Below, piece by piece: positions 1-64,000 of a stretch of 64,000 nt of DNA; position 1 is the first letter of the stretch, and each line of letters begins with the position of its first letter. Origin of the DNA: a virus (taxonomy: Duplodnaviria; Caudoviricetes). The position numbers were made by a program, and so were the translations under genes. The notes beneath the pieces were generated by a model. The model was given only the letters and a program-made list of their open reading frames with translations. It was not told where the DNA came from and did no database searches. The stretch lies in IMG/VR virus record IMGVR_UViG_3300011116_001007; one strand, given 5' to 3'.

Positions 1-897
1 GTCTATAGTGGGATTCCATCCAGTGAGTTCGCGTAGTTTGTTACTGTTTAATGTATCACGATTTGGATAAAAGCTATCGTGCGGCAAACAATCAATCTTG
101 CTGGGAATACGATGTTGTATAAGTTCTGCAGCTTCTAAAATACGTCGACCATTACCTCTTGTGCAATTAAAAATTTCATTGGCACATGCAGCATGAGTTG
201 CAGCAGTAGCAAAAGCATCAGCAACATCGGTGACCCAGGAAAAATCTAATCGATTTTCGGGACCATGCACTTGTATTTGACCTTGAGTAAGTGCAGCCAC
301 TGCCATTTTTGATATCACCCGCACCACAGTATCTCTTGTGCCGTATAATGCACTGGGTCTTAGAATACTGTATTCTAATCCATGTTCCTTGTGCCAAATT
401 TTACACATTTGTTCGCATTGCAGTTTATAACTGCCGTACAAGGTCAATGGATTACACACAGCAGTTTCGGTAGGAGCAGACGAACCAAATTCTCCATACA
501 CCATGCTGCTGCTGGCCAGTACAAATCTTTTCACATGATGTTTGACACATAGATCCAATGCTATAGCCGTGGCAGTGATCATGTTTTCTGTAGCGTCAAT
601 TACATTGCGTTTGACCATCTTGGCATTGGGATATGTTGCCAAATCAATTGCCACATCAAACGACTGTGTTTCAAACACAGACTGCATGAATTTGAGATCC
701 GTAACATCACCAAATGCAAAATTATGAGCTGGCATATGTGTTAGACGTTGTTCAAGTATGGGATTGTATTCCCAATCAGGATAGTCTCCATAGGTATGAT
801 GCCGGTCCACTACTGTGATGCTGTGTCCTTGGTCTGCCAGCACCTTGGCTGTGTGATGACCAATAAAACCATGACCGCCCAATATCAATATGTTCAT
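1..897 (-). CDS. NAD-dependent epimerase/dehydratase (partial, runs off window start)
   Basis: Translated by hand, not in ORF track: MNILILGGHGFIG (GxxGxxG), SSSMVYG, YGSYK (YxxxK); ATGA overlap with upstream gene. Confidence 0.9.
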   Translation of the reverse strand, partial: MNILILGGHGFIGHHTAKVLADQGHSITVVDRHHTYGDYPDWEYNPILEQRLTHMPAHNFAFGDVTDLKFMQSVFETQSFDVAIDLATYPNAKMVKRNVIDATENMITATAIALDLCVKHHVKRFVLASSSMVYGEFGSSAPTETAVCNPLTLYGSYKLQCEQMCKIWHKEHGLEYSILRPSALYGTRDTVVRVISKMAVAALTQGQIQVHGPENRLDFSWVTDVADAFATAATHAACANEIFNCTRGNGRRILEAAELIQHRIPSKIDCLPHDSFYPNRDTLNSNKLRELTGWNPTID

Positions 898-1925
898 TGT
901 AGTATTTTTCCTATATGTTCTACTTCTGCATCAGTCAATGTGTGTTGATTTGGCACACTAAAACTGATTTTGCTGAGACGATCACTGTTGGTTGCAACAC
1001 CCGGGTATAAGTATTCTTGGTGAATCGGTAGTTGATAATGAACAGCACATTCTATTCCTGCATTGCGTAATTCAACTACAGTTTGATCTCTTAGATCACT
1101 TTGGAATACCAGTTTACTGTAGGTGTGTTGTTGTAGATGTTGTTGCATGCCTGATTGATATTTACTACGTTCTATTAAATATTGAGCAATTTTGTTTCTA
1201 CGTGTTTGCCAGGTGTTAGAATGATCTAATCCAGACCATATGCAGGCCGCTTCAAAACTACTGATCATACTGTTAAGTCCAGGATCGATAGCATGATCTG
1301 AGTTGCGATTCTTACCATGTAATCGCAACAGTCTGCATGATTCAGCAACAGCATCACTGTCAGTGAGCACAGCACCTCCACTGCCCCAGCTGCTGATAGG
1401 TTTGCTTGGAGCAAAACTTACACAGCCAACTACCCCATTTTTGGCACTCCAGCAGGTACCGTTGTGACTTTCTAGACTTTGTGCAGCATCGCTGATCAAT
1501 GGAATTTTCAATTGATTTAACGACTCCCAATGACTCATGTTACCAAATATATCAACAGCCACCACAGCAGCACAATCAGAAATTTTGCCAACGTCAATAC
1601 AATAGTCATTGCCAACATCTATAGGTACAACTTGATGTCCGGCACGTGCCACTGCATGTGCAGTAGCAGTAAATGTATAACTGCTCACTGCCACACGAGA
1701 CTGCGGAGGAAGATTCAATGACTTAACAGCTAAAAATAATGCATCAGTGCAACTGGCAGTGGTCACACAATGTTTACGTCCATACTGTTGAGCCAGTCTC
1801 TGTTCTAATTTTTTTATCAACTGACTATTCTGAGCCAGTCCTTGTGCATGATCTTGTTCAACCAGGTGCCATACCTGTTCGCGTATGGTTCTCCAGTTTA
1901 AACTATTTTGAAATAAAGATATCAT
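894..1925 (-). CDS. DegT/DnrJ/EryC1/StrS PLP-dependent sugar aminotransferase
   Basis: SCTDAL, DAAQS, SFAPSKPISSWGSGG (PLP lysine) motifs. Confidence 0.9.
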   Translation of the reverse strand: MISLFQNSLNWRTIREQVWHLVEQDHAQGLAQNSQLIKKLEQRLAQQYGRKHCVTTASCTDALFLAVKSLNLPPQSRVAVSSYTFTATAHAVARAGHQVVPIDVGNDYCIDVGKISDCAAVVAVDIFGNMSHWESLNQLKIPLISDAAQSLESHNGTCWSAKNGVVGCVSFAPSKPISSWGSGGAVLTDSDAVAESCRLLRLHGKNRNSDHAIDPGLNSMISSFEAACIWSGLDHSNTWQTRRNKIAQYLIERSKYQSGMQQHLQQHTYSKLVFQSDLRDQTVVELRNAGIECAVHYQLPIHQEYLYPGVATNSDRLSKISFSVPNQHTLTDAEVEHIGKILQ

Positions 1926-1926
1926 A

Positions 1927-2547
1927 CTAAAAATAATTGTTTACCACAGTAAATGCTTCGGCTAACACTTGCTGATTACGCTGGGCCCAATATTGGTTGG
2001 TCACACGTACATGTTCTATATCTTCAAGACCAAGATAACTGTTATAACATTTCAACAAAGTTTTTTTAAATTCCCATTGATCTGATATGTCTACAAACAA
2101 ATTTGGCTGAGTAGAATAGTGATGGCAATAGGGCCATTGATGCATAATCCAAACTTGTTTGGCCAACTTCTTTACTATGGGCCATACCAAATGATAAGTG
2201 TTAACATGGTCTTGATGGCTGTCTTCAAAATTTGGTATGATAGCAATGTCACAAGATTCCAACAACAGAGACAATCTAGACATAGTCACATTGTCTCTTA
2301 CCAAATTAGGTCGACCATTGCTGTGTAAATCAGTATCAAACACACGAAGTTCAAATTTTGAATTTTGATAACTACAATCTAACTCTGCTTGTACTACTGA
2401 TTGGTCACGCCCTGGGCGATCCTCTGAACTGGGACGCACAGTGATTACAGAGATTATCTCAGCACCTTGTTCTTGAAATTTTTTCAGTGTTCCTGAACAT
2501 GCAATTTCAACATCATCAGGATGCGGAGAAATTACCAATATTTTCAT
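1927..2547 (-). CDS. PIG-L/LmbE family deacetylase
   Basis: SPHPDD and HQDH motifs. Confidence 0.85.
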   Translation of the reverse strand: MKILVISPHPDDVEIACSGTLKKFQEQGAEIISVITVRPSSEDRPGRDQSVVQAELDCSYQNSKFELRVFDTDLHSNGRPNLVRDNVTMSRLSLLLESCDIAIIPNFEDSHQDHVNTYHLVWPIVKKLAKQVWIMHQWPYCHHYSTQPNLFVDISDQWEFKKTLLKCYNSYLGLEDIEHVRVTNQYWAQRNQQVLAEAFTVVNNYF

Positions 2548-3524
2548 CGACGATTCCAGTAAAGGCTACTTTTAAACCAGGCCAGGTAATTATCAAATCC
2601 TTCTGCTACATCAACTTTGGGATCATATCCTAACACAGCTCTAGCACGATCAATATTCAACGCACCGCGTGATGGAAAGTCTGCGTCTTTATCACGCAAT
2701 TCAATTGTGCCATTGGCTACAATTTTAACAATCATCTCAGCAGCCTGTGACAAGCTCACGCTGTGGCTTTTTGTGATGTTGAAAGTTTGATTAGCAGCAG
2801 CAGGGATTAGTGCAGCAGCCACAACACCATCGGCAGCATCATCCACATAGGTAAAGTCTAATGTTTCGTTTGCTCCGTTAACTTTAAGCACTCCGCCGCG
2901 CATTGCTGTGAGCATGAATTTTGATACGACGCGGTCTTCCACGTCCAAGGGGCCATATACAGCACTAGGCCTAAGTATAACATAATCAAAACATCCCCTA
3001 CGATTGTAGTCTTTAACAAGGTCTTCTCCTGCAAGTTTCATAATGCCATATTGTCCTTGTGGACGGCATACAGCGTCTTCGGTCACATCATTGGCAAAGT
3101 CACCATACACCATTGAGCTTGAAATGTAAACAACTCGTTTCACATGGTGTTTTTTGGCACTCTCAAGTATGTTGATCAAGCCTTCCATCATGACTCTAGC
3201 ACCCCATGCAGGGTTGGCATTTACAACTTTCTGTCGAGGAAAGCTGGCCATATGGATCACTACATCAGGCTGTTCAATTTCAAATATGTCATTGATAGTT
3301 TCTCTATCACAGATGCTTTGAGTATACATGTGCAAAGGCGACTGCTTTATTTTCTTCAGTCGCTCACCAATCAAATAATCAAGTTCACTTTGAGGAATCA
3401 TTCCATACGTGGTTTGATTATCAACAACGGATACTGTGTGTGATTGATCTTGTAGTCTTTTGACCACATTGTGCCCAATCAGTCCAAGCCCGCCTGTGAC
3501 TAGTATTTTCATTGTCTTGTCCAT
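2544..3524 (-). CDS. NAD-dependent epimerase/dehydratase
   Basis: TGGLGLIG, SSSMVYG, YGIMK motifs. Confidence 0.9.
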   Translation of the reverse strand: MDKTMKILVTGGLGLIGHNVVKRLQDQSHTVSVVDNQTTYGMIPQSELDYLIGERLKKIKQSPLHMYTQSICDRETINDIFEIEQPDVVIHMASFPRQKVVNANPAWGARVMMEGLINILESAKKHHVKRVVYISSSMVYGDFANDVTEDAVCRPQGQYGIMKLAGEDLVKDYNRRGCFDYVILRPSAVYGPLDVEDRVVSKFMLTAMRGGVLKVNGANETLDFTYVDDAADGVVAAALIPAAANQTFNITKSHSVSLSQAAEMIVKIVANGTIELRDKDADFPSRGALNIDRARAVLGYDPKVDVAEGFDNYLAWFKSSLYWNRR

Positions 3525-3805
3525 TTCAATTTATAAAACATGTAAACTTTTTCATCCATCACAGTAAATTTACCAGGGCGATCCCAGTAGCAACCATCTG
3601 CAAATTTTCCTGGCGGTCCGTATGTTTTTTCTAACCACCGATACTCTTCGTCCTTGAGATTTCCGGCTACATGCAAATATGTTGGAACAAATTCTGTACC
3701 GTTCCAGATCTGTTTTTTCACAGGAGGACGAGGAACTGCTACATCTCGTTCGTCTATGTATTCAATCATTCGTTCGTGTATGAATTCAGATTTTGGTGTT
3801 AACAT
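3509..3805 (-). CDS. hypothetical protein
   Basis: Packed ORF; ends ..FYKLKW like neighbouring small phage proteins. Confidence 0.6.
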   Translation of the reverse strand: MLTPKSEFIHERMIEYIDERDVAVPRPPVKKQIWNGTEFVPTYLHVAGNLKDEEYRWLEKTYGPPGKFADGCYWDRPGKFTVMDEKVYMFYKLKWTRQ

Positions 3806-4124
3806 ATTTTAGTTTGTAAAACGTTTGGTCTGATTCTTTCATGCGTGCCATGATAACAAACTCAAATCCGTATGTCATATGATCAACTGTGCGTACCCAC
3901 CAAGGAGGTTCCACAGCATGCTCCATCACAAACTTACCAGCTTCGGTTTGTTGCCATTCGTATATGGGCTGAGCAGCGTACAGCACAGGATCTTCTACAT
4001 CTCCCAAGAGAAATCGATGCACTGGCAAGTCAGATATTGTCACAGCCTGGCCATTGACTATCTTGGTCCGTCGTGGTTTGCTGTGTTTGTTATGTTCTCG
4101 ATCTAGATCGCGTAAAATGGTCAT
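3786..4124 (-). CDS. hypothetical protein
   Basis: ORF directly behind a sigma70-like promoter. Confidence 0.65.
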   Translation of the reverse strand: MTILRDLDREHNKHSKPRRTKIVNGQAVTISDLPVHRFLLGDVEDPVLYAAQPIYEWQQTEAGKFVMEHAVEPPWWVRTVDHMTYGFEFVIMARMKESDQTFYKLKYVNTKI

Positions 4125-4129
4125 GTGCT

Positions 4130-4158
4130 AGTATAGCACGCCGTTTGATTTTATGCAA
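4130..4158 (-). promoter_or_regulatory. sigma70-type promoter
   Basis: TTGCAT-N17-TATACT. Confidence 0.55.
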
Positions 4159-4816
4159 CTAAATTGGTAGCCATTGGAAAGATTTGAGCAATTACTTGAG
4201 CACATGCCACTGCCACTTGTTGATGTTCTCGTTGTGTGCCATTGGCACTGCGTAACTGAATGAAGTGTATCCAACTGCGTAGTGTGCCATTCATGTACAG
4301 TCTACTGACTGTGTTGCCTTCGGGCAATATGGCTCTGGCTTGTTCTTTGGCTATGCCTAATTCTATAGCCCTGGTATAGTGTTTGCGTGACAAATCTATT
4401 ACTTCTTGTTGAGCACTATCCCACCACAGTGCTAGATCTTCATCTGATGATTCTATACTGTTTTGTCTGTTTCGAGTGTCTTGTAATCTAGCGGCTCGCC
4501 GTACAAAGCTGAGATCCTGCGTTGGATCAGCATAACGTTGGCTGAACTCTTGGAAGCTGAAACTTCTGTGTCTGAGAATTTGTCTTGCAATATCTCTTGT
4601 GGTGGTAATTTCAATACAAGCTGAGACCATTTCGAGTGGGCTCCAGTGTTGGTGTTCAACGAGGTATTGAATAAGTCTTTCTGAAGTTTCTGTGTTGAAT
4701 TGATTGGAGGGATTGCTAACACGGGCACAGTATGCAATGAGATCTTGTGCATTTTCAATTCCCATGCTAGCAAATTCTTCAGTTGGCTGGCTGTGACTGA
4801 GCAGTCGGACATTCAT
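4151..4816 (-). CDS. thyX: FAD-dependent thymidylate synthase
   Basis: HWSPLE and RHRSFSFQEFSQRY signature. Confidence 0.97.
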   Translation of the reverse strand: MNVRLLSHSQPTEEFASMGIENAQDLIAYCARVSNPSNQFNTETSERLIQYLVEHQHWSPLEMVSACIEITTTRDIARQILRHRSFSFQEFSQRYADPTQDLSFVRRAARLQDTRNRQNSIESSDEDLALWWDSAQQEVIDLSRKHYTRAIELGIAKEQARAILPEGNTVSRLYMNGTLRSWIHFIQLRSANGTQREHQQVAVACAQVIAQIFPMATNLVA

Positions 4817-5115
4817 AGGTCTTTTAATAGCTTGTCTGTTTCTGGCTGCACCATGTTGGCCACAGCACTAACGTCAACCACAAAGTCAACGTCACGAACC
4901 GAGTCACCTAGATCGGTCAGAGTACGATTGAGAGCAATTTCAATTTGGTCTGTGTCCAGGCCCTGGCGCCGTAGTGTTTGTAAGTTAATGGTTTTTTGTT
5001 TGCGACCATCAATTTTTATAACAACCTTCTTGATACACTCAAGTGGCACTTCGGTCATTGACACTTCGTTGATAATATGTTCCCATCGGTCAAGAAACTC
5101 ATCACTGAACGGCAT
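4813..5115 (-). CDS. hypothetical protein
   Basis: Overlapping operon-packed ORF. Confidence 0.7.
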   Translation of the reverse strand: MPFSDEFLDRWEHIINEVSMTEVPLECIKKVVIKIDGRKQKTINLQTLRRQGLDTDQIEIALNRTLTDLGDSVRDVDFVVDVSAVANMVQPETDKLLKDL

Positions 5116-5845
5116 CTGAAGTCACTGGCTTGGCTTTTGCAGGACGACCTTTTTTTGGAGCAGTTGTTACAGCCACAACAGGCGGAGCAACAGGTATTTC
5201 AGCAGGGCCATTTTTTACACCGGGGTACATGCGTTGTGCATCTTTCTTCATGCGAGCAGCTTCTGAGATCATGCTCTTGGCTTCAATCTCCATGCGTTTG
5301 GCCTGAGACAACATATTGTGAGCCAATGTTTTATCATCTAATGCACCATTTGAGCTGGCCATTAATGGAGCCACAGGCGGCGTTACTGGCCCACGTTCTT
5401 GGCTGCGTTTGTATTCAGCTTCGGCCTTGCGCTTCTGTGCAGGATCCACAAACCCAGTATTTTTGTCAATTTCTTGTAGACGTTTGAGAGCAGCGTCTCC
5501 AGATTCCATCTCACGAATGATCTTGTTCATCTCATCCAGCTTGACTGAGCTTTGGCTAGTGGGTGTCACAATGATCTGTGCAGTGGGTACTTTCTTGATC
5601 ATGCCTTCTTTGTGCAATGCTTCCAATTGTGCGCGGCCATCGGGCAACAAGTTTCTGTGTAACACTTCGCTCAATTGTGTAGCTGCCTGACCAGGCGCAC
5701 TTTCTAATGTGGCCATAATGCTGTTATGGATATGTGTGGGCAATGTGTCTGGATAAATCACAAGGCACATGTGCTCCTCATTTGGCACTTCTCTGAATAA
5801 TATAGCAACCTTGCGATCACCGTGACGTCCGATATGTTTAAGCAT
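5102..5845 (-). CDS. hypothetical protein
   Basis: Start reassigned to MLKHIG (AGGAG RBS upstream). Confidence 0.75.
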   Translation of the reverse strand: MLKHIGRHGDRKVAILFREVPNEEHMCLVIYPDTLPTHIHNSIMATLESAPGQAATQLSEVLHRNLLPDGRAQLEALHKEGMIKKVPTAQIIVTPTSQSSVKLDEMNKIIREMESGDAALKRLQEIDKNTGFVDPAQKRKAEAEYKRSQERGPVTPPVAPLMASSNGALDDKTLAHNMLSQAKRMEIEAKSMISEAARMKKDAQRMYPGVKNGPAEIPVAPPVVAVTTAPKKGRPAKAKPVTSDAVQ

Positions 5846-6041
5846 TTTGCTCTCCTTGTGGATTTGGTTGCTCGGGAACAGGAGCAGGGGCACTGGATGC
5901 TGCTAAGAAAGCAGAGAGTTTTTCGTATATTCCTCCCACCAGCGTCATCTCATTGCCACGTATGGCTCCGCGAGTGATCACTGTGTCCAGTATAACTTTG
6001 ATTGACGCTAGGTCAGCAATGGTTAGTTGTTTGTCGTTCAT
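5838..6041 (-). CDS. hypothetical protein
   Basis: Small ORF preceded by TAAATA. Confidence 0.65.
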   Translation of the reverse strand: MNDKQLTIADLASIKVILDTVITRGAIRGNEMTLVGGIYEKLSAFLAASSAPAPVPEQPNPQGEQNA

Positions 6042-6058
6042 GTAGATATTTACAAAAG

Positions 6059-6092
6059 AAAACCTCCTAAGATAAATTTCTTAGGAGGTTTT
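6059..6092. terminator. bidirectional intrinsic terminator
   Basis: AAAACCTCCTAAGA/TCTTAGGAGGTTTT perfect inverted repeat. Confidence 0.8.
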
Positions 6093-6109
6093 GGCTAAAT
6101 TTGTTTTGA

Positions 6110-7414
6110 TTATTCGGCGTCGTCGTAGTAGGCATATTGTCCCCAGGGCGGAACAATGGTTGTGGTACCGTGCAAGATCCAAACAGTATCAGCATAGTTC
6201 TCATCGCCCCAGCTGCCCCAGGGATAACCGTCAGTAAACACAACCAGGCGTTTGGGTTCGATCTCGTTGTCTTTTAGGTATCTAAAAATTGCATCAAAAT
6301 CAGTACCACCACCACCTTGTACTTCGTAATCTCGGATATCATCCAAATTCTCCGAATCATACTGTTGCGGATTGTAGCATTCGGTATCGAATGTCACAAC
6401 ATGGATTTTGTAAGCAGGAAACGATTCCATGATACTAGCAGTCTCGCTCAAGATATCCTTGAGCATGCTCTCGTTCATTGAGCCCGAAGCGTCGATAAAC
6501 AGTGCAATATCAATCATGGGATCCAGCTTCATGCCAGGCATCACAGCATCCATGTGCCAACCTTTACGGCTGGCTCGCATCCAGGTGTAGTCACTCTTGA
6601 TTGTGCTCTCCAATTGCATACGCAACAGTTCGCGCCAGTTCATCTTGGGCTCAGTGAGATCTTGGATTATGCGCTTGACACCGGCAGGAATATTGCCAGC
6701 ACCATCCACAGTAGAAGCAGCCGCCAGCATGGCTTCTTTGATTTCATCGCGGATAGCTCTGCGTTCTTCTTCACTCAGTTTAGGACGTCCTTTGCCTTCG
6801 CCTTCTCCGTCGCCTTCACCTTCGCCATCGCCTTCGCCATCCAAATGCTCGTCGATCATCTTGTCAATGAGATCACTCATGTTGATCTTTTTAGCATTCT
6901 TCATCAAGTCGTCGTACACTTCTTCTGAGCTCATGCCATCGTACTTGACATCGTACAATGCAGGCACTGTGGTAATCAGCTCGCCTACTTTGTGTTTGAC
7001 CAAATCTGCATTCACACAGAAGTCGTTAGCGATATTCCAAATCTGCGGATCGCGTTCGCCACGACGTCCAAAATGGTCATAAACACAATGCAACACTTCG
7101 TGACCAAACAAGAATTCAATCTCTTTGGTCTTGAGCATTTTGATAAAGCGACTGTTGTAATAAAAATTACGACCATCTGTTGCCGCAGTACCGCACCATT
7201 CATCGGCATTGACCAATTTCAAACGTGTGGCAAGATTGCCAAAGAAACTGGCCTTGAGCAACAGACCTACACGGGCTGTGACTAATTTCTCACGTACCTC
7301 GTTGTCTATCTTAGGGTCAGTGGGTCCAAGTAGATTTTTGTACTTGTCGGATTCTTTTTTGTTATTGGTGGTGCCAGCTGTGGCATACAGTACATTGGGA
7401 TTGAAAAATTGCAT
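6110..7414 (-). CDS. DUF2201-type metallopeptidase plus VWA domain protein
   Basis: HEVLH (HExxH), GEGDGE acidic linker, DASGS MIDAS, GGGGTDF; AAGGAG RBS before 7414. Confidence 0.9.
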   Translation of the reverse strand: MQFFNPNVLYATAGTTNNKKESDKYKNLLGPTDPKIDNEVREKLVTARVGLLLKASFFGNLATRLKLVNADEWCGTAATDGRNFYYNSRFIKMLKTKEIEFLFGHEVLHCVYDHFGRRGERDPQIWNIANDFCVNADLVKHKVGELITTVPALYDVKYDGMSSEEVYDDLMKNAKKINMSDLIDKMIDEHLDGEGDGEGEGDGEGEGKGRPKLSEEERRAIRDEIKEAMLAAASTVDGAGNIPAGVKRIIQDLTEPKMNWRELLRMQLESTIKSDYTWMRASRKGWHMDAVMPGMKLDPMIDIALFIDASGSMNESMLKDILSETASIMESFPAYKIHVVTFDTECYNPQQYDSENLDDIRDYEVQGGGGTDFDAIFRYLKDNEIEPKRLVVFTDGYPWGSWGDENYADTVWILHGTTTIVPPWGQYAYYDDAE

Positions 7415-7441
7415 GACTACTCCTTTTTTGGACATACGTGT

Positions 7442-7470
7442 ATTATAGCACTGGTGCCAATACCGGTCAA
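7442..7470 (-). promoter_or_regulatory. sigma70-type promoter
   Basis: TTGACC-N17-TATAAT. Confidence 0.8.
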
Positions 7471-7476
7471 CCAGCA

Positions 7477-7770
7477 CTAGAGATATTTAAGTTGGAACCA
7501 AGATAATGCTGACTCGTTGTAAAAGTCTAGGTGAATTTGGTGTTGTAAATATCCTCTAGGAACAATATCATCTCCTTGGTGATTTTTATTGACAGTGATC
7601 CATTGATTATGATTTCGAATTGTGAAACCTAATTCACGTTTCAGTACCCAGGATATAGCAATTGTAGATCCGTACTCAGATAATATCTTTTGCCATATGC
7701 TATCCCAATAGTCAGTATCATTAAAAATAACAAGATTGGGCTTGACTACAATTTTTTTCTCTGTTGTCAT
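7477..7770 (-). CDS. hypothetical protein
   Basis: Ends WFQLKYL, similar to neighbour; TAG stop. Confidence 0.65.
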   Translation of the reverse strand: MTTEKKIVVKPNLVIFNDTDYWDSIWQKILSEYGSTIAISWVLKRELGFTIRNHNQWITVNKNHQGDDIVPRGYLQHQIHLDFYNESALSWFQLKYL

Positions 7771-8090
7771 ACATCACGGACATGGCTCAATTGAAACCAA
7801 GCCAGTTCTTTGTCCGAATTTACATATATTCGATAATTTTTATATTGAGTTGTAAATGCCCAGTGAAAGTTTATATCGTTGTCCTGCACCCGCGACAGGC
7901 CAGCCAACTTTTGTTGCACTTCTGCTTCTTGACTCCAACCAAAGTTGGTATTGAACCAACGACGAGCACGATCAAAGTCCAACGCGCCAGTGCCAGTGCT
8001 AGCCCAAGACGCTTTACTGAACTCAATTGAGTATTTGTAAATCTTGTAATGACGATGGCGTCGATCCAATTTGATTATTTCGTATTTCAT
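7767..8090 (-). CDS. hypothetical protein
   Basis: ATGA-coupled ORF; ends WFQLS.. Confidence 0.65.
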   Translation of the reverse strand: MKYEIIKLDRRHRHYKIYKYSIEFSKASWASTGTGALDFDRARRWFNTNFGWSQEAEVQQKLAGLSRVQDNDINFHWAFTTQYKNYRIYVNSDKELAWFQLSHVRDV

Positions 8091-8095
8091 AATTG

Positions 8096-8120
8096 AAAAC
8101 GGGCCCGGAGGCCCGTTTTT
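8096..8120. terminator. intrinsic terminator
   Basis: AAAACGGGCC-CGGA-GGCCCGTTTT after the MoxR gene. Confidence 0.8.
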
Positions 8121-9211
8121 TAGTTGCCGCTTTGCAGGATGTATTTGCCAAATCGTTTGTGAAACTCATCAAAGTGTTTCATCTTGGTTGGCAAAAATGG
8201 CAAGTCGTATGTGGTCAACGCAATACGAGCACCCATCACAGTCAGCTCAGTCTCAAAGTTATTCATCATGTAGCTGAGGAAGTTGTCAGCCATTTCGTGG
8301 AACTTCTTCTGTTCCACTTTTTTCTCCACTGCATCTTTCAGCTCGTAGCACATGGAAATAACCAGACTGTACATGGCACTGACTTCTTTGAGATTCAAAT
8401 CCTTGACTTTGCCACTCAAGATATCTTCAGGCTTGGGCATGCGTCCTGCCACCTTGCGGTGTGCCATAAACTTTACTGCAAGTCCTTCACCGACTGTGCC
8501 TGCTACCAAGTTGGTAATGGTATCGTCGTCGCCGTCGTCATCTTCCAACAATTCGCTAACGAATGTCCAGGTACGCGGAGTAGCGAATGCACGGCTTGAG
8601 CTCTTGGCATCAAAGTCGTACAGGTCTTGCTTGGCAAAACTCAAGTAACCCACAACGTCTTTGTGGATGTTGTTGAGCACAGCCCATTGTTGCCAGCTAG
8701 AAAAGTCCACCTTCATCTCTTGATGCAAGAAACGATTTGCCAGTGGCGTGGGCATACGGAACGTTACACCTTTGTCGCTTTCGCGGTTGCCAGCAGCCAC
8801 CATCACTACATTCTTGGGCAAGCGATATTTGCCAATGCGACGGTTGAGAATCAACTGATACGCCGCTGACTGAACACTGGGCGCGGCACTGTTCAGCTCG
8901 TCCAAGAACAAGACCACAATAGGATACTGACTGGCCATTTCTTCATCGGGCAGTTCCACGGGAGGAGCCCAATCCATCTTGCCCGAGTCCTTGTTGTAGA
9001 ACGGAATACCACGGATGTCAGTGGGCTCCATCTGTCCCAGGCGCAGGTCGATCATGAGACCGCCTAGTTCGTTAGTGATACCTTCAACCAATTCGCTCTT
9101 GCCAATACCCGGAGGGCCCCACAAGAACAACGGACGTTGAACTTTGAATGCTTTGAGCAGGCTCTTGCGAGCTTGATTAGAAGTAACTGTGCGTGCGTCT
9201 GAAACTGCCAT
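8120..9211 (-). CDS. MoxR-like AAA+ ATPase
   Basis: GPPGIGKS Walker A, LFLDE Walker B, AAGN sensor, LANRF arginine finger. Confidence 0.92.
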   Translation of the reverse strand: MAVSDARTVTSNQARKSLLKAFKVQRPLFLWGPPGIGKSELVEGITNELGGLMIDLRLGQMEPTDIRGIPFYNKDSGKMDWAPPVELPDEEMASQYPIVVLFLDELNSAAPSVQSAAYQLILNRRIGKYRLPKNVVMVAAGNRESDKGVTFRMPTPLANRFLHQEMKVDFSSWQQWAVLNNIHKDVVGYLSFAKQDLYDFDAKSSSRAFATPRTWTFVSELLEDDDGDDDTITNLVAGTVGEGLAVKFMAHRKVAGRMPKPEDILSGKVKDLNLKEVSAMYSLVISMCYELKDAVEKKVEQKKFHEMADNFLSYMMNNFETELTVMGARIALTTYDLPFLPTKMKHFDEFHKRFGKYILQSGN

Positions 9212-9243
9212 AAAATGTTCCTTAGTTATGTTGCGATGTGTTT

Positions 9244-9272
9244 ATTGTAGCAGACTGTGAATTTCCAGTCAA
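9244..9272 (-). promoter_or_regulatory. sigma70-type promoter
   Basis: TTGACT-N17-TACAAT. Confidence 0.75.
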
Positions 9273-9276
9273 CTGT

Positions 9277-9489
9277 TTATTTCTGTGTAATGGTGGTCTT
9301 GAACAAGATGCCGCATAGGGTGCTGATACCCCAAGCCTGAATCCAACCAATCTCTCGGATGCCTGTTACTGCGGGCATTAAGCATTCATTCCACAGGATC
9401 ATCACCGGCCAACTTAGGAGGAAGGAGATGAACAGCAAGGTAACAATGCTGACTACCATTGCGGTGAGTGCCACAATTAGATTTTTCAT
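9277..9489 (-). CDS. small membrane protein
   Basis: Hydrophobic MKNLIVALTAM..; start reassigned using GGAGAG RBS. Confidence 0.6.
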   Translation of the reverse strand: MKNLIVALTAMVVSIVTLLFISFLLSWPVMILWNECLMPAVTGIREIGWIQAWGISTLCGILFKTTITQK

Positions 9490-9490
9490 A

Positions 9491-9757
9491 TCACTCTCCT
9501 GTGTAGAATTCGTAGATCTTGACGCTGGGATCCAACTTCTGCAGTTCTTGTGCAGCCGTTGACAACACCTTGTGACGGTGTTGAACTTCTGCGCGAGATA
9601 GTTCGCCATCGCAGGTCAAGTTCTCTGGGCTGAGGTCTGCATCCAGTGCGTCAGCCACACGCTGGCGACCTTGGGCAGTTTGGATCTCAAACTGCTCGCC
9701 TTTGAAAATGGCGTTCCAGCGATTCTTACGGTCAATGTATGCTTGCAATGCTTTCAT
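9491..9757 (-). CDS. hypothetical protein
   Basis: MKALQAYIDR.. behind promoter and AAGGAG RBS. Confidence 0.7.
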   Translation of the reverse strand: MKALQAYIDRKNRWNAIFKGEQFEIQTAQGRQRVADALDADLSPENLTCDGELSRAEVQHRHKVLSTAAQELQKLDPSVKIYEFYTGE

Positions 9758-9782
9758 ATCAGCTCCTTGTTGCGATGTGTTT

Positions 9783-9811
9783 ATTATAGCAGTTTGGACA
9801 ATACCGGTCAA
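9783..9811 (-). promoter_or_regulatory. sigma70-type promoter
   Basis: TTGACC-N17-TATAAT. Confidence 0.8.
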
Positions 9812-9816
9812 CCGTT

Positions 9817-10089
9817 TTAAACGGCTTCCAGCATGTTGGCAGGCACATTCCAGCGATTCACGGGCGTCTTGACCAGCACAAATTTCAGCTTGACTTTTTC
9901 CACTTGGCCCACGTAAGTGATACCGTTTTTGGTGCTGGTGAACTTCACACGATCACCCACTGCAAAACTGCGAACTTTGGACTTGGTCAGCTGGCTGCGA
10001 GCATATTTCACAGCATCAATAATGGAACTCAGTTGGTCGTTACTAAATGACCCAGTGATGATTGCAGTGTTAATTGCGGTGATATCCAT
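9817..10089 (-). CDS. hypothetical protein (SH3-like C-terminus)
   Basis: MDITAIN..; VGDRVKF..GQVEKV pattern; AAGGAG RBS. Confidence 0.65.
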   Translation of the reverse strand: MDITAINTAIITGSFSNDQLSSIIDAVKYARSQLTKSKVRSFAVGDRVKFTSTKNGITYVGQVEKVKLKFVLVKTPVNRWNVPANMLEAV

Positions 10090-10119
10090 TTGAAACTCCT
10101 TTTTGCTGAACATGTGTGT

Positions 10120-10148
10120 ATTATAGCAGTTCGGGCAATAGCGGTCAA
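10120..10148 (-). promoter_or_regulatory. sigma70-type promoter
   Basis: TTGACC-N17-TATAAT. Confidence 0.8.
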
Positions 10149-10242
10149 CCAGAATATTGTGGGTTTTTTGCAACAAAATCCAGGTATTTTGGGCAAAAAA
10201 ATACGGGAAATTCTGTTGTTTTTACACAACAAAATCTCCCGT

Positions 10243-10719
10243 TTAAATGTACCAAATTTCTCGAAATCCTTCTTCCAAAGTGGGCTCTTCCCAATTGGCA
10301 ATCATATGATCAACTACTGCTTCGGGGATTATTTTCCCAGAATCATATCGATTTTGTAGTCGCCGATCCAATTCATCACGCGGCGGTGTACGGAATACCA
10401 CAGCAATGGCATAGTACTCGGGCAACATGTTGAACTTCTTTCGACGACTTGCCGCAGTGGTCGAAGTTTGATCCCACACAATATCTTGACTGGCTTCACG
10501 AGCATGCACTACATCGCCGGTCATGTGCTCCACACATTTGGGCATGACTTCTTTGAAAACTTCGCTGTAGGTCTTGCCTGCACTTTTTGCAAACTCTTCT
10601 ACATAACGATCTGTGGAAATGTATGCAGCTTCTTGCAGCCAAGTTTGATCAGAATGCCAGGTACTTTTTCCACTACCTGGCACTCCAACCAAAACGTACA
10701 ATTTACATTGTCGGTCCAT
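10243..10719 (-). CDS. P-loop (AAA_33/PNK-like) kinase
   Basis: GVPGSGKST, ISTD, WDQT motifs. Confidence 0.85.
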   Translation of the reverse strand: MDRQCKLYVLVGVPGSGKSTWHSDQTWLQEAAYISTDRYVEEFAKSAGKTYSEVFKEVMPKCVEHMTGDVVHAREASQDIVWDQTSTTAASRRKKFNMLPEYYAIAVVFRTPPRDELDRRLQNRYDSGKIIPEAVVDHMIANWEEPTLEEGFREIWYI

Positions 10720-11293
10720 TACCGTTCCTAAATCCAATTTCCCCACCTTCTTCAACAATGCGTTTTTGCACATCTTCAAACAAGATAGGAGCAAAGTCTG
10801 TGTGCTCTACACATACACAATGATAGCGTGGATCAACAACCTTGGTCACAAATTCACCAGCAGCAGGCCCTGCCTTCATTACTCTGTTGGCATGCAAGTG
10901 TCCGTGAATGTTCACACCAAAGCGACCCAACGATTCCTCGTGGATGGGTATGTGACTCAAGATCATTCCGTTCATCACATGGTATGCACGTAACTCGCGA
11001 AAGTGTTCACGGTACTCATCATCTCGAAAGATGTCATGATTACCGCGGATCAAAACTTTGTCACCGTTCAACCTACGCATGATACCTAAGGACTTGCGGT
11101 TGATAACAACATCGCCTAAATGGTATACCTTGTCTGTGGGCCGGACACGTTCGTTCCAGGCCTTGACCATGGCCTCGTCCATTTCCTCAGGCGTGTCCCA
11201 AGGACGTAATTTGGTCACACCGTCGTTGCGAGTGAAATGGCACACACCTTTGTGTCCAAAGTGTGTGTCTGATACTAAAAATACTGATGGCAT
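10703..11293 (-). CDS. calcineurin-like metallophosphoesterase
   Basis: SDTHFGH, LGD, GNHD, HGH motifs. Confidence 0.9.
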   Translation of the reverse strand: MPSVFLVSDTHFGHKGVCHFTRNDGVTKLRPWDTPEEMDEAMVKAWNERVRPTDKVYHLGDVVINRKSLGIMRRLNGDKVLIRGNHDIFRDDEYREHFRELRAYHVMNGMILSHIPIHEESLGRFGVNIHGHLHANRVMKAGPAAGEFVTKVVDPRYHCVCVEHTDFAPILFEDVQKRIVEEGGEIGFRNGNGPTM

Positions 11294-11311
11294 AATGTCC
11301 TCTTTGTGTGT

Positions 11312-11340
11312 ATTATACAACAATGAACATTACTGGTCAA
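11312..11340 (-). promoter_or_regulatory. sigma70-type promoter
   Basis: TTGACC-N17-TATAAT. Confidence 0.8.
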
Positions 11341-11346
11341 CCAAAA

Positions 11347-11601
11347 TCAATAGTGTTTTGATCGACGTCGCGGCGCAATGTCTTGCTGTTTGTATAGATA
11401 ATCCATTGTGATTTTTCCTGCTTCGATCTCCAACAGGGCTGTGACTGCAGGACCATAACGAGTTGGCACTTGGGCAGGATCGCCGCGCATGAGTTCTCGC
11501 ATGCGTCTAGAAGCAATCAATACCAGATTGTATCGGCTGCCGATTGCAAGTGCTGCGGCCTGGCTAGTGAGTCCGGCGGTGCGTTCAAGTAGTACGTTCA
11601 T
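11347..11601 (-). CDS. rpoZ: RNA polymerase omega subunit homologue
   Basis: IGSRYNLVLIASRR..VTALLEIEAGKI resembles RpoZ IGNRFDLVLVAARR..VIALREIEEGLI. Confidence 0.8.
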   Translation of the reverse strand: MNVLLERTAGLTSQAAALAIGSRYNLVLIASRRMRELMRGDPAQVPTRYGPAVTALLEIEAGKITMDYLYKQQDIAPRRRSKHY

Positions 11602-11882
11602 TCTTCATCCTTTGTTGATAATCCGTTGCTGTGTCGATCTCTGATGTCTTCTACGTTTTGATCAAATCTCTTTTGTTGTATAGTTGGCTCCCCAAAAACT
11701 TTTTCTCTTGAACAAAGCAAACACTTTGGATTGCCACAATCCATGGCATGCTGCTTGGCAAACTTATGTGGTTGGCTTATGTCCGAGCCAGCAGCTTTGG
11801 CAATCTTGGTTTGTTTTTTAATAGCATTTTCGTCTTTGAGTAAACGCTTAGAGTGTTTGAATCGGTCTTGTTCGGTGCTCAT
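11598..11882 (-). CDS. hypothetical protein (possible Zn site)
   Basis: H..CGNPKCLLC motif. Confidence 0.7.
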   Translation of the reverse strand: MSTEQDRFKHSKRLLKDENAIKKQTKIAKAAGSDISQPHKFAKQHAMDCGNPKCLLCSREKVFGEPTIQQKRFDQNVEDIRDRHSNGLSTKDEE

Positions 11883-11888
11883 GATGCT

Positions 11889-11917
11889 ATTATATAGCAG
11901 ATTTAGTTAGTTGTCAA
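11889..11917 (-). promoter_or_regulatory. sigma70-type promoter
   Basis: TTGACA-N17-TATAAT, perfect consensus. Confidence 0.85.
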
Positions 11918-11992
11918 TGGTCTCGCTGCCCAGAATCGAACCAGGATTTGAGTCTTAGGAGGACCCCGTTCTATCCATTGAACTACAACGAG
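11918..11992 (-). tRNA. trnR: tRNA-Arg(CCT)
   Basis: Cloverleaf, loop CTCCTAA, encoded CCA. Confidence 0.9.
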
Positions 11993-11994
11993 AT

Positions 11995-12069
11995 TGGCCG
12001 GCCCTGAGAGGATCGAACTCCCACCTCCGGGTTCGAAGCCCGGAATGATATCCATTTCACCAAAGGCCG
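11995..12069 (-). tRNA. trnR: tRNA-Arg(TCG)
   Basis: Cloverleaf, loop CTTCGAA, CCA. Confidence 0.93.
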
Positions 12070-12073
12070 AGAT

Positions 12074-12147
12074 TGGTGCTCCTAACAAGAATCGAACTTG
12101 TATCTCATCCTTACCAAGGATGTGTTCTGCCATTTAACTATAGGAGC
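12074..12147 (-). tRNA. trnT: tRNA-Thr(GGT)
   Basis: Cloverleaf, loop TTGGTAA, CCA. Confidence 0.93.
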
Positions 12148-12218
12148 AAATAGAAAAACCCTGCCGTGTCTAGTGACATTAAAAGAGGTCACAAGCCAGA
12201 GGGCAGGGCCGTGTTGTC

Positions 12219-12293
12219 TGGAGCGGAATATCGGGTTCGAACCGATGGCCTAAACGTTGGCAACGTTTCGCTCTACCACTGAGCTAATCCCGC
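12219..12293 (-). tRNA. trnG: tRNA-Gly(GCC)
   Basis: Cloverleaf, loop TTGCCAA, U73-CCA. Confidence 0.95.
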
Positions 12294-12303
12294 AAAATTT
12301 CTA

Positions 12304-12876
12304 TTACAATAACCCTTCAGCAGTCAACACATTGACTATGTCTTGCCCAAGCTCAATTTCGGTACGCACATTGAGATCCAACAATTCGTCTTGTAATTTT
12401 TGTTTGTTCTTCTTGCCTAGCACAACCGCAGTTCGGAAACCAGCCAGGTCTTCGGCAGTGAATATAGAAGTGTCTACTGTGGAATCGTGACCGTAGTACA
12501 GGCTGCGACCTTCGTCTTTGCGATTGCGAAGTTTTTCTAATTTACCAGCCACAACCTCTACACTTTCACGAACACTTTTACCAGACATGTCTAGATAAAA
12601 CTGTATTTTCTTTTCAAGCGATGCAATATCTGCCAACTTGTCATTGATGTTGGCCTGATGATTGGCGCGGCTCACAGACTTGCGGATATCGTACAGGCTG
12701 TTTAACAAACTGGTCTGACGATCTTGTTTGGCCACAAAATCTAGGCGTAATTTTGCAATTGCATCTTCGGCAATTTGGAATTCGTTGACTTTGACTTCGG
12801 TGTCAAATTTGATGCCTTTTAATGCATCCTGGATGGCCAATTGTAATGCATTGGCTTTGCGTAGATTGATTTTCAT
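12304..12876 (-). CDS. hypothetical coiled-coil protein
   Basis: MKINLRKANALQ..; 190 aa. Confidence 0.75.
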   Translation of the reverse strand: MKINLRKANALQLAIQDALKGIKFDTEVKVNEFQIAEDAIAKLRLDFVAKQDRQTSLLNSLYDIRKSVSRANHQANINDKLADIASLEKKIQFYLDMSGKSVRESVEVVAGKLEKLRNRKDEGRSLYYGHDSTVDTSIFTAEDLAGFRTAVVLGKKNKQKLQDELLDLNVRTEIELGQDIVNVLTAEGLL

Positions 12877-12910
12877 AATTTCTTTCTTTCAACAATAAAA
12901 CAACAAGGGT

Positions 12911-13141
12911 GGCAAGACCCGAATCAAGTCACAGACTATGCAATTCGCAATGCTCAAAATACAATGCACAATCCACAGTGGCCTGCGTATGCCCGGTTAT
13001 CAAAGTGCAAATGTCTATAATATGTCCGGTTCACACAAGCACGATCCAAGTTGCCTTGGAGGTCAGAGTTAATTCAGCTTTGGAAGCCGATGCTGGCATG
13101 AAGCCAACAGTTTGTCTGTTCTAATCTATCCTGATCTTGCC
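12911..13141 (-). ncRNA. candidate structured leader RNA
   Basis: Closing stem GGCAAGATC/GGTCTTGCC, nested ACAGAC/GTCTGT, TCCAAG-GCAA-CTTGGA GNRA hairpin; lies between promoter and gene. Confidence 0.55.
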
Positions 13142-13165
13142 TGCCAGTTTGCACTGACAAAAACT

Positions 13166-13194
13166 ATTTTACACAAAACAGTCAACGCTGTCAA
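13166..13194 (-). promoter_or_regulatory. sigma70-type promoter
   Basis: TTGACA-N17-TAAAAT. Confidence 0.75.
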
Positions 13195-13203
13195 CTGTTT
13201 TGG

Positions 13204-13674
13204 TCAGGCTGCTTTCAAACCTTTCAGTCGGTCAGCAGCATACGAAGCAGCAAATGCCTGTGGCTTCACAAAAGGTATCACGTTGCAAGTGCCTTTGATG
13301 TAGCCAATGGCCTGTGAAATAACACAGCTGGATCCGTGCATTTCGTCTGGGTTGATGTCAAGATGTACTTCAACATCACGACCTTCCAGCACGTCGGCCA
13401 GTTTGAGATACAGTTCGGACACCTTGTACACTTCGGTCATGAGACGCATGGCTGGCTTGCCTGGCTTTGCGTCGTACACACGTTCGCGATGTACTTCACC
13501 AAACAGTTTGCATCCGTTGTTGCCGTTGATGTGTACCACAATGGCCAACACATAGTCGGCCCACCATTCACCATCGATCTTGATTCTTTCACTGTCGCAA
13601 CCAATGTAGATACGTGTTTCTGGTGTTTGTGCTTGAATAAATTCAGACACTTGTTTTAAATCTAATTTTTTCAT
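13204..13674 (-). CDS. RNase H-like YkuK/DUF458 family protein
   Basis: YIGCDS, EV..S, VHLDIN, ASYAADR motifs. Confidence 0.8.
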   Translation of the reverse strand: MKKLDLKQVSEFIQAQTPETRIYIGCDSERIKIDGEWWADYVLAIVVHINGNNGCKLFGEVHRERVYDAKPGKPAMRLMTEVYKVSELYLKLADVLEGRDVEVHLDINPDEMHGSSCVISQAIGYIKGTCNVIPFVKPQAFAASYAADRLKGLKAA

Positions 13675-13688
13675 AAGTTTCTTCTAGG

Positions 13689-14117
13689 TTAGAAGTCCTC
13701 GGTGATCAATTCTAAATCAGTTAACCGTCCTGAATCTTCTTTGTTGTACCTTACGCTACCACCATAATAACCGTTGTGGCTGTTACGCACTTCAAGGTCA
13801 ATGTAGCCACGGTTGGTGCGGATAGTCCAGAACGCATCTTGTACCACTTCGCATCCATCTTCGTCGCTGCGATTGTCGCCCCAGCCCTTGTCCTCCACAG
13901 CCAGCACTTCTACCCCGCGCAACAGGTCAAAGCTGTTGCCCTCGCCTAAGATATTTACGCCAGTCACATGGTTGAACCATACAGAATTGCAGCAGTCATT
14001 TTCAGTGTCAAAACGATAGCGACGCCCAGAGATGTCACGAAACACCAGGCTCCACTTGTCGTTGCCTATGAACAAGCCATTGATGCGCTTGCCTACTAAT
14101 ACATTAAATTCACTCAT
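13689..14117 (-). CDS. hypothetical protein
   Basis: DCC..W and RNSHNGYYGG motifs; AAGGA RBS. Confidence 0.7.
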   Translation of the reverse strand: MSEFNVLVGKRINGLFIGNDKWSLVFRDISGRRYRFDTENDCCNSVWFNHVTGVNILGEGNSFDLLRGVEVLAVEDKGWGDNRSDEDGCEVVQDAFWTIRTNRGYIDLEVRNSHNGYYGGSVRYNKEDSGRLTDLELITEDF

Positions 14118-14142
14118 AGCTTGTCCTTTCTTTTAAATTGTT

Positions 14143-14221
14143 TGGTACCCCGGGCGAGAGTCGAACTCGCAGAACTCTTCCTTTTGAGAGAAGCGACTTT
14201 GCCAGATTTGTCCACCGGGGC
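14143..14221 (-). tRNA. trnL: tRNA-Leu(CAA), short variable loop
   Basis: Cloverleaf, loop CTCAAAA, A73-CCA. Confidence 0.85.
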
Positions 14222-14228
14222 ATATTCT

Positions 14229-14303
14229 TGGTGGATGAGACAGGGCTCGAACCTGTGACCCTCAGCATGTCGAGCTGATGCACTACCACTGTGCTACACA
14301 TCC
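14229..14303 (-). tRNA. trnV: tRNA-Val(GAC)
   Basis: Cloverleaf, loop TCGACAT (C at position 33), CCA. Confidence 0.8.
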
Positions 14304-14307
14304 AAAT

Positions 14308-14399
14308 TGGTACCAGCGGAGAGGATCGAACTCTCTCAAGAACGCTAATCTGGCGCTAAAAGGCTTATAAGACCTCTCTGACTCCCAAGTCTCGCTGGT
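14308..14399 (-). tRNA. atypical class II tRNA with TAT anticodon
   Basis: 7-bp acceptor, 4-nt D-loop, loop CTTATAA, long variable arm, T-loop TTCGATC, A-CCA. Confidence 0.65.
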
Positions 14400-14404
14400 A
14401 TGTA

Positions 14405-14668
14405 TTAACCAGTGCGATGTATCAAATGGTAACCAAACTGCGTTTGCACAGGTTGGCTGATTGAACCCACAGCAGTTGCCAAGGTGGCATCTTCAAATGG
14501 TCGGACCATCTGTCCTGATCCAAACTCGCCAAGGTCTCCACCGCGTTCGCCACTGGGGCATGTGCTGTGTGCTCGTGCCAGGTCGGCAAAACTTGCACCT
14601 TCATTTAGTTTGTTTTTCAGTGACACCGCTTCGTTGAGTGTTTTTACCAAAATGTGACTTGCTTTCAT
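14405..14668 (-). CDS. ppiC: parvulin peptidyl-prolyl cis-trans isomerase
   Basis: [29 protein letters not shown]. Confidence 0.95.
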
Positions 14669-14691
14669 TCTCTTGCTTCCTTATAAAAAAT

Positions 14692-14835
14692 TGGTGGAGA
14701 ACATCTTTGAGGTATCCCCTACGAAGCAGATCACTGCTCACCTGTTACATCGCTATCGTGTACTATTACCTGCCCTAAGGGTTAGCTAGCTACCTTAGCG
14801 ACTCATACTGGATAATGTAACTTATCCGCTGTTCT
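14692..14835 (-). ncRNA. candidate CCA-terminated structured RNA
   Basis: Follows tRNA-Pro CCA; AGAACA/TGTTCT end pairing, internal hairpins, ends CCACCA. Confidence 0.45.
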
Positions 14836-14912
14836 TGGTCGGAGTACAAGGATTCGAACCTTGGACCCCCTGGTCCCAAACCAGGTGCGCTACCAGACTG
14901 CGCCACACTCCG
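14836..14912 (-). tRNA. trnP: tRNA-Pro(TGG)
   Basis: Canonical cloverleaf. Confidence 0.96.
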
Positions 14913-14914
14913 AA

Positions 14915-15157
14915 TTATTCTGCTTGCTTCTTCAATCTCATGCCCACAAACGTGCCACAGAATGCGCCCAATGCAGCTGGCACCAGTAACATGTGATCGG
15001 TTGTGTAGTTGATAACCACAAATGCTCCCAGGATAGTAACAACCACAGACCACGAGCTGGCAAGCATGGCCCGGCCATCTGCTACTGCTCTTAGATAGTA
15101 TGTGTAAAAAATATCTATGCAGAACAGGGCAAAAAATGTTGTTATGTATTCAATCAT
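14915..15157 (-). CDS. small membrane protein
   Basis: Three hydrophobic segments. Confidence 0.7.
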   Translation of the reverse strand: MIEYITTFFALFCIDIFYTYYLRAVADGRAMLASSWSVVVTILGAFVVINYTTDHMLLVPAALGAFCGTFVGMRLKKQAE

Positions 15158-15162
15158 ATTCA

Positions 15163-15237
15163 TGGTACCTGGTCACGGTTTCGAACCGCGGACCCTCTCG
15201 GTGTAAACGAGATGCTCTCCCCCTGAGCTAACCAGGC
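15163..15237 (-). tRNA. trnV: tRNA-Val(TAC)
   Basis: Cloverleaf, loop TTTACAC. Confidence 0.95.
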
Positions 15238-15396
15238 AAAAATTTGTGACAGACAACTTTTCCTATTATACTCCGCCTGTCAGGGAGAGTCTTTGTAAAA
15301 ATTAGGGCACAACCTCTCCGATCGTTGAGTGCGTGAGATCTTTGTTGTTTAAAGTTGGCATAACGACTTTCTGTACAGAAGCCAACTCCCTAAAAC

Positions 15397-15470
15397 TGGA
15401 GCGGGGTAGGAGAATCGAACTCCTGACTTTAGCTTGGAAGGCTAAGGTAATACCATTTTACGAACCCCGC
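15397..15470 (-). tRNA. trnG: tRNA-Gly(TCC)
   Basis: Cloverleaf, loop CTTCCAA. Confidence 0.95.
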
Positions 15471-15496
15471 ATATTTTTTGATATTAGACAATCTAC

Positions 15497-15525
15497 ATTA
15501 TAGACTTACTTATATTGCCTGTCAA
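15497..15525 (-). promoter_or_regulatory. sigma70-type promoter
   Basis: TTGACA-N17-TATAAT. Confidence 0.85.
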
Positions 15526-15539
15526 CTGCTATCTGATTA

Positions 15540-16451
15540 TTAGTTTTCCAAATAGTCGGGTAGATTGTTATCTCTAGCCCAGCGATTGTACGCATCAACA
15601 CACTGCACAAAATTTATCACAATCTGCCTCTTGTCCGCCGGAGTGGTAGATTTGATAGGAATGGTATCAAGCATGACTTGATCACTGCACATGATTGACA
15701 ATGTGTTATCAATTGCCTCAACGGCCGAAATCATGTCTGCATCAAATTCTGGATCAATGTTTTTGCTAATCTCATAATGGTACTGTGTGTACTCGGCAAT
15801 ACTGATGCCATATTTTTGTTTGATTGTTTGTTGGGTGGGAAAATATCGGCACAGCACTGCATCAATATCACTTGACAACTCTTCGTACAACAACGGAACA
15901 AATCCGGGAAATGTGTTACTTAACCAATTGCGATAGTCGAGATATCGTTGTGATTGTTGTATAACAATATCTGTGTCAACTTCAAATCTTTTATCTCCAT
16001 ACAAGCGCACACGATCTTTGGCACTGTGTACGTTGTTGATCTGCTGTGATGCCGGGCGGTCAGTGCAGCGTCGCACAGCATAACTCAATGCATAATCAAA
16101 AATATTGTCTCGTATGCTACCAAACACTGTGAAATTATTGCGTAAGTATTCTGTAAATAATTCTTGTTGTGATTTGGTTTCGCTGCGATTCAGCCAATGG
16201 TCATAGGCCAATCGCACCAGTACAGGATTAGCACTGGATGACAACAACCCAGACAACTCATCAAAACTCTGTGTATTGACGTCGGCCCATTTTTTTATCA
16301 AATAGCCTTGCTCCCCAACACCTATTCCATTTAGCAATTCATGCGGATTGACAAGATTAGGTTGTATCAGTTCTCTAATCCAGAAAGTGGCTGCTCTTTG
16401 AAAATAAGTAGACCCTGATCCAAATGATGCAATTAACAAAACGTTTTTCAT
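15540..16451 (-). CDS. hypothetical protein (sulfotransferase/P-loop-like N-terminus)
   Basis: ASFGSGSTY motif and a later YEEL. Confidence 0.55.
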   Translation of the reverse strand: MKNVLLIASFGSGSTYFQRAATFWIRELIQPNLVNPHELLNGIGVGEQGYLIKKWADVNTQSFDELSGLLSSSANPVLVRLAYDHWLNRSETKSQQELFTEYLRNNFTVFGSIRDNIFDYALSYAVRRCTDRPASQQINNVHSAKDRVRLYGDKRFEVDTDIVIQQSQRYLDYRNWLSNTFPGFVPLLYEELSSDIDAVLCRYFPTQQTIKQKYGISIAEYTQYHYEISKNIDPEFDADMISAVEAIDNTLSIMCSDQVMLDTIPIKSTTPADKRQIVINFVQCVDAYNRWARDNNLPDYLEN

Positions 16452-17344
16452 TCGTAAATTTTTCTCAAAGTGTTTTGGGCTGAGATTGGTATCAAGTCTT
16501 GATACGATATCTTTACATCATGAGACAAACACAGGAGGGCCAAGTCTCGTGCTCGTGCCCGGGTGCTGTTGTTTTCCAATGACTGCCCTAGTATTATTTC
16601 AACTAAGAAATCATGCTGAATCAGTGCATCGGGATGTGGGTCAGAGTGTACACATTCTAAATATTCTTGTGTACACTGCCGAGCAGTCTTGTACTCCCAT
16701 AGTCCTTGATAAGATTTTGGATCCTGTGGATCCTTTGGTGGCATAAAAAACCGGTTCCAGTCAATAAGAGACAACAGATTGGAAACTGCTGGAATCTTTA
16801 ATATTTCACTTGCAGTGTTCAATTCAATTGAGGAAAGTTGATTGCAACTATCCCAACGATATTTCCAGGAATCAATGGTCACAGTAGGCCTAACATCAAA
16901 CCAAGGATTTTGCCAAAACACCATGTGATAACGACACCCAATCTGATTCAACAGATGTTGGATTTGGTATATGGTAGAAAAATTATCCACGATCATGTGT
17001 GTAAGACTTGTTTCGTGATCAGGGTGTGTGCGATATAATCCGCGCCAGGGCACTGGAGAGCATTCTAGTCTTCCAGCAGCTGGAAAGAATCCTTGACAAT
17101 CGTGCTGATCAACCCAGTCTTGGTCGTACCATGTTGTGACACGATTGCTGCCACTCAGCATGATGATCACAGTATCGTCCTGGGTGATATCTTTTGATCT
17201 TGACAACAGTTCCCAATACTGTGTTTGATTGCTGCGTCCGGGCCAGGCCAGGTTGATAACAGTGTCTGTGGAATATTCGCTCAACCAATCGCTCCAGGTA
17301 TGCCAATACCATTTTGTAAAACTACATCCTAATGTATAAATCAT
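16448..17344 (-). CDS. SGNH/GDSL-like protein
   Basis: GCSFT, NLAWPGRSN, DPHPD; true start after the tRNA-Ile gene. Confidence 0.65.
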   Translation of the reverse strand: MIYTLGCSFTKWYWHTWSDWLSEYSTDTVINLAWPGRSNQTQYWELLSRSKDITQDDTVIIMLSGSNRVTTWYDQDWVDQHDCQGFFPAAGRLECSPVPWRGLYRTHPDHETSLTHMIVDNFSTIYQIQHLLNQIGCRYHMVFWQNPWFDVRPTVTIDSWKYRWDSCNQLSSIELNTASEILKIPAVSNLLSLIDWNRFFMPPKDPQDPKSYQGLWEYKTARQCTQEYLECVHSDPHPDALIQHDFLVEIILGQSLENNSTRARARDLALLCLSHDVKISYQDLIPISAQNTLRKIYE

Positions 17345-17358
17345 AATGAACTGTCTTT

Positions 17359-17433
17359 TGGTAGCCGGTGATGGTTTCGAACCATCGACCCTCGCCTTAT
17401 CAAGACGATGCTCTCCCCCTGAGCTAACCGGCC
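17359..17433 (-). tRNA. trnI: tRNA-Ile(GAT)
   Basis: Cloverleaf, loop TTGATAA. Confidence 0.95.
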
Positions 17434-17445
17434 ATGATAATATAT

Positions 17446-17558
17446 AGGTGCTCTCTGCGGCGCTTGAATCCACGGTAGCCCTGCTCTTCCTGGCACTTCT
17501 TCACACGCCGCGGGCTAGTGAAGGTTGGTGTTGTTCCAGTGTAGCTACTACAGAAAGC
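17446..17558 (-). ncRNA. divergent tRNA-like RNA
   Basis: Acceptor-like stem GCTTTCTG/CAGAGAGC + ACC, internal TAGCCC/GGGCTA stem, TTCAAG T-loop remnant. Confidence 0.4.
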
Positions 17559-17570
17559 ATTTATATGATA

Positions 17571-17659
17571 ACCATATGGAAACACACTAAAAGTAATCTA
17601 ACATACAAGAGCGCCGTGCGAACGTATGCTAAAAGGTATCTAATGTGTTTGCATATGGT
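17571..17659 (-). repeat. ACCATAT-stem element, copy A
   Basis: ACCATATGCAAACACATT..AGTGTGTTTCCATATGGT. Confidence 0.8.
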
Positions 17660-18551
17660 GAAAGGACTGAGAATACATCCTCTCCAACAACACCTCGGAC
17701 ATTATTGTACACCTTGCGAGTATACTTTCTTCCGACTTCCACCCGGCCCTATTTCTAGGTATCCTGGTCTGCTGTCAGCATCGCCGTTTAGAGACAGGCA
17801 GTAGTCTTGACGCTGTATGCTATTCTACGCTTTCTATTCCGTTGACCTTGCGAGCCATTCAAGTGCGCTAACACCTTACGAAACTTCCTGCATAAACTAA
17901 TGTCACCTTGCGAGCTTCATTAGACTTGGTTCTCTTGCGAGCCAAGTATTAGATGCTTTTCACATACAACCGAGTCAGTCTTTGCGTTTTAATCGTTAGA
18001 AGGAGTTGAACCTTCAGTCTATTTCTTAAAAGGAAATCGGCCTACCATTAGCCTATAACTGAACCTACTGCGATGTGCTGACTCAGTTGCTGCATACTCT
18101 TTTGGAATACACAATACAACACACCACGTACCTTTTGTCTTGCGAACTACTCAGTCGTCTTTTGCGATCGGTGTGTCCCCGCCTTTCGACAGACCCACTA
18201 ACCACTCAAACTGCATACGAGCCCTTGGGTGCAACCCCTCGGACAAATACGCTACCCTTTCTCATACTAATTAACTGGACTGGTTTAGTTGTGAAGTCAG
18301 CACCACCTGTTACTTTCCATCGACTCAAGTTCCCCTTGCGGGCTTGTAAATCAACGTTCTTTCCACAACATCCAGCGTCATTGTTACAACCACCGGTCTT
18401 ATCAGTGATCGCTACCTCACGGTAGTGAGCAGGCTTGCTTAAACGAACTATCTCTAGCGGAGTTATGTAGGCATACCTCCTTTGGCTGTGTCACCACAGT
18501 TATTCTTCATAAACCAGCAAGCTGGCTTATAGGACGTTAAACCGCCCTTGA
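17656..18551 (-). ncRNA. probable GOLLD large ncRNA
   Basis: ~890-nt non-coding unit from a promoter to ACCA, at least 6 CGCAAG tetraloop hairpins, 3' GGATGTATTCTCAGTCC similar to my recollection of GOLLD ends, tRNA-array context; Rfam not run. Confidence 0.65.
17991..18062 (-). tRNA. tRNA-Lys(TTT)-like, embedded in the large ncRNA
   Basis: D-arm GGCT-AATGGT-AGGCC, loop CTTTTAA, T-arm GAAGG-TTCAACT-CCTTC; bulged acceptor, no CCA. Confidence 0.65.
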
Positions 18552-18557
18552 AATCTT

Positions 18558-18586
18558 ATTGTAGCATCAAAGTTGATCCTTGTCAA
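18558..18586 (-). promoter_or_regulatory. sigma70-type promoter of the large ncRNA
   Basis: TTGACA-N17-TACAAT. Confidence 0.8.
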
Positions 18587-18596
18587 CTTGAGTTTT

Positions 18597-18680
18597 ACCA
18601 TATAGAAACACACTAGCCTGCAGGACTACTAATAGCTCACGGGTACGCCGCTACTACTAGGTAATGTGTTTTTATATGGT
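18597..18680 (-). repeat. ACCATAT-stem element, copy B
   Basis: ACCATATAAAAACACATT..AGTGTGTTTCTATATGGT; starts with the tRNA-Lys ACCA. Confidence 0.8.
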
Positions 18681-18752
18681 AGGACCGCCCGGATTCGAAC
18701 CGGGAACTGGCGGATTAAAAGTCCGCTGTGATAACCATTTCACCACGATCCC
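18677..18752 (-). tRNA. trnK: tRNA-Lys(TTT)
   Basis: Canonical cloverleaf. Confidence 0.96.
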
Positions 18753-18756
18753 ATGT

Positions 18757-18831
18757 TGGTCCCTCTACCGAGATTTGAACTCGGACGTCACGGATTAAGA
18801 GTCCGGCATGCTGCCTTAACATCTTAGAGGG
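18757..18831 (-). tRNA. trnK: tRNA-Lys(CTT)
   Basis: Cloverleaf, loop CTCTTAA. Confidence 0.9.
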
Positions 18832-18925
18832 TTGGTATGTAAAATTGTCTTTCACGTGCCAACCCGGACCTACATGGGATCTGGATTGACACTAGCGTTT
18901 AGCACGTTTCATGTCATGTTTCCTT

Positions 18926-19186
18926 TTAAATGTGTTCTTTGTTGAGTCGAGCTCGAGCCGCAGTAGCAAATTCGCTAAAGTTGCCGCACTTGTCTTCCCA
19001 CCGCAACATACTACGGCAAGTGTAACTGATGTCACGCTTGTTCAAGCATACTGCTTCTTGATTGAGTTCACCGTTGACATACACACGGCAGTGATAGTTG
19101 CCGTCAATATTGCGAACAGTTACTTCGTGATCTACTTCGCCCAGGATACAACGCTGGATGCGAACTAGTTGTTTGTATCGTTCCAT
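18926..19186 (-). CDS. hypothetical protein
   Basis: MERYKQL.. with AAGGAG RBS. Confidence 0.7.
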   Translation of the reverse strand: MERYKQLVRIQRCILGEVDHEVTVRNIDGNYHCRVYVNGELNQEAVCLNKRDISYTCRSMLRWEDKCGNFSEFATAARARLNKEHI

Positions 19187-19205
19187 ACGTTCTCCTTTGA
19201 AAAAT

Positions 19206-19279
19206 TGGTGCCCCACGACAGAATCGAACTGCCATCACAGGATTACAAAACCAGTGTACTGCCATTGTACTAGTAGGGC
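19206..19279 (-). tRNA. trnT: tRNA-Thr(TGT)
   Basis: Cloverleaf; anticodon stem has two U-U mismatches. Confidence 0.8.
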
Positions 19280-19286
19280 GTGATTG

Positions 19287-19451
19287 TTAGGATGTCTTTG
19301 ATCTTTTGTCTATAGCACGTTGAATCTTGGCTCGGTGCTTGGGCCTGGCACTCTCCAACATCTTGGTGAGTTGAGCAACATTCAGCGGTCCCAGTCTGGG
19401 TTTGCCACTGTGATGCTTCATGGGATCGTTGCTTGTGTTAAATGATGACAT
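19287..19451 (-). CDS. small basic protein (54 aa)
   Basis: Hand-translated MSSFNTSNDPMKHHSGKPRLGPLNVAQL..; AGGA RBS. Confidence 0.6.
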   Translation of the reverse strand: MSSFNTSNDPMKHHSGKPRLGPLNVAQLTKMLESARPKHRAKIQRAIDKRSKTS

Positions 19452-19470
19452 TTTGTTTCCTAAATTAAAT

Positions 19471-19546
19471 TGGCTCCTCAGCGTGGGATCGAACCACGGA
19501 CATCTTGATTAACAGTCAAGTGCAACTACCGCTGTGCTACTGAGGA
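19471..19546 (-). tRNA. trnN: tRNA-Asn(GTT)
   Basis: Cloverleaf, G73-CCA. Confidence 0.95.
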
Positions 19547-19553
19547 ATAAACT

Positions 19554-19643
19554 TGGCGGAACGACTGAGACTCGAACTCAGAACCCGGATTACGCCGAGC
19601 GACAGATTAGCAATCTGCTCTAATACCATTATAGGACCGTTCC
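19554..19643 (-). tRNA. trnS: tRNA-Ser(GCT)
   Basis: Class II cloverleaf, G73. Confidence 0.95.
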
Positions 19644-19683
19644 GTGAAAATACTTATGCTGTATCGACAGCATATAAAAAACT

Positions 19684-19757
19684 TGGCGTACCCACTAGGA
19701 CTCGAACCTAGACTGACGGTTTTGGAGACCGCGATGCTGCCATTACACTATGGATAC
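19684..19757 (-). tRNA. trnW: tRNA-Trp(CCA)
   Basis: Cloverleaf, loop CTCCAAA. Confidence 0.95.
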
Positions 19758-19760
19758 ACA

Positions 19761-19835
19761 TGGTGGTTGTGGTTGGCATCGATCCAACCTCCTCGCCTTA
19801 TGAGGGCGGTACGCATCCATCTACGTCACACAACC
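19761..19835 (-). tRNA. trnM: tRNA-Met(CAT), probably elongator
   Basis: Loop CTCATAA; atypical T-loop ATCGATG. Confidence 0.8.
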
Positions 19836-19840
19836 AAAAC

Positions 19841-19917
19841 TGGGGTGTCTGATGGGGATCGAACCCACGCATGTCGGAATCACAACCCGAGGCCTTAACC
19901 ACTTGGCGACAGACACC
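19841..19917 (-). tRNA. trnH: tRNA-His(GTG)
   Basis: Encoded G-1:C73 pair, loop TTGTGAT. Confidence 0.95.
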
Positions 19918-19927
19918 ATATAACAAA

Positions 19928-20004
19928 TGGTACCACCTGAGAGATTCGAACTCCCAACCCCCGGATTCGTAATCCAGTGCTCTATCCAATTGAGCCAAGG
20001 CGGT
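19928..20004 (-). tRNA. trnR: tRNA-Arg(ACG)
   Basis: Cloverleaf, loop TTACGAA. Confidence 0.95.
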
Positions 20005-20053
20005 AAAAAACTGTCCAGGGACGAAGCCGTCAAAGGGCTGTATGGACTTGACT

Positions 20054-20131
20054 TGGAGTAGCGGGTGAGATTTGAACTCACGGTTTTTGGGATTTGCAAT
20101 CCCATGCATTGGGCCACTCTGCCACCGCTAC
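20054..20131 (-). tRNA. trnC: tRNA-Cys(GCA)
   Basis: Cloverleaf, U73-CCA. Confidence 0.95.
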
Positions 20132-20138
20132 ATGTTGT

Positions 20139-20214
20139 TGGTGCAACCTGTAGGAATCGAACCTACTTCAACGGCTCTTCAGGCCGCCGCTATGACCACA
20201 TCAGCTAAAGTTGC
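20139..20214 (-). tRNA. trnF: tRNA-Phe(GAA)
   Basis: Cloverleaf, loop CTGAAGA. Confidence 0.95.
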
Positions 20215-20215
20215 T

Positions 20216-20289
20216 TGGCAGGGACACTAGGGATCGAACCTAGGCTAACAGAGTCAAAGTCTGTTGTGCTACCATTACACAATGTCCCA
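20216..20289 (-). tRNA. trnQ: tRNA-Gln(TTG)
   Basis: Cloverleaf, weak 1:72 pair, G73. Confidence 0.95.
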
Positions 20290-20296
20290 ACAAAAC

Positions 20297-20372
20297 TGGT
20301 GGAGGATAACGGATTCGAACCGTTTGCTCCTGGTTGCAAACCAGGTGTGTTAGCCAAGTATACCAATCCCCC
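20297..20372 (-). tRNA. trnA: tRNA-Ala(TGC)
   Basis: G3:U70 identity pair. Confidence 0.95.
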
Positions 20373-20476
20373 GAAAAAAACACAACATAGACGCTCTGCT
20401 ACTGGGCAGACTAGGATTACGCCTTCTATGTTGTTTTGTATAGAGGTGCCGTAATCGAAGCTCTCTATACAATAAC

Positions 20477-20560
20477 TGGTGGAGACAGATGGATTCGAAC
20501 CACCGCGCTATTAAGAACAGATTTACAGTCTGTCGCAATCGACCACTCTGCCATGTCTCC
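20477..20560 (-). tRNA. trnY: tRNA-Tyr(GTA)
   Basis: Class II cloverleaf. Confidence 0.95.
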
Positions 20561-20785
20561 AAAATTGTTACACACTCTTGCGAATGTGTGTATTAAAACA
20601 GACTGTATGCTGTGGGAATAACATTTCTGTCAAGCGACCAGCAACGGATACGCAATCTGTTTTAATACGCTCGGATTTTTTTATGTACAAGAACATAAGC
20701 CATCCCCGAGGCCGCCCGTTTGCCCATGTTTTAAGTGCAGGCTAGGTCCACGTTACCTATTCACACTATTCAACTCTACAAAATG

Positions 20786-20814
20786 AAAAACCCCGGAGTT
20801 TTTAGTTCCGGGGT
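20786..20814 (-). terminator. intrinsic terminator (attenuator 1)
   Basis: ACCCCGGA-loop-TCCGGGGT-TTTT. Confidence 0.85.
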
Positions 20815-20839
20815 CCTTTTGGGTATGTCTTGATACTTG

Positions 20840-20965
20840 TTACAGTATATGACTCCTCAAGGACCCGCGGGCTCCTGGAAATGTATTCACGCGACCATAG
20901 CCACGCGCCCAGGTACTTGCCTGATGCATGGGTTTAATCAACAGTGAACAGATTTGCGTTTTCAT
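20840..20965 (-). CDS. putative leaderless leader peptide 1 (41 aa)
   Basis: MKTQICSLLIKPMHQASTWARGYGRVNTFPGARGSLRSHIL; ATG 7 nt after TATAAT. Confidence 0.55.
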   Translation of the reverse strand: MKTQICSLLIKPMHQASTWARGYGRVNTFPGARGSLRSHIL

Positions 20966-20972
20966 AGTATCA

Positions 20973-21001
20973 ATTATACGTTATATATCTTAAGAAGTCA
21001 A
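20973..21001 (-). promoter_or_regulatory. sigma70-type promoter of leader 1 / tRNA array
   Basis: TTGACT-N17-TATAAT. Confidence 0.85.
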
Positions 21002-21046
21002 CCTCTTAAAATATCTTGTGTTGTATTTATACAACACAGGTTAAAA

Positions 21047-21125
21047 TGGATGCGGAGGATGGATTTGAACCACCGATCTGAAGCTTATGAGACTTCCGGG
21101 GACGACCGAACTCCCCCACTCCGCT
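21047..21125 (-). tRNA. trnfM: tRNA-Met(CAT), initiator-like
   Basis: 1:72 mismatch, loop CTCATAA; lacks the three anticodon-stem G-C pairs. Confidence 0.75.
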
Positions 21126-21139
21126 GCATGTATTTATCT

Positions 21140-21168
21140 AGTATAACACCATTGTTTTTAGTGGTCAA
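21140..21168 (-). promoter_or_regulatory. sigma70-type promoter
   Basis: TTGACC-N17-TATACT. Confidence 0.75.
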
Positions 21169-21184
21169 CTGATTTTGGTAAAAT

Positions 21185-21276
21185 TGGCGGAAGACGGAGG
21201 AGTCGAACCCCATCCCTGTTAAGAGAACCTGGTTTTCAAGGCCAGTCGCAGGACCATCCCCGCTGCATCATCTTCC
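21185..21276 (-). tRNA. trnS: tRNA-Ser(TGA)
   Basis: Class II cloverleaf, G73. Confidence 0.92.
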
Positions 21277-21281
21277 TGAAT

Positions 21282-21366
21282 TGGTACGAGTGGCCGGACT
21301 CGAACCGGCACGCCATTACGACCTCAGATTTTAAGTCTGATGCGGCTACCATTACGCCACACTCGC
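21282..21366 (-). tRNA. trnL: tRNA-Leu(TAA)
   Basis: Class II cloverleaf. Confidence 0.95.
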
Positions 21367-21375
21367 TTTTTTGAT

Positions 21376-21451
21376 TGGTGCCCCAGGGGAGACTCGAACT
21401 CCCAGAATTTGGTTTCTAAGACCAACATGGCTACCGTTACATCACCGGGGC
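21376..21451 (-). tRNA. trnL: tRNA-Leu(TAG), short variable loop
   Basis: Loop CTTAGAA, 5-nt variable loop. Confidence 0.85.
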
Positions 21452-21456
21452 TGATA

Positions 21457-21679
21457 TTGAATTTGCAAGTAGTAGCACCACACTATTGCTACCATTCCCC
21501 CGAATTAACAAGCTCGAGCGGGGTTCGGTACGTCACTTGGGATACAGGTCCAGTACAGTCTCCGTTGCAGACCTCCGCAGTTGCCCGCGGGTGGGAGTTG
21601 AACCCATTAACCTTCTACTATAAAGTACCTTCGAAGAATACAGTATAGCGTGACTTTCTCTTGCTGACACTTACAAAAC
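21457..21679 (-). ncRNA. T-loop-containing RNA, copy 1
   Basis: Ordered conserved blocks shared with 22495-22680 and a terminal stem. Confidence 0.7.
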
Positions 21680-21772
21680 TGGGCCTCTGAGAGTGGAATT
21701 GAACCACCAAGGTTTTTGGAACCTTTTTGACCTACTAGTAAGGACGACTTTACCGATTCGTCTACTCAGAGA
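21680..21772 (-). tRNA. atypical class II tRNA with possible CTA (amber) anticodon
   Basis: 8-bp acceptor, D-arm GAC-GAATCGGTAAA-GTC, loop TACTAGT, long variable arm, T-loop TTCAATT, CCA. Confidence 0.55.
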
Positions 21773-21777
21773 TAACT

Positions 21778-21850
21778 TGGTGTGTGGGGGTGGGTTCGCT
21801 CACCCTTTCACTGACATACATCAGCACCGTCACTAATCCGGCTCTCACAC
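21778..21850 (-). pseudogene. degenerate tRNA-like element
   Basis: Acceptor GTGTGAG/CCCACAC + ACCA; abnormal anticodon and T loops. Confidence 0.5.
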
Positions 21851-21855
21851 ATAAA

Positions 21856-21890
21856 AGGTGGATAACAGATGCCGTAGCATCCGCTTCTCC
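21856..21890 (-). ncRNA. minihelix RNA, copy a
   Basis: GGAGAAGCGGATGC-TACG-GCATCTGTTATCC-ACC. Confidence 0.6.
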
Positions 21891-21896
21891 ATAACT

Positions 21897-21971
21897 TGGC
21901 GGTCTCAAGGGGTAACGATCCCCTTCTTCAACAGTGACAGTGTTGTGTGCGTCCATGAACACTTTGAGACC
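21897..21971 (-). tRNA. trnD: tRNA-Asp(GTC)
   Basis: Cloverleaf, G73; T-loop ATCGTTA. Confidence 0.9.
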
Positions 21972-22165
21972 AAATAAGGACAAGCTACTGGTTTCCACAC
22001 CAGCCCTTGATTGAGCGGTTACTCTGTCCATCTTTTTTATCTGGTATCTGTGTGCAGAAAGATAACTGCCTATCAGATTCAGGATTGCTCCGCTAACGGT
22101 CTTCTGCCACCGGACCTCTATCGCTAGTCAAACGCTACTTTAACGAAAGTAGTAACGGGATTCTT

Positions 22166-22280
22166 ACCATATAGGAACACACTACGTATCTTAGTCACGT
22201 GTAGTTTTGGAGGGCTACACTACAGACCCAAATAGTTAGACCGCGAATCTAACCCAACCTGGAGTATGTTCTTATATGGC
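22166..22280 (-). repeat. ACCATAT-stem element, copy C
   Basis: GCCATATAAGAACATACT..AGTGTGTTCCTATATGGT. Confidence 0.8.
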
Positions 22281-22353
22281 AAACTCATTGCGGACAGGAT
22301 TCGAACCTGCATCACCCACTAAGGGCATCCTAACCACTAGAAGACCGCGAGTT
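22277..22353 (-). pseudogene. tRNA-like element with truncated anticodon arm
   Basis: Intact D (AGTGGTTAGGA) and T (GCAGG-TTCGAAT-CCTGT) arms; anticodon arm reduced to CCC-TTAGT-GGG; bulged acceptor; GCCA end. Confidence 0.6.
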
Positions 22354-22401
22354 CCTGAGGGCAATTACTCCCCAGCACGGATGCTACCTGCAGATAACAT
22401 T

Positions 22402-22484
22402 ACCATATAGGAACACACTTTAGTAAGCCCTACGCATCCGACAAAGTTGTCACGCATCCAAAGCAAAATGTGTTTTTATATAAT
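22402..22484 (-). repeat. ACCATAT-stem element, copy D
   Basis: ATTATATAAAAACACATT..AGTGTGTTCCTATATGGT. Confidence 0.75.
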
Positions 22485-22494
22485 ACCATATAAA

Positions 22495-22680
22495 TTGAAT
22501 TTGTAAGTAGCAGCACCTCACTCATTGCTACCATTCTACCTGTATTTTCTGTGAAGCCGCGGACAGGATAGAGGTACGTAGTAATAGTAGCTACTTAGCA
22601 GTTGCCATGTTGCCGGACTCGAACCGTTGCCTCATAAGGTTTTCGACGCCTTACTTTCACTACATCTACACTTACAAAAC
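22495..22680 (-). ncRNA. T-loop-containing RNA, copy 2
   Basis: Paralog of 21457-21679. Confidence 0.7.
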
Positions 22681-22681
22681 T

Positions 22682-22716
22682 TGGTGGATAACAGATGCCG
22701 CAGCACCCGCTTCTCC
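22682..22716 (-). ncRNA. minihelix RNA, copy b
   Basis: GGAGAAGCGGGTGC-TGCG-GCATCTGTTATCC-ACCA. Confidence 0.6.
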
Positions 22717-22722
22717 ATAACT

Positions 22723-22797
22723 TGGTAGAGCATAGCGGAGTCGAACCGCTCTTAGTGGACTGAAAACCCACTGTCCTAACCGATAGACGAATGCTCC
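22723..22797 (-). tRNA. trnE: tRNA-Glu(TTC)
   Basis: Cloverleaf, loop TTTTCAG. Confidence 0.95.
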
Positions 22798-22804
22798 ATG
22801 ATTC

Positions 22805-23040
22805 ACTATATGAAAACACAATTATACAGGAACTTTGCTGATAAAATCTAATCTAGCTATGATTAGACCAATCGCCGTCATTACTGCCTACCTGTTTCGT
22901 CTTCCTCATCTTCATGGCCTAAGCCACTGATTCAGCATCTTGTAAGTGGAGGAGTAGCCAGCCACGGCGGGGCTCAAACCCATAATCCTATCACTCACCT
23001 AACGATGTAGGTAACCTGTATAATTGTGTTTACATATAGT
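22805..23040 (-). repeat. ACCATAT-stem element, copy E (26-bp stem)
   Basis: ACTATATGTAAACACAATTATACAGG..CCTGTATAATTGTGTTTTCATATAGT around a structured 184-nt cargo. Confidence 0.8.
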
Positions 23041-23136
23041 GCTCAGAACTGAATCTGAGTACACTATACAAAATCAAATTTTTAACGAACTTGCTGCACT
23101 GTGTCGATGCACTGTGCTGCTTTCTAACTAGTCTCT

Positions 23137-23165
23137 AGTATAACACCAAGTGCGATACTGGTCAA
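23137..23165 (-). promoter_or_regulatory. sigma70-type promoter
   Basis: TTGACC-N17-TATACT. Confidence 0.75.
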
Positions 23166-23233
23166 CCGGTTTTGTAAAGCCCTACAATTTGGAAGGACTT
23201 TACAAATCTTGCTGTTTTTCCCTACTTGCCGCT

Positions 23234-23262
23234 ATTGTAGCAGTTGGGCAATTAGTGGTCAA
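23234..23262 (-). promoter_or_regulatory. sigma70-type promoter
   Basis: TTGACC-N17-TACAAT. Confidence 0.75.
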
Positions 23263-23267
23263 CCACC

Positions 23268-23294
23268 AAAAAAAAACCCGCCTAGTTGGCGGGT
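23268..23294 (-). terminator. intrinsic terminator (attenuator 2)
   Basis: ACCCGCC-AACTA-GGCGGGT followed by a long U tract. Confidence 0.9.
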
Positions 23295-23316
23295 CTTTCG
23301 TGAAATTTGTGTAGTA

Positions 23317-23415
23317 TCAAATATCACTAGGCCCGCTGAAGTCATAATCCAGCGCCTCACTCGCATAGTTGAGTGAGGGTATCTCTCGGGACAGTTGGGC
23401 TTGTTGCATAATCAT
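23317..23415 (-). CDS. putative leaderless leader peptide 2 (32 aa)
   Basis: MIMQQAQLSREIPSLNYASEALDYDFSGPSDI; ATG 5 nt after TATAAT. Confidence 0.5.
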   Translation of the reverse strand: MIMQQAQLSREIPSLNYASEALDYDFSGPSDI

Positions 23416-23420
23416 AGTGT

Positions 23421-23449
23421 ATTATATATGCCTATTGACAAAAAAGCAA
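23421..23449 (-). promoter_or_regulatory. sigma70-type promoter of leader 2
   Basis: TTGCTT-N17-TATAAT. Confidence 0.65.
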
Positions 23450-23537
23450 TTGTTTTCGGCAATTTTCATCAGATAATTATTTCTTCGTAATCTTCCCGAC
23501 CACAACCGCATTCTGGGCAAGTGAATGTGTCACGACG

Positions 23538-23729
23538 TTAGGCCATTTTATCAATGTTTTGCCCTGGACGATTCATGCGACGATTGATTTCGATGCGATG
23601 GGCTTCTTCGACCTGGTGTTGAAATTTTGCTCGAGCAGCTTCTTGTACTTTTTCCTGATGCTGTTGGTCCACGTGTTTTACGTCTTGAAGCCTGTGCAGT
23701 TGATTGTTGTATGCTGTGTCAATTTTCAT
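23538..23729 (-). CDS. hypothetical protein
   Basis: Ends IDKMA; TAAATA just upstream. Confidence 0.65.
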   Translation of the reverse strand: MKIDTAYNNQLHRLQDVKHVDQQHQEKVQEAARAKFQHQVEEAHRIEINRRMNRPGQNIDKMA

Positions 23730-23740
23730 ACTGTTATTTA

Positions 23741-23986
23741 CTAATCCATTGGAACCAGTTTTTTTATATCTTTGTGACGGACCACTATGATGCGGTGAAT
23801 CTTTTGTTCAAATTGAATTGGCAAATCTAAATGTATTGAGATTCGTGGGCCAGTGTTGTCAATCACAGTGTCGTTGCCCACACTGCCCACAAATGGTATT
23901 TTGTTCCAGTGGCCAAACACACGATCGCCGATCCAGTACTTGGGTCGATAGCCAATGCTGTCAAAGTATTCAGTTTGCTTGCCCAT
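23741..23986 (-). CDS. hypothetical protein (SH3-like)
   Basis: YWIGDRVFG..GSVGND pattern. Confidence 0.65.
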   Translation of the reverse strand: MGKQTEYFDSIGYRPKYWIGDRVFGHWNKIPFVGSVGNDTVIDNTGPRISIHLDLPIQFEQKIHRIIVVRHKDIKKLVPMD

Positions 23987-24393
23987 TATTTTGTTCTTTC
24001 GGCAATGTTTTTGTAGCCTGCCCAACTGGGATGAATACCATCAGGTTGTAATCTGTTGATTTCTAAAACAGTATCTCCAAACCCAGCAGCAACTTCCCGT
24101 ATACGGGCTTGTATATCAGGGTTGATAGCCGGCAATATCCAAAATACTCGTTTGGCTCTTACTGCCAATCGTATTCTTGATATTTCTTCTAGAGTTTTTA
24201 CGCCCCGATGATCATTGGATCCCAAGCTGATTATCACTGTTTCGGCCACAAGATTGTTACCTTGATCTTGTTCTAGATATTCTTTGCGCCACTGCCAGCT
24301 GTTGATACCTCCACGAGCATGGGCCACGCATTCGGGTCTGAACTGATGTGTACCTACAGCAATGCTGTCGCCTAAAATCATACAGTCAATCAT
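23986..24393 (-). CDS. SGNH/GDSL hydrolase-like protein
   Basis: GDSIA, SLGSND, DGIHP blocks. Confidence 0.8.
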   Translation of the reverse strand: MIDCMILGDSIAVGTHQFRPECVAHARGGINSWQWRKEYLEQDQGNNLVAETVIISLGSNDHRGVKTLEEISRIRLAVRAKRVFWILPAINPDIQARIREVAAGFGDTVLEINRLQPDGIHPSWAGYKNIAERTK

Positions 24394-24436
24394 GTTGAGT
24401 TGTCCTTTAATACTTATTATAAACAAAAAAGGTTGC

Positions 24437-24691
24437 CTAAGCAACCTTTCTGGTCAAGACCTGCAATGCCTTGGCTCGGGCCACAGCCAGTCTAACTAAC
24501 ACATGGTCAGACAATTCATCTTGATCGTGGTCATGACATTGATCATTGCATGGTATTAGACTGGGACGACGATATGCCACATGAAGATCAATATCGTTAT
24601 ATCCATCATCGTCGCTGTCGTCTATTTCGTCTGGATTACTTCTTTGCAGGCTCAGCTGTTTTTGTTTCGACCTTGGCAGCAGGTGCTTCAC
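24437..24691 (-). CDS. hypothetical protein (start uncertain)
   Basis: Acidic N-part, ..RLAVARAKAL helix. Confidence 0.4.
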   Translation of the reverse strand: MKHLLPRSKQKQLSLQRSNPDEIDDSDDDGYNDIDLHVAYRRPSLIPCNDQCHDHDQDELSDHVLVRLAVARAKALQVLTRKVA

Positions 24692-24866
24692 TTTTGACAG
24701 GCGTTGCCTTGGCTTCTACCTTGCAAGTCTTGTCTTTAGCAGGATCACATTTTGCAGCAGCAGCAGGTGCAGCGGCACTGGCAGCAGGTGCGGCAGTCTT
24801 GGCAGGCTCGGTGGCAAAAGCAGCAGTTGCTACCAAAGTAGCGATAACAGTAGCGATGGTTTTCAT
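24636..24866 (-). CDS. small secreted Ala/Pro/Lys-rich protein
   Basis: Signal peptide ending AFA, one Cys pair. Confidence 0.75.
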   Translation of the reverse strand: MKTIATVIATLVATAAFATEPAKTAAPAASAAAPAAAAKCDPAKDKTCKVEAKATPVKSEAPAAKVETKTAEPAKK

Positions 24867-25049
24867 TTAGAGTTCCTTTAGGTTAATGAAATTTATGCCG
24901 GACATTGTCAGTTCGACGACATGGTGTACTGCGCCTCTCATCACAATTGGATTGTCTCCAATCATAACTGGTGGGAAAATACTGTTCCTGAAACGGTTCG
25001 GTTTTATCCGCTTTTGTTTCATAGTCATCAAGTTGTTTTTTGTCTTGCA

Positions 25050-25086
25050 TACATATATAACGCGGTAGCCCAGCATCACGTTGACA
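25050..25086 (-). promoter_or_regulatory. ECF-like promoter motif, copy 1
   Basis: TGTCAAC-N16-GCGTTATATATGTA, same blocks and spacing as 25739-25775. Confidence 0.55.
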
Positions 25087-25095
25087 CAAGCCAAA

Positions 25096-25117
25096 AAGAA
25101 ACCCGCCAAAGCGGGTT
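25096..25117 (-). terminator. intrinsic terminator after tmRNA
   Basis: AACCCGC-TTTG-GCGGGTT-TCTTTT. Confidence 0.85.
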
Positions 25118-25415
25118 CTGAATTTCTGTTACGAGGTATGTCTTACCCTAAGCGGCGTTTAGGCTGCTAATGCGAACAGTTCGTCGTTTGCGTTTATAGA
25201 TTTTCTTCTTTTTACAAGGTTGCTCTTGTGCTGTCCACTCTGTTACTCTTTACTCTGTCGAAACCAGGGCAGGCCCATCAAAAGAACTATCGACTAACAT
25301 TCCCCCACATACTGCATTTCTGGTGTGGCTAATGCAAAAGTTCTTTTGGTGGACCTGGCGGGAGTCGAACCCGCGTCCAGAACACTTTTCTCTTTGCTTC
25401 ATACAGCAATAACTT
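25118..25415 (-). ncRNA. ssrA: permuted two-piece tmRNA
   Basis: Acceptor piece ending GGTTCGACTCCCGCCAGGTCCACCA (25347) precedes coding piece starting GGGCCTG (25276); G3:U70; tag ANDELFALAA at 25159-25191; hairpin spacer. Confidence 0.95.
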
Positions 25416-25419
25416 TTAT

Positions 25420-25725
25420 TTATCGTTGATAGCAATTACGCTCACGGTAAATCTGACCATCCGGCATCTGAATTTCTCTCCACGCTGTGCAAATGGTCTG
25501 GGGTTGTGGTACAATCACTTGCTCACGTTGAACCACAACTGGTTGTGGCTGGTTAGCATTGGCAATTACTGCTCCAGCAATACCACCAATGATCAATGGG
25601 CCAATCCAGTCATTTCTTTGTTCAACAATAACAGGTCGGTTGTCCCAATGTCGATGATCATGACGCCATTGTGCTTGGGCTGCGGTTGCTGCTAGTAATG
25701 CAATTACCAATAATACTTTTTTCAT
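25420..25725 (-). CDS. secreted protein
   Basis: Signal peptide, Gly zipper GGIAGAVIA, two Cys. Confidence 0.75.
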   Translation of the reverse strand: MKKVLLVIALLAATAAQAQWRHDHRHWDNRPVIVEQRNDWIGPLIIGGIAGAVIANANQPQPVVVQREQVIVPQPQTICTAWREIQMPDGQIYRERNCYQR

Positions 25726-25738
25726 AACTTATCTCCTA

Positions 25739-25775
25739 TACATATATAACGCACAAGATATGCATTTAGTTGACA
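25739..25775 (-). promoter_or_regulatory. ECF-like promoter motif, copy 2
   Basis: TGTCAAC-N16-GCGTTATATATGTA followed by AGGAG RBS. Confidence 0.55.
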
Positions 25776-25967
25776 TCATTGGATAACCAAGTGCCCTGTG
25801 GCATACATAATGGCCATCACCGGCCCTGCGATGTGTTCACCAATTTCATACAACGCCCACACAGTTAGTGCCACTGCCCACCAAGGATTCGATTCTGCTT
25901 TCTTGCCCAACCACATGAAGAAACGTCCATGTGCTTGACCAATTTTGTTTGCTAGTCGTACTATCAT
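25776..25967 (-). CDS. small membrane protein
   Basis: Hydrophobic central helix. Confidence 0.65.
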   Translation of the reverse strand: MIVRLANKIGQAHGRFFMWLGKKAESNPWWAVALTVWALYEIGEHIAGPVMAIMYATGHLVIQ

Positions 25968-25972
25968 CGCAA

Positions 25973-26068
25973 TTACTTGCTGCGCTTACGCACATAGGCC
26001 TTAGCAGCTCGTTTGGCCATGGTTTTCAAGCTCTTGGGTCGCGGGGTTGTTGTTTTACGTGTTGCCAT
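25973..26068 (-). CDS. very basic 31-aa peptide
   Basis: Hand-translated MATRKTTTPRPKSLKTMAKRAAKAYVRKRSK; GAGGT RBS, TAAATA upstream. Confidence 0.65.
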   Translation of the reverse strand: MATRKTTTPRPKSLKTMAKRAAKAYVRKRSK

Positions 26069-26091
26069 AGTGTTACCTCTTAAAAAAATAT

Positions 26092-26481
26092 TTAGCTAAC
26101 TTCTTCATCGTATGGTTGCACCATCCAGCCGATGGCAAACAGATCCTGCCGTATTTCGTCAGTGACCACGCTTTCGCCCACATAGCCTTTGGTTCCGTCA
26201 GCATCACCATTGCCCAGTCCATCTCCTATGCCTGAGCAGTACCAGTCCATGTAATCGCCTTCATTTCGCAAGCGGGAGATCAAGCCGCCGGCACTGCGCC
26301 ATGAGCATGACCAGTATTCATTTTTCAGCAAGGACCATACTTCGTTTTTTTGAAACACATTGTTGCACATGGCTGCATAAAGATTCTGTGCGTAGTTCTC
26401 ACTGTCTCGCACTTTTTGCAACATCCAGGTACATGTTTGAATGTCCTGCTCTAGGTCATAGTCAACTGTGTTTTTTTTCAT
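26092..26481 (-). CDS. hypothetical protein
   Basis: AQNLYAAMCN, WSCSWRSAGG, YMDWYCSG; start moved past the tRNA genes. Confidence 0.75.
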   Translation of the reverse strand: MKKNTVDYDLEQDIQTCTWMLQKVRDSENYAQNLYAAMCNNVFQKNEVWSLLKNEYWSCSWRSAGGLISRLRNEGDYMDWYCSGIGDGLGNGDADGTKGYVGESVVTDEIRQDLFAIGWMVQPYDEEVS

Positions 26482-26486
26482 AAATC

Positions 26487-26561
26487 TGGTCCGGCGTAAC
26501 AGAATCGAACTGCTATTTAGGGAGTAGAAATCCCCTGTATTATCCATTATACGAACGCCAG
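26487..26561 (-). tRNA. trnR: tRNA-Arg(TCT)
   Basis: Cloverleaf, loop TTTCTAC. Confidence 0.92.
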
Positions 26562-26566
26562 TTGTT

Positions 26567-26643
26567 TGGTGGGACCTGAGTGATTCGAACACTCCACCCA
26601 GCGATTATGAGTCGCTTGCTCTAACCTAATGAGCTAAGGTCCC
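26567..26643 (-). tRNA. trnI: tRNA-Ile2(CAT)
   Basis: Resembles enterobacterial ileX (GCGACTCATAATCGC). Confidence 0.88.
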
Positions 26644-26651
26644 TAAGCTAT

Positions 26652-26680
26652 AGTATAGCAGGAAAACTATTTATGGTCAA
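26652..26680 (-). promoter_or_regulatory. sigma70-type promoter
   Basis: TTGACC-N17-TATACT. Confidence 0.75.
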
Positions 26681-26695
26681 TTGATTTTTAGCTCT

Positions 26696-27073
26696 TTATG
26701 TAGTCTTTAGGTATTTCAAAAACCGTTTCAAATCACCGTACAATGCATACATGGTAGCTTCCTGGCTGCCATACATTATTATTTGAGGTTGTTTTTTAGA
26801 CAGCATTTTTTTGCCCATTATGATAAAATATGGACAAGTGAGTTTGTTGTTCAACAATATCAACTGTCCCGGCCCTATTTCAAAATCAGTGTCAAATGAC
26901 CAAGATTCTATTTCCAGTTGGATCATGATTGCGTGTCCTTCCCAACTCAATCGTAACCCACTGTCTTCTCGAATATCTTGCCACCATTCTTTCAAGGCCC
27001 CATCTTCGGTTGGCCGGTCATCATCGGGCAGTTGTCGCAGCAGTTGCCGAGTGTAGTAAAGTTTATTTGACAT
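26696..27073 (-). CDS. hypothetical protein
   Basis: GLRLSWEGH, LTCPYF motifs; packed ORF. Confidence 0.7.
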   Translation of the reverse strand: MSNKLYYTRQLLRQLPDDDRPTEDGALKEWWQDIREDSGLRLSWEGHAIMIQLEIESWSFDTDFEIGPGQLILLNNKLTCPYFIIMGKKMLSKKQPQIIMYGSQEATMYALYGDLKRFLKYLKTT

Positions 27074-27359
27074 CGGGGTATACTTGTGACCCCTGAGTTA
27101 GCAAGACCACCGTGAACTTGTCAGTTTTAAATTGAGTGTTCAGCTTGCGGGACAAATTTTTAGCATGTCCTGGGTTGCTAAAACTTACCTTTTTGTACTT
27201 GGGCCCAGGGTACTGTGTGAGCATGTGACTGGTTTTGAGATTGATGGGTTTGGCATCATAAAACACTGCCCACACTCCTTCACTTGCTAAAACTTGTTCT
27301 GTTTTGTAAGTTACTTTGTTGGTGTGTTCAATCAACACCTGTGGACGTGGCCTGCTCAT
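27063..27359 (-). CDS. hypothetical protein
   Basis: MSRPRPQVL..KYKKVSFSNPGHA. Confidence 0.75.
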   Translation of the reverse strand: MSRPRPQVLIEHTNKVTYKTEQVLASEGVWAVFYDAKPINLKTSHMLTQYPGPKYKKVSFSNPGHAKNLSRKLNTQFKTDKFTVVLLTQGSQVYPDVK

Positions 27360-27379
27360 AGCATTATTTATCACATAAT

Positions 27380-27592
27380 CTATGTAGATTTAAAACTTCC
27401 ACCATCAAGTTCTATCGAAACAGCTTCGTTTTTGCCAGCAGCAGGAGATCGCATGGCGTCCAAAGTCAGCAGCAGTTTGGTTATGTCTGCATGCAGATCT
27501 TTGGCATCTCTCATGGTCATAGTGAAATCACGTTGATTGCGTGATTCGTGTGCTTTGATACTGTCTACAAAACGATTTATGTGCAAGCTCAT
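27380..27592 (-). CDS. hypothetical protein
   Basis: Packed ORF ending DGGSF. Confidence 0.7.
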   Translation of the reverse strand: MSLHINRFVDSIKAHESRNQRDFTMTMRDAKDLHADITKLLLTLDAMRSPAAGKNEAVSIELDGGSFKST

Positions 27593-27593
27593 A

Positions 27594-27956
27594 CTAGTTC
27601 TTTCTCAAAAATTGTTCTAGTTCGGGTGGTTTCCAACCGTCAGGCTTGAGCACTTTGCCATCTTCACGTTTGCGTACTTTGCCGGAGTCATGATCAATTT
27701 TGGCAAAGTTACTACGCATGACTTCGATCCAGGCGCGCTCGCCATCAGCACCCATGCTGTGTATGGCACCAATTGTGACAACCAGGATGTCAATCAAGGC
27801 ATCCAGTGTGTCTACATCAGTGTCAGCATCTTGTAGTTCTTCAAACTCTTCTGCAATCAACTCGATGTACATGTCAAATTGTGCTTGATCTCCTGTGACA
27901 CTTTGGTCGCAGGCCAGCATGAATTTTTCTTGGTCTTTAAATACATTGGTAGTCAT
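27594..27956 (-). CDS. MazG-like nucleotide pyrophosphohydrolase
   Basis: EEFEEL, DALID, SNFAK, REDGKVLKP. Confidence 0.9.
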   Translation of the reverse strand: MTTNVFKDQEKFMLACDQSVTGDQAQFDMYIELIAEEFEELQDADTDVDTLDALIDILVVTIGAIHSMGADGERAWIEVMRSNFAKIDHDSGKVRKREDGKVLKPDGWKPPELEQFLRKN

Positions 27957-28396
27957 GGTGTTCCTTTGGCAACAGCTTCTTCTTTGTTGTGATACGGGCC
28001 TTGATAGCTGTATCGTTGTAGTGTGATCAGTTTGGGATTTTGTACCATCTTCCAGGCTCGATGTTTTTTGACATAGTACCATCCGGCAGCAAACCAACTC
28101 TTGCTGTTTTCTTCTTGTGTGAACAACGGCAGTCGATGTTGTATGTCCCACATGGCATTGAATACTTTTTGTCCAGTATCGTATCCGTACACTTGATTTT
28201 CAGGATTGGGTCGGATTTCAACAGCCGGTACAAACTCAATGTCTCGATCCATCATCTTGATGGTCTTGTATTTTTTTACTGTGTTGCTGATTTTAACAGT
28301 ATAACCATCGTCCTGTGCTTCAATTTGCCCAACCTTGAGATTGTCTTTTTTAAGTATCCAATAGCGGTCAGCTATTACTGGCATTGCTAATATCAT
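27953..28396 (-). CDS. hypothetical protein
   Basis: SWFAAGWY, RYSYQGP; GGAG RBS. Confidence 0.7.
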   Translation of the reverse strand: MILAMPVIADRYWILKKDNLKVGQIEAQDDGYTVKISNTVKKYKTIKMMDRDIEFVPAVEIRPNPENQVYGYDTGQKVFNAMWDIQHRLPLFTQEENSKSWFAAGWYYVKKHRAWKMVQNPKLITLQRYSYQGPYHNKEEAVAKGTP

Positions 28397-29390
28397 CTAG
28401 TTCTCCTGTGTATGTTTTGTTCAACCAGCGACCAATACTGTCTGCAGATTCGCTGAGTTTGACCAAATCGTATTTGCCGCAAAATCGCAAGAAGTGTGTG
28501 CCCACTTGGCCTACATCCTTGTGACTGATCTGTTCACGGATGGCTGTGTCTACCAACAGTTTGATCTCATCAGGTTGAGCAGTAAGATCGATCAAGGTGC
28601 GATTGCGTTCGTAATCGTCTAGCACACGATGTTCAGCACCTTCGTGGTCGGTCCAACGTTGGAGCATGAGATTGTTCCAAGAATATCCGCGTTTGTCTCG
28701 ATCAGCAAACGCTTCACGGAGACCAACTTTGTTCTTTGTGCCTTTTTCACGAACTCCTGGATATGCACTAAACACATTGTCTGAGCTGTCGCCACGCATG
28801 CACTTCTCAAACAGCAGCCAGGCTGGATCAGGGATGGTCTTTGGCTGTTTGGTTTTTTTATCTTTGACAGCATTGCCCTTGGCATCAAATATGCCTTCTA
28901 GTGTGATCAGTTCGTCTGTGATGCCATTGAACTGCTGGACATTGGGCGCGATCAGTTGCACAAAATCAGTGTCCGAACTGACCACTATGTGTTCGTCCTG
29001 AGGGTGCAAGGCAATCCATCGCGCAATCACATCATCTGCTTCGGCCTGGGCATGACGTATTACACTGCAATTGGTCTTGTTGCCGAGGTATTGTGTCAGC
29101 TCATCGTAGGTTTCCCAAAACAGCTTGTCTTCCTCAGCTTCGATCTCGGTCATTTTGCCACGTGCCACAGCACGATTGGCCTTGTATGGCTTGTAATGGT
29201 CTTTGCGCCAGCTGCGACCTTCTAGTGCAAATACCACATGATCAGCATCAAATCTGCGAGCCACTTTGTTTACTGCCATCAGTGTCACATGCAATGCAAA
29301 CCCCAGTTTGGTCCACGAGTCTGATGCACGGTGAGCACTGTGCCGTGCTCGGAAAAACATGTTGGCTGTGTCAATCAGTAGGTATTTCAT
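28368..29390 (-). CDS. rnh: T4-type RNase H / 5'-3' exonuclease
   Basis: LIDTAN, YKANR, EADD, SSDTDF, GDSSDNV. Confidence 0.92.
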   Translation of the reverse strand: MKYLLIDTANMFFRARHSAHRASDSWTKLGFALHVTLMAVNKVARRFDADHVVFALEGRSWRKDHYKPYKANRAVARGKMTEIEAEEDKLFWETYDELTQYLGNKTNCSVIRHAQAEADDVIARWIALHPQDEHIVVSSDTDFVQLIAPNVQQFNGITDELITLEGIFDAKGNAVKDKKTKQPKTIPDPAWLLFEKCMRGDSSDNVFSAYPGVREKGTKNKVGLREAFADRDKRGYSWNNLMLQRWTDHEGAEHRVLDDYERNRTLIDLTAQPDEIKLLVDTAIREQISHKDVGQVGTHFLRFCGKYDLVKLSESADSIGRWLNKTYTGELDDISNASNS

Positions 29391-30102
29391 CAAGGTCCAA
29401 TAGTTGGTGCTGTTTGATGTATTGTAACAGATATTTGCCCCAAAAGCAATGGGCTTGTTTGCCAAAATGATAAGATTTTGGATTTACATAGTCAAATCCG
29501 TTGTTTTTGAGCACATGATCGTAGCTTGATTGGGCATTGTATGGATCTAAATAACAGTGGTTCCAAACTTTGGGGTCTTGAGCCAAATCACTGAATGTGC
29601 TGTTGCCATTGAAGAACAGATGCTTTACACCTTTTCTGGAGAGATACTGATGCAATTTCCATGCCATGTCGTGACTGGCTCTGGTGCAGGCACCATAGTC
29701 TATGTCAATGATATATTGACGATATCGCTGTTCCAGTTCAGCTGGCACATGATCCACACCTGATGCATTCACTTGATACCATGTGCCATCATGAAACCAT
29801 TCTTGTCTTTCCCAGGTGCTCCATTGTATCAGCATGAATGTATCTGCCAACAGGTCAGGATTGGATTGCACCCATTCAACAGTTGTTCGGTAAATTCGAG
29901 CATTACTACCGCCAGATTGGCTTTGATTGATTCGTTCGCAGCCCAGCAATCGAGCCAGTTCGGCACCAAAACTTACCGCTTCGTTGTCAGGATGTGGATG
30001 CTTTCCTTGTCCCCAGAAGCGACCGTCATCCTCAGCCCAGCCATACGATACTTCAGCTTCGGCGCCAGCTGCGTGGCTGTCGCCATTGATGTACAATATC
30101 AT
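29371..30102 (-). CDS. SGNH-like protein
   Basis: NGDSH, GGSN, QWSTWER, YHFG. Confidence 0.65.
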   Translation of the reverse strand: MILYINGDSHAAGAEAEVSYGWAEDDGRFWGQGKHPHPDNEAVSFGAELARLLGCERINQSQSGGSNARIYRTTVEWVQSNPDLLADTFMLIQWSTWERQEWFHDGTWYQVNASGVDHVPAELEQRYRQYIIDIDYGACTRASHDMAWKLHQYLSRKGVKHLFFNGNSTFSDLAQDPKVWNHCYLDPYNAQSSYDHVLKNNGFDYVNPKSYHFGKQAHCFWGKYLLQYIKQHQLLDLDEIPTD

Positions 30103-30575
30103 TTTTGTGACAACACTTTGTGACTCTCGGCCGCCGCCACACGTCGACGCAGGCTTGAACTAGAGAATGAATGATCACGACCATTAAATACCAGTTCAAT
30201 GCCTCTTCGGGAACCTTCATCTCGACCAGTGAAATCTTTGTCACAATATTCCACACCCAAGATACGTACATCCACAGGCAGGATCAACAACAGGTCAATA
30301 AGATCTTGTTCAGTTTGATACACCACAACTTCGTCTACATAACGACATGCAGCCAATTGTATTTGTCGTTCCACCACGCTCTGTACAGGATGATTTTTGG
30401 TATCCGGGCGATCTATAGTAGGATCAGTCTGCAAGCCTGCAATCAAGTAGTCACAATGATTTTTAGCTTCACTCAGCATGGCAATATGCCCGGCATGCAG
30501 CATGTCAAAAGTTGAGAACGTGATGCCTATGCGCTTGCCTTCAGACTTGAGTTGTTTAATGTGATTGAATATCAT
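30099..30575 (-). CDS. TagD-like cytidylyltransferase
   Basis: TFDMLHAGH (HxGH), FSSSSLR. Confidence 0.9.
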   Translation of the reverse strand: MIFNHIKQLKSEGKRIGITFSTFDMLHAGHIAMLSEAKNHCDYLIAGLQTDPTIDRPDTKNHPVQSVVERQIQLAACRYVDEVVVYQTEQDLIDLLLILPVDVRILGVEYCDKDFTGRDEGSRRGIELVFNGRDHSFSSSSLRRRVAAAESHKVLSQK

Positions 30576-30823
30576 TCTTTGTATATTGGGTTGGGAAATT
30601 CTAGTTCAAAGATGTGATAAGAATTGTATGCACTATCGGTGTCTCTAAGAATCTCTAATGTACGGCTGTACTCAGCTTCTTGCAGTGTCGTATACATACC
30701 TGTGCCAACAGCAGTAGTACCAGTGTTGGTGCCAACAGATAAAATATACAAACTTTTATTGGTTGACATTTTCAACAGTTGGTAGATCTTTATGGTCTTT
30801 GGAGGCGCTAGTCCTTGCATCAA
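30572..30823 (-). CDS. hypothetical protein
   Basis: ATGA-coupled ORF. Confidence 0.55.
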   Translation of the reverse strand: MMQGLAPPKTIKIYQLLKMSTNKSLYILSVGTNTGTTAVGTGMYTTLQEAEYSRTLEILRDTDSAYNSYHIFELEFPNPIYKE

Positions 30824-31230
30824 CTTATCTCGCTGCGGCCATCGCCGATGTTTCTTGACTGTACATACACTCCAGAATTCTTGATAGCTTGTTCTTGTTC
30901 CCAGGTCTCCATGACCACATGTCTACATACATTTTGGAACCAACGGTCCACTATGTCAGAATCGGCATCATCTTTTTTGATCATGTAACCTGCCTTGACC
31001 AATCGCGCCACAAAGATCTCATTCCAGTCTAGTTCGAACGCACCTTGATGCAGGTTGTTGGGATCCACATCCATACGCAACACAGCCACATACGGCTCGT
31101 TGGCTTCGGTAGCCAGTTGTTTAGCAGACTTGGGTTCTTCCCTGGGCGCTCGAACTTTAGGTGCAGCTGGTGCTACTTTTGGCTCAGGTGCCAGTGTTGC
31201 TTTTTTTCGAAAAATATCAAGTAATCCCAT
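30820..31230 (-). CDS. hypothetical protein
   Basis: ELDWN, VDRWF motifs. Confidence 0.7.
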   Translation of the reverse strand: MGLLDIFRKKATLAPEPKVAPAAPKVRAPREEPKSAKQLATEANEPYVAVLRMDVDPNNLHQGAFELDWNEIFVARLVKAGYMIKKDDADSDIVDRWFQNVCRHVVMETWEQEQAIKNSGVYVQSRNIGDGRSEIS

Positions 31231-31231
31231 A

Positions 31232-31705
31232 TCAATCCTCTTTTATTTCCATCCAAGTATGGTCGCCCATGTATTTTACCTGTGCCACATACTCATAATC
31301 TTCTGGCGCGGCGCTACTCCAACCATTTGGCCCAGTAGGCACCAGCAACATTTTTTCTCGCCTTTTCTCCCACACCAACCAATAACATCTACCCATTACC
31401 AGTTTGAATTGGAACTCTGCACCGTGTACCGCATCTGTTATCTCTAATCTGCGTTTGATCTGCTGGGCTTGATCTTCTAGCACATGTACCAAAGCCATTA
31501 TGCGATCATACTCTTGCTGGGCATACATCCTGGCATGATTGATCATGAGATCCTTCTGCTCAGTGACAGGGATCAAATCAAACTTGGGACCACTGCTTTC
31601 AGTAGCATAAGGAGTCACATTCCTGTTTAAGAATGGAACAAGTGCTCCTGTACTGGTGCTATCGTAGCTGTTGCGTCCTTTGATTAGATTTGATTTGTCA
31701 GTCAC
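31232..31705 (-). CDS. DUF2452-like hypothetical protein
   Basis: TPYATE..F..IPV, ARMYAQQEYDRI; GTG start inferred. Confidence 0.6.
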   Translation of the reverse strand: MTDKSNLIKGRNSYDSTSTGALVPFLNRNVTPYATESSGPKFDLIPVTEQKDLMINHARMYAQQEYDRIMALVHVLEDQAQQIKRRLEITDAVHGAEFQFKLVMGRCYWLVWEKRREKMLLVPTGPNGWSSAAPEDYEYVAQVKYMGDHTWMEIKED

Positions 31706-31709
31706 TCTG

Positions 31710-32561
31710 TCAGGTGCCCCATTCGTTTTTAAACAATGGAACTTGTAGTCGGTCACTGTATCGTAATCCATGTTTCATTGCCAACAGTGCTACATTACGA
31801 TTGTTCATTGCATAAACACTTTCTACACCGCCCACTGGCATTAGATAAACGTGTCCTGTAAATCCAGCATTACGATATTCAACAATGGCACGTTCAGCAT
31901 CCACAAAGTCTTGTTCTGTGGCAATAACAAACTTCAAATATGCTGTGCCATACTCTTCATACTCGAATACACATTCAGGTTTGATAGCATCCGACCACAG
32001 CTCTCCGCTGCATGGTAATTTGGCACTCACACTAAATGTAACGTCTCTACAAAAGTCAATATCATCATGATATTTCCATGTATGCAGGTATTGTTTGAAT
32101 TCAGTTGTTAGTTTTTGAGTGCCATTTGTCTCAAATGTAATTTCTTTAAGACCTTTCATCTTGGGATGTTTCAGCAAGTCTGGAAATTGTTTCTGCCATC
32201 CCAGCAATGGTTCGCCTCCGGTGATAACCAAATGCTCATCGCGCCACTCGCCATGCGGAAGTATTTCTATAATACGTTCTACAATGGCATCTGTAGTCAG
32301 CATTGGACTTAGGTCTTTGAAACGTGGATCCCAGCTGGCGTAACTGTCACAGCCTGTGCTTACTAATGGCAATTCATTGTATGTACGAAATTTTGTAGGA
32401 TCAATGAATTCTGCTTCATCACTCAATTTTCCGCGTGGCATTCCAAAGCCTGCACATTTAAAGTTGCAGCCAAATGTACGTAAGAACACACTGGGCACAC
32501 CCATGTAGCGGCCTTCGCCTTGTATGCTGTAGAATAGTTCTGCTATTTTAATTTTGCTCAT
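31710..32561 (-). CDS. queE: 7-carboxy-7-deazaguanine synthase (radical SAM)
   Basis: ELFYSIQGEG, FLRTFGCNFKC..CD with insertion, TGGEP, ETNG. Confidence 0.92.
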   Translation of the reverse strand: MSKIKIAELFYSIQGEGRYMGVPSVFLRTFGCNFKCAGFGMPRGKLSDEAEFIDPTKFRTYNELPLVSTGCDSYASWDPRFKDLSPMLTTDAIVERIIEILPHGEWRDEHLVITGGEPLLGWQKQFPDLLKHPKMKGLKEITFETNGTQKLTTEFKQYLHTWKYHDDIDFCRDVTFSVSAKLPCSGELWSDAIKPECVFEYEEYGTAYLKFVIATEQDFVDAERAIVEYRNAGFTGHVYLMPVGGVESVYAMNNRNVALLAMKHGLRYSDRLQVPLFKNEWGT

Positions 32562-33265
32562 AATCTTGTTACCTTGGTCATTCCTGAGTAGTTTGGATCT
32601 TTATTTAGATTGATACTGACTTTGTGCATTTTAACACGAGTTTCAGATTTTGTCACCCATCCTGGTAACACTGCATCTAAGTAAGCCAAATGTTCTTCAG
32701 GACTGGGGTGCGGATCAGGTCCGGGTTTGGGCCAGTTGTTTTTAAAAACTGTTTTATCGTATCCGGGTAAAATGCAATCTAGCACATTGCTGTAAAGTCG
32801 CATGACATCACGATATTGACTCACATCATCGTCGTCATTGGGTCTTGCCATGAGTTCAACCATGCTTAAAAATTTCCAGTCAACTCCTGGACGTGATTCT
32901 AACAATGTTTTAACAGCTTTGATATATGCTAAATCTCGTATTAAAAATCCTCGCTCATCAATATGTGAACGAATATATTCTGGATGATACACCGTTTTGG
33001 CAAAATATGCATTTCCCGGTGTATGCCAGCGATTGTCTACATATCTATCTTCACGATCTATACTGGTCCAACACACAACCACAGTGTCACCTGGACCAAA
33101 AGTATTGCGTTGATCACATTCCATTACTGAATTGAATATGTAGTGATTGCCGCCACCGGCCTGTCCCCAATTTTGTGTGTGATCAAACTCAGGCTCTAAA
33201 CAATCCACCCAAGTAGGCCAACGATAGTTGGTAAAACTACAACCAAATGCAAATAATCGGCTCAT
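32558..33265 (-). CDS. SGNH-like protein
   Basis: GCSFT, GGGN, DPHPS. Confidence 0.65.
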   Translation of the reverse strand: MSRLFAFGCSFTNYRWPTWVDCLEPEFDHTQNWGQAGGGNHYIFNSVMECDQRNTFGPGDTVVVCWTSIDREDRYVDNRWHTPGNAYFAKTVYHPEYIRSHIDERGFLIRDLAYIKAVKTLLESRPGVDWKFLSMVELMARPNDDDDVSQYRDVMRLYSNVLDCILPGYDKTVFKNNWPKPGPDPHPSPEEHLAYLDAVLPGWVTKSETRVKMHKVSINLNKDPNYSGMTKVTRL

Positions 33266-34044
33266 GTTTTCCGAGCTTTGACCAGAAGGTGCCACCCAAG
33301 ATATTCTTTGATGGCATCTCGCATGTCAGCCGGCATGGCCTCAAACCAAGGTTCCAATTCATATCTACCTTGTTTGTAAGCCGGCACATCGTACATGAAA
33401 CAATGTGCCTGGCGCAAACGCTCAATATGAAAACGGTCGCCCAACAATGCATACACTTCTTCATTGGTGTAGGCCTTGGCATACGGGCAACCATTTTGTG
33501 CTTCAAATTGATCGAGACCTTTACGAATCATGCTGTACTTCCAGCTGTTTTTGGCGTATACCAAAAATCTAAATTCGCCGTGAGGCACCAACACGTCATA
33601 TGCATTTTGTATCATATCATCAATCCGTGGAAAGTGATGCATGACTCCGCAACTGTAAACCAAATCAAACTGGCCCAGGCCTTGGTATACCGCAGCATCA
33701 CTGGCATCGCCGCACACAAAGTTTCCATCCAGCCCTTCAACTTTGAATCGTTCTTGAGCTAATTTTACCGTGCGCGGGCTAATGTCAATAGCAGTATAAT
33801 CTGCACCGTATCGGGCAAATTCAGCAGCATCTGTTCCTATGCCACAGCCAATCTCTAACACACGTTTGCCTTGCCAAAGATGAAAGCTGGCAAATTCTCT
33901 TATGTGTGACTCCACTCGATATCTGCGTTCAGATACCTGTTGATAAAATTCCAATGTTCCTACTTCGCTGGTGCCATGTAAAATATTACAAGGTTGATTG
34001 TCCCAGTAGCGTATGATACGCTGTTCAAGTGTTTGGTCGTTCAT
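33262..34044 (-). CDS. class I SAM-dependent methyltransferase
   Basis: VLEIGCGIG, GVMHH. Confidence 0.9.
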   Translation of the reverse strand: MNDQTLEQRIIRYWDNQPCNILHGTSEVGTLEFYQQVSERRYRVESHIREFASFHLWQGKRVLEIGCGIGTDAAEFARYGADYTAIDISPRTVKLAQERFKVEGLDGNFVCGDASDAAVYQGLGQFDLVYSCGVMHHFPRIDDMIQNAYDVLVPHGEFRFLVYAKNSWKYSMIRKGLDQFEAQNGCPYAKAYTNEEVYALLGDRFHIERLRQAHCFMYDVPAYKQGRYELEPWFEAMPADMRDAIKEYLGWHLLVKARKT

Positions 34045-34047
34045 TGA

Positions 34048-34893
34048 TTATCCTTCCATGATAGATCGTTTGATCTCCATGCTCCATTGTGATTGTTGAT
34101 GATTTACGTCATTGATCTTGAGTTTTTCCCAGGGGTCTTGTGTGCCTCTAAGTACGTTTTTAAAAAACTCAGTGCTCATTCCTATACTTTCCATGTATGC
34201 AGCAATTTTCCTACAATCGCTATATCGTAGTTCTATCACATCCGCGTATAAAAAATCTCTAGGGTCTTTGGGATTGCCTTCCAGCATGGGTCTGTTGTTG
34301 AAAGTAGCGTCTTGATTTTTTCCAGTGAGATCGTAACGTTCATGTGCCACATCAACAGGTATGCGTTCAAACACATCTAGTATGTAGGCCTGTTGACTCA
34401 GCCATGCATCAGAAATTTGATGCGGGCAAAGATATCCCAACAATTCCAGCCACTTGCGTGGCACAATGGGAAAAATACTGTAAGGATGTAAATTGTGTGT
34501 GCAGAATGCCAACAGTTTGAATTTACCTTCATGTTTCATAATTTCACTATCCCATGCAGGCGTCTGCATCACAGCATCGTCATTCCAAATGATATACCAA
34601 CGAGATTTGACCATGCGTGCCATTGCATTCACATATTCGTTCAGTCGAATATACCCCATGGGTTCAAATTTCATTGCGGTGTAGTTGGCTTTGATAGAAT
34701 CCAACCAGGGTTTCAAACTGGTATAAAAATAGTCTGTGCCCACAGCATCGTCCTGATCAAAACCCAGCATTAAGTATATTGACTTTGGGTCAGCTGCATT
34801 GTCGTACAGTGATTGTACACTTCGTCTCAGTGCAGTAGTACGCCCTCGTGTGGGCAACAGCACACTGATATCATACTTGAATTCAGTATCCAT
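34048..34893 (-). CDS. GT-A (family 2-like) glycosyltransferase
   Basis: VLLPTRGR, WNDD (DxD-like). Confidence 0.75.
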   Translation of the reverse strand: MDTEFKYDISVLLPTRGRTTALRRSVQSLYDNAADPKSIYLMLGFDQDDAVGTDYFYTSLKPWLDSIKANYTAMKFEPMGYIRLNEYVNAMARMVKSRWYIIWNDDAVMQTPAWDSEIMKHEGKFKLLAFCTHNLHPYSIFPIVPRKWLELLGYLCPHQISDAWLSQQAYILDVFERIPVDVAHERYDLTGKNQDATFNNRPMLEGNPKDPRDFLYADVIELRYSDCRKIAAYMESIGMSTEFFKNVLRGTQDPWEKLKINDVNHQQSQWSMEIKRSIMEG

Positions 34894-34920
34894 AAATTCT
34901 CTCACAATTATTTTATACAG

Positions 34921-36921
34921 TTAATACGTTTTTTTAATAGAAAAAGTACCTTGTGCTTTGGCAGCACCAGCACCGCGATGTGTACCTTTGAGATTTTCAA
35001 CTCCTACCAAATCCACTGTGGCTTTGCCAAAATTTCTGCGTCTTGCAAAATAAAACAACTCCAAAAATCGATTGCGGCTCATGGTTTTGTCTTCTGGAAA
35101 GTCCAAGCGATATGTTGTGGCAGTCTTCTGTAGAGCTTGGTTGAAACTCAAATAATCCCAAATATTATAGTCCAATTCAAGATTCATTGGATATTGATTT
35201 CTGTCGTTGTATTTGATGTAGTAACCTCTTTGCAGCTTCATCAAACTGGCCAACAAATCTTTGGGTAAGTCGTAACGTTGTAAAAATATTTCCAAGAAAT
35301 CATACAGTTCATCCACACGATCTTCTTGATGCATGTTCATACTGGTTCTATGAATGATATTCCAACCGTGTATCTCCACACCAATCTTGGGATGGTTAAT
35401 TCGACCAGTGGTCATCCAGTTGGAGAAATATTGCCTTGCCTCAGCTTCTTCCTTTTTTAACCAATCGTTGGTCAGAAAGTACGCAAATAAATCTTCATAG
35501 TAGTCGTTGTAACTTAGGCCTTTGTACTTGTTGATGAATCTAGCAACCAGAGTAGCAAATCCATTGATATGGAATGTGGTCTGGAACCACGAAAAGATCT
35601 GTGCATCCAACATCACTGGGGTAGGCATATCTTTGGTGCCTGTTATGACATCAATGCTTTCTTCAATGTGTTCCACACTGTAACTGCCGGCAAAGTAATC
35701 AGTAACAGGTTGACTGGTGATCTTGAACAGTTTCTTTTGCAACAAGTTCATTTCGGCGTTTTCCAACAACTGTGCCTGGAACACAGTGATACCAGTGTGC
35801 TGATTCAAATCATACAATGCATAGAAGTTTTTCTTCCATGATTCCAGTGACTCTCCGGGCAAACCAAGTATGAGTTCTGTGTAGGCAGGAATGTTGCGCT
35901 GGTCGCACAGCTCAAACACTTCTTCTAACTTGTTCATCTCCATGTTTTTTCGACGAATGTTTTCCAGCACATCCAAATCTAAACTTTGTACACTCAGTGT
36001 CAGGCCTTGGTTGAAGCCACGTGCGTCCAACAATTTCTTCACAATGTCTATGACTTCTTTCTTTTGATTTTTAGCCCAGGCCACACTGAATGTTCTCGGA
36101 GATCCGTACTTTTCTTGCATCTCAATGATCTTGTCTGCAATCATGCCATCACGTTCGGGGAACATACCAAAGTTGGCATCTGTAATTGAGATCCAGTCAA
36201 AGTTGTGTTTGGCCATCCATTCCAGTTCCTCAAACACACGTTCTAGTTCGAACTTCTTGACCTTGTTATAGGTCAGACTGCCCCAGTCACAAAATGTGCA
36301 AGCAAATGGGCATCCACGATTGGTTTCCAAAGTACCTTGCCATGTCACGTCAGGATGTTCGGCTATCATTTGATCAAAGATGCCTGCCAAGTACGGACTT
36401 GGCACTTCTTCTAATGATTCAATGCGTTTGGCATCTTGTGTCTTTACTGCTCGACCATCTCTGTTGATCAACACACCGGATACATTTTCCCAATCTTTGG
36501 TTTCAAAATGCTGTAGCACATTTTTGAAAGTTATTTCTCCTTCGTAGCAGATCACGAGATCTATAAAAGGTTCTTTCACAAACAAGTCAGGATCGGTAAT
36601 TGCAACTTCGGGGCCACCAAACACAGTCAACACAGCAGGATTTATTTCTTTGATTCGTTTGGCCAGTGCATAATTGTACCGATGATTCCATACGTAGGTG
36701 CTGAAAGTCACAATTTGATTTTGTGCTAGACGCTGTGCCAATGGTTCTATGGCATCTCTGCGCCAGATCCAATCAGTGGCTTCAAATCGTTCGCGGATCT
36801 CTGGGTCAGCTAGACTGTAACTCCATACTACACCAGCTGAGTAGGGCAGGTAATACGCATTGAACTCTTTGGGACCTTGTTGGAAATTGGGTTGGACCCA
36901 GGCAATTTTATGTTTCATCAT
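34921..36921 (-). CDS. cobalamin-dependent radical SAM enzyme
   Basis: B12-binding fold (GGPE), ETNRGCPFACTFCDW, DANFG. Confidence 0.92.
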   Translation of the reverse strand: MMKHKIAWVQPNFQQGPKEFNAYYLPYSAGVVWSYSLADPEIRERFEATDWIWRRDAIEPLAQRLAQNQIVTFSTYVWNHRYNYALAKRIKEINPAVLTVFGGPEVAITDPDLFVKEPFIDLVICYEGEITFKNVLQHFETKDWENVSGVLINRDGRAVKTQDAKRIESLEEVPSPYLAGIFDQMIAEHPDVTWQGTLETNRGCPFACTFCDWGSLTYNKVKKFELERVFEELEWMAKHNFDWISITDANFGMFPERDGMIADKIIEMQEKYGSPRTFSVAWAKNQKKEVIDIVKKLLDARGFNQGLTLSVQSLDLDVLENIRRKNMEMNKLEEVFELCDQRNIPAYTELILGLPGESLESWKKNFYALYDLNQHTGITVFQAQLLENAEMNLLQKKLFKITSQPVTDYFAGSYSVEHIEESIDVITGTKDMPTPVMLDAQIFSWFQTTFHINGFATLVARFINKYKGLSYNDYYEDLFAYFLTNDWLKKEEAEARQYFSNWMTTGRINHPKIGVEIHGWNIIHRTSMNMHQEDRVDELYDFLEIFLQRYDLPKDLLASLMKLQRGYYIKYNDRNQYPMNLELDYNIWDYLSFNQALQKTATTYRLDFPEDKTMSRNRFLELFYFARRRNFGKATVDLVGVENLKGTHRGAGAAKAQGTFSIKKTY

Positions 36922-37787
36922 GTACTTATTGATTCTGCAGTCGCCGGTTTGCCAAAGTGTGGATTGTTAAATTGTTTCATTTGATTGTTAGGGTCGTTTT
37001 CTAGCAGTCGCTGCCACGGCTCTTGAGTACCTTTAAACACATTTTCGAAATATTCAGTACTCTGCCCATGCTCTTGCATGTACATGGCCAATTTGGCACA
37101 GTCACCTTGACGTATTTGAAGATTTGGTAAACTATGGAAATCATTTGGATCCAGTGGTTTGCCTTCTAAAATATGTCGGTCCAAGAAAGTGGCATCCCCG
37201 TTGTTGCCAGTAAGATCAAATCGATCGTGTAACACATCAACTGGAATTCTGTGATAGATATCCAACAGGTATGCTTGTTGACTCACCCACCCATCTTGTG
37301 TGCTGTGCGGAGAGATATAACCCAACAAATCAAACCAAGCACGAGGTATAGTGGGAAAGATGCTGTAAGGATGCATGTTATGAGTACAGAAGCCCAACAA
37401 TTTCAAATGCGGATCTGTGTAGCTCATGATCACACTGTCCCATCCTTTGGTTTGCATCACAGCATCATCATTCCAGATCATCAACCATTCGCTGTCAGAC
37501 AGCTTGGCCAATGCATTGTTGTATTTGTGCAGATTCACATAGCCTAACCGATCAAACCGCATGGCCACGTAGGTGACTGATTGAGAATCTAACCAAGGCT
37601 GCAATGTTTCTTTAAAAAAACTTGTGCCTATTTCATCGTCCTTGTCAAATGCAAACATCAATTGCAATTTTTTAGGATCATCTGCCAGTTCTACTAGACT
37701 GCGTATGCTGCGGTCTAGACTGGCAGTGCGGCCACGAGTGGCCAATAGCATGGCTATGTTATAACGATGTTCAGTCATTGAATTCAT
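36918..37787 (-). CDS. GT-A glycosyltransferase, paralog of 34048-34893
   Basis: LATRGR, WNDDAVMQT, FCTHNMHPYSIFP. Confidence 0.75.
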   Translation of the reverse strand: MNSMTEHRYNIAMLLATRGRTASLDRSIRSLVELADDPKKLQLMFAFDKDDEIGTSFFKETLQPWLDSQSVTYVAMRFDRLGYVNLHKYNNALAKLSDSEWLMIWNDDAVMQTKGWDSVIMSYTDPHLKLLGFCTHNMHPYSIFPTIPRAWFDLLGYISPHSTQDGWVSQQAYLLDIYHRIPVDVLHDRFDLTGNNGDATFLDRHILEGKPLDPNDFHSLPNLQIRQGDCAKLAMYMQEHGQSTEYFENVFKGTQEPWQRLLENDPNNQMKQFNNPHFGKPATAESIST

Positions 37788-38253
37788 GGTCCTCTCTGTG
37801 TCCTTGACGTCCTGCCATGTTTGAATCTGTTTCACGAACTTCTACTCTGGTACACCACACACGTCGGGCTTCTTCGCTGCCGCAGTTGGGCAAGAAGATA
37901 GTGTTAATGTATTCATACAAAAAGTCAGCAATGCCTTCACAACCAGTGCGTTCTACTTCAGTAATCTTGGCCAGTTTCAAGCGACCCAGTTCCAACAGGT
38001 GCTCACGCATGGGATCATCTTGTGCCACTAACAAAGTATGGTCAAACCATTCTTCTAGTTTTTCTTTGAGCGGTTTCAGTCCACCAAAGTCAGTGACCCA
38101 GTTACGTGCGTCCAGGGTGTCTGCTTCAAATTCGAAGTGAAAGCTCATTGCGTAACCATGTATGAGATTGCAATGACTATCCGCACGCCATTGACGATAG
38201 GCCACAGGGCCAATTTGCCTGTAAGTTTTTGTTGAAAAATATTTCTTTGCCAT
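37771..38253 (-). CDS. queD: 6-carboxy-5,6,7,8-tetrahydropterin synthase
   Basis: C..IHGY, DFG, FDHT, EVRET. Confidence 0.92.
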   Translation of the reverse strand: MAKKYFSTKTYRQIGPVAYRQWRADSHCNLIHGYAMSFHFEFEADTLDARNWVTDFGGLKPLKEKLEEWFDHTLLVAQDDPMREHLLELGRLKLAKITEVERTGCEGIADFLYEYINTIFLPNCGSEEARRVWCTRVEVRETDSNMAGRQGHREDHEFND

Positions 38254-38326
38254 GATTTTCTCCTATGTTAGATTATAGCATAGGCGGCGGAGTTTGTATA
38301 GCGGGACGATGCCGATAGGCCGCTGT
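38254..38326 (-). promoter_or_regulatory. structured queD leader (riboswitch candidate)
   Basis: AGCGG/CCGCT stem; CCTATG/CATAGG stem sequesters the AGGAG RBS. Confidence 0.45.
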
Positions 38327-38334
38327 ATGGATAT

Positions 38335-38727
38335 TTATGCTGGCTGTTTATAGCCATCTGTTTTGTAGTTGGCCTGCCCAGGTATGACCCCACGCACACC
38401 ACCTATTGGATCAGTACAATCACCGTGCCGCCGAGGGATCAAATGTATGTGTGGATACATCACAGTCTGACCAGCAGCGGTGCCAGAATTAAAACCAATA
38501 TTGTATCCATCATATTCTCCCTGTCTCACCATTCTTTCGCCATATCGTAATGCACTTTCAAATGCATCATTGATCACTGTGAGAGTATTGTAGTTTGGTA
38601 CGAACAGCAAATGTCCCGGTGCGACTGGATAACGATCTTGAAACACGGTGACGTGAAAATCACTGAGGTCTTTAAGATGTTGATCCCACGGTGCTATGCC
38701 TGTTTGTTGTGCTTCTGCTAAATCCAT
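38335..38727 (-). CDS. HIT family nucleotide hydrolase
   Basis: GHLLFVP, AGQTVMYPHIHLIPR. Confidence 0.92.
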   Translation of the reverse strand: MDLAEAQQTGIAPWDQHLKDLSDFHVTVFQDRYPVAPGHLLFVPNYNTLTVINDAFESALRYGERMVRQGEYDGYNIGFNSGTAAGQTVMYPHIHLIPRRHGDCTDPIGGVRGVIPGQANYKTDGYKQPA

Positions 38728-40007
38728 TATAAATCTTTCGTATAAAAAGTGTATTGACCCAGGATGAGATTTTCGTACATTAGCACTTTGTAACTATTGT
38801 TACGGGTTTTGTACAATGTCAAATATTGCATTGATAAATCAGTTGATGTTTTACTAAATGATACAGTATCTTGCTTCCATAATATTGCTGCTGGCGCAGC
38901 CTTACCATCGCCAACGATTAGAGATATTTTTGAACCAGCATCAACCACACGAGAATACATTGCAAAAGCAAAATCATTTGTTTGTGAAGGAAAGTATGTG
39001 TTGGTTTGATCAACAAAGTTAAAATTGCCCTGATTGACCAACACCGTAAATTTACCAGTTGGAGTTGTGGATCTAAAATTGCCATTGTCAAGCAATACCA
39101 CATCCTGGTCACCATCTTTATCTATGTCAACAATCACTACACTAACTATATCGTGAGTGAGATTCATATTGTCTCGTTCTTCACTGCCGGGTAATCCACG
39201 AGTGGTAATATAATTCATGTTTGAATCAAACACTCTCACATAAGCACTGTAATTCCCTTCGGTGGCAACATCGGTTGTGATAATACCAATGTTTCCGGTA
39301 GTTGAATCTTTGACAATGCTGCATGCACCGGCGCTGCTGATGGGTGTGTTGGTAAGCGAGTGATTTACCGTGAATGACCTTGACCCGTTGTTTACCAAAA
39401 TGGTATTGGGGCTGGTTCCATTTGCGCCCATCACAATATCTTTGCGGCCAGTGCCTCGCAAATCTCCTGCACATGCTGCATGTGCCCATACAGATTCTGT
39501 AAAGTCCTGTCGAGTCCATGTTGATCCATTGTTCCAAAACATCACACTGGTGGCCGACCGGCTGGGCACATCCTGAAACCCACCAACAAAAATATCCGGT
39601 CGGCCATCATTATCAAAATCCTCAATGAGAATTCGTTGTGCGCCAGCAATCATATTATTTGATCCCAGCAGTGCATCCGTGCGATCTAATAACGTGCCAT
39701 TTTCTTGTTGTATGAGAATTTTTACAGGCACGTTAGCATTACGAACACCAGACCAACCTGCAGGCATCACCGCCCATCCAGTGACCACAACATCCTCTAA
39801 TCCATCTCCGTTCAAATCAGCCACTGCAACATTGAATGAATGGCTCACACTGTTTTCGTTTTGATAAGCCATCACTTTGTTAGCAGTATTGATCACAGCA
39901 GTTTGGCTAGGCACTGGACTAGGAATTGAGTTATTGCTTGCTGTTCCGTCACCGCCGCCACCACACGCGGATAACAGTATAGTTAACAAAATAAAAATCT
40001 GTTTCAT
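38727..40007 (-). CDS. FG-GAP/VCBS repeat lipoprotein
   Basis: Lipobox LSAC; repeats DLNGDGLED, DFDNDGRPD, DLRGTGRKD, DIDKDGDQD. Confidence 0.85.
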   Translation of the reverse strand: MKQIFILLTILLSACGGGGDGTASNNSIPSPVPSQTAVINTANKVMAYQNENSVSHSFNVAVADLNGDGLEDVVVTGWAVMPAGWSGVRNANVPVKILIQQENGTLLDRTDALLGSNNMIAGAQRILIEDFDNDGRPDIFVGGFQDVPSRSATSVMFWNNGSTWTRQDFTESVWAHAACAGDLRGTGRKDIVMGANGTSPNTILVNNGSRSFTVNHSLTNTPISSAGACSIVKDSTTGNIGIITTDVATEGNYSAYVRVFDSNMNYITTRGLPGSEERDNMNLTHDIVSVVIVDIDKDGDQDVVLLDNGNFRSTTPTGKFTVLVNQGNFNFVDQTNTYFPSQTNDFAFAMYSRVVDAGSKISLIVGDGKAAPAAILWKQDTVSFSKTSTDLSMQYLTLYKTRNNSYKVLMYENLILGQYTFYTKDL

Positions 40008-40039
40008 AATGTAATCTAAATTGATTAGTGATACTAGAC

Positions 40040-40068
40040 ATTATAACTGAAACATAATTTTGAGTCAA
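40040..40068 (-). promoter_or_regulatory. sigma70-type promoter
   Basis: TTGACT-N17-TATAAT. Confidence 0.8.
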
Positions 40069-40097
40069 CCTACCAATTTTGTCTCTTTTGAAAAGAT

Positions 40098-40886
40098 TTA
40101 TCTTGGTGCAAATTCTTGTTGTAGTTTGATATTGTCAAAGAACTCTTTCTTTGTGCTTTGATCAGTCTGGAATGCACCTTTGAGCACAGTGGTCTGTGTG
40201 AGACTTGAATGTGCCATGATACCACGATTCTCACAGCAGCCATGAATGGCTTGTACATACACGGCCACATCTTCTGCGTCAGTTGCCTTCATTATTTCTC
40301 TGGCAATGTCGTTGCAGAGTTCTTCCTGCAAAGTACCGCGCCTAGCGCACCACTGAGCAATACGAGTATACTTAGACAACCCAATAAGTTTTTGTGCAGC
40401 GATAATTCCAATGTAGGCAACACCACTAACAGGCTGATGATGGTGACTGCACATACTACGTAACTCGCTACGCACCACCAACATGCCTTCATATCGGTCC
40501 TGCGAATCGTTTGGAAATGCTGTTGCGTCTGGTGCTGGTTCATATCGTCCTGCCATTATCTCGTTGTAATACATCTTGGCCAAACGTCGAGCAGTGCCCT
40601 TACTGTTTGGATCATTTTCACGATCAATCAGCAGTGCGTCCAGCACTTTTTCAAATGCTTCTGCGGCTTCATTGATCAAGTGTTCCTTAGCTGATTCACT
40701 TACGTAGTCTGAGATGTTATCGCCGGCCCAGAATCTCTTGCCATCTGTTTTCATTCGATCGCGCAATGCGGCACTGAGATATTTGCCAGTGGTACCTGGT
40801 TCTTTTTTTACATATAGTTTTTGTTCCATAGGAACGAATTCTTGGTCTTGAGGAGTCAGTAGTGGATCAGGTACAAAGTCGGTCAT
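40098..40886 (-). CDS. folE: GTP cyclohydrolase I
   Basis: SMCSHH, GLSK..R, QE, HGCCENRG. Confidence 0.95.
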   Translation of the reverse strand: MTDFVPDPLLTPQDQEFVPMEQKLYVKKEPGTTGKYLSAALRDRMKTDGKRFWAGDNISDYVSESAKEHLINEAAEAFEKVLDALLIDRENDPNSKGTARRLAKMYYNEIMAGRYEPAPDATAFPNDSQDRYEGMLVVRSELRSMCSHHHQPVSGVAYIGIIAAQKLIGLSKYTRIAQWCARRGTLQEELCNDIAREIMKATDAEDVAVYVQAIHGCCENRGIMAHSSLTQTTVLKGAFQTDQSTKKEFFDNIKLQQEFAPR

Positions 40887-40887
40887 G

Positions 40888-41478
40888 TTATAGTTCGATG
40901 GTTATGGTTCTTAAATCTGGATACGGCACAAACACAGGCTCTTGAGATTGATATTGTTCCAACAATTCCAATCCACGTACTGCATCTTCAATTGAAGGTT
41001 TGTAATGATATCCTATCTGGAAAGTTTTTTGTGACTGCCAGGGCACAGTATTTAGATCGCGACCATCATAACGTTGTTTTATCATGGTATTGTATGCTTT
41101 CTTGTTATCTAACAGTATAGCACCGCCATGGCCTATTTGTAAAGGTTTTGTATGTCCGAAACTCACGCATTGCATCTGTCCAGCTTGATACATGCCAGCT
41201 TCCAAGCGCCTGGCGCTGTCCCATACTCTGGTATACACAAAGTTATATTCGCCTGTCCAAGTTTGTTCAGGTTCGTCCATGTACACATAGTCAATGCCCA
41301 ATTTGTGCATGGTCATTGGTATGCTGAGATAGGTGTAAGGAGTCATTTTAAGACCGCGTACCCGATCATAACGCAAGCACAGTTCAATTGCATGGGTGCA
41401 GCAATCAGTCATGATTGCATAAGGTGCACCAGTGAATTTGGCCAGTGCTTTTTCAAACTCAAAAATTTTATCGAACAT
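40888..41478 (-). CDS. short DegT-like PLP enzyme
   Basis: DCCTHA, DSA, SFGHTKPL..GHGG; only 196 aa. Confidence 0.75.
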   Translation of the reverse strand: MFDKIFEFEKALAKFTGAPYAIMTDCCTHAIELCLRYDRVRGLKMTPYTYLSIPMTMHKLGIDYVYMDEPEQTWTGEYNFVYTRVWDSARRLEAGMYQAGQMQCVSFGHTKPLQIGHGGAILLDNKKAYNTMIKQRYDGRDLNTVPWQSQKTFQIGYHYKPSIEDAVRGLELLEQYQSQEPVFVPYPDLRTITIEL

Positions 41479-42412
41479 ACCAGTTCCAAGAATGTTGTAT
41501 CATATTATCCAATGTGTATTTTTGCCAATGACCGTACTGATCAAATTTATCTGAACTTGCTGTCAACACAGCTGGATCTCCGGCACGTTTAGGCCCTGAT
41601 CTAAAATTCAAAATTTGTTTTGTGATTCGTTGTGCAGCGTCAATAATTTCTAAATTACTCACACCTTGGTTGCTGCCAAGATTATACACACCAGCAGATA
41701 CCTTGGCATCCAATGCTGCAACATGTGCAGCAGCAATGTCTTCCACATGCACATAGTCTCGCACACAAGTACCATCATTGGTAGGATAGTCAATACCGTT
41801 GAGCACAAATTCTTGTCGATCTCTAATGCTTTCTAACACCCGCGAAATGATATGTGTACCACCAGGTTCACTGCCATGGCGTGCCTGGCTGTCGGCACCG
41901 CAGGCATTGAAATATCGAAATGCTACATAGTCTAGTTTATACGCCCGATGATAACTGGCCAGCACCTGTTCAATCATGCGCTTGCTTTCACCGTACGGAC
42001 TCAACGGTTCGCAAGGATCCGTTTCAGCACACGGAGTCATAGTGGGCTCACCATATACTGCTGCACTTGAACTGAAGATAAATCTGGTCTTGGGCAAAGC
42101 AGCAAGTACAAGATCCAACATGTGGATGGTCTTAATAACATTATTGTGATAGTAGTCAGATGGATATCTAATACTGGGGCCTACTAGGCTTGTGCCAGCA
42201 CAATGGATAATGGCATCAGGAACAAATTGTATCAATTTTTTACCAGCTGTGTCACTGTCAAAGTCGGCCAGCACAAACTGATTGAATACTTCTTTGAGAT
42301 GCGACGGGCACGGTCTGCGATCAATACCCAGGACCTCGTGCCCGGCATCTTTCAATGCCAGTGCAATTTGCCCACCGATGTAACCGGCCGAACCAGTGAC
42401 CACTACTTTCAT
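41468..42412 (-). CDS. galE: UDP-glucose 4-epimerase
   Basis: GSAGYIG, YGESK, FRYFNACGA, RDYVHV. Confidence 0.92.
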   Translation of the reverse strand: MKVVVTGSAGYIGGQIALALKDAGHEVLGIDRRPCPSHLKEVFNQFVLADFDSDTAGKKLIQFVPDAIIHCAGTSLVGPSIRYPSDYYHNNVIKTIHMLDLVLAALPKTRFIFSSSAAVYGEPTMTPCAETDPCEPLSPYGESKRMIEQVLASYHRAYKLDYVAFRYFNACGADSQARHGSEPGGTHIISRVLESIRDRQEFVLNGIDYPTNDGTCVRDYVHVEDIAAAHVAALDAKVSAGVYNLGSNQGVSNLEIIDAAQRITKQILNFRSGPKRAGDPAVLTASSDKFDQYGHWQKYTLDNMIQHSWNWYVR

Positions 42413-43611
42413 GATTCAATCTTTACCACTTGATATTTTTCGTGGGCCACATGATCACGATATCTGTTGCCAGCACGATTCCATTGTTCTCCTGTGCCCT
42501 GCAATATGTCCACCACACGATCCACTGTGCCGTTGTTCCAGTCACTGATCAATCCCATGTTGTGATGCGGATCACGCAAGAGATTTTGCAGTTTGTGATA
42601 GGCATCATCTATTGACCAAGGAACGTAAAGCCTGTTGGGATCGTTTGAGAAAGTTTCGGGGAAACTACGATAGGCAGGATAAAGCACATTACAGCCAAGA
42701 GTGTCAGCCTCGGAAACTGTGTTAGAGACCCAGTCTTGTAAAGCACAATTAAACAACACACGAGTGTTATTGAGGTGAGCGTAGTAATCATTTTTTGTAA
42801 TGTTGTCGTAAATTTTCAACTGTCCGGCTGCTTCCATCCTGCGAGCACGAGTCACATACTCTGGGTTGTTGCTGCGTAACTCACCACCGCTGTAGATCAC
42901 AAACTCACATGGTTCGCTTGTGAGTTCGCCATACATGTCAATCAGATCCATAAAAAAGCCCGGTTGCTTTTCTTGATCAAATCTTGCTGCAAAACCCACA
43001 CGTCTTGGGCGCGCCCCAAATGGTCGAACGTTGCCTGCGCCACCAATGCGTTCCAGCACTTCTTCTTTGCCAAACGCAAGACCGGAGATGTTGTAGATAG
43101 GAGCGGTCCATCCCGCAATACGCATGTGAGCAACCATTTCTTCGTTGGTAGCCAACACGCCTGTCACAAACTGGTTGACCATTTTTTCGTATGTGCTCAT
43201 CCAACCTGCCATGCCCCAAACATGTACAAAGTCGTCAGGATCAATGGCTTGTGCCAGGCAACGTACCCATACCTGTGGACGTAATTCTGCAGGCACCTGG
43301 TCCATGATATATGGCAAACTTTCAATACCTGGCTGGAACATGTCTTCAAAATAGATTACATCTTCGCTGGTGACTTCGCCTTGTTGCATGAGTCTCACCA
43401 GATTCATCATTTGACTCATACCAAAGTAACTGCGGCCGTGTGCATCCAGTACTTGACCAACCACAATCTTTTGGCTGTTGTCTAGGGTGAGTCCAGGCAC
43501 ATATACCACGTCAAGTCCTCGACGGTCAAACACACGCCGGTTCCACTCAGTGAGTTGTAATGTATACCGAGCCTCGTAGCTTTCCAAACCCATGTAAAAT
43601 AATTTTCTCAT
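42409..43611 (-). CDS. GT-B glycosyltransferase, possibly DNA-modifying
   Basis: RFDQEKQP, EADTLGC..YP..RSFPE acceptor-binding motif. Confidence 0.8.
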   Translation of the reverse strand: MRKLFYMGLESYEARYTLQLTEWNRRVFDRRGLDVVYVPGLTLDNSQKIVVGQVLDAHGRSYFGMSQMMNLVRLMQQGEVTSEDVIYFEDMFQPGIESLPYIMDQVPAELRPQVWVRCLAQAIDPDDFVHVWGMAGWMSTYEKMVNQFVTGVLATNEEMVAHMRIAGWTAPIYNISGLAFGKEEVLERIGGAGNVRPFGARPRRVGFAARFDQEKQPGFFMDLIDMYGELTSEPCEFVIYSGGELRSNNPEYVTRARRMEAAGQLKIYDNITKNDYYAHLNNTRVLFNCALQDWVSNTVSEADTLGCNVLYPAYRSFPETFSNDPNRLYVPWSIDDAYHKLQNLLRDPHHNMGLISDWNNGTVDRVVDILQGTGEQWNRAGNRYRDHVAHEKYQVVKIES

Positions 43612-43633
43612 TGTAACAATCCTTTGTTGAAGT

Positions 43634-44506
43634 TTAACATTTTTCTAGTAAGTTGTAAAGAGTTTTAGAATCTGTTGGAAAGATATTTAACCTATCACAG
43701 CGTATCTCATACCCATGTGTTCGCAGTCGTTGTTGAACTATGGCCTCAGCTATGACATGGATGGATTGCCAAGAAAATTCTTGTTGATTGATTGTTGATT
43801 CAACAATCTGATCTAACAAGTTGAATTCATCCAGAATATATTGTTGGGCCAGTTGCCATTTTGTGGCAAAGGACCCAAGATTGCCATCTAATGTAAGACC
43901 GCAATGGTCAATCATTTTAATAAATGTTGACTCTGTATCATACAACAGGTCTGTGTTGACAATTTTCAGAAAGTCGCCGGATACCTGATTTTGTGATTGT
44001 ATCCATTCTTGCACCCATTCTGCATAAAACAAACTGAACCATTCTCGGAGTTCCCAAGGCTGCATTTCCTTCCAGCTTTTGTACGCCGGGTTCCACTGGA
44101 TTATGTTATGAGTGTTGCTGTCACAAAAAATTCCCAGGCCGCACTCTAATCCCACACAAATTTTATAGTATTGAAATAATATATTAAGTTCTGCGGATCT
44201 TAAATTGCTGGCATGAATCAAAATTGATCGACTTTGTTTGTCAATGTACAACTTGTAATAATCTAATATTTCAGGTAGGTGCAGAGTTTTAAAAGGATAT
44301 ATAGGAGTGGTTATCGAATCATGTTGTATTTTTTTTAAATTGTCCAACAAGTTTTGTTGGTAGATATGCAGTTCTTTAGAATAGCTGTGCATGCTCCCGT
44401 CGGCAAGAATGACTCCATTGATAGAATCATGCTCTTTGGTAAATGTTCTTAGTACATATTCTATTGTAGTTCCAAACATTCCGGGAACAAAAAACACATG
44501 AATCAT
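43634..44506 (-). CDS. hypothetical protein
   Basis: PGMFGT; AT-rich ORF. Confidence 0.65.
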   Translation of the reverse strand: MIHVFFVPGMFGTTIEYVLRTFTKEHDSINGVILADGSMHSYSKELHIYQQNLLDNLKKIQHDSITTPIYPFKTLHLPEILDYYKLYIDKQSRSILIHASNLRSAELNILFQYYKICVGLECGLGIFCDSNTHNIIQWNPAYKSWKEMQPWELREWFSLFYAEWVQEWIQSQNQVSGDFLKIVNTDLLYDTESTFIKMIDHCGLTLDGNLGSFATKWQLAQQYILDEFNLLDQIVESTINQQEFSWQSIHVIAEAIVQQRLRTHGYEIRCDRLNIFPTDSKTLYNLLEKC

Positions 44507-44727
44507 GCACGATGCCCGGCCAATCTACGTGCATCTTCCCACCACATGTTCTTGGCATTCTTGCCTTGGGCATACTTGGTGAACTGTTGCCAAGCATAAC
44601 TTTTGAAGTTGTATAGATCCGCTTCGTTGTAGCGATATCCATAGTCTTTGCAAAACTCTTCGTATTGTTCAAGGTGGTTGAAGATCTCAGCAACGTGAGG
44701 GTTGGTACGGAATGCAATTTTTGCCAT
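44503..44727 (-). CDS. hypothetical protein
   Basis: GYRYNEADLY; coupled ORF. Confidence 0.7.
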   Translation of the reverse strand: MAKIAFRTNPHVAEIFNHLEQYEEFCKDYGYRYNEADLYNFKSYAWQQFTKYAQGKNAKNMWWEDARRLAGHRA

Positions 44728-44738
44728 GTTATTTCCTA

Positions 44739-45191
44739 TTAGATTTTAATTGATTGAGCAGGATAAGTGAGATTGTATTGTATTACAGCGCCGTTCTCAC
44801 CATCTTCGGATACGTTGATCCATACAGCACGGTCTGGATATCTTGCAGCGATTTGATCGTAAAGTTCATCGCTGATCATTTCACAACTCTTGTAATTGAG
44901 TTCAAGTGTGCCGCCAGCATAGAGATTTTCTAGCCAGCGTTTGAACTGAATGAATTCAATGTCACGATCGTTGTGGAATACTTGTATGGTCACTTCAAAG
45001 TGAAATATGTGTCTGTGTGGACTGGCCAAAAAGCTCACATCATACTCATCACCTGTGGCCAATGCAGGATCTGTGGCTGCTGCTGGATAACAATGAATGC
45101 CTTCTTTTTGGAACCGTACAAAAATTGTGCGTACAGCACGATCCTTGATACGTTGTCGTGTTTCTACAAGTGCATGATCGCGTTCGTTCAT
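44739..45191 (-). CDS. QueD-like T-fold protein (inferred)
   Basis: HRHIFHFEVTI, SCEMI, VSEDGENG resemble the QueD layout. Confidence 0.5.
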   Translation of the reverse strand: MNERDHALVETRQRIKDRAVRTIFVRFQKEGIHCYPAAATDPALATGDEYDVSFLASPHRHIFHFEVTIQVFHNDRDIEFIQFKRWLENLYAGGTLELNYKSCEMISDELYDQIAARYPDRAVWINVSEDGENGAVIQYNLTYPAQSIKI

Positions 45192-45694
45192 AATGTTTCG
45201 TCCTTGGTATATTTAGACCAGTCAGTGAAATGGTCTCGGTTTTGTAAATCATGTATGCTGTGACACCAAACACCTGGATTGGTTGCAGCAAAATCTCGGT
45301 CGTCTAGTTTGAGTGTGGCATTGTAGCCCAACAATTTGATATATGGTAGCTTGACTGATATCATTGGAATAAAGTTGTGATCTTCAGTCAGGCAGGATTC
45401 CAACAAGCCTTCTACGCATTTGACATCAATATCTAACGTACACAGATATCCTTTTTGTAAAAAGGGTAAAATCATATTTTCCCATTGTGTCCACTTCACA
45501 TAGTCGTTAGTGTCAATGTTTGGAAAACTCTGGTTGGCACCAAAGTAAATGTGCTCGCAACCTTGTATATAAGCAGCGATATCATCCTCTGATTGAACGC
45601 CTACCACAAACAATGTTTTTTTGCCCAATGCAGGTGTGTGTTCTACTTCTGTGCCGGTAAAGAATGCAGTATTCTCGTGACCTTCTCGGTTCAT
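45188..45694 (-). CDS. hypothetical protein in the deazaguanine cluster
   Basis: EVEHTP, YFGANQSF, NPGVWCH. Confidence 0.7.
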   Translation of the reverse strand: MNREGHENTAFFTGTEVEHTPALGKKTLFVVGVQSEDDIAAYIQGCEHIYFGANQSFPNIDTNDYVKWTQWENMILPFLQKGYLCTLDIDVKCVEGLLESCLTEDHNFIPMISVKLPYIKLLGYNATLKLDDRDFAATNPGVWCHSIHDLQNRDHFTDWSKYTKDETL

Positions 45695-45754
45695 ATCTGA
45701 TCCTGTTCAAGTTGTTGTAATGCTTGTAAGTTTAACTGATCTTGGTAGTCTGTG

Positions 45755-46462
45755 TCAACCTTGATTGTGTTGTATTTCTTGATGTTGGTTGTCTCTTTCA
45801 AAATCGTCAACTATTTTTCTAAAAATTTTAGCAGCTCTATTTCTTTTTTCTTCGAACTCAGGTCCTTGCAACACCGTTTTCTGCCATTCCTCATACAAAA
45901 TATGCAACGCAATTTCTATATCTTGAGTTACTGTTCTATCTATGAATGCGGCCAACTTAATAAATTCTGGTAAGAATTTTTGGTAACCGTTGATAATACT
46001 AGCAAGACTAATTTTATAAACTGATGGATCATTCTTCAAATCAAAACCGTTTTCGAAATTTTTGAAAGTTTGGAAAGAATGTTTGTACTCCCCATTCAAT
46101 ATGACCCAATCTAAATTATTTTCATGATCTATAAAAATGTTAACTGCGGTGTCATCTTTACCGGTAATATTTTTAATATTATTCGCTGGGGCAGGATGCT
46201 TGATCGAAACCCCATTGCCATTGGGGCCTATGTCCCAGTGTGGTTTCACAACATCGTACTCCTTGATCGCACCCTCAAAATCAATCCAGGTAATATACCT
46301 GGATTGATCTTTATAAGTCAATAGGTCCAGTTTTTCTTCCAACGTGTTTGGTATATTTTTTCCGTTAGACCACACATAAGTGTCGTCTAGTAAATTTATG
46401 CACCGGGAAAGAAAATTCCCCGCTGCCCCTGGTATAAAATGCAAAGCAATAAATCGTTTCAA
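45755..46462 (-). CDS. hypothetical protein
   Basis: PGAAGNFL; AT-rich. Confidence 0.6.
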   Translation of the reverse strand: MKRFIALHFIPGAAGNFLSRCINLLDDTYVWSNGKNIPNTLEEKLDLLTYKDQSRYITWIDFEGAIKEYDVVKPHWDIGPNGNGVSIKHPAPANNIKNITGKDDTAVNIFIDHENNLDWVILNGEYKHSFQTFKNFENGFDLKNDPSVYKISLASIINGYQKFLPEFIKLAAFIDRTVTQDIEIALHILYEEWQKTVLQGPEFEEKRNRAAKIFRKIVDDFERDNQHQEIQHNQG

Positions 46463-48018
46463 ACTGATTGCTCCAGTTGTTCCAATTTTGTTGTGCCGAG
46501 ATCGTCAGGGTCAGTGTCAACCTCTACCATGTCAAACAATGCATTGAATTGAGTTCTTGCATTCATGGCCTTTTTGCCTTTGAAGCCGCGTGTGCCCACC
46601 ACATCCATCCAGTAGTTGCTGTAGTGCTCGATGATGTCCATGCTGTCTTGCTTGGTCGGCGCAGCAAAGATAGCTTCCACAATGTCATGGAATCGAGCAT
46701 GATCACCCTTTTCATTCCACAGCATGCGCGGCCATTTGGTGCCAGAATCATATTCACGATTGGCACGTTGTACTGACTCCAAGTGTGTCCACACATTGTG
46801 ACCCATCAGCAGTGCATATGAGAAACTATCCCACGATGTCTTGCCTTCTTTGCCAATCTTGTTTAGATCACCAGGCTTGTAGATACAGATGTCCTTCATG
46901 GTCAGGTGGCGACTGATAGGGCTCTCATCAAAGTGATTGACCAATCCATCTGCCACCACAGCCTGTCCATACGGGCGTGTGTCTGTGCTGTATTTCTTGT
47001 CGTCAGCAATGGGACTCATCCTATAAGACCATTTGCTGTTGTGTGTGGTATCAATTTCATGATACACCTGCCCATTGGCAGTGGCCAAGAACGGACTGGC
47101 GCAATCAAAGCTGATGGTAAAAGCAGGATTCACATGCTTTCTTACTGCACGTTGGATGGCAGTCAACAGCACAGCCCATTCCAATTTGCTTGTGCCCAAG
47201 AAGTGCATCCAATCATGCACGCCTTCTTGCAAGAGATTGTCATAGCGCAAAGTGACTAGACGTCGGAGCACAAGATGTACATCGCACATGTTCTGCCCGC
47301 CCATACTCCACCCATCAAAGTGTGTGTCAGGATACACAGCAGGATCACAAAAGTGTTTCATCTCCTCATACCAAGCATCGGCACTGGTATGATTGTCGCC
47401 TTGCAACACATTCAAAATCTTGGTGCCACCATTGCGAACACCTTTGCGATGCCGCATGAAGTATTCGTTGTTGAACTTGGTTGCATCCACTGCTTCTTGC
47501 AGCGTGGTGATCTGGCAGGCCCGGCTGGCTTTTTTATCGTGTATGACCCAGGTTGGAATATCAAGTGTCATGCAATAATCAGAAACATTGTCTAGCCAAT
47601 TGAGAATTGCCTCACGTTTCTTTTGTGCTTTGGCACAGCCCGAGTTGGCTTTCCAGTCACCTTCCCACAGACCCTTGGCGATCTGGAATCCACCTGAGTC
47701 GCCCAGCATGAACGTGCCTGGCTCACGACTGCGAACCATGTCTTCTGACCAGTCTTGCTTGTTGAGATCCAGGTTAGCATGCCCACCTGAATACAGGCTC
47801 CACTTGTAGGGAAACAATGCTTTTTGACTGTTGAGCCAGTTCAGTTGTTCCATGTCTGGTATTCCTGCGGGCATACGTGCAGGATCCACATAAGGTCCAT
47901 TTACTGGATCTCGTTGCTTGCCCACAAAGGTGGCGTAAAAGCCGGATATGGCCGGCAAGAACACAGCATAGTCATTCTGTTTGGCAGTGAGATTGTCTTG
48001 GATTAGATCTTGAGTCAT
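46459..48018 (-). CDS. dpdA: TGT-fold DNA transglycosylase (DpdA2-like)
   Basis: GDSGGFQI, MTLDIP, NVLQG, HFLG, SFDCASP. Confidence 0.8.
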   Translation of the reverse strand: MTQDLIQDNLTAKQNDYAVFLPAISGFYATFVGKQRDPVNGPYVDPARMPAGIPDMEQLNWLNSQKALFPYKWSLYSGGHANLDLNKQDWSEDMVRSREPGTFMLGDSGGFQIAKGLWEGDWKANSGCAKAQKKREAILNWLDNVSDYCMTLDIPTWVIHDKKASRACQITTLQEAVDATKFNNEYFMRHRKGVRNGGTKILNVLQGDNHTSADAWYEEMKHFCDPAVYPDTHFDGWSMGGQNMCDVHLVLRRLVTLRYDNLLQEGVHDWMHFLGTSKLEWAVLLTAIQRAVRKHVNPAFTISFDCASPFLATANGQVYHEIDTTHNSKWSYRMSPIADDKKYSTDTRPYGQAVVADGLVNHFDESPISRHLTMKDICIYKPGDLNKIGKEGKTSWDSFSYALLMGHNVWTHLESVQRANREYDSGTKWPRMLWNEKGDHARFHDIVEAIFAAPTKQDSMDIIEHYSNYWMDVVGTRGFKGKKAMNARTQFNALFDMVEVDTDPDDLGTTKLEQLEQSV

Positions 48019-48362
48019 GACACCAATTCTGTAATTATTTTTAAGTTTGTCTTTGCCTGCTCAACCGCACCAACAGCATCAGCTACAGTGGGATGTTTTT
48101 CAGCTAGTGTTTTCAGTCTCGATTCTTCATCACGTTTTTGCCGTGCCCAGTTGATCAATTCTTCAGCGTCAGGAGTCAATTTCACAGTGGCATAACTTGA
48201 TAATAACGGCTTCCAACTAGAACCGTCATAAACCTGCATCTCCGTACCCCATACACGGATTATACCTTGCATGGGAGTTTCCGTCCGCATATCGATATAC
48301 GGCACAATAGTATCGCCGCCACTGACCATTACTGCGCCAGTGCCCATTAAGCCTTTGATCAT
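48015..48362 (-). CDS. hypothetical protein
   Basis: QVYDGSSW followed by coiled coil. Confidence 0.65.
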   Translation of the reverse strand: MIKGLMGTGAVMVSGGDTIVPYIDMRTETPMQGIIRVWGTEMQVYDGSSWKPLLSSYATVKLTPDAEELINWARQKRDEESRLKTLAEKHPTVADAVGAVEQAKTNLKIITELVS

Positions 48363-49081
48363 TTTGATTGTGCTGGCAAGATGTAGTTGTAAACTGCAAT
48401 GCCTGAATCCACAGTGATCTGTGCAGCACCGTCATCGCTGATACGCATGATCTTGTCTCCGGTCAAGCTCAAGATACTGTGTACCTGTGCAGCAGGCCAA
48501 GCCCATGCACGTTTGAGTGTGCCTTTGACTCCAGGATGGAACACAAAGTTACCAGCATGCGTGGAGTGATCACCAAAGAACAATTTCAAATCACCGTTTT
48601 CAATCTTCACCGTGAAGTTGGGTTCTTCAGCATTGGCAGTCATCTGCCATTTCAATCGCTGTATAGCAGCATTGGTAGGTTCAAATTCCACATGCCATGT
48701 TGCACCTTTGAACTTGGCAGTTTTGAGTTTGTCATTCACAATTGTACTGGCCATAAAGCGATAGGTATTGCGGAAGTCACCAGCTTTGTTTTCAAAGTTG
48801 ATGCCATCTGGTTCGCCATCGGCTCGCTTGGTAATGGCCAATGTGGCATCTTCACGGTATTCCTGCAAGTTGATCAAAGTTTTGAGTTTGCCAAGATTGG
48901 GCATGCCAAACGTGCCAATAAAGTCGGCCACAGGATTTTTAAAATCCGCTTGCACAACCACGCTTAAATCCTCAGCCAATCCACTCATGCTGGTAGCAGC
49001 ATCGGTACCAACGATCTTGACCAAGCTGATACAGCCCAGGTCATATGTGTGTTCAACTAAATCTAACAAATAATCTTTCAT
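48359..49081 (-). CDS. probable sliding clamp (gp45-like)
   Basis: 240 aa near PolB; FGMPNLGKL, YNYILPA. Confidence 0.6.
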   Translation of the reverse strand: MKDYLLDLVEHTYDLGCISLVKIVGTDAATSMSGLAEDLSVVVQADFKNPVADFIGTFGMPNLGKLKTLINLQEYREDATLAITKRADGEPDGINFENKAGDFRNTYRFMASTIVNDKLKTAKFKGATWHVEFEPTNAAIQRLKWQMTANAEEPNFTVKIENGDLKLFFGDHSTHAGNFVFHPGVKGTLKRAWAWPAAQVHSILSLTGDKIMRISDDGAAQITVDSGIAVYNYILPAQSK

Positions 49082-49122
49082 ACTAATCTCCTTGTATTGT
49101 GTATAGTATATAGGTTTTTTTA

Positions 49123-50064
49123 CTATCCTGCAACTATTTTGGCCAACGACTGGCCGCCTTTTATACTGGTCAAGTGGCCAGGCTTTCGTAATTCTATCCA
49201 GCTGGCATCCAGCAATCCGTTGTGTTCAAAGTTCACTGTGTATCCTTGCTCACGTGCTAGACTGCATACTCGTATTCCGGGTGTGTAACACATGTAGTTC
49301 TTTTCAGCAAACGATACACTGTGCCATCGGTCACAGTTGTTGTAGGTAAAAATCAATATGCCGCCAGGCCGCAACAATTGAAACAGCTCGGCCAAGTAGT
49401 CATTGATAACCGATAATGGTTTAAAGTTAAAGTAATTGTAAGCAAAAATCACACCAAATTGGCCTTTGGGGAAATTTTTAAATATAGGGCGCTGGGCATA
49501 ATCGTTTATGGTGTATGCACGTAATCGTCGCTGGTACTCAGGAAGATACTGTTCCATTGATGGTCTAAGCAGTTCCATGTCATGATCCACCAGATACAAT
49601 GGATCCAATGCTACCATATCATTGATATAGTCTTCTGTTCTGGGTCTTATGATCATGCCGGGCAGTCGCCAATCCCCACAATTTTTTAATCTGGCTCGCA
49701 TTATGGTCTCACTCTCAGTATCAATCAACAGCTTGCGATCCAGTATGTGAGCCACTGTATCTTGTGAAAATTCTTCCTGGTATACTCGCATGCTGTGATT
49801 GTACATGCTTTGATCTTGAGATTCAATCAGTTGCTGTAGCGACTTAGATAGGTTGGCAAAGGATTGCCTAAAAGACTTGACAGATTGTTGTATTGATCCA
49901 AAATCGTTCTCAAGATTCTTGATGTCAGATTCTATTCGAAGTTCTATATTACTGCTGGCATGATACAACAGATTTTCAAAATGCCGTACAGCGTCAGTGC
50001 CTGCAGGATCAGGCTTTAGACTGTCTATCAAATTTTTAAATTGGACTATCTGGCTGAGATTCAT
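49123..50064 (-). CDS. putative SAM-dependent methyltransferase
   Basis: YLVD, FAYNYF, LLRPGGILIF. Confidence 0.65.
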   Translation of the reverse strand: MNLSQIVQFKNLIDSLKPDPAGTDAVRHFENLLYHASSNIELRIESDIKNLENDFGSIQQSVKSFRQSFANLSKSLQQLIESQDQSMYNHSMRVYQEEFSQDTVAHILDRKLLIDTESETIMRARLKNCGDWRLPGMIIRPRTEDYINDMVALDPLYLVDHDMELLRPSMEQYLPEYQRRLRAYTINDYAQRPIFKNFPKGQFGVIFAYNYFNFKPLSVINDYLAELFQLLRPGGILIFTYNNCDRWHSVSFAEKNYMCYTPGIRVCSLAREQGYTVNFEHNGLLDASWIELRKPGHLTSIKGGQSLAKIVAG

Positions 50065-52721
50065 TCGAAAGAAAATAAACTAGTAAATGTGTTTTCTGTG
50101 TTGGTAGCACTGGCAAGATTCCAATTCAACACACCCAACAGGTTGTCAATTTTTTGATCCACCACAGTGGCCTCCATCACTCCGTCGTCAAATGGCAAGT
50201 CTTTAAACCACTGTGGCAAGTGCATTTCATCTGTGGGATAACCAATGCTAGTCCATCCAAGTGCATTGCTTTTTAGTTTGCACACAATGGTCTTCATGCC
50301 ATCTACAATTTGCATACTGTAATTGTCTGAGTTCATCCTGCGTAGATTATTCCAGTTCAATGCAGCTCGCACATGTCCAGGCATGTTGGCTTTGCCCTGC
50401 CGTTCTTCTTCTTTGCCGTACTTGGTCAAGTTGTTCACACGTTTGGGAGATCCTTTTTCCCAGCCTGGCCGCTCTTTGAAAATATATTTGAATTCGCGAA
50501 TCTTTTCAATTATTTGATCACGATCTGCACCTGCCAGTACCTCAGTCAAGATGTTACTGAGAAAGTCTTGGATGACTTTGGGAGTGTCTGATCTTTTGAG
50601 ATCCAGACCAGTGGCTTTGATCTTGCCAGTTTTGCCATTGACATCCAGTCGTTTGCCTTCCAGGTCAATGATGTTTACAGCATAGCGTTTCTTTGTGATA
50701 AACAAAGTGCGGTCTGCTACCATTTCTCTACCGGCTTTGATTAGGCCGCCCATGTCTCGTGGGCAATGGAATGACTGTTCCATAAAGCCAGGAAAACTTT
50801 CATTCACTTGTTCAGCCACGCTGTCATACAATGCAATGGCAGTTTCTTTGCTCCACTCCATGCGACCGTCTGCAACTTCTTTTTCCAACACAGGCCAAGC
50901 ACTGAAATAACAACTGTCAGTGTCGCCGTATATGATTGCCGCACCCATGTGATCGTACTCACCAGTGATGCATTCATTGATATATGCATCCATGTGCTTG
51001 GCAATGCTTCTACCTGTCAGCGTGGTGCTCTGTCCAATGCGTTTGTCAAAGAATCTGCAATGCGGATTGAGAATAGCACCGTACAAACTGTTCAAGTTGA
51101 TCTTCTTGACCAACTGACGCTTGTCCCAGAATGCAATTTCTTTGGCATCTTTTGCTTGTTTCTTCTTGGCCTGCATTTCTTGCCGTTCACTGTACCAACG
51201 TTCTAGCAAGCCTGGAATGATACCTTTCTTCTCATATGTGAGAATAGTACCATTAGCAGTGAGTATCCATGGACGATTGCTGTTGAAGATCATGTGCCAA
51301 ACTTCTGCTGCACCATGCACAGTTTCCTCACCAGTTTCCCATTCAATGGTGATCTCAGTGCCGGGTTTTTGTTCCATCACTGCGGTGTATTCCAAGCTGG
51401 CAAACAAACCTTCCCATGCTGCTGCAAAACTATCACCCTTGGCCATGCGTTCTTTGATGATACGATCGGTCATGTGTTGTTTCAATTGCCCTACCACAGT
51501 TTCTGGACCCATGTTCATGGCACGAATAGCAGTGGGATACAAACTGTTTATGTCCACAGATGCCACCCACTTGTGTATGCCTTTTTTGGGATATGCAACA
51601 TAAGCACCTGCTGCTTGGGTATCTTCATCTACCAGTCGTTGTTTGCGATTGGGCACAACCATGCCACGCTCGTGTGCTTCGTTGATGATGGCCTGTTCGG
51701 TCACGGCCACTGCACCCATTGTGGTCTGCAACAGCACAGTATTGGCATGTGCCAGCTCGCTGGCCAATTCCAAGAATCGCAACTTTTTGTCCAGTTTATT
51801 GACCAGCATGGTATCTTGACGATTGTATTCAATAAACTTTTTAAAATGTTGATTGTACAACTGATCCAAGGTGCCTTCAAACTGTGTTTTGCGTTCACCC
51901 AGTTCGTGTTCGCCAATGGCATCCAAGCTGTAGCTGTGTCGTTCTTCATAGGTGTACTTGCGATACAGTTGCATATAGTCCATATGCACACGGCCGATCA
52001 AATCATAAGTTTGATTCTCTGCACCATATCGTTCAAACATTCTGGGCTTGGGAAACTGTCCCCACAAACAAAACTTGCGTGTGTCATCTTTGCTGAGCAC
52101 ACGAGTGCAACGATTAACAGTGTATGGTATGTCATAGCCTTCACTGTTCCAGCCAGTGAGCACATCCGCATCGTCAATCACATCCAGGAATGTTTTGATC
52201 ATGTCAGCTTCGTTGTCAAACAATATGGTGTTTTCAAAATCAGCCACAAGTTCATGTGCAGTAGCCCAGCTTAGTCCTGCTGGTGGTACTGCTAGTGTGA
52301 TCAGTTGATCCATCCAGTCCAGGTACACAGATATAGCTGTGATAGGGTTGAACGGATCGTCCACTGGGGAGAATCCGCGATCTTTGTCAAATGCAACTTC
52401 AATGTCAAAGAATGCTGTGTGCAGTTCAGGAGCGTCTTGGTCTTTGTAATTTTCTTCAAGGCATCTAAAAATAGGATTGATATCACTTTCGTAAAGATGC
52501 TTGCCTGATTGCACACGTACTTCCTTGCGGAATTCTTTGTTGTTCCTTGTGCTGAATCTGCTCACAGGTGTGCCGTATATGCTACGGAACTTGCCGCGAG
52601 GATCATCGTAGTAAAATATGTAATTGGCAGGATACTCTCGGTATTGCCTTTGACCATTGCGGCGTTCAACCACATGTATGCGATCGTGCTCACGATCAAA
52701 TAACGCATCAATATAACTCAT
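50061..52721 (-). CDS. family B DNA polymerase
   Basis: DIE exonuclease I, WNSEGYD, YSLD, DINSLYP, KINLNSLYG, YGDTDS, KKRY. Confidence 0.97.
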   Translation of the reverse strand: MSYIDALFDREHDRIHVVERRNGQRQYREYPANYIFYYDDPRGKFRSIYGTPVSRFSTRNNKEFRKEVRVQSGKHLYESDINPIFRCLEENYKDQDAPELHTAFFDIEVAFDKDRGFSPVDDPFNPITAISVYLDWMDQLITLAVPPAGLSWATAHELVADFENTILFDNEADMIKTFLDVIDDADVLTGWNSEGYDIPYTVNRCTRVLSKDDTRKFCLWGQFPKPRMFERYGAENQTYDLIGRVHMDYMQLYRKYTYEERHSYSLDAIGEHELGERKTQFEGTLDQLYNQHFKKFIEYNRQDTMLVNKLDKKLRFLELASELAHANTVLLQTTMGAVAVTEQAIINEAHERGMVVPNRKQRLVDEDTQAAGAYVAYPKKGIHKWVASVDINSLYPTAIRAMNMGPETVVGQLKQHMTDRIIKERMAKGDSFAAAWEGLFASLEYTAVMEQKPGTEITIEWETGEETVHGAAEVWHMIFNSNRPWILTANGTILTYEKKGIIPGLLERWYSERQEMQAKKKQAKDAKEIAFWDKRQLVKKINLNSLYGAILNPHCRFFDKRIGQSTTLTGRSIAKHMDAYINECITGEYDHMGAAIIYGDTDSCYFSAWPVLEKEVADGRMEWSKETAIALYDSVAEQVNESFPGFMEQSFHCPRDMGGLIKAGREMVADRTLFITKKRYAVNIIDLEGKRLDVNGKTGKIKATGLDLKRSDTPKVIQDFLSNILTEVLAGADRDQIIEKIREFKYIFKERPGWEKGSPKRVNNLTKYGKEEERQGKANMPGHVRAALNWNNLRRMNSDNYSMQIVDGMKTIVCKLKSNALGWTSIGYPTDEMHLPQWFKDLPFDDGVMEATVVDQKIDNLLGVLNWNLASATNTENTFTSLFSFE

Positions 52722-52781
52722 TGTTCTCCGTTTATGGCCGGTGGGCCGTGATTCATGCTCGTGATGTGAGCGACTCAACCT

Positions 52782-52810
52782 AGTATAACAAGTATGTGCC
52801 TGAAAGTCAA
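52782..52810 (-). promoter_or_regulatory. sigma70-type promoter of PolB
   Basis: TTGACT-N17-TATACT. Confidence 0.8.
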
Positions 52811-53385
52811 CTGACTTTTCGGGCTGGTGCTCCAACATAGTGTCCGGGCAGTAAAATATTTTTTGTTATCAGCGCACCAGCACCCAGCTGGACATCATCA
52901 CATATATTGACGTTGTCGATGATACTGCTACGCAATCCTAAAATACAAAATTTACCAACGGTGGTTGAACCAGCAATCATTGATCCAGGCATCAACATGG
53001 TTCCTTGCCCGACTACAGATTTATGTGCTATCATACAATATGGAGCAATCAAACAATCCTTACCTATTGTTGATTGATATAGTACTGATACAAATTGAGA
53101 CATAATAGTGCCATCCCCAATTGTTGAGTTAGGATCAACTACGCAACTTTTGTGTATGAATGTAGCTCTTTGTAAATTATCTTGATCAAATTTATTAATA
53201 ATTTGTTTTCGTAAGAGTATATCTCTAGTCACAGTGACAGCAAATTTATCTGTTTTTTCAAATTCGTCATTTAAAAATTTATCAGGATGCAGTATAGTGA
53301 CATTGAGATTGTCATTACAAATCAAATTAAAAATATCATTGGTTATAGTTGCTTCCGGAAACCCTACTAAAACTATTTTACTCAT
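52807..53385 (-). CDS. NeuD/PglD-like hexapeptide acetyltransferase
   Basis: Left-handed beta-helix repeats, GAGA, YVGAPAR. Confidence 0.88.
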   Translation of the reverse strand: MSKIVLVGFPEATITNDIFNLICNDNLNVTILHPDKFLNDEFEKTDKFAVTVTRDILLRKQIINKFDQDNLQRATFIHKSCVVDPNSTIGDGTIMSQFVSVLYQSTIGKDCLIAPYCMIAHKSVVGQGTMLMPGSMIAGSTTVGKFCILGLRSSIIDNVNICDDVQLGAGALITKNILLPGHYVGAPARKVS

Positions 53386-53621
53386 GATTGATTTTGATCT
53401 TCGTTTTCGATAAGTCGTCGAACATGTGGCAAACGCCTCATATTTTTATAAATTTTATAAATTGCAATAGGGCCTTTATTTGCCCAGAACCAAGGAAACA
53501 ATCCATGGATATACCCCATGAATGCTGTATGGATCAGTTTATTGCCAATCTCAACAGAATGCCTAAGATGTTGCCAATAACTCCAATTTGTTTCCTCTAA
53601 ATGCTTTTTTAATCGGCTCAT
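53382..53621 (-). CDS. DUF6356-like hypothetical protein
   Basis: HL..TN.SYWQH..HS..HGLFP. Confidence 0.6.
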   Translation of the reverse strand: MSRLKKHLEETNWSYWQHLRHSVEIGNKLIHTAFMGYIHGLFPWFWANKGPIAIYKIYKNMRRLPHVRRLIENEDQNQS

Positions 53622-54589
53622 AACGTTAATAACTTTTCGTATGCAATATCAAAGTCAGTCTGAATATTTATCAACCAGTTTTTTTTCATAGATTCTAGTA
53701 GAGATTTGTTCTGATCAGCAGCCTGTTGTGTGCGTTGTAGATTCAATGGTTGGTTAACTAATAATTTACACTGGTCTATTATGGCCAGTTGCCGTTGAAC
53801 AGTGTCGGCAATACAGTCATAGCTGTGGTCTACCAAATCATCCAGCACATCAAACCCTAATGTACGCAGGTTGTCTATTGCAAATTGGCTAGAAAAAAGA
53901 ACCCAGGGCCGGGGCAGTTGCAAACATCTAAATGTTTTTTCACTGTAGGTAATAATTTTATTATCATGAAAAAATGTTTCTAATACAATACTAAATTTTG
54001 AAGCCAAAACTACATTGGTCAAATCACCTGTGTCATTGAAATTTTTGTATGGTATTTGATTCTTAATAATGTTGTGTTCTTTCTCAAATATTGAATTGTA
54101 TTTTTGAAATCCTAACTCAAATCCTTGCGATGGTGATAATCCTACAAACTCCTGGCTGGGAACTCTGTTGTTGTTCATTTCACCGTTAAACGATATGAAT
54201 CCTCGATCAAACAACTCATGTCGAATCAATTGATAAATCCAGCTTTGTCGGAAAATGTCATATCTATTAACAAAACAATTGAAGTCTTTTTCTATCTTTA
54301 CTGAACTGTCGGGAAAATTAAAAAAATACATTCCATAAAAGACAGGATTAACAGTGTGTATATGTTTTTGTTGTTCAGGCAAACATTTAACAACATTATT
54401 GGTTATTATCAGTTTCTTAGAGTAGTCACTATTAAAAAACTTGTCAAGTTCAAGACCGTCACCTCCCCATACATATAATAATTTTCTATCATTATGTGAT
54501 GCACTTAATTTTTTATTTATTTGATCAGCTATTGTAAACAATGACCGACCAACTACTAGATATGAAAAAATAGGATCGGGAGTTATCAT
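53618..54589 (-). CDS. hypothetical protein (glycosyltransferase-like C-terminus)
   Basis: SIVLETF, SEKTFR, LGFDV..HSYD; paralog of 61850-62911. Confidence 0.65.
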   Translation of the reverse strand: MITPDPIFSYLVVGRSLFTIADQINKKLSASHNDRKLLYVWGGDGLELDKFFNSDYSKKLIITNNVVKCLPEQQKHIHTVNPVFYGMYFFNFPDSSVKIEKDFNCFVNRYDIFRQSWIYQLIRHELFDRGFISFNGEMNNNRVPSQEFVGLSPSQGFELGFQKYNSIFEKEHNIIKNQIPYKNFNDTGDLTNVVLASKFSIVLETFFHDNKIITYSEKTFRCLQLPRPWVLFSSQFAIDNLRTLGFDVLDDLVDHSYDCIADTVQRQLAIIDQCKLLVNQPLNLQRTQQAADQNKSLLESMKKNWLINIQTDFDIAYEKLLTL

Positions 54590-54600
54590 ACCGAGTATAA

Positions 54601-54861
54601 TTAAAGAGTTTTGCCTACTGTTTCCAAAATAGTTTCCAGCAGTTCGTGATCTTGTTTGGCCTTGCCAAATTCAGCTTTGTGTGCCAGTTTGATAGCTTTC
54701 TTTAGTACCGCTGGTTTGATTTCCAATTCTTCAGCAATGGCCTTGATGGTGTCGTTGAGGCCGCCTTGCAAGGTATCAATTTCGTGCATGACCTGCATGC
54801 CTTCGTTGATGATTTGTACAAGTTTGATTTTTTGATCGCCGTTGAAAGATTTGTCTGACAT
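54601..54861 (-). CDS. DsbA/GapR-like dsDNA-binding protein
   Basis: IKAIAEELEIKPAVLKKAIKL; promoter upstream. Confidence 0.65.
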   Translation of the reverse strand: MSDKSFNGDQKIKLVQIINEGMQVMHEIDTLQGGLNDTIKAIAEELEIKPAVLKKAIKLAHKAEFGKAKQDHELLETILETVGKTL

Positions 54862-54882
54862 AATGTCTCCTAATAAAATGCA

Positions 54883-54911
54883 AGTATAGTTGATGTTGCA
54901 GGCAAAGTCAA
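54883..54911 (-). promoter_or_regulatory. sigma70-type promoter
   Basis: TTGACT-N17-TATACT. Confidence 0.75.
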
Positions 54912-55012
54912 TTGAAATGTGCTCACTTTGGAGAGTTGCCGTAGCGAATGGCTCTTCTCCGGGCAGCAGCCGCCCCACACTTCGGTAACAAGGTACCGGT
55001 CCTAAGGTGTGT

Positions 55013-56470
55013 TCATTTGGACAATAGTCGGCGTTGGTCGGTAATCTCAATCACTCGTTCTACCAAGTGACTGCGTTGAGCAAATGCCACTTCGTCCAGC
55101 ATGCCATGACGTGTGTATTGACGATCAATGTAGTTCCGAATGTGTCGCACGTCGTCTGCTGTGCTGGCTGTTTTTAACATGGTGTTGACAGTGTTCACAG
55201 TTTCTTTGACTCGTTGTTTCTTTTGTTTTTCTAGTGCAGCAAGGGAATCTTTGGTACGTTGTGCAATAATTTTTTTAACACCTTCTTCACCGCCATTGGC
55301 ATCCATGGTATCTTGATTGAACTTGCCAGTTTTGTAATATTTTGCTGCACCGTCGGCTCCTAGAAATATAGCAATACTTGGTGCTTCGGGGTGTTTATTG
55401 ATGTCTACCCCCAATTGATCCATGCGTTTTAAATTTTTATCATTGACAATATTAAATGCACGGTCCTGGTCTTCAGGTGTCCATTGTTTCAGTGGCTTTT
55501 GCAAGGTGGCATCTTCGCCACGTGCAGCTAAGATTGCAGCATTGGTCAACCCGTATGCACCCCATGCTGTGGTTTTTCTATTGTCTGGCCCTGCCGATCC
55601 AGTACCGGGAGCATAATGATGCCCGATGTCATAATCATCACCTGATTCACGTTTTTTTACTAAACCTGCTAGCCAATTACCTACCTGACCGGCTTTGTCT
55701 GCAGCACCTTTTTCTATACGTTGTATAACGTTAGGCTGCGATGGTGTGGGGGTGACCACATGCTTGGGCAGCACCACCGGGGGTTTTGGTTTTTTGGCAG
55801 TGACAATCTCTTCGCCGGGTGCCATAGAATCTGCAGCAGGCACCATTTCCGGCGCTGCTGCCGCTGATCGTGCCGCCGGTGCTGGGCTGCTGGGCATAAC
55901 AGATGGAGGCACAGCCCGACTACCTTTGGGAGTTAGTTCAGGAAATACATTAGAAACAAACTCGCCCGATGCAACTCGTTTTAATTTATCTACTAAAGAT
56001 GGTGCAGCAACCGGAGCAACAGCTGGCGGTAGATTTCCAGCATTTGGCCAAACTTGTACTTTGGGGTTTGCAATAGGATTTGGATCTTTCCAATTAGGCG
56101 ATCCAGACACCGGATCTCTGTCAGTACTGTGGGTGCCCATTGGTACTTGAGCAGGCACAGCAACTACTGGAGCAACAGACGGCGTTTGTATTTTTTTAGC
56201 TATTTTGGATAAATTATCACCGCGTTGTACTGCATAACTTGAGCCATCGGGCAAACTCAAAACTTGTCCGGGTTTGATAAGATTTGGATTGTTACCAATT
56301 ATGTCTTGATTGTTGAGATAGATTTGATTTACCAAATCTGGATCTATAGACCGATCTTCTTCTTCTAATGTGGGTGCTGCTGGTGCTTGTGGTGCCTTGG
56401 GTAATGCCAATGCAGGTGACCTAGGTGACATTGATGTTTCATTCACTGCAAAGAAATTTTCTAAGATCAT
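55013..56470 (-). CDS. LysM + lysozyme/transglycosylase-like protein
   Basis: NPNLIKPGQVL and YAVQRGDNLSKIA (LysM), Pro-rich linker, RESG..AWGAYGL. Confidence 0.75.
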   Translation of the reverse strand: MILENFFAVNETSMSPRSPALALPKAPQAPAAPTLEEEDRSIDPDLVNQIYLNNQDIIGNNPNLIKPGQVLSLPDGSSYAVQRGDNLSKIAKKIQTPSVAPVVAVPAQVPMGTHSTDRDPVSGSPNWKDPNPIANPKVQVWPNAGNLPPAVAPVAAPSLVDKLKRVASGEFVSNVFPELTPKGSRAVPPSVMPSSPAPAARSAAAAPEMVPAADSMAPGEEIVTAKKPKPPVVLPKHVVTPTPSQPNVIQRIEKGAADKAGQVGNWLAGLVKKRESGDDYDIGHHYAPGTGSAGPDNRKTTAWGAYGLTNAAILAARGEDATLQKPLKQWTPEDQDRAFNIVNDKNLKRMDQLGVDINKHPEAPSIAIFLGADGAAKYYKTGKFNQDTMDANGGEEGVKKIIAQRTKDSLAALEKQKKQRVKETVNTVNTMLKTASTADDVRHIRNYIDRQYTRHGMLDEVAFAQRSHLVERVIEITDQRRLLSK

Positions 56471-56471
56471 T

Positions 56472-57359
56472 TTATTTTTCTTCTAAGTAATCTTGATTTG
56501 AATCCGCAGGTTGACGATTCTGAAACAGTCTCACTGCTATATCAGCATGTTCAAGGTTTGGGAACCGTGTGGGCAAGCTGCGACCCGCATGACGTATTTC
56601 AAATCCGTTTTGTTCGTCACCCCAGCATTCCAATGTTTTGCCATTTTCCATAGCGTAGGTTCTAACTGGTGCATTTTCTTTTACTGGCAATAACGTATTG
56701 GGATTGATCCCTGCTTTTTTTGACTGCTCAGCTGCTTGCAACTCTGCAGGTGACGGCGGCGCCGGAATACCTTTTGCAGCGTTTGTAATTTGTTCATCGT
56801 CGGGCAACCAACTGCCAGTTTTGTACTTGTCTCTTGCGGCCTGCACAGCCATGCTAGGAAAACTCAACGGTGGATATATTCCTGCACCAGAAATACCTGC
56901 ACCAACGTAGTCGCCTAGATTTGCTCTGTTTATAGCATCTTGTGCTTGTAATCCAGCACCAATCACTGGCAGACTTTTTCCAAGTGCTTTGGCACCAACA
57001 GACATTGCACCAGCTTCTTCAACTTCGCCGTGCTCTATTGCGTCCAAGGCTTTGTTTTTTAGTTCGTTGCTGACACGACCTTTCTTTTCCAAGTGGTCAA
57101 GATATTGTGTGAGATCTTTTTTGACTCGACTGACCATGTCTTCTTCAATCTCAGCCATGGCTTCTTCCAAAGCAGTGCCGCGTCGCTCGCCCACCATGTA
57201 TCCATCCATGGGATCAGCAGGATCTGTTTGGCTGCCCAACACACGAATATGCTTGGGTTTGAACAATGCAGGCAGTTGCGGAACTTTCTGTTGTGCAGGG
57301 GACAGGCGTCCTTCCACAGTGGCCAGCCGGTCCAGTATGTGTCTTATGTCGTTGCTCAT
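56472..57359 (-). CDS. putative internal head protein
   Basis: MSNDIRHIL.., multiple (V/L)xE sites, ends DYLEEK. Confidence 0.6.
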   Translation of the reverse strand: MSNDIRHILDRLATVEGRLSPAQQKVPQLPALFKPKHIRVLGSQTDPADPMDGYMVGERRGTALEEAMAEIEEDMVSRVKKDLTQYLDHLEKKGRVSNELKNKALDAIEHGEVEEAGAMSVGAKALGKSLPVIGAGLQAQDAINRANLGDYVGAGISGAGIYPPLSFPSMAVQAARDKYKTGSWLPDDEQITNAAKGIPAPPSPAELQAAEQSKKAGINPNTLLPVKENAPVRTYAMENGKTLECWGDEQNGFEIRHAGRSLPTRFPNLEHADIAVRLFQNRQPADSNQDYLEEK

Positions 57360-57796
57360 GCCCGTTCAACTTTTAAATAACTTAACAATTGCCAACGATA
57401 CTTGCCGTGAGCACTGAGTCGTTCTGCTATAAAGTTGGCGATACCTTGCTCGTTTTCTTCGGTGGCAGCAGCAAAGCAACTGTTGAGAATATCAAGCATC
57501 TGATCATTGTTGGCATGCAGTTCCTCCAGCATGAGTCGAGCACGTGGAATTTTTGTCTGTCCTGCAATCTGTGTGAGTTCTGTGAAACGTTCAAAACTGG
57601 CTGGAGAGTATTCGCCCAGGTAGCGTATGTATTCTGCAGTGGGATCAATGGCCGAATAAGCATCTTCGTAAATGCCCTGAAAGAATGTATGCAGCTCTCC
57701 AAAGTCTGGCCCTTCCACATTCCAGTGAAAACCGTGGGCCTTGATGTAGTAAGCAAAATTACTTGCTAGGAGAATTTTTAAACTGTCTGCGAGCAT
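57356..57796 (-). CDS. dps: Dps / DNA starvation ferritin
   Basis: HGFHWNVEGPDFGELH, D..AEYIR, H.KYRWQL. Confidence 0.93.
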   Translation of the reverse strand: MLADSLKILLASNFAYYIKAHGFHWNVEGPDFGELHTFFQGIYEDAYSAIDPTAEYIRYLGEYSPASFERFTELTQIAGQTKIPRARLMLEELHANNDQMLDILNSCFAAATEENEQGIANFIAERLSAHGKYRWQLLSYLKVERA

Positions 57797-57983
57797 GCTG
57801 GGTCCTTTTGTATTCTTTTGGAGTATTCGGAGTAGGGTCCGAGTCCGTGATATATTTACCAGAAAGCATGGATCCACCTGATCTTGTTTGCATGCCCATG
57901 CCCATGCTTACTGGTGCTATACTGCCACTTGAAGTGCCGCCTGCACTGGCACCATCTTCCATTATGAATTCTTTGGCTCTCAT
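57759..57983 (-). CDS. small putative internal head protein
   Basis: Starts MRAKEFIME. Confidence 0.65.
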   Translation of the reverse strand: MRAKEFIMEDGASAGGTSSGSIAPVSMGMGMQTRSGGSMLSGKYITDSDPTPNTPKEYKRTQHARRQFKNSPSK

Positions 57984-58459
57984 GGTTTGATCAAAACAGG
58001 TGACCATTCACCTGTTTCCTTATTAAAAACTTCAGCATGGCCGGCATTGACTGCTGTGTCGCTGGGTACTTTATCTACAGGCACACGTACTTTGGCATTA
58101 TCGCTTGCATTTTTCCAGTCTCGTCCAAAATGTCCTTCAGCATCTCCTGAAGACCAAAATTTCTGATCTGGAGACCAACCCGGTGTTTTTCCAGGATTGG
58201 GATTGGCTTGAAAATACCCAGTTGTCTGTGCATGTTGTAGCTCTGCAGGGCTCATGTTTCTGTAAGCATGAGTTATATCCTCAGGTTTTGCAGGCACTCG
58301 TCCAGTAAGCATTGATGAGCTAGTAGGCGGCGTCACAACAATATTTTTAACAGCAGGTTCTATCCTGGTTGCTGCCTTGGCCACAGCCGGTTCACCTGCT
58401 TTAAATGCTTTTGCTAAAAAAGAAGTCAATCCTTCACGGACAAATTCTTGGGCTCGCAT
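57980..58459 (-). CDS. putative internal head protein
   Basis: Starts MRAQEFVRE. Confidence 0.65.
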   Translation of the reverse strand: MRAQEFVREGLTSFLAKAFKAGEPAVAKAATRIEPAVKNIVVTPPTSSSMLTGRVPAKPEDITHAYRNMSPAELQHAQTTGYFQANPNPGKTPGWSPDQKFWSSGDAEGHFGRDWKNASDNAKVRVPVDKVPSDTAVNAGHAEVFNKETGEWSPVLIKP

Positions 58460-59577
58460 CAGCAGTTCCACTTCCTCAGTGCCAGCGCCTTGCGTGTGGG
58501 TTTGCCATTGGGTTTCTTCATTGGACCGTCCACACCACTCATTCTAGCGCAGAAACTCTTGCGACGTTTGGCTGCTTTTGATCCAGGCTTGAGTTTTGAA
58601 GGCTTGGTGGTCACTGCCATCTGCAAATGACTGCCGGGATGTTCTCTGCGATAGCTGGCAACACCTTTGCGATTCAATCCGCCCTTGGCGCTCTTGCCTG
58701 CTTTGCGTCGCCAAGCAGCAGTTTCGCGAACAATCTGTTCATCTGTCACTGTGTCAAATGCATCTTCGGTAAGTCCACGTTCGGCCATGGCCTGTTCAAA
58801 ATCATCAAATATCTCATGAGCTTCCTCCAAGCTGCAGATGCTTTCTGCAGGATTGATGCTTCTGTAACCCAGTGAGTATTGTTCTACTTCTTCGGGATGT
58901 CGTGCTTGCTTGTCTTGCATGGTTTTCAACTGTGTGCGTGGGTTGAGTGTTTTAACTTTTCTGTTGGGATTTTGTTTGACATCACGGCGAGCATCCGCCA
59001 CACCGGCCGCATGCCAATGATTGTTTTCCGCCACACCTTGCTCTTCCACTCGGCCAGCATTGTGTGCTTTCCATGCTGTGGCAAAAGCAATAGATTTTTC
59101 TTGAGGAGTCAGCTTGCCATCCCGGGCATAACCCTGTTTAATGTGTTTGACCATGCGTTCGGCTTTGGCGCCTGGAGGGGCAACTTCAGCCACATCGCGC
59201 ATCAAATGATTGGCATCGCCGGACTTTTTCCATGCATCCCACATGGCTCGGCCGGCTGGCAATTGATTTCTGCTTGGCACAATGGTGTTGCCCAGGGCTC
59301 GCACATAGGCATAGATGTTACGTGCTAGACCTTGACCTTGATATTCAGGACGGAAACTGGTGATCAAGGATACCACGCCTGCTTTGCTTGGTTTGAATTT
59401 GGCAAGACCTGCTTGTTGAAAGTTGTCATCCAGCACTTTGACTGTGAGCACTGGCTTGCCGTATTCTTCTTCCACCGTGGCCCGATATGTCAACCCGTCA
59501 AAAATTTGTGTGTCATTAAATGCTGGATTAAAACAATCTGGATTGATTGCTTCTGTAATAAATTCTTTTGATCTCAT
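58459..59577 (-). CDS. multidomain putative head protein (GNAT-like + DUF6321-like)
   Basis: Starts MRSKEFITE; YQGQGLA acetyl-CoA motif; C-terminal GGLNRKG..RRKSFCARM..WNC. Confidence 0.7.
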   Translation of the reverse strand: MRSKEFITEAINPDCFNPAFNDTQIFDGLTYRATVEEEYGKPVLTVKVLDDNFQQAGLAKFKPSKAGVVSLITSFRPEYQGQGLARNIYAYVRALGNTIVPSRNQLPAGRAMWDAWKKSGDANHLMRDVAEVAPPGAKAERMVKHIKQGYARDGKLTPQEKSIAFATAWKAHNAGRVEEQGVAENNHWHAAGVADARRDVKQNPNRKVKTLNPRTQLKTMQDKQARHPEEVEQYSLGYRSINPAESICSLEEAHEIFDDFEQAMAERGLTEDAFDTVTDEQIVRETAAWRRKAGKSAKGGLNRKGVASYRREHPGSHLQMAVTTKPSKLKPGSKAAKRRKSFCARMSGVDGPMKKPNGKPTRKALALRKWNC

Positions 59578-59876
59578 TAAAATATCCTCAACGAAACTTC
59601 GTCACTGCCCACACCAACGATGACACCTGGACCGTCAATCACACGAAAATTGGTCACACGTATGCGCCCTGCTTCTCGGTCCACTGTTTCGTAACGTATG
59701 GGATATGTGCCCGTGGGTGCCATGATCTGATGTGTTTCTTCAAGATAAGTGTCAGTCCAGATCCAATTGCGCTCAGTGAACAATTCGTCATTGACGTATG
59801 CTCGATATCGCAGATTAGCACCCGGATACCGTTTGGCACTGACATCAACAGTAAATTGTATGAATTTAGGCTCCAT
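59577..59876 (-). CDS. hypothetical protein
   Basis: YRAYVNDELFTER..W. Confidence 0.7.
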   Translation of the reverse strand: MEPKFIQFTVDVSAKRYPGANLRYRAYVNDELFTERNWIWTDTYLEETHQIMAPTGTYPIRYETVDREAGRIRVTNFRVIDGPGVIVGVGSDEVSLRIF

Positions 59877-59913
59877 AATTTATTTAGCAAAATATGCACC
59901 TATAAATATCTAT

Positions 59914-60954
59914 ATGCTTAAATTAGTTGACGTGCGGCAGATTCAAATTGAACTCACCACAAGATGCAACGCTCGTTGCCCCATGTGCATGCGAAACTAT
60001 CGAGGTATTGACTACAATTCGGGATATCCTGTGTGCGAACTCGGCCTTGCTGATTTCAAAAAAATACTCACACCTGCAATATTGACTGGAATCATGAGAT
60101 CAGACCCGCCAGTGAATGGAAGAGTTCCGATCAACTACAACTTTCAAGGCATCAATTTCAATGGCAATCTTGGCGATTTTTCCAACGCAAAAGATGGTGC
60201 AGAGATTGTGGAGTATCTGGTAGAGCACGGAGTTAATGTTCGTATCAATACCAATGGCAGTACCAGAACTCCAGATTGGTGGGCAAGATTGGCCCGTCCC
60301 GGAGTCTCAATAGGATTTGCATTAGATGGCCTGGCTGACACCCATCATCTGTACAGGCAGGACACAGACTGGCACAAAATAATAGCAAATGCCCAGGCGT
60401 TTATCAACGCAGGTGGGCATGCAGAATGGAGATTTGCGCCATTTGATCACAATCGCCATCAACAAGATGCATGCGAGAAATTATCTCGCGTGATGGGATT
60501 TGCTAGATTTGAAAACATATATGATGGCCGTGATCGCGGGCCAGTGTTCAATCGAGATCAAACATTCAGCCATCATATCGGCGAACCTGTTGGTCCAGCT
60601 CCGGATGTGCAGCCCATGTTGGAAAGTCATATCACATGGTATGATTCACGCACATTCCGCAGCGAAAAAGATTCCACCACATTGAATTTGCAATGCACAC
60701 ACAAAATGAACAGAGAGATATACATAGCAGCAGATGGATCTGTGTATCCTTGTTGCTATTTGGGGTTCTATCCAAAAACGATGAATTATCCAGGCAACAA
60801 AGAACTGGCACCCATGGTGCAACAAAACAATGCATTGGAACACACACTGGAGCATTGCCTGGAATGGTTTGAATCCATTGAACAGTCCTGGGCCAAAGAC
60901 AGTATCAGTCAAGGCCGAACATATCAATGCATAACTACATGTAATCGTGTATGA
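59914..60954 (+). CDS. radical SAM / SPASM-type enzyme
   Basis: CNARCPMC, GNLGD, TNG, YPCC; TATAAATA just upstream. Confidence 0.9.
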   Translation: MLKLVDVRQIQIELTTRCNARCPMCMRNYRGIDYNSGYPVCELGLADFKKILTPAILTGIMRSDPPVNGRVPINYNFQGINFNGNLGDFSNAKDGAEIVEYLVEHGVNVRINTNGSTRTPDWWARLARPGVSIGFALDGLADTHHLYRQDTDWHKIIANAQAFINAGGHAEWRFAPFDHNRHQQDACEKLSRVMGFARFENIYDGRDRGPVFNRDQTFSHHIGEPVGPAPDVQPMLESHITWYDSRTFRSEKDSTTLNLQCTHKMNREIYIAADGSVYPCCYLGFYPKTMNYPGNKELAPMVQQNNALEHTLEHCLEWFESIEQSWAKDSISQGRTYQCITTCNRV

Positions 60955-60990
60955 ATGCATGGCCTTATCATATCAATTTAGGAACATATT

Positions 60991-61869
60991 ATGACATCAG
61001 CAAAAATTTTATATCTAGCACGCTATCGCGTGCCACACGCAATCATGAGTTTGCAACCAGAGTTTACCCGGCACCTTATTGGTGTGGATAGAACCTGTAT
61101 TGCCAGCCCTGTGCCCAAAGATGAACTTTGGACTGTGTTCGAACAGTACGGCGTAGATACATCAAAATTTGACTACGCACCAGATTCAGAAATTTATAGA
61201 CTATACCCCGAAGTCAACAACTGGGTGTTTGACGGGGACTACAGAACATACTGGTTGCGCCAGCAGGCCATCAAGTTTGCTTTTTTAGACATGTTGGATT
61301 ATGATCTCATGATCATGCATGACTGCGATTGCTTGTTGATCAAAGACTATGAACCCTTTAAAGATGGCCGGCTCAACTTCATGGTGTTGGAAAATGAACG
61401 CCACAGTTGGGGCTATTACGAAAGTATCAAAAATGCACTGGGCTTTGAACGACTGACACCGCATTGCTTTATCAGTGAGTTTGTGCCTGTGCTCAAGAAA
61501 GACTTCAACGACCTTGTGAAATTTCTAGAAGACAAACACAAAAAGAAATGGCTGGATGCCATGATTGATTCATGTCCACCTGAGCCCACCGTACCGCCCT
61601 GGGGCAACGGCGAGCTCATACGCTGGTTCTCGGAGTACGAGTTCATTGGCAACTGGGCCATGAGTCGCAATGACATCACCATGGAATTCCAACGACGCTA
61701 TCACTACGATAGCATGGAAAAGATTGGCGACTTTGATCCCACATATCATACTGCTGTGTGTGATGCTGTGCCTGACCTTAGATTTAGTTTGCAATATGAC
61801 TGGGATAAAAAAGAGATTCCCCAGTTTGAATACTACATGGACAAGATACGTGAGCGCCTGGCCCGATAA
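60991..61869 (+). CDS. glycosyltransferase-like (DUF6492-like) protein
   Basis: WLRQQAIK, DCD, FSEYE. Confidence 0.6.
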   Translation: MTSAKILYLARYRVPHAIMSLQPEFTRHLIGVDRTCIASPVPKDELWTVFEQYGVDTSKFDYAPDSEIYRLYPEVNNWVFDGDYRTYWLRQQAIKFAFLDMLDYDLMIMHDCDCLLIKDYEPFKDGRLNFMVLENERHSWGYYESIKNALGFERLTPHCFISEFVPVLKKDFNDLVKFLEDKHKKKWLDAMIDSCPPEPTVPPWGNGELIRWFSEYEFIGNWAMSRNDITMEFQRRYHYDSMEKIGDFDPTYHTAVCDAVPDLRFSLQYDWDKKEIPQFEYYMDKIRERLAR

Positions 61870-62911
61870 ACTTCAAGTATTCTCTCCAGGATATCAAGCC
61901 ATTGAATGGGGGTTTGGGTATGATCAAATTGTAGACCTTGACACAGCATTGAGCCAGCCTCACAAAATAGCTGTGATGCCAGTTTTTTACAGTTTACCCA
62001 ACAAGTTTGATTATCGACCCGAGTACATGCAATTTCCGTTGCACAAATTTGACCTGGTGTTGTTTACTGACATTGAATGGCATTCAAAAACTGAACTGAT
62101 TGCTTGGATAGAAACTACAGGTATCAGCAACTGGTTGTTGCACACAGCAGGTGTATGGTTGGATGAGCCACATGACCCAAGAGTGATCTATCGACCAGCC
62201 TGGAGTTTTAATTTCTTGCGATGGAATCCGCCCCGAGAAGATTTCCCCCTAGAACGTCCATTTGCATTTGAATGTTTGTTGGGAGCCCGACGTGAACACA
62301 GAGATTTTGTCATGCTGAGCTTGCAAAAATCTAACCTGTTGGAACAGAACATCGTGACCTATCGTGATTTATTTGTGGGTCACTGGATTGATCAGACTCC
62401 TGAACGTGTGGCTCGACTGTTTGACAACACTGTTTTACAGTATCCTTACGTGAGCGCCAATCTTGACCCTGCGTGGGAAGTCAAAAAAGACATGGACAAT
62501 TCAGTCAGTGGGCTGGTGCCCTGGGAGATCTACAATAGAACTTGGTTTAGTGTGGTATGCGAAACACTGGCACAAGGTCGTGTGTTTTTGTCAGCAGAAA
62601 AAATTGCCAAATGCCTACAGGCACGTAGATTGTTTGTGGTGTTTGGCATACAGGGATTTTTGCAGCACTATAGAGACTGGGGTTTTGAAACATTTGGCGA
62701 TGTAATAGATGAAACCTACGACTCAGAGCCCGATGATATAACACGTTGGGGCTGTGCATTTGAACAGGTAAAATCATTGTGCAATCAAGACTTACCGGTT
62801 CTGCTGAAAAAACTGCAACCCAGGCTGGATCACAACCACCACAGACTGTATGCTCTTGAACAAGAAAAACGTCAAGAGCTACAGAATTTTGTGGTTGATC
62901 ACTTGAAGTGA
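61850..62911 (+). CDS. hypothetical protein (glycosyltransferase-like C-terminus)
   Basis: SVVCET, AEKIAK, GFETF...DETYD; GTG start inferred. Confidence 0.65.
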   Translation: MSAWPDKLQVFSPGYQAIEWGFGYDQIVDLDTALSQPHKIAVMPVFYSLPNKFDYRPEYMQFPLHKFDLVLFTDIEWHSKTELIAWIETTGISNWLLHTAGVWLDEPHDPRVIYRPAWSFNFLRWNPPREDFPLERPFAFECLLGARREHRDFVMLSLQKSNLLEQNIVTYRDLFVGHWIDQTPERVARLFDNTVLQYPYVSANLDPAWEVKKDMDNSVSGLVPWEIYNRTWFSVVCETLAQGRVFLSAEKIAKCLQARRLFVVFGIQGFLQHYRDWGFETFGDVIDETYDSEPDDITRWGCAFEQVKSLCNQDLPVLLKKLQPRLDHNHHRLYALEQEKRQELQNFVVDHLK

Positions 62912-63699
62912 GTGATCCAGTGCTGATAGAAATTGTCAGCTATGATCTGTTGCCCAGCCGGGCTGGAATGATAACCTGGATCCTCACCTTCAAACGGATT
63001 GTTACCGCAGATGGCCTGCAGTGATTCGTTCAAGTTGATATAATGATCGGGTATGATAGCAGGAAATGCATCTCGCCATAGCGACTGATTGTCTGGGTCA
63101 AATGGCCACAACAAGTTTGGTAGCACTATGAACTTTATGCCATCCAGGAACATCATGAGTATGCCTTCCCGTATGATCCATTCATCTTGTTGTTTTTTCC
63201 ACGCATTGTCATAAATGCTGTCAATCCAATGTCTGATACCTATTTGAGCTTGCTTGGTTATGCGACCCATTCGATACGGATGCTCGTAATTTTCGGCCAA
63301 GGTGAATATGGTTTCACATATCATGTTTGACGATTCTGTGCCGTAGTTGACATTGCGTATGCCATCTTCTCTACGATAGCCATTGCCTAGTTTTCTATTT
63401 TGAAGATGTTGCTCCAATGGAGGATTTTCTCCTGTGCTTGGTGCTCGGTTCCAGTCATACGGTGCAGAGTCAGCAGGTATTTCCATACGGTCCCAGAACG
63501 TGGGGCCAATGATGGCTAGATCTGGCCGTTGCCGACGAATCTCATCTATCTGTATGCGTATGCCGCCGTTGCTGCAACCTTGGCGTGCTAGATTTACTAG
63601 ATCCCATCCTAGTTTCTGCGCCAATCGTTCGCTCCAGGCTGTGCCTGGTAATGTTTTACTCACAGCACTGAAGCTGCATCCTGCTACCATTAGTTTCAT
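62899..63699 (-). CDS. SGNH-like protein
   Basis: AGCSFS, NLARQGCSN, DPGYHS. Confidence 0.7.
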   Translation of the reverse strand: MKLMVAGCSFSAVSKTLPGTAWSERLAQKLGWDLVNLARQGCSNGGIRIQIDEIRRQRPDLAIIGPTFWDRMEIPADSAPYDWNRAPSTGENPPLEQHLQNRKLGNGYRREDGIRNVNYGTESSNMICETIFTLAENYEHPYRMGRITKQAQIGIRHWIDSIYDNAWKKQQDEWIIREGILMMFLDGIKFIVLPNLLWPFDPDNQSLWRDAFPAIIPDHYINLNESLQAICGNNPFEGEDPGYHSSPAGQQIIADNFYQHWITHFK

Positions 63700-63998
63700 G
63701 GTGATATCTCCTGTTGTGGTTCTGTGTAACTGTTTTTGTGCTCGGCCACGTGAAAGCCTGCAATAATGTTGCCATGACATGGCAATTCGTCTAGACTGTA
63801 TGTTCCTGGTGCCACTCTCAATGTTGTTGTGCCTTGCCCGTGCGGCGCAAATGTCACTAGATTGCAATGGCGTCGAACGCTGTCATGCACCAGTTGGTGA
63901 TGTATGTGACCATAGTCACCGTGTTGATCATGTGTGAGAACCAGCGCATATTGTTTGGCCAGTTCCCAACATTTGACCAGGGCCGATTGGTGATCCCA
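63696..63998 (-). CDS. PIG-L-like deacetylase (partial, runs off window end)
   Basis: Hand-translated LTHDQHGDYGHIHH motif. Confidence 0.7.
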   Translation of the reverse strand, partial: WDHQSALVKCWELAKQYALVLTHDQHGDYGHIHHQLVHDSVRRHCNLVTFAPHGQGTTTLRVAPGTYSLDELPCHGNIIAGFHVAEHKNSYTEPQQEISP

Positions 63999-64000
63999 CC

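Follow-up and report, generated by a model that had tools for sequence, protein, structure and literature searches.

A phage-specific family of RNA hairpins locked onto the N-CCA ends of tRNAs and other RNAs

Which function is served by five long inverted repeats that stand between the RNA genes of a phage tRNA array is the question raised by a stretch of 64,000 nt of IMG/VR phage DNA, referred to here as the window. The initial annotation had taken the repeats for a processing cassette with shared arms and unrelated loops. The five stems are present at the places claimed; the strand had to be corrected, everything lying on the minus strand, which also carries all 33 tRNAs, the GOLLD RNA and the tmRNA of the window. 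With tRNA ends called by ARAGORN and RNA families by Rfam 15, the relevant features are as follows.

17571..17659, minus strand: hairpin A, directly after the GOLLD RNA, with ACCA at 17659-17656
17664..18590, minus strand: full-length GOLLD RNA (202 bits over 17664-18127), bracketed by hairpins B and A
18597..18680, minus strand: hairpin B, with the 5' arm ACCAUAUAAAAACACAUUA from 18680 to 18662 and the 3' arm UAGUGUGUUUCUAUAUGGU from 18615 to 18597
18677..18752, minus strand: tRNA-Lys(UUU), 67 bits, its A73-CCA76 being positions 1-4 of hairpin B
20587..20671, minus strand: possible diverged sixth copy, GUAUUAAAACAGAUUG...CAGUCUGUUUUAAUAC, with a weak match to the family covariance model (25.5 bits, E 4e-4)
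22166..22280, minus strand: hairpin C, whose GCCA start (22280-22277) is the end of the upstream tRNA-like RNA
22281..22400, minus strand: RNA between hairpins D and C, with two small hairpins and then a tRNA-like cloverleaf, ending just before the GCCA of C
22402..22484, minus strand: hairpin D, whose start AUUA is paired to UGGU via two U.G wobbles
22804..23041, minus strand: hairpin E, with a 27-bp stem, a 184-nt insert, and tRNA-Glu 6 nt downstream

The window contains 10 matches to the arm motif AYYATATNNRAACAC, where 0.88 would be expected, and none of 100 shuffles reached that number. Nine of these matches are hairpin arms and the tenth, at 2622, is unrelated; the second arm of hairpin C has diverged and fails the motif. 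Folding of the minus strand yields -26 to -91 kcal/mol for the five hairpins, with z-scores of -3.2 to -8.3 and an inter-arm spacing of about 46 to 184 nt. The mismatch described at position 9 is found in every window copy, from A to E as C.C, A.C, A.C, A.C and U.U, with another A.C at position 10 of D, and the adjacent positions 8 and 10 covary between A-U and G-C. Equally confirmed is the statement that the first four bases of hairpins A to C are the N-CCA of the upstream RNA, i.e., of tRNA-Lys(UUU) for B, an ACCA near GOLLD for A, and a GCCA after the cloverleaf for C.

Hairpin B represents the canonical form of the family, with A.C at position 9 and U.G at position 17 (-34.8 kcal/mol, z -4.7; 60.2 bits with the family covariance model). 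Its ACCA is, according to ARAGORN, A73-C74-C75-A76 at the 3' end of tRNA-Lys(UUU), which has the canonical anticodon loop CUUUUAA. Ten nucleotides past hairpin B starts a sigma-70-type GOLLD promoter, as read from the sequence (TTGACA at 18586-18581, 17 nt, TACAAT at 18563-18558). The GOLLD RNA, in which a tRNA-Lys-like module is embedded at 17991-18062, is kept over nhmmer positions 10-933 in the loci L082, L020, L045, L030, L002 and L096, and the junction with the hairpin is kept in L045 and L030. Hairpin A, whose ACCA starts 4 nt past the end of the Rfam GOLLD match, combines C.C at position 9 with G-C at position 8 (-36.5 kcal/mol, z -8.3; 57.5 bits).

The cloverleaf ahead of hairpin C has the T arm GCAGG-UUCGAAU-CCUGU and a 5-nt 'anticodon' loop; this RNA is called by neither ARAGORN nor Rfam, and it recurs in many related loci. 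Hairpin C itself (-43.1 kcal/mol; 48.2 bits) contains G-C at position 10 next to its A.C and a loop of about 80 nt, a similar start of which is found in L098 and L099. In front of hairpin D (-26 kcal/mol; 52.1 bits) the sequence ends in UUUAUAUGGUA, which by eye resembles the remnant of another 3' arm, so that D has the form of the second hairpin in a tandem; its AUUA compares with RUUA, the start of tandem copies in other loci. Hairpin E (-90.8 kcal/mol, z -6.4) is based on ACUA/UAGU and is devoid of CCA. The candidate sixth copy, located upstream of tRNA-Tyr, would have a 16-bp stem with one U.G wobble at the inner end, without mismatch or CCA.

Matching arms, which in the family read ACCAUAUAAAAACACAUU / AGUGUGUUUCUAUAUGGU, are found on at least 120 contigs of IMG/VR phages, where they lie in the tRNA arrays of freshwater phages that have not been cultured. 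Cultured phages and 185,579 bacterial genomes are essentially free of them. No family of Rfam 15 overlaps any of the five hairpins, either at gathering score or at E <= 1 with permissive filters, in line with the initial annotation, which had been unable to assign the element to anything described. The covariance model suggested in the initial annotation, built from the family, finds the window copies A-D (48.2-60.2 bits) as well as the weak sixth candidate. The stems are members of a large phage-specific RNA hairpin family that is absent from Rfam.

Pairing statistics were obtained from 165 distinct copies, of which positions 1-8, 10-16 and 18 are paired in at least 89%, and covariation was scored on 140 aligned copies. 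The latter are 91.9% paired, with changes on both sides at 12 of the 20 pairs, and the covariation score of 0.21 compares with 0.115 in shuffles (0.21 being reached in 0 of 500) and with no more than 0.068 after sliding of the partner. In divergent copies, compensatory changes hold the helix even at otherwise invariant positions (position 7 in L143, position 12 in L152). With position 9 excluded, G.U outnumbers A.C/C.A on the tRNA strand by 92 to 14 among the 165 copies, which points to selection on the RNA; for the window, the initial annotation had described the arm differences as mostly G-U compatible. Asymmetric pairs are never inverted, position 9 being A.C in 120 copies, with one G.U-type pair (U.G) among the 165; at position 17, most copies have a U.G wobble.

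Among the 165 distinct copies, 138 leave position 9 unpaired; the same is true of 41 of 63 copies that the search word had not selected and of 26 of 42 copies in a set collected independently. A.C prevails, next to C.A, U.U, C.C and U.C, and the neighbouring positions 8 and 10 are about 96-99% paired. The mismatch had been called invariant, which holds inside the window; family-wide, 62-86% of copies are unpaired there and 14-38% have a Watson-Crick pair, depending on the sample. The irregularity is enriched, not invariant, and is kept via different base combinations together with flanking compensatory changes.

At its foot, the helix is tied to the upstream RNA. A76 is hairpin position 4 in 96 of 96 tRNA-adjacent copies; the last four nucleotides, UGGN, pair with the first four, which are discriminator and CCA, and position 1 covaries with the discriminator (A-U 122, G.U 18, G-C 4, U-A 3). 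Downstream, 41 copies overlap the next tRNA, whose first base is the third-last one of the stem. The hairpin is a real, selected structure on the transcribed strand, in fixed register with the N-CCA end of the preceding RNA.

What had escaped the initial annotation is that the hairpin strongly prefers to stand behind tRNA-Lys(UUU), Gln(UUG) and Glu(UUC), with an odds ratio of 28; in an unbiased set, 14 of 29 tRNA-Lys(UUU) genes have the hairpin, so that about half are without it. Complete genomes of 190-367 kb contain one to three copies each, all within arrays of about 30 tRNAs; at some loci, two or three hairpins stand in tandem. All tRNAs of a locus are on one strand, relative to which the orientation of the hairpin is constant, and the surrounding tRNAs are only 75-83% identical among phages, the arms being more conserved. 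The positions of the hairpins are boundaries between RNA units, namely from tRNA to tRNA, from GOLLD to the next unit and, for a related variant, from the mRNA of a Ro-like protein to tRNA; tRNA-Lys plus hairpin precedes at least 15 different tRNAs.

The loops, by comparison, are extremely variable, 163 copies falling into about 112 unrelated clusters, and most of them lack structure (median folding z-score -0.66). They can be of nearly any sequence and length down to about a dozen nucleotides, and in different phages a given loop type is found behind tRNA-Glu, Gln, Thr or Lys. The release of different small cargo RNAs, as initially proposed, fails as a general rule, since only the E-type insert of about 180 nt is conserved across phages. 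It is partly conserved, measures 175-193 nt in the subfamily to which hairpin E belongs, and is seen as contigs of about 190 nt in RNA libraries. These libraries are available as assembled contigs, which cannot show cleavage and in which short RNAs are not visible; over hairpin E they cover 22818-22975, 22822-23011 and 22791-23007. A GOLLD contig with a depth of 468 stops right ahead of hairpin A, at 17661-17664, one contig of low depth passes straight through hairpin A, and the bin depth of hairpin B is 0.26. Another contig joins the DNA flanking the segment from tRNA-Lys(UUU) to hairpin A, with only 89 other letters between.

Several roles may be considered for such a structure. Unlikely, though with a number of observations on its side, is that the conserved irregular helix would be a docking site for a phage Ro60-like protein or a host protein, or would hold or decoy a defence nuclease. 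Like Y RNAs and YrlA RNAs (PMC4201824), the hairpins have a long stem with a near-invariant helix (protein-binding in Y RNAs), two fixed irregular pairs and a free, variable loop, and they are encoded among phage tRNAs; a T-arm-like hairpin is present in 13 of 165 loops versus one expected, reminiscent of the tRNA-like YrlA RNAs. A protein of 470-490 amino acids (Pfam DUF2828 + DUF7788) is encoded in 16 of the 120 hairpin loci listed, and the 13 best PDB matches of its model are all Ro60/TROVE structures (E 1.6e-7 to 1.4e-4). Its relatives are found within tRNA arrays in at least 576 IMG/VR stretches; hairpins occur in 29 of 34 well-covered Ro-like loci, and in about 29 of 73 such loci the related variant (CAUUUUGAARUAYAUU...) starts about 20-30 nt past the Ro-like stop codon. 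In this variant, however, position 9 is a Watson-Crick pair and the loop is at times only 3-4 nt long, and the canonical hairpins are 0.5-9 kb away from the Ro-like gene. That gene is missing from the 64-kb window and from nine of ten large hairpin-bearing contigs, including four rated 100% complete by CheckV, so there is no consistent co-occurrence with a Ro60 orthologue; the Ro60 link is not obligatory. Neither does any Rfam Y-RNA family match the window, nor do the arms include the GGUCCGA-like Ro-binding motif that known Y RNAs carry in their stem (PMC4201824), and, unlike a Y RNA with its free-standing gene, the hairpin is attached to a tRNA as its trailer. Still less probable is a function in transcription, where the hairpin would be a factor-dependent terminator, pause site or insulator closing one RNA unit before the next. 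Hairpin B does close a run of 14 tRNAs 10 nt before the consensus GOLLD promoter, A closes GOLLD, hairpins elsewhere stand at the array end ahead of protein genes, and the 5' arm of the Ro-adjacent variant is the U-tract of a GC-rich terminator-like hairpin. But a terminator needs neither a fixed CCA register nor a conserved mismatch, the canonical stem is not followed by a U-tract, and in the 41 copies in which the next tRNA begins inside the stem transcription must read through. An intrinsic (Rho-independent) terminator was rejected for a stem that is AU-rich, continues with GGUA.., AAAAC.. or similar, and in these 41 copies runs into the next tRNA.

About as improbable is a linker at the DNA level, the arms of which would provide portable homology or strand-specific recombinase sites for swapping tRNA, GOLLD and loop cassettes. 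Such exchange would fit the occurrence of one loop type behind different tRNAs and of tRNA-Lys plus hairpin ahead of many others, the two copies flanking GOLLD, the contig joining both sides of the tRNA-Lys(UUU)-hairpin A segment, the HNH endonucleases in 16 of the loci and the high conservation of the arms; in single-stranded DNA, too, G.T is the mismatch tolerated best. Yet in complete genomes the one to three copies have a single orientation and an exact CCA register, and compensatory changes at the non-conserved positions 19-20 indicate that folding, not homology, is required. With integron attC sites and the inverted repeats of MITE/IS elements the hairpin shares an imperfect inverted repeat, a fixed unpaired position and a variable centre. 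The attC boxes R''/R' read RYYYAAC/GTTRRRY and lie beside an integron integrase; the arms appear unlike this consensus, and no integrase, transposase or other recombinase is among the recurrent neighbour families scanned, which cover part of the neighbouring ORFs. A MITE or IS element, a reading for which the initial annotation had named target-site duplications as the check, was rejected: direct repeats of 2-5 nt are at or below chance at either possible boundary, and the few copies per complete genome are not dispersed, being confined to the tRNA array in constant orientation. PeSL cassettes of T4-type phages, which carry an early promoter, lie in large numbers between protein genes and act at the DNA and transcription level (PMC2839356, PMC4122927), are likewise conserved intergenic stem-loop motifs of large phages flanking exchangeable modules; the hairpin differs by its selection as RNA, its one to five copies per genome and the lack of a promoter in the element (only B has one, 10 nt downstream), and was not assigned to them. 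Very improbable, finally, is a tRNA-linked precursor from the arms of which a short conserved RNA would be cut to act by base pairing. Conserved arms, a hypervariable loop and a central mismatch right behind a tRNA, at times with two or three hairpins in tandem, do recall microRNA precursors and the tRNA-hairpin units of murine gammaherpesvirus 68, where the loop is free and the arms are conserved for their target; there is, however, no known target, and we know of no bacterial pathway for such small RNAs cut from hairpin arms.

The reading tentatively preferred from the sequence comparisons is that of a 3'-trailer processing or end-definition hairpin that marks the cut site of the precursor and would probably be cut by a double-strand-specific nuclease. 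Given a selected structure, its lock onto N-CCA, the kept irregularity, the lack of an Rfam match and the exclusion of a MITE, the processing cassette gating 3' maturation, as originally proposed, is the most economical explanation. A helix of 19-27 bp with one mismatch is in the range of the double-stranded helix (about two turns) of a T7 R1.1-type RNase III site, and this length, the AU-rich make-up and the irrelevant loop would fit an RNase III-type substrate. As with the RNase III hairpins of T7/T3 early transcripts and the processing stems of rRNA operons, helices of about 20 bp with an internal irregularity, a sequence common to the copies within a phage and a dispensable apical part stand between functional RNA units of a polycistronic transcript. 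In those systems the irregularity directs cleavage; for the hairpin, cleavage is putative, and its NCCA register, three-tRNA preference, low copy number and conservation across widely diverged phages are differences. The pairing of UGGN with a tRNA 3' NCCA, with N covarying with the discriminator, recalls the T-box antiterminator (UGGN-NCCA) and RNase P (GGU-RCCA), except that it occurs in cis within the precursor, at the foot of a long helix, and that there is no evident regulatory switch. RNase III has little sequence specificity, which in phages with tRNAs of only 75-83% identity leaves the near-invariance over 19 bp unexplained, and a generic processing site does not explain the Lys/Gln/Glu preference or the one to three copies per array of about 30 tRNAs. 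Furthermore, RNase III leaves a 2-nt stagger with 5'-phosphate and 3'-OH ends; against it, the mature ends implied by tRNA-Lys and tRNA-Met are blunt across the stem. The phage nuclease considered in the initial annotation did not materialize as a partner in the four complete hairpin-bearing genomes searched (RNase III in 0 of 4, PF04308 in 2 of 4), and host RNase III is favoured because there is no universal phage-encoded partner.

Summarizing the proposed 3'-trailer processing, the hairpin would be transcribed along with the tRNA array, its first four nucleotides being the discriminator and CCA of the preceding RNA; in most cases this RNA is tRNA-Lys(UUU), more rarely tRNA-Gln(UUG) or tRNA-Glu(UUC), and GOLLD or the tRNA-like RNA can take its place. 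The AU-rich, nearly invariant helix, about 19 bp long, irregular at positions 9 (non-Watson-Crick) and 17 (U.G) and closed by almost any loop, would be the recognition and cleavage site of a double-strand-specific endonuclease, most likely host RNase III. The irregular pairs may position or restrict the cut, as internal loops do in T7 RNase III sites. Cleavage would separate the upstream NCCA-ending RNA from the rest of the transcript, and the short trailer would then be trimmed to CCA by exonucleases.

The hairpin region lies in a piece of the large genome of an uncultured phage. When the region is compared with INPHARED by megablast, no close relative is found among cultured phages, and public runs with DNA of the window are labelled as viral, riverine, lake-water, freshwater and sediment metagenomes. 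At 11.9-26.6 kb, 33 tRNAs are encoded; there is also a permuted tmRNA, and the large GOLLD RNA of the window scores 202 bits in Rfam. Since all called genes of the hairpin region are on the minus strand, the hairpins are to be read on that strand. The five inverted repeats claimed in the initial annotation, and the N-CCA start of the first three, are all present, as follows.

17571-17659, minus strand: hairpin A, whose ACCA begins 4 nt past the end of the Rfam GOLLD match
18597-18680, minus strand: hairpin B, opening with the ACCA of tRNA-Lys(UUU)
22166-22280, minus strand: hairpin C, whose GCCA sits behind a tRNA-like cloverleaf
22402-22484, minus strand: hairpin D
22804-23041, minus strand: hairpin E, with a long insert

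The arm motif is matched 10 times in the window versus 0.88 expected, and the minus-strand RNAs of the hairpins give long hairpin folds with z-scores of -3.2 to -8.3. Counted from the stem foot, position 9 is mismatched in all five copies (C.C, A.C, A.C, A.C, U.U), as had been noticed, and positions 8 and 10 covary among them.

The anatomy of the helix was derived from 165 distinct copies, which were collected by a relaxed search and oriented by the strand of the tRNAs; their consensus is 5'-ACCAUAUAAAAACACAUU...AGUGUGUUUCUAUAUGGU-3'. Pairing is at least 89% at positions 1-8, 10-16 and 18, while positions 19-20 are free in sequence and paired to about 88% and 59%, respectively; position 17 is U.G in 107 of the copies. 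With position 9 excluded, G.U stands against A.C/C.A on the sense strand at 92 versus 14. Among 140 aligned copies, 91.9% of the cells are paired and 12 pairs show double changes; covariation is 0.21, versus 0.115 for shuffled alignments (0/500 reach the observed value) and no more than 0.068 when the partner arm is slid. Divergent copies (L143, L152) retain helix and mismatch by compensatory changes at otherwise invariant positions. From pairing, G.U excess, covariation and compensatory changes it follows that the hairpin structure is real and selected on the transcribed strand. An antisense RNA, where A.C would turn into G.U, was rejected, because many sense G.U pairs would break there.

Position 9 had been described as invariably mismatched. 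The mismatch is conserved in relatives as a trend, but 26 of the 165 copies are Watson-Crick paired; the others are A.C (120), other mismatches (18) and a single U.G wobble. Position 9 is unpaired in 121/140 aligned copies and mismatched in 41 of 63 copies outside the selection by the search word (A.C 27, C.A 6, U.U 5, U.C 2, C.C 1), as well as in 26/42 copies of a set gathered via a neighbouring protein instead of the hairpin. The central irregularity is selected as such, yet it is not invariant. Its A is not explained as the keeper of a T4-late-like TATAAA, present on the sense strand only, since TATAAA-free subfamilies (GC.., GU.., UG..) retain the mismatch.

The helix is in exact register with the CCA end of the preceding RNA. 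In 96 of 96 tRNA-touching copies, A76 of the tRNA makes up position 4 of the hairpin, and the discriminator of the upstream tRNA covaries as position 1. The following tRNA, usually tRNA-Met(CAU), begins within the 3' arm in 41 copies, on its third-last base. A hairpin behind another hairpin opens, as D does, with RUUA, which is wobble-paired to UGGU. Of the 96 tRNA-touching copies, 68 follow tRNA-Lys(UUU), 8 tRNA-Glu(UUC) and 7 tRNA-Gln(UUG). An independent set gives the same preference, with a hairpin after Lys(UUU) in 12/28, Gln(UUG) in 9/30 and Glu(UUC) in 6/37 cases versus 15/1088 for other tRNAs (odds ratio 28, p = 2.5e-21 for Lys/Gln/Glu). Two further ideas were dropped: an A-run mimicking codons of the preceding tRNA is, by eye, inconsistent among Glu and Gln copies, and the hairpin-linked tRNA-Lys of the window has no special anticodon loop but the canonical CUUUUAA.

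According to nhmmer comparison with related loci, GOLLD occupies the entire interval 18590-17664, so that it is bracketed by hairpins B and A; in relatives, too, it terminates in NCCA plus hairpin. Long-range pairing of the B 5' arm with the A 3' arm around GOLLD is unnecessary, given that genomes with one hairpin exist. A deep GOLLD contig from RNA libraries stops at 17661-17664, right before hairpin A, although contigs cannot prove cleavage, and a shallow contig spans hairpin A. Within GOLLD, a tRNA-Lys(UUU)-like module is located at 17991-18062 (minus strand), in place of which a GOLLD contig, record 15 of the RNA-library run X17, has 65 other letters; the linker module is therefore exchangeable between relatives.

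The family is widespread. The 18-mer TACCATATAGRAACACAC, to be expected by chance about once per 3.4e10 positions, is matched in at least 120 IMG/VR contigs; among the matches listed, the partner arm is 35-130 nt off in most, and the loci are one-stranded tRNA arrays throughout (2043 tRNAs in 118 loci). The two-arm pattern occurs in just 4 MAG contigs, probably mis-binned phage, among prokaryote genomes of 185,579 species, and blastn of hairpin B against the cultured phages of INPHARED gives no real match. In line with the initial annotation, which could not assign the hairpins to a described element, Rfam scans at gathering thresholds and at E <= 1 give nothing on them, and no description was found in the searched literature and Rfam. 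Four complete genomes of 190-367 kb contain 1-3 hairpins apiece, every one inside a tRNA array. Target-site duplications, named at the outset as pointing to a MITE, were not found; with the low copy number and single orientation, this excludes a MITE. For a CRISPR/TIGR-like array the copies are too few and their spacing is irregular.

Further RNAs accompany the hairpins. A conserved RNA at 22281-22400 (minus strand), missed by ARAGORN and Rfam, consists of two small hairpins followed by a tRNA-like cloverleaf with a normal T arm, a 5-nt 'anticodon' loop and a GCCA end; it recurs after hairpins at many related loci, among them L003, L021, L030, L039, L045, L055, L084, L093, L096 and L120. A 43-nt direct repeat, 95% identical, is found at 21857-21899 and 22683-22725 (minus strand), directly 3' of tRNA-Asp and tRNA-Glu, as a second kind of conserved tRNA trailer with a similar sequence in L091. 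The unannotated inter-tRNA stretches 21977-22125 and 21568-21761 (minus strand) are covered by very deep RNA-library contigs (depths as high as 11,574 and 7,143 for run X19, 1,540 for run X16) and are probably abundant small RNAs. ARAGORN labels as 'Pyl' a 93-nt tRNA of amber-suppressor type, anticodon CUA, at 21680-21772 (minus strand), and a tRNA-Sec-like match at 21189-21276 is sub-threshold (36.8 bits versus a gathering score of 47).

Recurrent neighbours of hairpin loci are a metallophosphoesterase, a P-loop polynucleotide-kinase-like protein, a PF04308 RNase H-like protein, a dual-specificity-phosphatase-like protein, an HNH endonuclease, an RNA polymerase omega homologue and a DUF2828/DUF7788 protein. 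In the window, the PF04308 protein (PHROG 11311; 13204-13674, minus strand), which recurs in 22 hairpin loci, lies inside the tRNA array. Overlapping genes at 10243-11323 (minus strand) encode a P-loop polynucleotide-kinase-like protein (AAA_33) and a calcineurin-like phosphoesterase (PHROG 547, recurring in 28 hairpin loci), which look like an RNA end-healing pair. Neither PF04308, present in two of four complete hairpin-bearing genomes, nor a phage RNase III, present in none of them, is an obligate partner.

The DUF2828/DUF7788 protein (470-490 aa) is encoded within phage tRNA arrays, at L017:10795-12261 and 12 further loci (alignment A1). All 13 best PDB matches of its model are Ro60/TROVE (E 1.6e-7 to 1.4e-4); it has a Ro60/TROVE plus vWA fold and appears to represent a large phage Ro60-like family, with relatives in at least 576 IMG/VR stretches. 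At about 29 of 73 loci, a hairpin variant stands behind a small GC-rich hairpin about 20-30 nt past the Ro-like stop codon. At L126-L160, at 20-130 nt past the stop, the small GC-rich hairpin, whose loop is often of the GAAA type, has a trailing AUUUUGAA that is the 5' arm of a second, AU-rich hairpin of 15-25 bp, a few nt beyond which a tRNA starts. The composite is terminator-like and akin to the hairpin family. The Ro60/TROVE matches suggested a Y-RNA-like role for the hairpin, and 29 of 34 well-covered Ro-like arrays do contain hairpins. However, the gene is missing from the window and from nine of ten large hairpin contigs, the four complete genomes included, and the hairpin lacks the motif by which known Y RNAs bind Ro. 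A Ro60-like protein is thus not an obligate partner either, so that a partner that is obligatory must be a host factor or one other than those examined; that the hairpin serves as a protein-binding or decoy RNA is considered unlikely.

The hairpin is classed with the processing-type hairpins of polycistronic RNAs, and its features are unusual and well defined. Tentatively, it is taken for a 3'-trailer processing and end-definition element that would be cut by a double-strand-specific nuclease. This reading accounts for its location between RNA units, for the length of the helix, for the lack of constraint on the loop and for the clamping of CCA. Extreme sequence conservation, preference for the three xm5s2U34-tRNAs and low copy number are left unexplained, which keeps four rivals alive. 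Besides protein binding, these include a function in transcription, regarded as improbable; a consensus promoter (TTGACA-17 nt-TACAAT) begins 10 nt after hairpin B. A recombination linker is judged improbable to the same degree; many different tRNAs occur after the tRNA-Lys plus hairpin unit, which is hence not a single inherited gene block. A small-RNA precursor is very improbable. The loops are unrelated, as claimed (163 inner sequences form 112 clusters), but not generally the structured cargo they were held to be (median folding z -0.66, just 8.6% below -2). A T-arm-like hairpin occurs in 13 loops versus 1 expected, and the insert of the E-type subfamily (175-193 nt) shows partial conservation in six other loci and turns up in RNA libraries of three studies, where the contigs measure about 190-220 nt.

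Lys-UUU, Gln-UUG and Glu-UUC carry xm5s2U34 and are the tRNAs that anticodon nucleases classically attack. As an explanation of the hairpin, an anti-defence module linked to these tRNAs, either a CCA-masked pro-form or a nuclease decoy, is quite improbable. The CCA clamp would keep phage tRNA copies as a masked pro-form to be freed on demand; alternatively, the irregular U-rich helix itself might bind, or act as a decoy for, a host nuclease that targets tRNAs. Arrays of phage tRNAs are now viewed as counter-measures against tRNA-cutting host nucleases, and PARIS targets tRNA-Lys(UUU) (PMC11464382, PMC12409363). If this anti-defence reading were true, the hairpin would be an RNA-based counter-defence element fused to tRNA.

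Summarizing, a widespread, sharply defined RNA element outside Rfam is in exact register with the CCA of the most-attacked tRNAs and also brackets GOLLD, a giant RNA. With the family come a covariance model for immediate use and clear targets for mutation, namely positions 9 and 17 and the UGGN foot. It also connects tRNA maturation, GOLLD biogenesis and the phage Ro60-like family by a link that can be tested. Even if the hairpin were only an RNase III site, it would still be a useful annotation feature for an abundant freshwater jumbo phage group.

Follow-up and report, generated by a model that had tools for sequence, protein, structure and literature searches.

What does a long, structured RNA, encoded within a large phage's tRNA array, do with a tRNA-like cloverleaf in its linker? 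GOLLD cages have been solved for env-38, as a 14-mer (PDB 9MEE), and for Streptococcus agalactiae, as a 12-mer (9L0R) (PMC12286853, PMC12990946). Linkers holding tRNAs or pseudo-tRNAs have already been published (Kretsch 2025, PMC12286853), among them a Mycolicibacterium tRNA-Phe in J13/15 (PMC12990946) and a pseudo-tRNA embedded in the GOLLD RNA of M. aubagnense (PMC6582537). The locus described here lies in a window of 64,000 nucleotides, by which we mean the whole stretch of DNA that was analysed, and a sequence-only reading of it had proposed a GOLLD RNA whose scaffold may display a tRNA-Lys decoy against anticodon nucleases such as PrrC. The locus is one more member of the GOLLD family with an insert of a known kind; the useful part of the present analysis is the comparative result on the anticodon loop, a constraint that offers a testable clue to function.

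The GOLLD RNA and its surroundings

The Rfam GOLLD model (RF02032) matched the minus strand at 18127..17664 over its whole length (positions 1-416), scoring 202.4 bits against a cut-off of 150 (E 1e-55). ROOL, another large and ornate phage RNA found near tRNA arrays and forming cages with an internal linker, has a different fold, and its Rfam model gave no match in the window even at E<=1. The GOLLD match (17664..18127) covers the last helix of the 5' side, the linker and the conserved 3' domain, whereas the 5' domain (18128..18551, minus strand) lies beyond the Rfam model; the full-length RNA of about 890 nt is predicted to span 17660..18551 on the same strand. Homologues were collected by pattern scans that did not touch the tRNA, yielding at least 219 clade loci; distinct among their sequences are 136 linkers and 99 full-length RNAs, the last with a median identity of 74% and lengths of 834-902 nt (median 885).

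Mutual information across the 99 homologues identified covarying helices in both GOLLD domains, throughout the RNA. Like the solved GOLLD RNAs, that of the window is longer than 800 nt, lies in a phage tRNA array and has two domains joined by a variable linker. Its 5' domain is structured and variable, as is typical of the family, with many helices that covary in the 99 homologues (for example 18544:18535, 18497:18488, 18423:18414, 18367:18290, 18344:18328 and 18205:18164). The long-range tertiary pairings expected of the family are also present, since 18081:17975, 17968:17814 and 17737:17673 covary. The first of these, 99% paired, belongs to a pseudoknot between 18085-18080 and 17976-17971 (17971..18085, minus strand) that brackets the linker and puts the tRNA-like domain in J13/15, a name given by comparison with PMC12990946. 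The RNA closes with a terminal helix (17660..17684, minus strand), in which 17684-17678 pairs with 17666-17660 and 17683:17661, 17679:17665 and 17678:17666 covary. This helix carries a conserved UCUCAG-containing loop, of which base 17673 covaries with 17737; as in the solved RNAs, this loop is paired to a joining strand that lies further upstream, and the GC dinucleotide of the L21a-equivalent loop is likewise shared. The env-38 linker is about 42 nt long and disordered, whereas that of the window is about 85 nt long and contains a full cloverleaf.

Within the 896-nt unit no stop-free stretch on the minus strand exceeds 94 codons, and the RNA folds with an energy z of -3.65. The motif CGCAAG occurs in it six times, against 18 times in the rest of the minus strand and about 0.26 expected, an enrichment of about 20-fold. 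The earlier description of a non-coding, GCAA-rich unit of about 890 nt therefore stands, as does its assignment to GOLLD, for which covariance-model searches with GOLLD and ROOL had been proposed as the check: the RF02032 score lies above the cut-off, ROOL is not matched, and 99 full-length homologues covary. We regard the unit as almost certainly a full-length GOLLD RNA encoded among the tRNA genes of a large phage, and as far as sequence can show, its membership is secure.

The phage origin of the window is indicated by a DNA polymerase of family phrog_262 and by complete phage relatives of 354-374 kb. Around the GOLLD unit, the window contains 34 tRNA calls (ARAGORN) and a permuted, two-piece tmRNA (25068-25459, minus strand) with the tag ANDELFALAA, which matches two Rfam tmRNA models, the permuted one and that of the Betaproteobacteria; the latter match hints at the host group. 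Of the minus-strand tRNA calls, one of 93 nt at 21680-21772 carries a CUA (amber) anticodon and is without an Rfam tRNA match at the gathering threshold, and one of 92 nt at 14308-14399, a tRNA-Ile(UAU), has a rare anticodon and is also without an Rfam tRNA match. The commonest neighbour of GOLLD is a 190-aa ORF (12304-12876, minus strand), matched at 44 of 109 related loci; it has no Pfam or PHROG family, and its look-alikes in the ESM Atlas are unnamed phage clusters. A metallophosphoesterase (10703-11323) is the next commonest (35/109). Directly downstream of the tRNA-Ile and GOLLD lie two ORFs of about 300 aa (15540-16451 and 16448-17344, minus strand) without a Pfam or PHROG match and without a counterpart at the 109 related loci; they form a phage-specific insert, and no partner protein for GOLLD emerged from them in these searches.

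The promoter claimed upstream of the unit is present in the sequence. It is of the sigma-70 type (18558..18586, minus strand), with a -35 box TTGACA at 18586-18581, a TG extension and a -10 box TACAAT at 18563-18558; with its 17-nt spacing it scores 11/12 and is the third best site in 8 kb. Among 71 homologues scored, the region before the first hairpin contains a promoter-like site in 28, a tRNA-like end in 18 and both in two.

The 3' end and its flanking stem

The RNA had also been read as ending in CCA, and CCA is indeed present after the terminal helix, at 17658-17656 on the minus strand. In the 99 homologues the bases at this place are CTA in 50, CTT in 17 and CCA in only seven. The CCA of the window is contained in a 20-nt arm that pairs with 17590-17571, forming a stem that flanks the unit downstream (17571..17659, minus strand; hairpin z -7.3); the stem is about 20 bp long, contains a single mismatch and has a 5' arm that begins with ACCA. 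A partner arm about 25-70 nt further on was found in 73 of 84 homologues and in 2 of 77 controls. A tmRNA-like or tRNA-like CCA end was thus rejected, as the CCA belongs to the conserved arm of the flanking stem; on this comparison it is incidental, and a reading of it as a meaningful tRNA-like end is not supported. The stem itself is probably a 3'-processing signal, which would be RNase III-like.

A sister stem of the same family lies upstream (18596..18681, minus strand), where its 5' arm overlaps the CCA of a free tRNA-Lys(UUU). Stems of about 20-27 bp with a shared arm sequence, a single mismatch and unrelated loops occur in all at 17571-17659, 18596-18681, 22164-22282 and 22804-23041, and a further arm lies at 22400-22419. 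The members of this family are probably processing sites of the tRNA-array transcript.

The tRNA-like domain of the linker

The embedded domain occupies 17991..18062 on the minus strand and is supported by an ARAGORN call of Lys(TTT), by the Rfam tRNA model and by covariation; as had been noted, this cloverleaf is not followed by a CCA of its own. Its D (18053-18039), anticodon (18037-18021) and T (18015-17999) arms are all canonical, and U8-A14, G18G19, UUC in the T loop, U33 and an anticodon loop of 7 nt are present, as in a functional tRNA. The 7-bp acceptor stem, discriminator and encoded CCA of a functional tRNA-Lys(UUU) are not. In the standard register four contiguous acceptor pairs are formed (18059-18056 with 17998-17995), seven would require a bulge of 2 nt as well as two G-U pairs, and the Rfam tRNA model is matched only at positions 4-67. 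The isolated domain gives no folding-energy signal (z +1.09), so that its support comes from covariation.

A cloverleaf is present in 133 of the 136 distinct clade linkers, three linkers being without the domain. The D, anticodon and T stems of these copies each occur with several pair types, through compensatory change, and the 13-22-46 triple covaries among them (CGG 80, UGA 28, UAA 13), so that selection evidently maintains the L-shape. Matters are different at the acceptor end: only one of 133 tails contains CCA, against 1851 of 1872 free tRNAs encoded at these loci, the acceptor stem has all 7 bp in 10/126 embedded copies versus 1408/1628 free tRNAs, and the discriminator and acceptor pairs 1-3 are unconstrained. 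That a free tRNA was recently copied into the linker was rejected, since the best matches reach about 80-85% over 41-57 nt and are mostly to tRNAs for other amino acids. Since a free, CCA-bearing tRNA-Lys(UUU) with a body unlike that of the embedded copy lies 125 nt upstream of the GOLLD unit (18677..18752, minus strand), the embedded Lys(UUU) copy is redundant for decoding.

The anticodon loop of the window (18026..18032, minus strand) reads C32 U33 U34 U35 U36 A37 A38, with the anticodon at 18030-18028, and is followed by G39 at 18025. Across the clade, anticodon statistics were taken from 126 clean parses, seven doubtful ones being left out, and U33 is invariant in these partly through the parse filter. 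The anticodons are GUU (66), UUU (34), CUU (8), UCU (7), AUU (3) and others (8), giving 111 NUU anticodons when AUU is included; 36-UAA-38 is present in 117 copies, 35-UUAA-38 in 110 and U35 in 115. On a tree of the tRNA bodies, parsimony places 22 changes at position 34, nine at 35 and three at 36 (p ~2e-4), counts that are rough because the loci sampled are limited in number and related and the scaffolds appear to recombine. Identical bodies with different anticodons make up 7/24 among embedded copies versus 1/161 among free tRNAs. The window's own body is also seen with UCU, and a one-base variant of it with GUU, UUU, CUU and UCU, so the stable anticodon identity of a functional tRNA-Lys across orthologues is missing here. 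Even among the 27 copies with a damaged elbow, in which the GG of the D loop or the consensus of the T loop is gone, 25 keep 36-UAA-38.

No scaffold column covaries with positions 34-36 in the 99 homologues, and on this ground we rejected the idea that the anticodon pairs with a codon-like partner inside the RNA. Complementation of a missing free tRNA was rejected as well, because free tRNAs with the same anticodon are found at similar rates whatever anticodon is embedded (free GUU, 37/66 versus 16/28; free UUU, 29/66 versus 15/28). On a scaffold tree the anticodon changes 33 times, against a shuffled mean of 40.6; this count was set aside in favour of the tRNA-body tree and the identical-body counts, because on the scaffold tree the stem columns of the tRNA show equally frequent changes, suggestive of recombination or of a poorly resolved tree.

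Taken together, the copies suggest that selection has kept an L-shaped fold and a U33-N34-Y35-U36-A37-A38 loop, and neither aminoacylation nor a fixed amino-acid identity; on this evidence the module is not specific for lysine. The linker domain is thus very likely a non-decoding tRNA mimic under selection, which probably cannot carry an amino acid. Published linker tRNAs share the J13/15 location and architecture and are not normal tRNA genes either, but they are 'sometimes present' and have been seen as cargo or pseudogenes. In this clade the domain is near-universal, with tertiary covariation and, unlike in the published mentions, a free wobble base beside a fixed 36-UAA-38. What was presumed cargo or a pseudogene would thereby become a selected mimic with a defined constraint, in which N34 is free, position 35 is a pyrimidine, U36-A37-A38 are fixed and the acceptor end is dispensable. 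A partial literature search found no description of anticodon switching with a fixed 36-UAA-38; the constraint is apparently unreported, its novelty not being assured.

Possible roles of the mimic

The loop of the mimic seems likely, from its pattern of conservation, to be read by a host protein or by the ribosome. By analogy with the family, the GOLLD RNA would be made from its own promoter or as part of the array transcript, would be trimmed at the stem that flanks its 3' end and would assemble into an RNA-only cage of 12-14 chains. The anticodon loop could then be the working surface, read by a host protein that recognizes loops of the Lys, Asn or Arg(UCU) type, likely with t6A37. A candidate for this reader is a tRNA-targeting defence nuclease (PrrC-, RloC- or AriB-like), which a cage holding 12-14 tethered baits might soak up or trap, sparing the working tRNAs. 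Because the loop set of the clade overlaps the targets of PrrC and AriB, bait for such a nuclease is the leading candidate for the role of the mimic, a possible one that we advance with reserve. The whole explanation, that is, a selected mimic, a loop read by a host factor and a nuclease-bait cage, is the best we can offer and seems quite possible, if still short of probable. Its most complete form, in which each cage of the clade is a multivalent RNA trap, its 12-14 tethered, unchargeable mimics binding host defence nucleases that cleave tRNA through anticodon loops of the Lys, Asn or Arg type and the wobble base being adjusted from phage to phage, is speculative and rather unlikely. If true, the trap reading would give GOLLD its first function and would describe an all-RNA anti-defence sponge.

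Several published observations bear on the nuclease-bait reading. The 36-UAA-38 sequence is the determinant of t6A, and E. coli TsaBDE works without CCA (PMC7718258); PrrC is helped by t6A37 (PMC13191261), and its major substrates are Lys(UUU) and Arg(UCU), whose anticodons contain no G (PMC2610378). The sequence of the window fits such a UUU/UCU substrate, in which U34 would be modified and position 37 would carry t6A, but GUU, the majority in the clade (66/126), is poorly suited to PrrC. For AriB the targets are Lys(UUU), Thr(UGU) and Asn(GUU), and viral tRNAs may act as competitors according to the authors of that work (bioRxiv 2025.02.04.636281); against bait, UGU, a main AriB target, is nearly absent from the embedded copies. 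Cleavage by AriB needs U36-A-A-U39 upstream of a cut site at 40/41, a rule derived from one E. coli enzyme (bioRxiv 2025.02.04.636281), and the window has G39, with U39 in only five of the 126 copies; G39 should block cleavage, while binding without cleavage would be compatible with it. Also against bait, most distant GOLLD RNAs have no linker tRNA, and some have other loops (UUG-GA, CUA, and Phe as reported for mycobacteria). Phage tRNAs that counter PrrC, PARIS AriB and retron PtuAB (PMC11464382, PMC11555353, bioRxiv 2025.02.04.636281) resemble the mimic in their Lys and Asn anticodon classes and in a possible anti-defence role, but they are chargeable and cleavage-resistant and restore translation, whereas the mimic, being without CCA and tethered in a scaffold, could act only as bait or competitor. 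In the solved cage, moreover, which is closed, the linker lies inside (PMC12286853), so a nuclease would need the cage to open or to be captured during assembly, and 'display' by the scaffold is doubtful. What survives of the proposed tRNA-Lys decoy is a broader version, with real support from the pattern of conservation, in which the loop is a selected binding surface and possibly a bait; lysine and PrrC were too specific, given the 66 GUU copies and the flips at position 34.

A close rival of bait is that the mimic engages the translation machinery, through the anticodon-binding domain of a class IIb synthetase, the enzymes that make t6A or a ribosome positioned at AAN codons, and that GOLLD sequesters or modulates these. 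LysRS and AsnRS read U35 and U36. The NUU set (111/126) is exactly that of Lys and Asn, the elbow is mostly intact (99/126), and GOLLD is reported to pull down ribosomes (PMC12286853). The UCU variants, seven in the clade and those of two cultured phages, would be ill-suited to LysRS or AsnRS, however; a constraint from t6A alone would leave position 35 free, yet it is U in 115/126, and a CCA-less tRNA in a cage interior would be a poor ligand for the ribosome. Engagement of this kind is doubtful on balance. A structural domain is less likely, and we consider it improbable that the loop docks on another chain of the cage, for example by UUAA self-kissing or A-minor contacts, and aids assembly or opening. 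UUAA at 35-38 is self-complementary (110/126), GOLLD bridges use self-kissing loops and a free position 34 fits, but the U35C variants never carry a compensating A38G, which weakens palindromic kissing, and no scaffold column answers to the anticodon. Cages also form with short, tRNA-free linkers (nucleotides 497-538 in env-38, PMC12286853), three linkers of the clade do without the domain, and a tRNA-specific triple and elbow would be unnecessary.

More improbable still is protected storage, in which the cage shields a precursor that is later excised, given CCA and used in translation ('inhibited storage', PMC12990946). The canonical arms, the 6-7 acceptor pairs of 49/126 copies and the interior location would suit it. 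The missing CCA, the unconstrained discriminator and pairs 1-3, an anticodon that switches between amino acids on one body and the indifferent rates of free same-anticodon tRNAs do not, and the embedded pseudo-tRNA of M. aubagnense was undetected by northern (PMC6582537). Five complete genomes of the clade showed no CCA-adding enzyme, although that of the host would be available. It is very improbable that the domain is a neutral relic, left when a nearby tRNA gene inserted into a linker that tolerated it and began to decay. Such a relic would account for the degenerate acceptor end and the variable linker of the family, but covariation, with strong compensatory change in all three arms and the tertiary triple, already largely refutes it; retention in 133/136 linkers and the unequal rates at positions 34, 35 and 36 also oppose it, and neutrality is nearly excluded. 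The loop constraint offers a three-base mutant, and nature offers tRNA-free variants, as controls for pull-down and anti-defence assays.

The linker design of the clade recurs in two phages in culture, Sinorhizobium phage Phosso and Phaeobacter phage MD18, as CCA-less cloverleafs with UCU-AA loops, and the layout that they share with the clade may reflect common descent rather than convergence. The 35 further GOLLD matches obtained with the Rfam model have mostly short linkers without a tRNA. GOLLD RNAs are unannotated in Phosso (PV764938.1, 33533-34001), BUDD (ON758385.1, 149293-149720) and MD18 (MT270409.1, 22339-22806), and the linker domain of MD18 is annotated as an ordinary tRNA-Arg. Two metagenome copies and the GOLLD RNA of Mycobacterium colombiense have a UUG-GA linker loop in common, and one viral GOLLD copy contains a linker tRNA with a CUA (amber) anticodon.

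Follow-up and report, generated by a model that had tools for sequence, protein, structure and literature searches.

A putative leader-peptide transcription attenuator ahead of a conserved structured RNA and a tRNA array in uncultured freshwater huge phages

The window, that is, the complete 64,000-nucleotide stretch of DNA that was analysed, originates from an uncultured huge phage, the DNA of which occurs in viromes and metagenomes from freshwater, lakes and rivers. Its B-family DNA polymerase was only 46–50% identical to the enzymes of Sinorhizobium phage Phosso and Agrobacterium phage Atu_ph07. The window harbours 34 tRNA genes, a tmRNA and a GOLLD RNA. The GOLLD RNA (17664–18127, minus strand; Rfam RF02032, 202 bits, full-length) has a tRNA-Lys embedded at 17991–18062 and is located downstream of a strong promoter at 18586. 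The phage tmRNA (25068–25439, minus strand) was identified as permuted by ARAGORN and Rfam (tmRNA_permuted, 127.9 bits; beta_tmRNA, 127.7 bits), and its tag peptide is ANDELFALAA. Two further features lie at 21680–21772 and 21189–21276 (minus strand): a ‘tRNA-Pyl’ with a CUA anticodon and a long variable arm, reported by ARAGORN, and a sub-threshold tRNA-Sec-like Rfam match (36.8 bits) between tRNA-Met and tRNA-Leu, at a spot where ARAGORN made no call.

The locus described here is surrounded by genes that are all on the minus strand, in a region where strong sigma70-type promoters are common. It is headed by a sigma70-type promoter (TTGACT-17-TATAAT, 20973–21001, minus strand) with 11/12 matches. 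The start codon ATG, at 20965, is situated 7 nt past the -10 hexamer without a Shine–Dalgarno site and is thus leaderless. The leader ORF (20840–20965, minus strand) comprises 41 codons (MKTQ...SHIL), ends in a TAA stop codon at 20842–20840 and includes, at 20911–20909, a Trp codon conserved across the whole family. Downstream of the ORF are an intrinsic terminator (20780–20816), a conserved structured non-coding RNA (ncRNA) of about 200 nt with a 5' AGUGUG... end (20565–20767), and 14 tRNA genes (18677–20560) in the order Tyr, Ala, Gln, Phe, Cys, Arg, His, Met, Trp, Ser, Asn, Thr, Lys, Lys, all on the minus strand. An earlier note on this DNA had listed a consensus promoter, an ATG near +1, a 41-codon ORF, a terminator and 14 tRNAs, each of which was found again; the ncRNA, which occupies the 230 nt between the terminator and tRNA-Tyr, was absent from it.

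Eighteen amino-acid types occur in the leader peptide, Asp and Glu being absent, as could be read off its translation. The argument from composition in the earlier note, that the peptide includes all amino acids of the downstream tRNAs, did not hold, since the match was within chance in the window (26 of 40 residues, where a fraction of 0.567 was expected; p = 0.19) and no correspondence between leader and array was detected across 52 relatives, for which the score of the leader composition was 0.388 against the own downstream tRNA set and 0.358 against other arrays, the own set being higher in 27 of the 52. Asp and Glu are frequent in the leaders of the relatives, and runs of regulatory codons are not present in the leader.

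Two hairpins that use the same bases can be drawn at the end of the leader unit, all coordinates being on the minus strand. The intrinsic terminator is formed by GGACCCCGGA, the loop ACUAAAAAC and UCCGGGGUUU, followed by a U tract (-17.1 kcal/mol), and its core may also be given as GGACCCCGGA-ACTAAAAAC-TCCGGGGTTT before the U tract. The 5' strand of the antiterminator, CCCGCGGGTCCTTGAGGA, lies inside the ORF (20854–20871), while its 3' strand, CCAAAAGGACCCCGGA (20807–20822), is composed of a 6-nt flank and the 5' arm of the terminator. The perfect 8-bp pairing of the earlier note was confirmed: the core GGGTCCTT (20866–20859) is complementary to AAGGACCC (20818–20811), which overlaps the terminator 5' arm. 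A small apex hairpin, AUACU-GUAACA-AGUAU (20833–20848), holds the stop codon in its loop, and analogous hairpins holding the stop codon were visible in the relatives. The predicted energy of the antiterminator fold was -27.1 kcal/mol, versus -17.1 kcal/mol for the terminator. Rfam gave no match at E ≤ 1 over 20561–21001.

Fifteen terminator-like hairpins were detected in the window, and only two of them combined a short ORF with complementarity to the terminator arm, namely the unit at 20780–20816 (duplex -23.6 kcal/mol, z -4.9) and a second one at 23293 (z -2.7). The rarity of this combination places the window unit beyond chance. The second unit (23268–23449, minus strand) has an ATG 5 nt past a TATAAT hexamer and a 32-codon ORF, with the stop codon 21 nt before the arm. 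In this unit GCGGGCCU pairs at 7/8 positions with AGACCCGC of a strong terminator, in the same geometry as in the first unit. Its peptide is unrelated to that of the first unit, and promoters follow directly, at 23262 and 23165. Rfam matches of the second unit to Phe_leader and Trp_leader were sub-threshold and driven by the terminator.

No usable hits were obtained when the leader unit, the leader peptide and the ncRNA were compared by blastn and tblastn with 50,697 phage records, none of which carried the leader or the ncRNA sequence. Relatives were recovered from IMG/VR. The exact 27-nt hairpin was present in two IMG/VR contigs, and a degenerate hairpin pattern retrieved 28 stretches, six of them with the full layout of promoter, small ORF and hairpin. 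A pattern built on the 230-nt region 3' of the terminator matched more than 120 contigs of huge phages, the longest of 382 kb. Upstream of the conserved region of those contigs, 91 terminator hairpins were found, which largely retained the loop AYUAAAMAC and differed in their stems by compensatory changes (ACCCCGGA/UCCGGGGU, ACCCUGGA/UCCAGGGU, ACCCCAGG/CCUGGGGU, AAGCCGCU/AGCGGCUU and others). The relatives considered below are 85 distinct homologous units from IMG/VR contigs of uncultured huge phages (86 units in the ORF count).

An ATG-initiated ORF was present in 85 of the 86 units under the criterion of at least 26 codons and an end 18–36 nt before the arm; the same count yielded 3.8 units (maximum 7) for shuffles and 6 for reverse complements. 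These ORFs are 26–63 codons long (median 47) and their stop codon is located 20–34 nt (median 28) before the 8-nt core arm. Promoters with at least 10/12 matches head 83 of the 85 homologous units. Starts are leaderless in 23 units, including the window, with the ATG 4–11 nt past the -10 hexamer, and are preceded by a 5'UTR in 60 units, 31 of which show a Shine–Dalgarno-like motif; the 5'UTR examples that were read were 30–57 nt long, with a hairpin and an AAGGA-type Shine–Dalgarno sequence. Judging from these sequences, the two modes of starting, leaderless or with a 5'UTR, point to translation itself being the conserved trait, although translation was not measured. The classical coding signature is weak, and the case for translation therefore rests on the maintenance of the frame, the start contexts, the geometry of the stop codon and switches between Ser codon families.

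It could be argued that the unit is a stand-alone small non-coding RNA of about 170 nt, running from promoter to terminator, in which the ORF is accidental. The transcript is strongly structured (folding z = -3.2 in the window and -3.8 in the related unit L004), the third codon positions vary no more than the first and second (their entropy is not raised), and weak, terminator-driven Rfam matches exist, if for the second unit only. An accidental ORF, however, would not be expected in 85 of 86 units when 3.8 are predicted, nor to have its start codon served by two different initiation modes and its stop codon at a set distance from the arm. Over its N-terminal two thirds the ORF has no consensus structure, and the downstream genes lack promoters of their own. 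This explanation was rejected on the conservation of the leader reading frame, in spite of the strong folding z-scores, and is considered highly improbable.

The pairing between leader and terminator arm was evaluated with RNAduplex, using the last ~100 nt of the leader against the arm plus an 8-nt flank. The mean energy was -18.4 kcal/mol, compared with -9.4 kcal/mol for shuffled ORF parts, -13.3 kcal/mol for the arms of other units and -6.7 kcal/mol for another upstream segment, and the own arm paired better than the arms of other units in 82 of 85 cases. Plain MAFFT alignments (A2 and A3) set the antiterminator strand in inconsistent registers and were discarded in favour of a covariance-model alignment. 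The resulting alignment A6, obtained from the antiterminator covariance model, contains 58 units, including the window at 20782–20874 (34.9 bits). As it was fitted to the antiterminator it is somewhat biased towards that helix; the RNAduplex control with mismatched arms is independent of it.

In A6, 85.6% of the antiterminator cells were paired and 8 of the 10 pairs showed changes on both sides, one of them being A-U in 28 units, G-C in 22 and G-U in 5. The covariation score was 0.268, against 0.158 for shuffled alignments (reached in 0 of 500) and a maximum of 0.118 when the strands were slid. The terminator was paired in 98.1% of cells, with changes on both sides in 6 of 10 pairs and a covariation of 0.302 versus 0.193 shuffled. 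Columns 120–129 pair in both helices, so that the antiterminator and the terminator cannot coexist. In transcripts truncated ahead of the 3' arm, 6 or more of the 8 arm bases paired upstream in 62 of 85 units; at full length, the minimum-energy fold was the antiterminator in 57 of 85, and forcing the terminator cost just 2.3 kcal/mol on average. In most units the antiterminator strand ends 7–14 nt before the stop codon, which is placed at the apex of the antiterminator. On the other hand, no third element was evident: pairing of the antiterminator strand with the upstream ORF, as an anti-antiterminator would require, was no better than in shuffles (mean z +0.4), RNAalifold gave no consensus hairpin for the initial two thirds of the ORF, and a pause hairpin was not found.

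A hairpin identical to that of the leader units, including the loop AYUAAAAAC, was found in IMG/VR contigs of a different phage family (L008–L031), where it ends a gene of 135–155 aa (...YPTGAFG...GFKLAAS). Upstream complementarity to the hairpin is absent at these gene ends (z about 0). Being located at the end of an ordinary gene, the hairpin is regarded as a bona fide terminator and these genes as a natural negative control for the antiterminator. The terminator sequence is common to unrelated freshwater phages.

The ncRNA downstream of the terminator folds into five helices and belongs to no Rfam family. Its family extends over more than 120 huge-phage contigs, with compensatory changes in 30 of 43 pairs and a long stem with variable cargo. 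In 96 of 97 loci the ncRNA precedes a tRNA array, the first gene of which is most commonly tRNA-Tyr, as in the window. About half of the related loci carry an inserted small ORF of ~59 aa between terminator and ncRNA (for example, L004:3300–3476, plus strand), with a TTG or ATG start and its own Shine–Dalgarno sequence, which leaves no room for a promoter; it is absent from the window, and its matches against Pfam and PHROGs were only sub-threshold (RsiG-like, 16.7 bits against a cut-off of 27).

In agreement with the earlier note, no further sigma70 promoter was found in the window before 18586, none on the minus strand reaching 10/12 matches; two 9/12 sites occur within the tRNA array, at 19312 and 19035 (minus strand). 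With regard to sigma70-type promoters of at least 10/12 only, none was found behind the terminator in 64 of 84 units. This was the case in all 22 units in which the hairpin lies 20–65 nt from the ncRNA, with gaps down to about 10 nt, and, in the interval between terminator and ncRNA, in 42 of the 50 units with the inserted small ORF. Promoters of their own were present behind the terminator in 8 of 12 units of intermediate spacing (TTGACA-17-TATAGT) and in 8 of 50 long units, which indicates that the switch is not the sole route to downstream expression.

With respect to the leader peptide, pN/pS amounted to 0.77 over the N-terminal part (0.75 in a shifted frame) and to 1.35 over the C-terminal part, where the motif GGGTC of the RNA is translated in either of two frames, as Gly-Ser (GS) in some members and as Arg-Val (RV) in others. 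Third codon positions were as conserved as the other two; Ser columns alternate AGT and TCA codons, and Leu, Arg and Gly columns vary synonymously. As far as sequence comparison can tell, the peptide is weakly constrained, as would be anticipated were the translating of the leader more important than the peptide made. M1 and one Trp are invariant, Asp and Arg are invariant in the major subfamily, and Thr-Pro-Glu-Ile is near-invariant. In the major subfamily (e.g., L097:2934–3077, minus strand), GATCG, which encodes Asp-Arg with a CGY codon for Arg throughout, and TGG do not vary at the nucleotide level. This nucleotide invariance beyond what the peptide needs (GAT CGY, TGG) hints at an unrecognised function at the level of RNA, pausing or arrest. 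A profile of the major subfamily retrieved 405 protein clusters from public data, all of them unnamed or annotated as ‘hypothetical protein’, and the leader peptides gave no significant match against Pfam, PHROGs or solved structures (PDB).

These residues could belong to a nascent-peptide arrest sensor of the TnaC or SpeFL kind, with an intrinsic terminator, in which Trp together with the downstream D-R-T-P-E (N-S-I-P-G in the window subfamily) would stall the ribosome just before the antiterminator strand in response to one specific signal, for instance a small molecule or a given aminoacyl-tRNA, with read-through confined to that situation. In its favour are the invariant Trp (TGG), the Asp and Arg that never vary in the major subfamily, and a Pro codon which, in that subfamily as well as in the window unit, precedes the GGGTCC core by 12–13 nt, so that a ribosome with Pro in its P site would abut the helix and leave it unmelted. 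The alternation of AGT and TCA Ser codons also indicates some selection at the amino-acid level. Against it, pN/pS is just 0.77, the motif is missing in some subfamilies, the spacing from Trp to Pro varies from 9 to 14, and some members do not have such a Pro. No arrest peptide appeared in the profile search of solved structures, and the resemblance to TnaC is by analogy only. An arrest sensor is doubtful, with a low probability assigned to it.

A simpler possibility is that the hairpin is a constitutive partial terminator behind a gene for a micro-protein, setting a fixed ratio of short mRNA to read-through, with the complementary strand tuning that ratio or stabilising the 3' end and with nothing being sensed. 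Several of the observations would suit it: the same hairpin ends ordinary genes in other phages, some units have a promoter behind the hairpin, promoters directly follow the second unit of the window (23268–23449), and the peptides form a family with invariant M1, W, D and R and 405 clusters. A micro-protein with a function of its own is nevertheless difficult to reconcile with a peptide that is weakly constrained (pN/pS of 0.77 versus 0.75 in the shifted frame, and of 1.35 in the C-terminal part, where the RNA motif is read in two frames) and that has no match in Pfam, PHROGs or solved structures. Moreover, a fixed leak needs no conserved, covarying antiterminator overlapping the arm, nor a stop codon kept 20–34 nt from the arm, at the antiterminator apex, even in units that otherwise cannot be aligned. 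The partial terminator was considered unlikely, but it is retained as a minor possibility.

Four lake metatranscriptome runs contain the region, as assembled contigs only; they provide no true ends, levels or termination efficiency, and carry-over of DNA is possible. In run X17, a 245-nt contig (record 19) without differences to the window and with a depth of 13.7 extends from 20964 to 20720; its start lies 1 nt from the first base of the ATG, and the terminator is crossed by 68 nt. The sole X17 contig upstream of 20964 was a variant with a depth of 2. Run X16 yielded a 226-nt contig (depth 19.2) from 20945 to 20720. Both contigs stop at the conserved motif AAACGGGCGG, and the shared end at 20720 is probably a branch of the assembly graph; the break at 20964 may also be due to such branching. 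The contigs are consistent with transcription starting at the ATG and with read-through transcripts. The results named in the earlier note as refuting its proposal included a transcription start downstream of the ATG and a pairing that is not conserved. Neither of these was met: an RNA-library contig reaches 20964, so that the start is not downstream of that base, and the antiterminator pairing is conserved in the relatives. The comparison with relatives that the same note had suggested, for an ORF and a pairing maintained while the peptide diverges, came out in its favour, with the ORF kept in 85 of 86 units and the pairing conserved despite a weakly constrained peptide.

The preferred interpretation is that of a ribosome-dependent transcription attenuator heading an operon of a ~200-nt structured RNA and a tRNA array. 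It rests on strong comparative evidence and is considered probable, with appreciable doubt remaining. In the absence of experimental data, it is an inference that a ribosome chooses between the folds, and so are the direction in which the system responds and its natural trigger, including the starvation and anticodon nucleases proposed in the earlier note. According to this model, host RNA polymerase would start at or adjoining the ATG and produce a leaderless mRNA. The nascent RNA could take one of two folds: a long antiterminator hairpin between the 3' end of the ORF and the flank and 5' arm of the terminator, with the stop codon at its apex, or the terminator hairpin. On an untranslated RNA, or with a ribosome far behind, the antiterminator would form first and the polymerase would continue into the ncRNA and the tRNAs, because a third element that could sequester the antiterminator strand is missing. 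A ribosome close behind the polymerase, heading for the stop codon, would melt or occupy the antiterminator strand; the terminator would then form and end transcription. The GGGTCC core lies 17–24 nt upstream of the stop codon in the window, and a ribosome at the stop codon covers the inner part of the antiterminator only, so that occlusion would be a matter of timing and not of simple steric cover. Synthesis of phage tRNAs and ncRNA would increase with slow or late translation of the leader and decrease with efficient translation. These phages thus probably raise their tRNA output when translation lags.

Leader-peptide attenuators are known from the amino-acid operons of enterobacteria (trpL, hisL, pheL, thrL, leuL). 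The phage unit shares with this class a short ORF upstream of the regulated genes, an intrinsic terminator and an exclusive antiterminator with its 5' strand in or near the ORF, and the position of the ribosome is likewise proposed to decide the fold. It differs in lacking the 1:2 anti-antiterminator and a pause hairpin, so that untranslated RNA should read through; in having neither a run of regulatory codons nor a match to the downstream tRNAs; and in gating phage ncRNA and tRNAs from an mRNA that is often leaderless. Of the trp/his-type attenuator gating tRNAs that the earlier note had proposed, the ORF, the terminator and the exclusive antiterminator stand, whereas the anti-antiterminator and the codon run are absent and the first product is the ncRNA. 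Without an anti-antiterminator this is not the four-region trp/his design.

General or proline-specific translation speed, and not a single biosynthetic end product, is sensed by the leader ORFs of Salmonella mgtCBR and mgtA (mgtP, mgtL) and by antibiotic-responsive leader-ORF attenuators found by Term-seq; all of these control bacterial protein-coding genes, and mgtA uses Rho. As in those leaders, uncoupled or stalled leader translation would favour continued transcription in the phage unit, which has an intrinsic terminator before phage tRNA genes and a different peptide family. TnaC, SecM and SpeFL resemble the phage leader in a conserved Trp with downstream Asp, Arg or Pro within a short leader peptide that precedes a termination decision. 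In contrast to them, the phage leader has variable spacing, a weakly constrained peptide, no sequence match in the PDB, an intrinsic terminator in place of Rho and no known ligand. By analogy, the design is inferred to be two-state, and would be closer to the logic of TRAP or mgtP than to a four-region trp leader. The Bacillus subtilis TRAP attenuator of the trp operon is also two-state, a factor on the 5' part of the antiterminator blocking it in favour of the terminator (PMC3064811). That factor is the TRAP protein bound to (G/U)AG repeats, while in the phage unit it is proposed to be the translating ribosome.

A full-text literature search retrieved no account of phage tRNA genes being controlled by leader peptides or by attenuation. 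A broader reading is that a large clade of uncultured freshwater huge phages, comprising at least 85 units and 405 peptide clusters, runs a homeostat of its translation hardware. The leader ORF would gauge the gap between polymerase and ribosome, a lag would open transcription of the ncRNA and the tRNAs, and the Trp...Asp-Arg-Thr-Pro-Glu motif would serve as a programmed pause, tuning or gating the outcome. The lag could come from host shut-off, starvation or defences that target tRNAs. This reading is offered tentatively, as a possibility that may well prove incorrect. More generally, a conserved switch tying the transcription of tRNAs and ncRNA to how well the ribosome performs would bear on the question of why phages carry tRNA arrays and when these are used. 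It would provide a direct mechanism for a demand-driven supply of tRNAs during infection, including a possible response to host defences that cleave tRNAs; leader-peptide attenuation would gain RNA genes as targets and a two-state variant with read-through as the default, and a new and widespread structured RNA that is co-regulated with tRNAs would be added. The leader element is compact (about 220 nt) and relies on sigma70 promoters and an intrinsic terminator, and it should therefore be amenable to Escherichia coli reporters even though the host is unknown.

Starts close to the -10 hexamer were also observed elsewhere in the window. The early promoters at 7470, 9272, 9811, 10148, 11340 and 11917 (minus strand) have in common the initial transcribed motif TATAAT-A(A/C)ACACAT. 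At 7470 and 10148, an ATG located 6 nt past the -10 hexamer is in frame with a Shine–Dalgarno-led start codon a few codons downstream, and at 11917 an ATG is found at the same distance of 6 nt, without a Shine–Dalgarno sequence.
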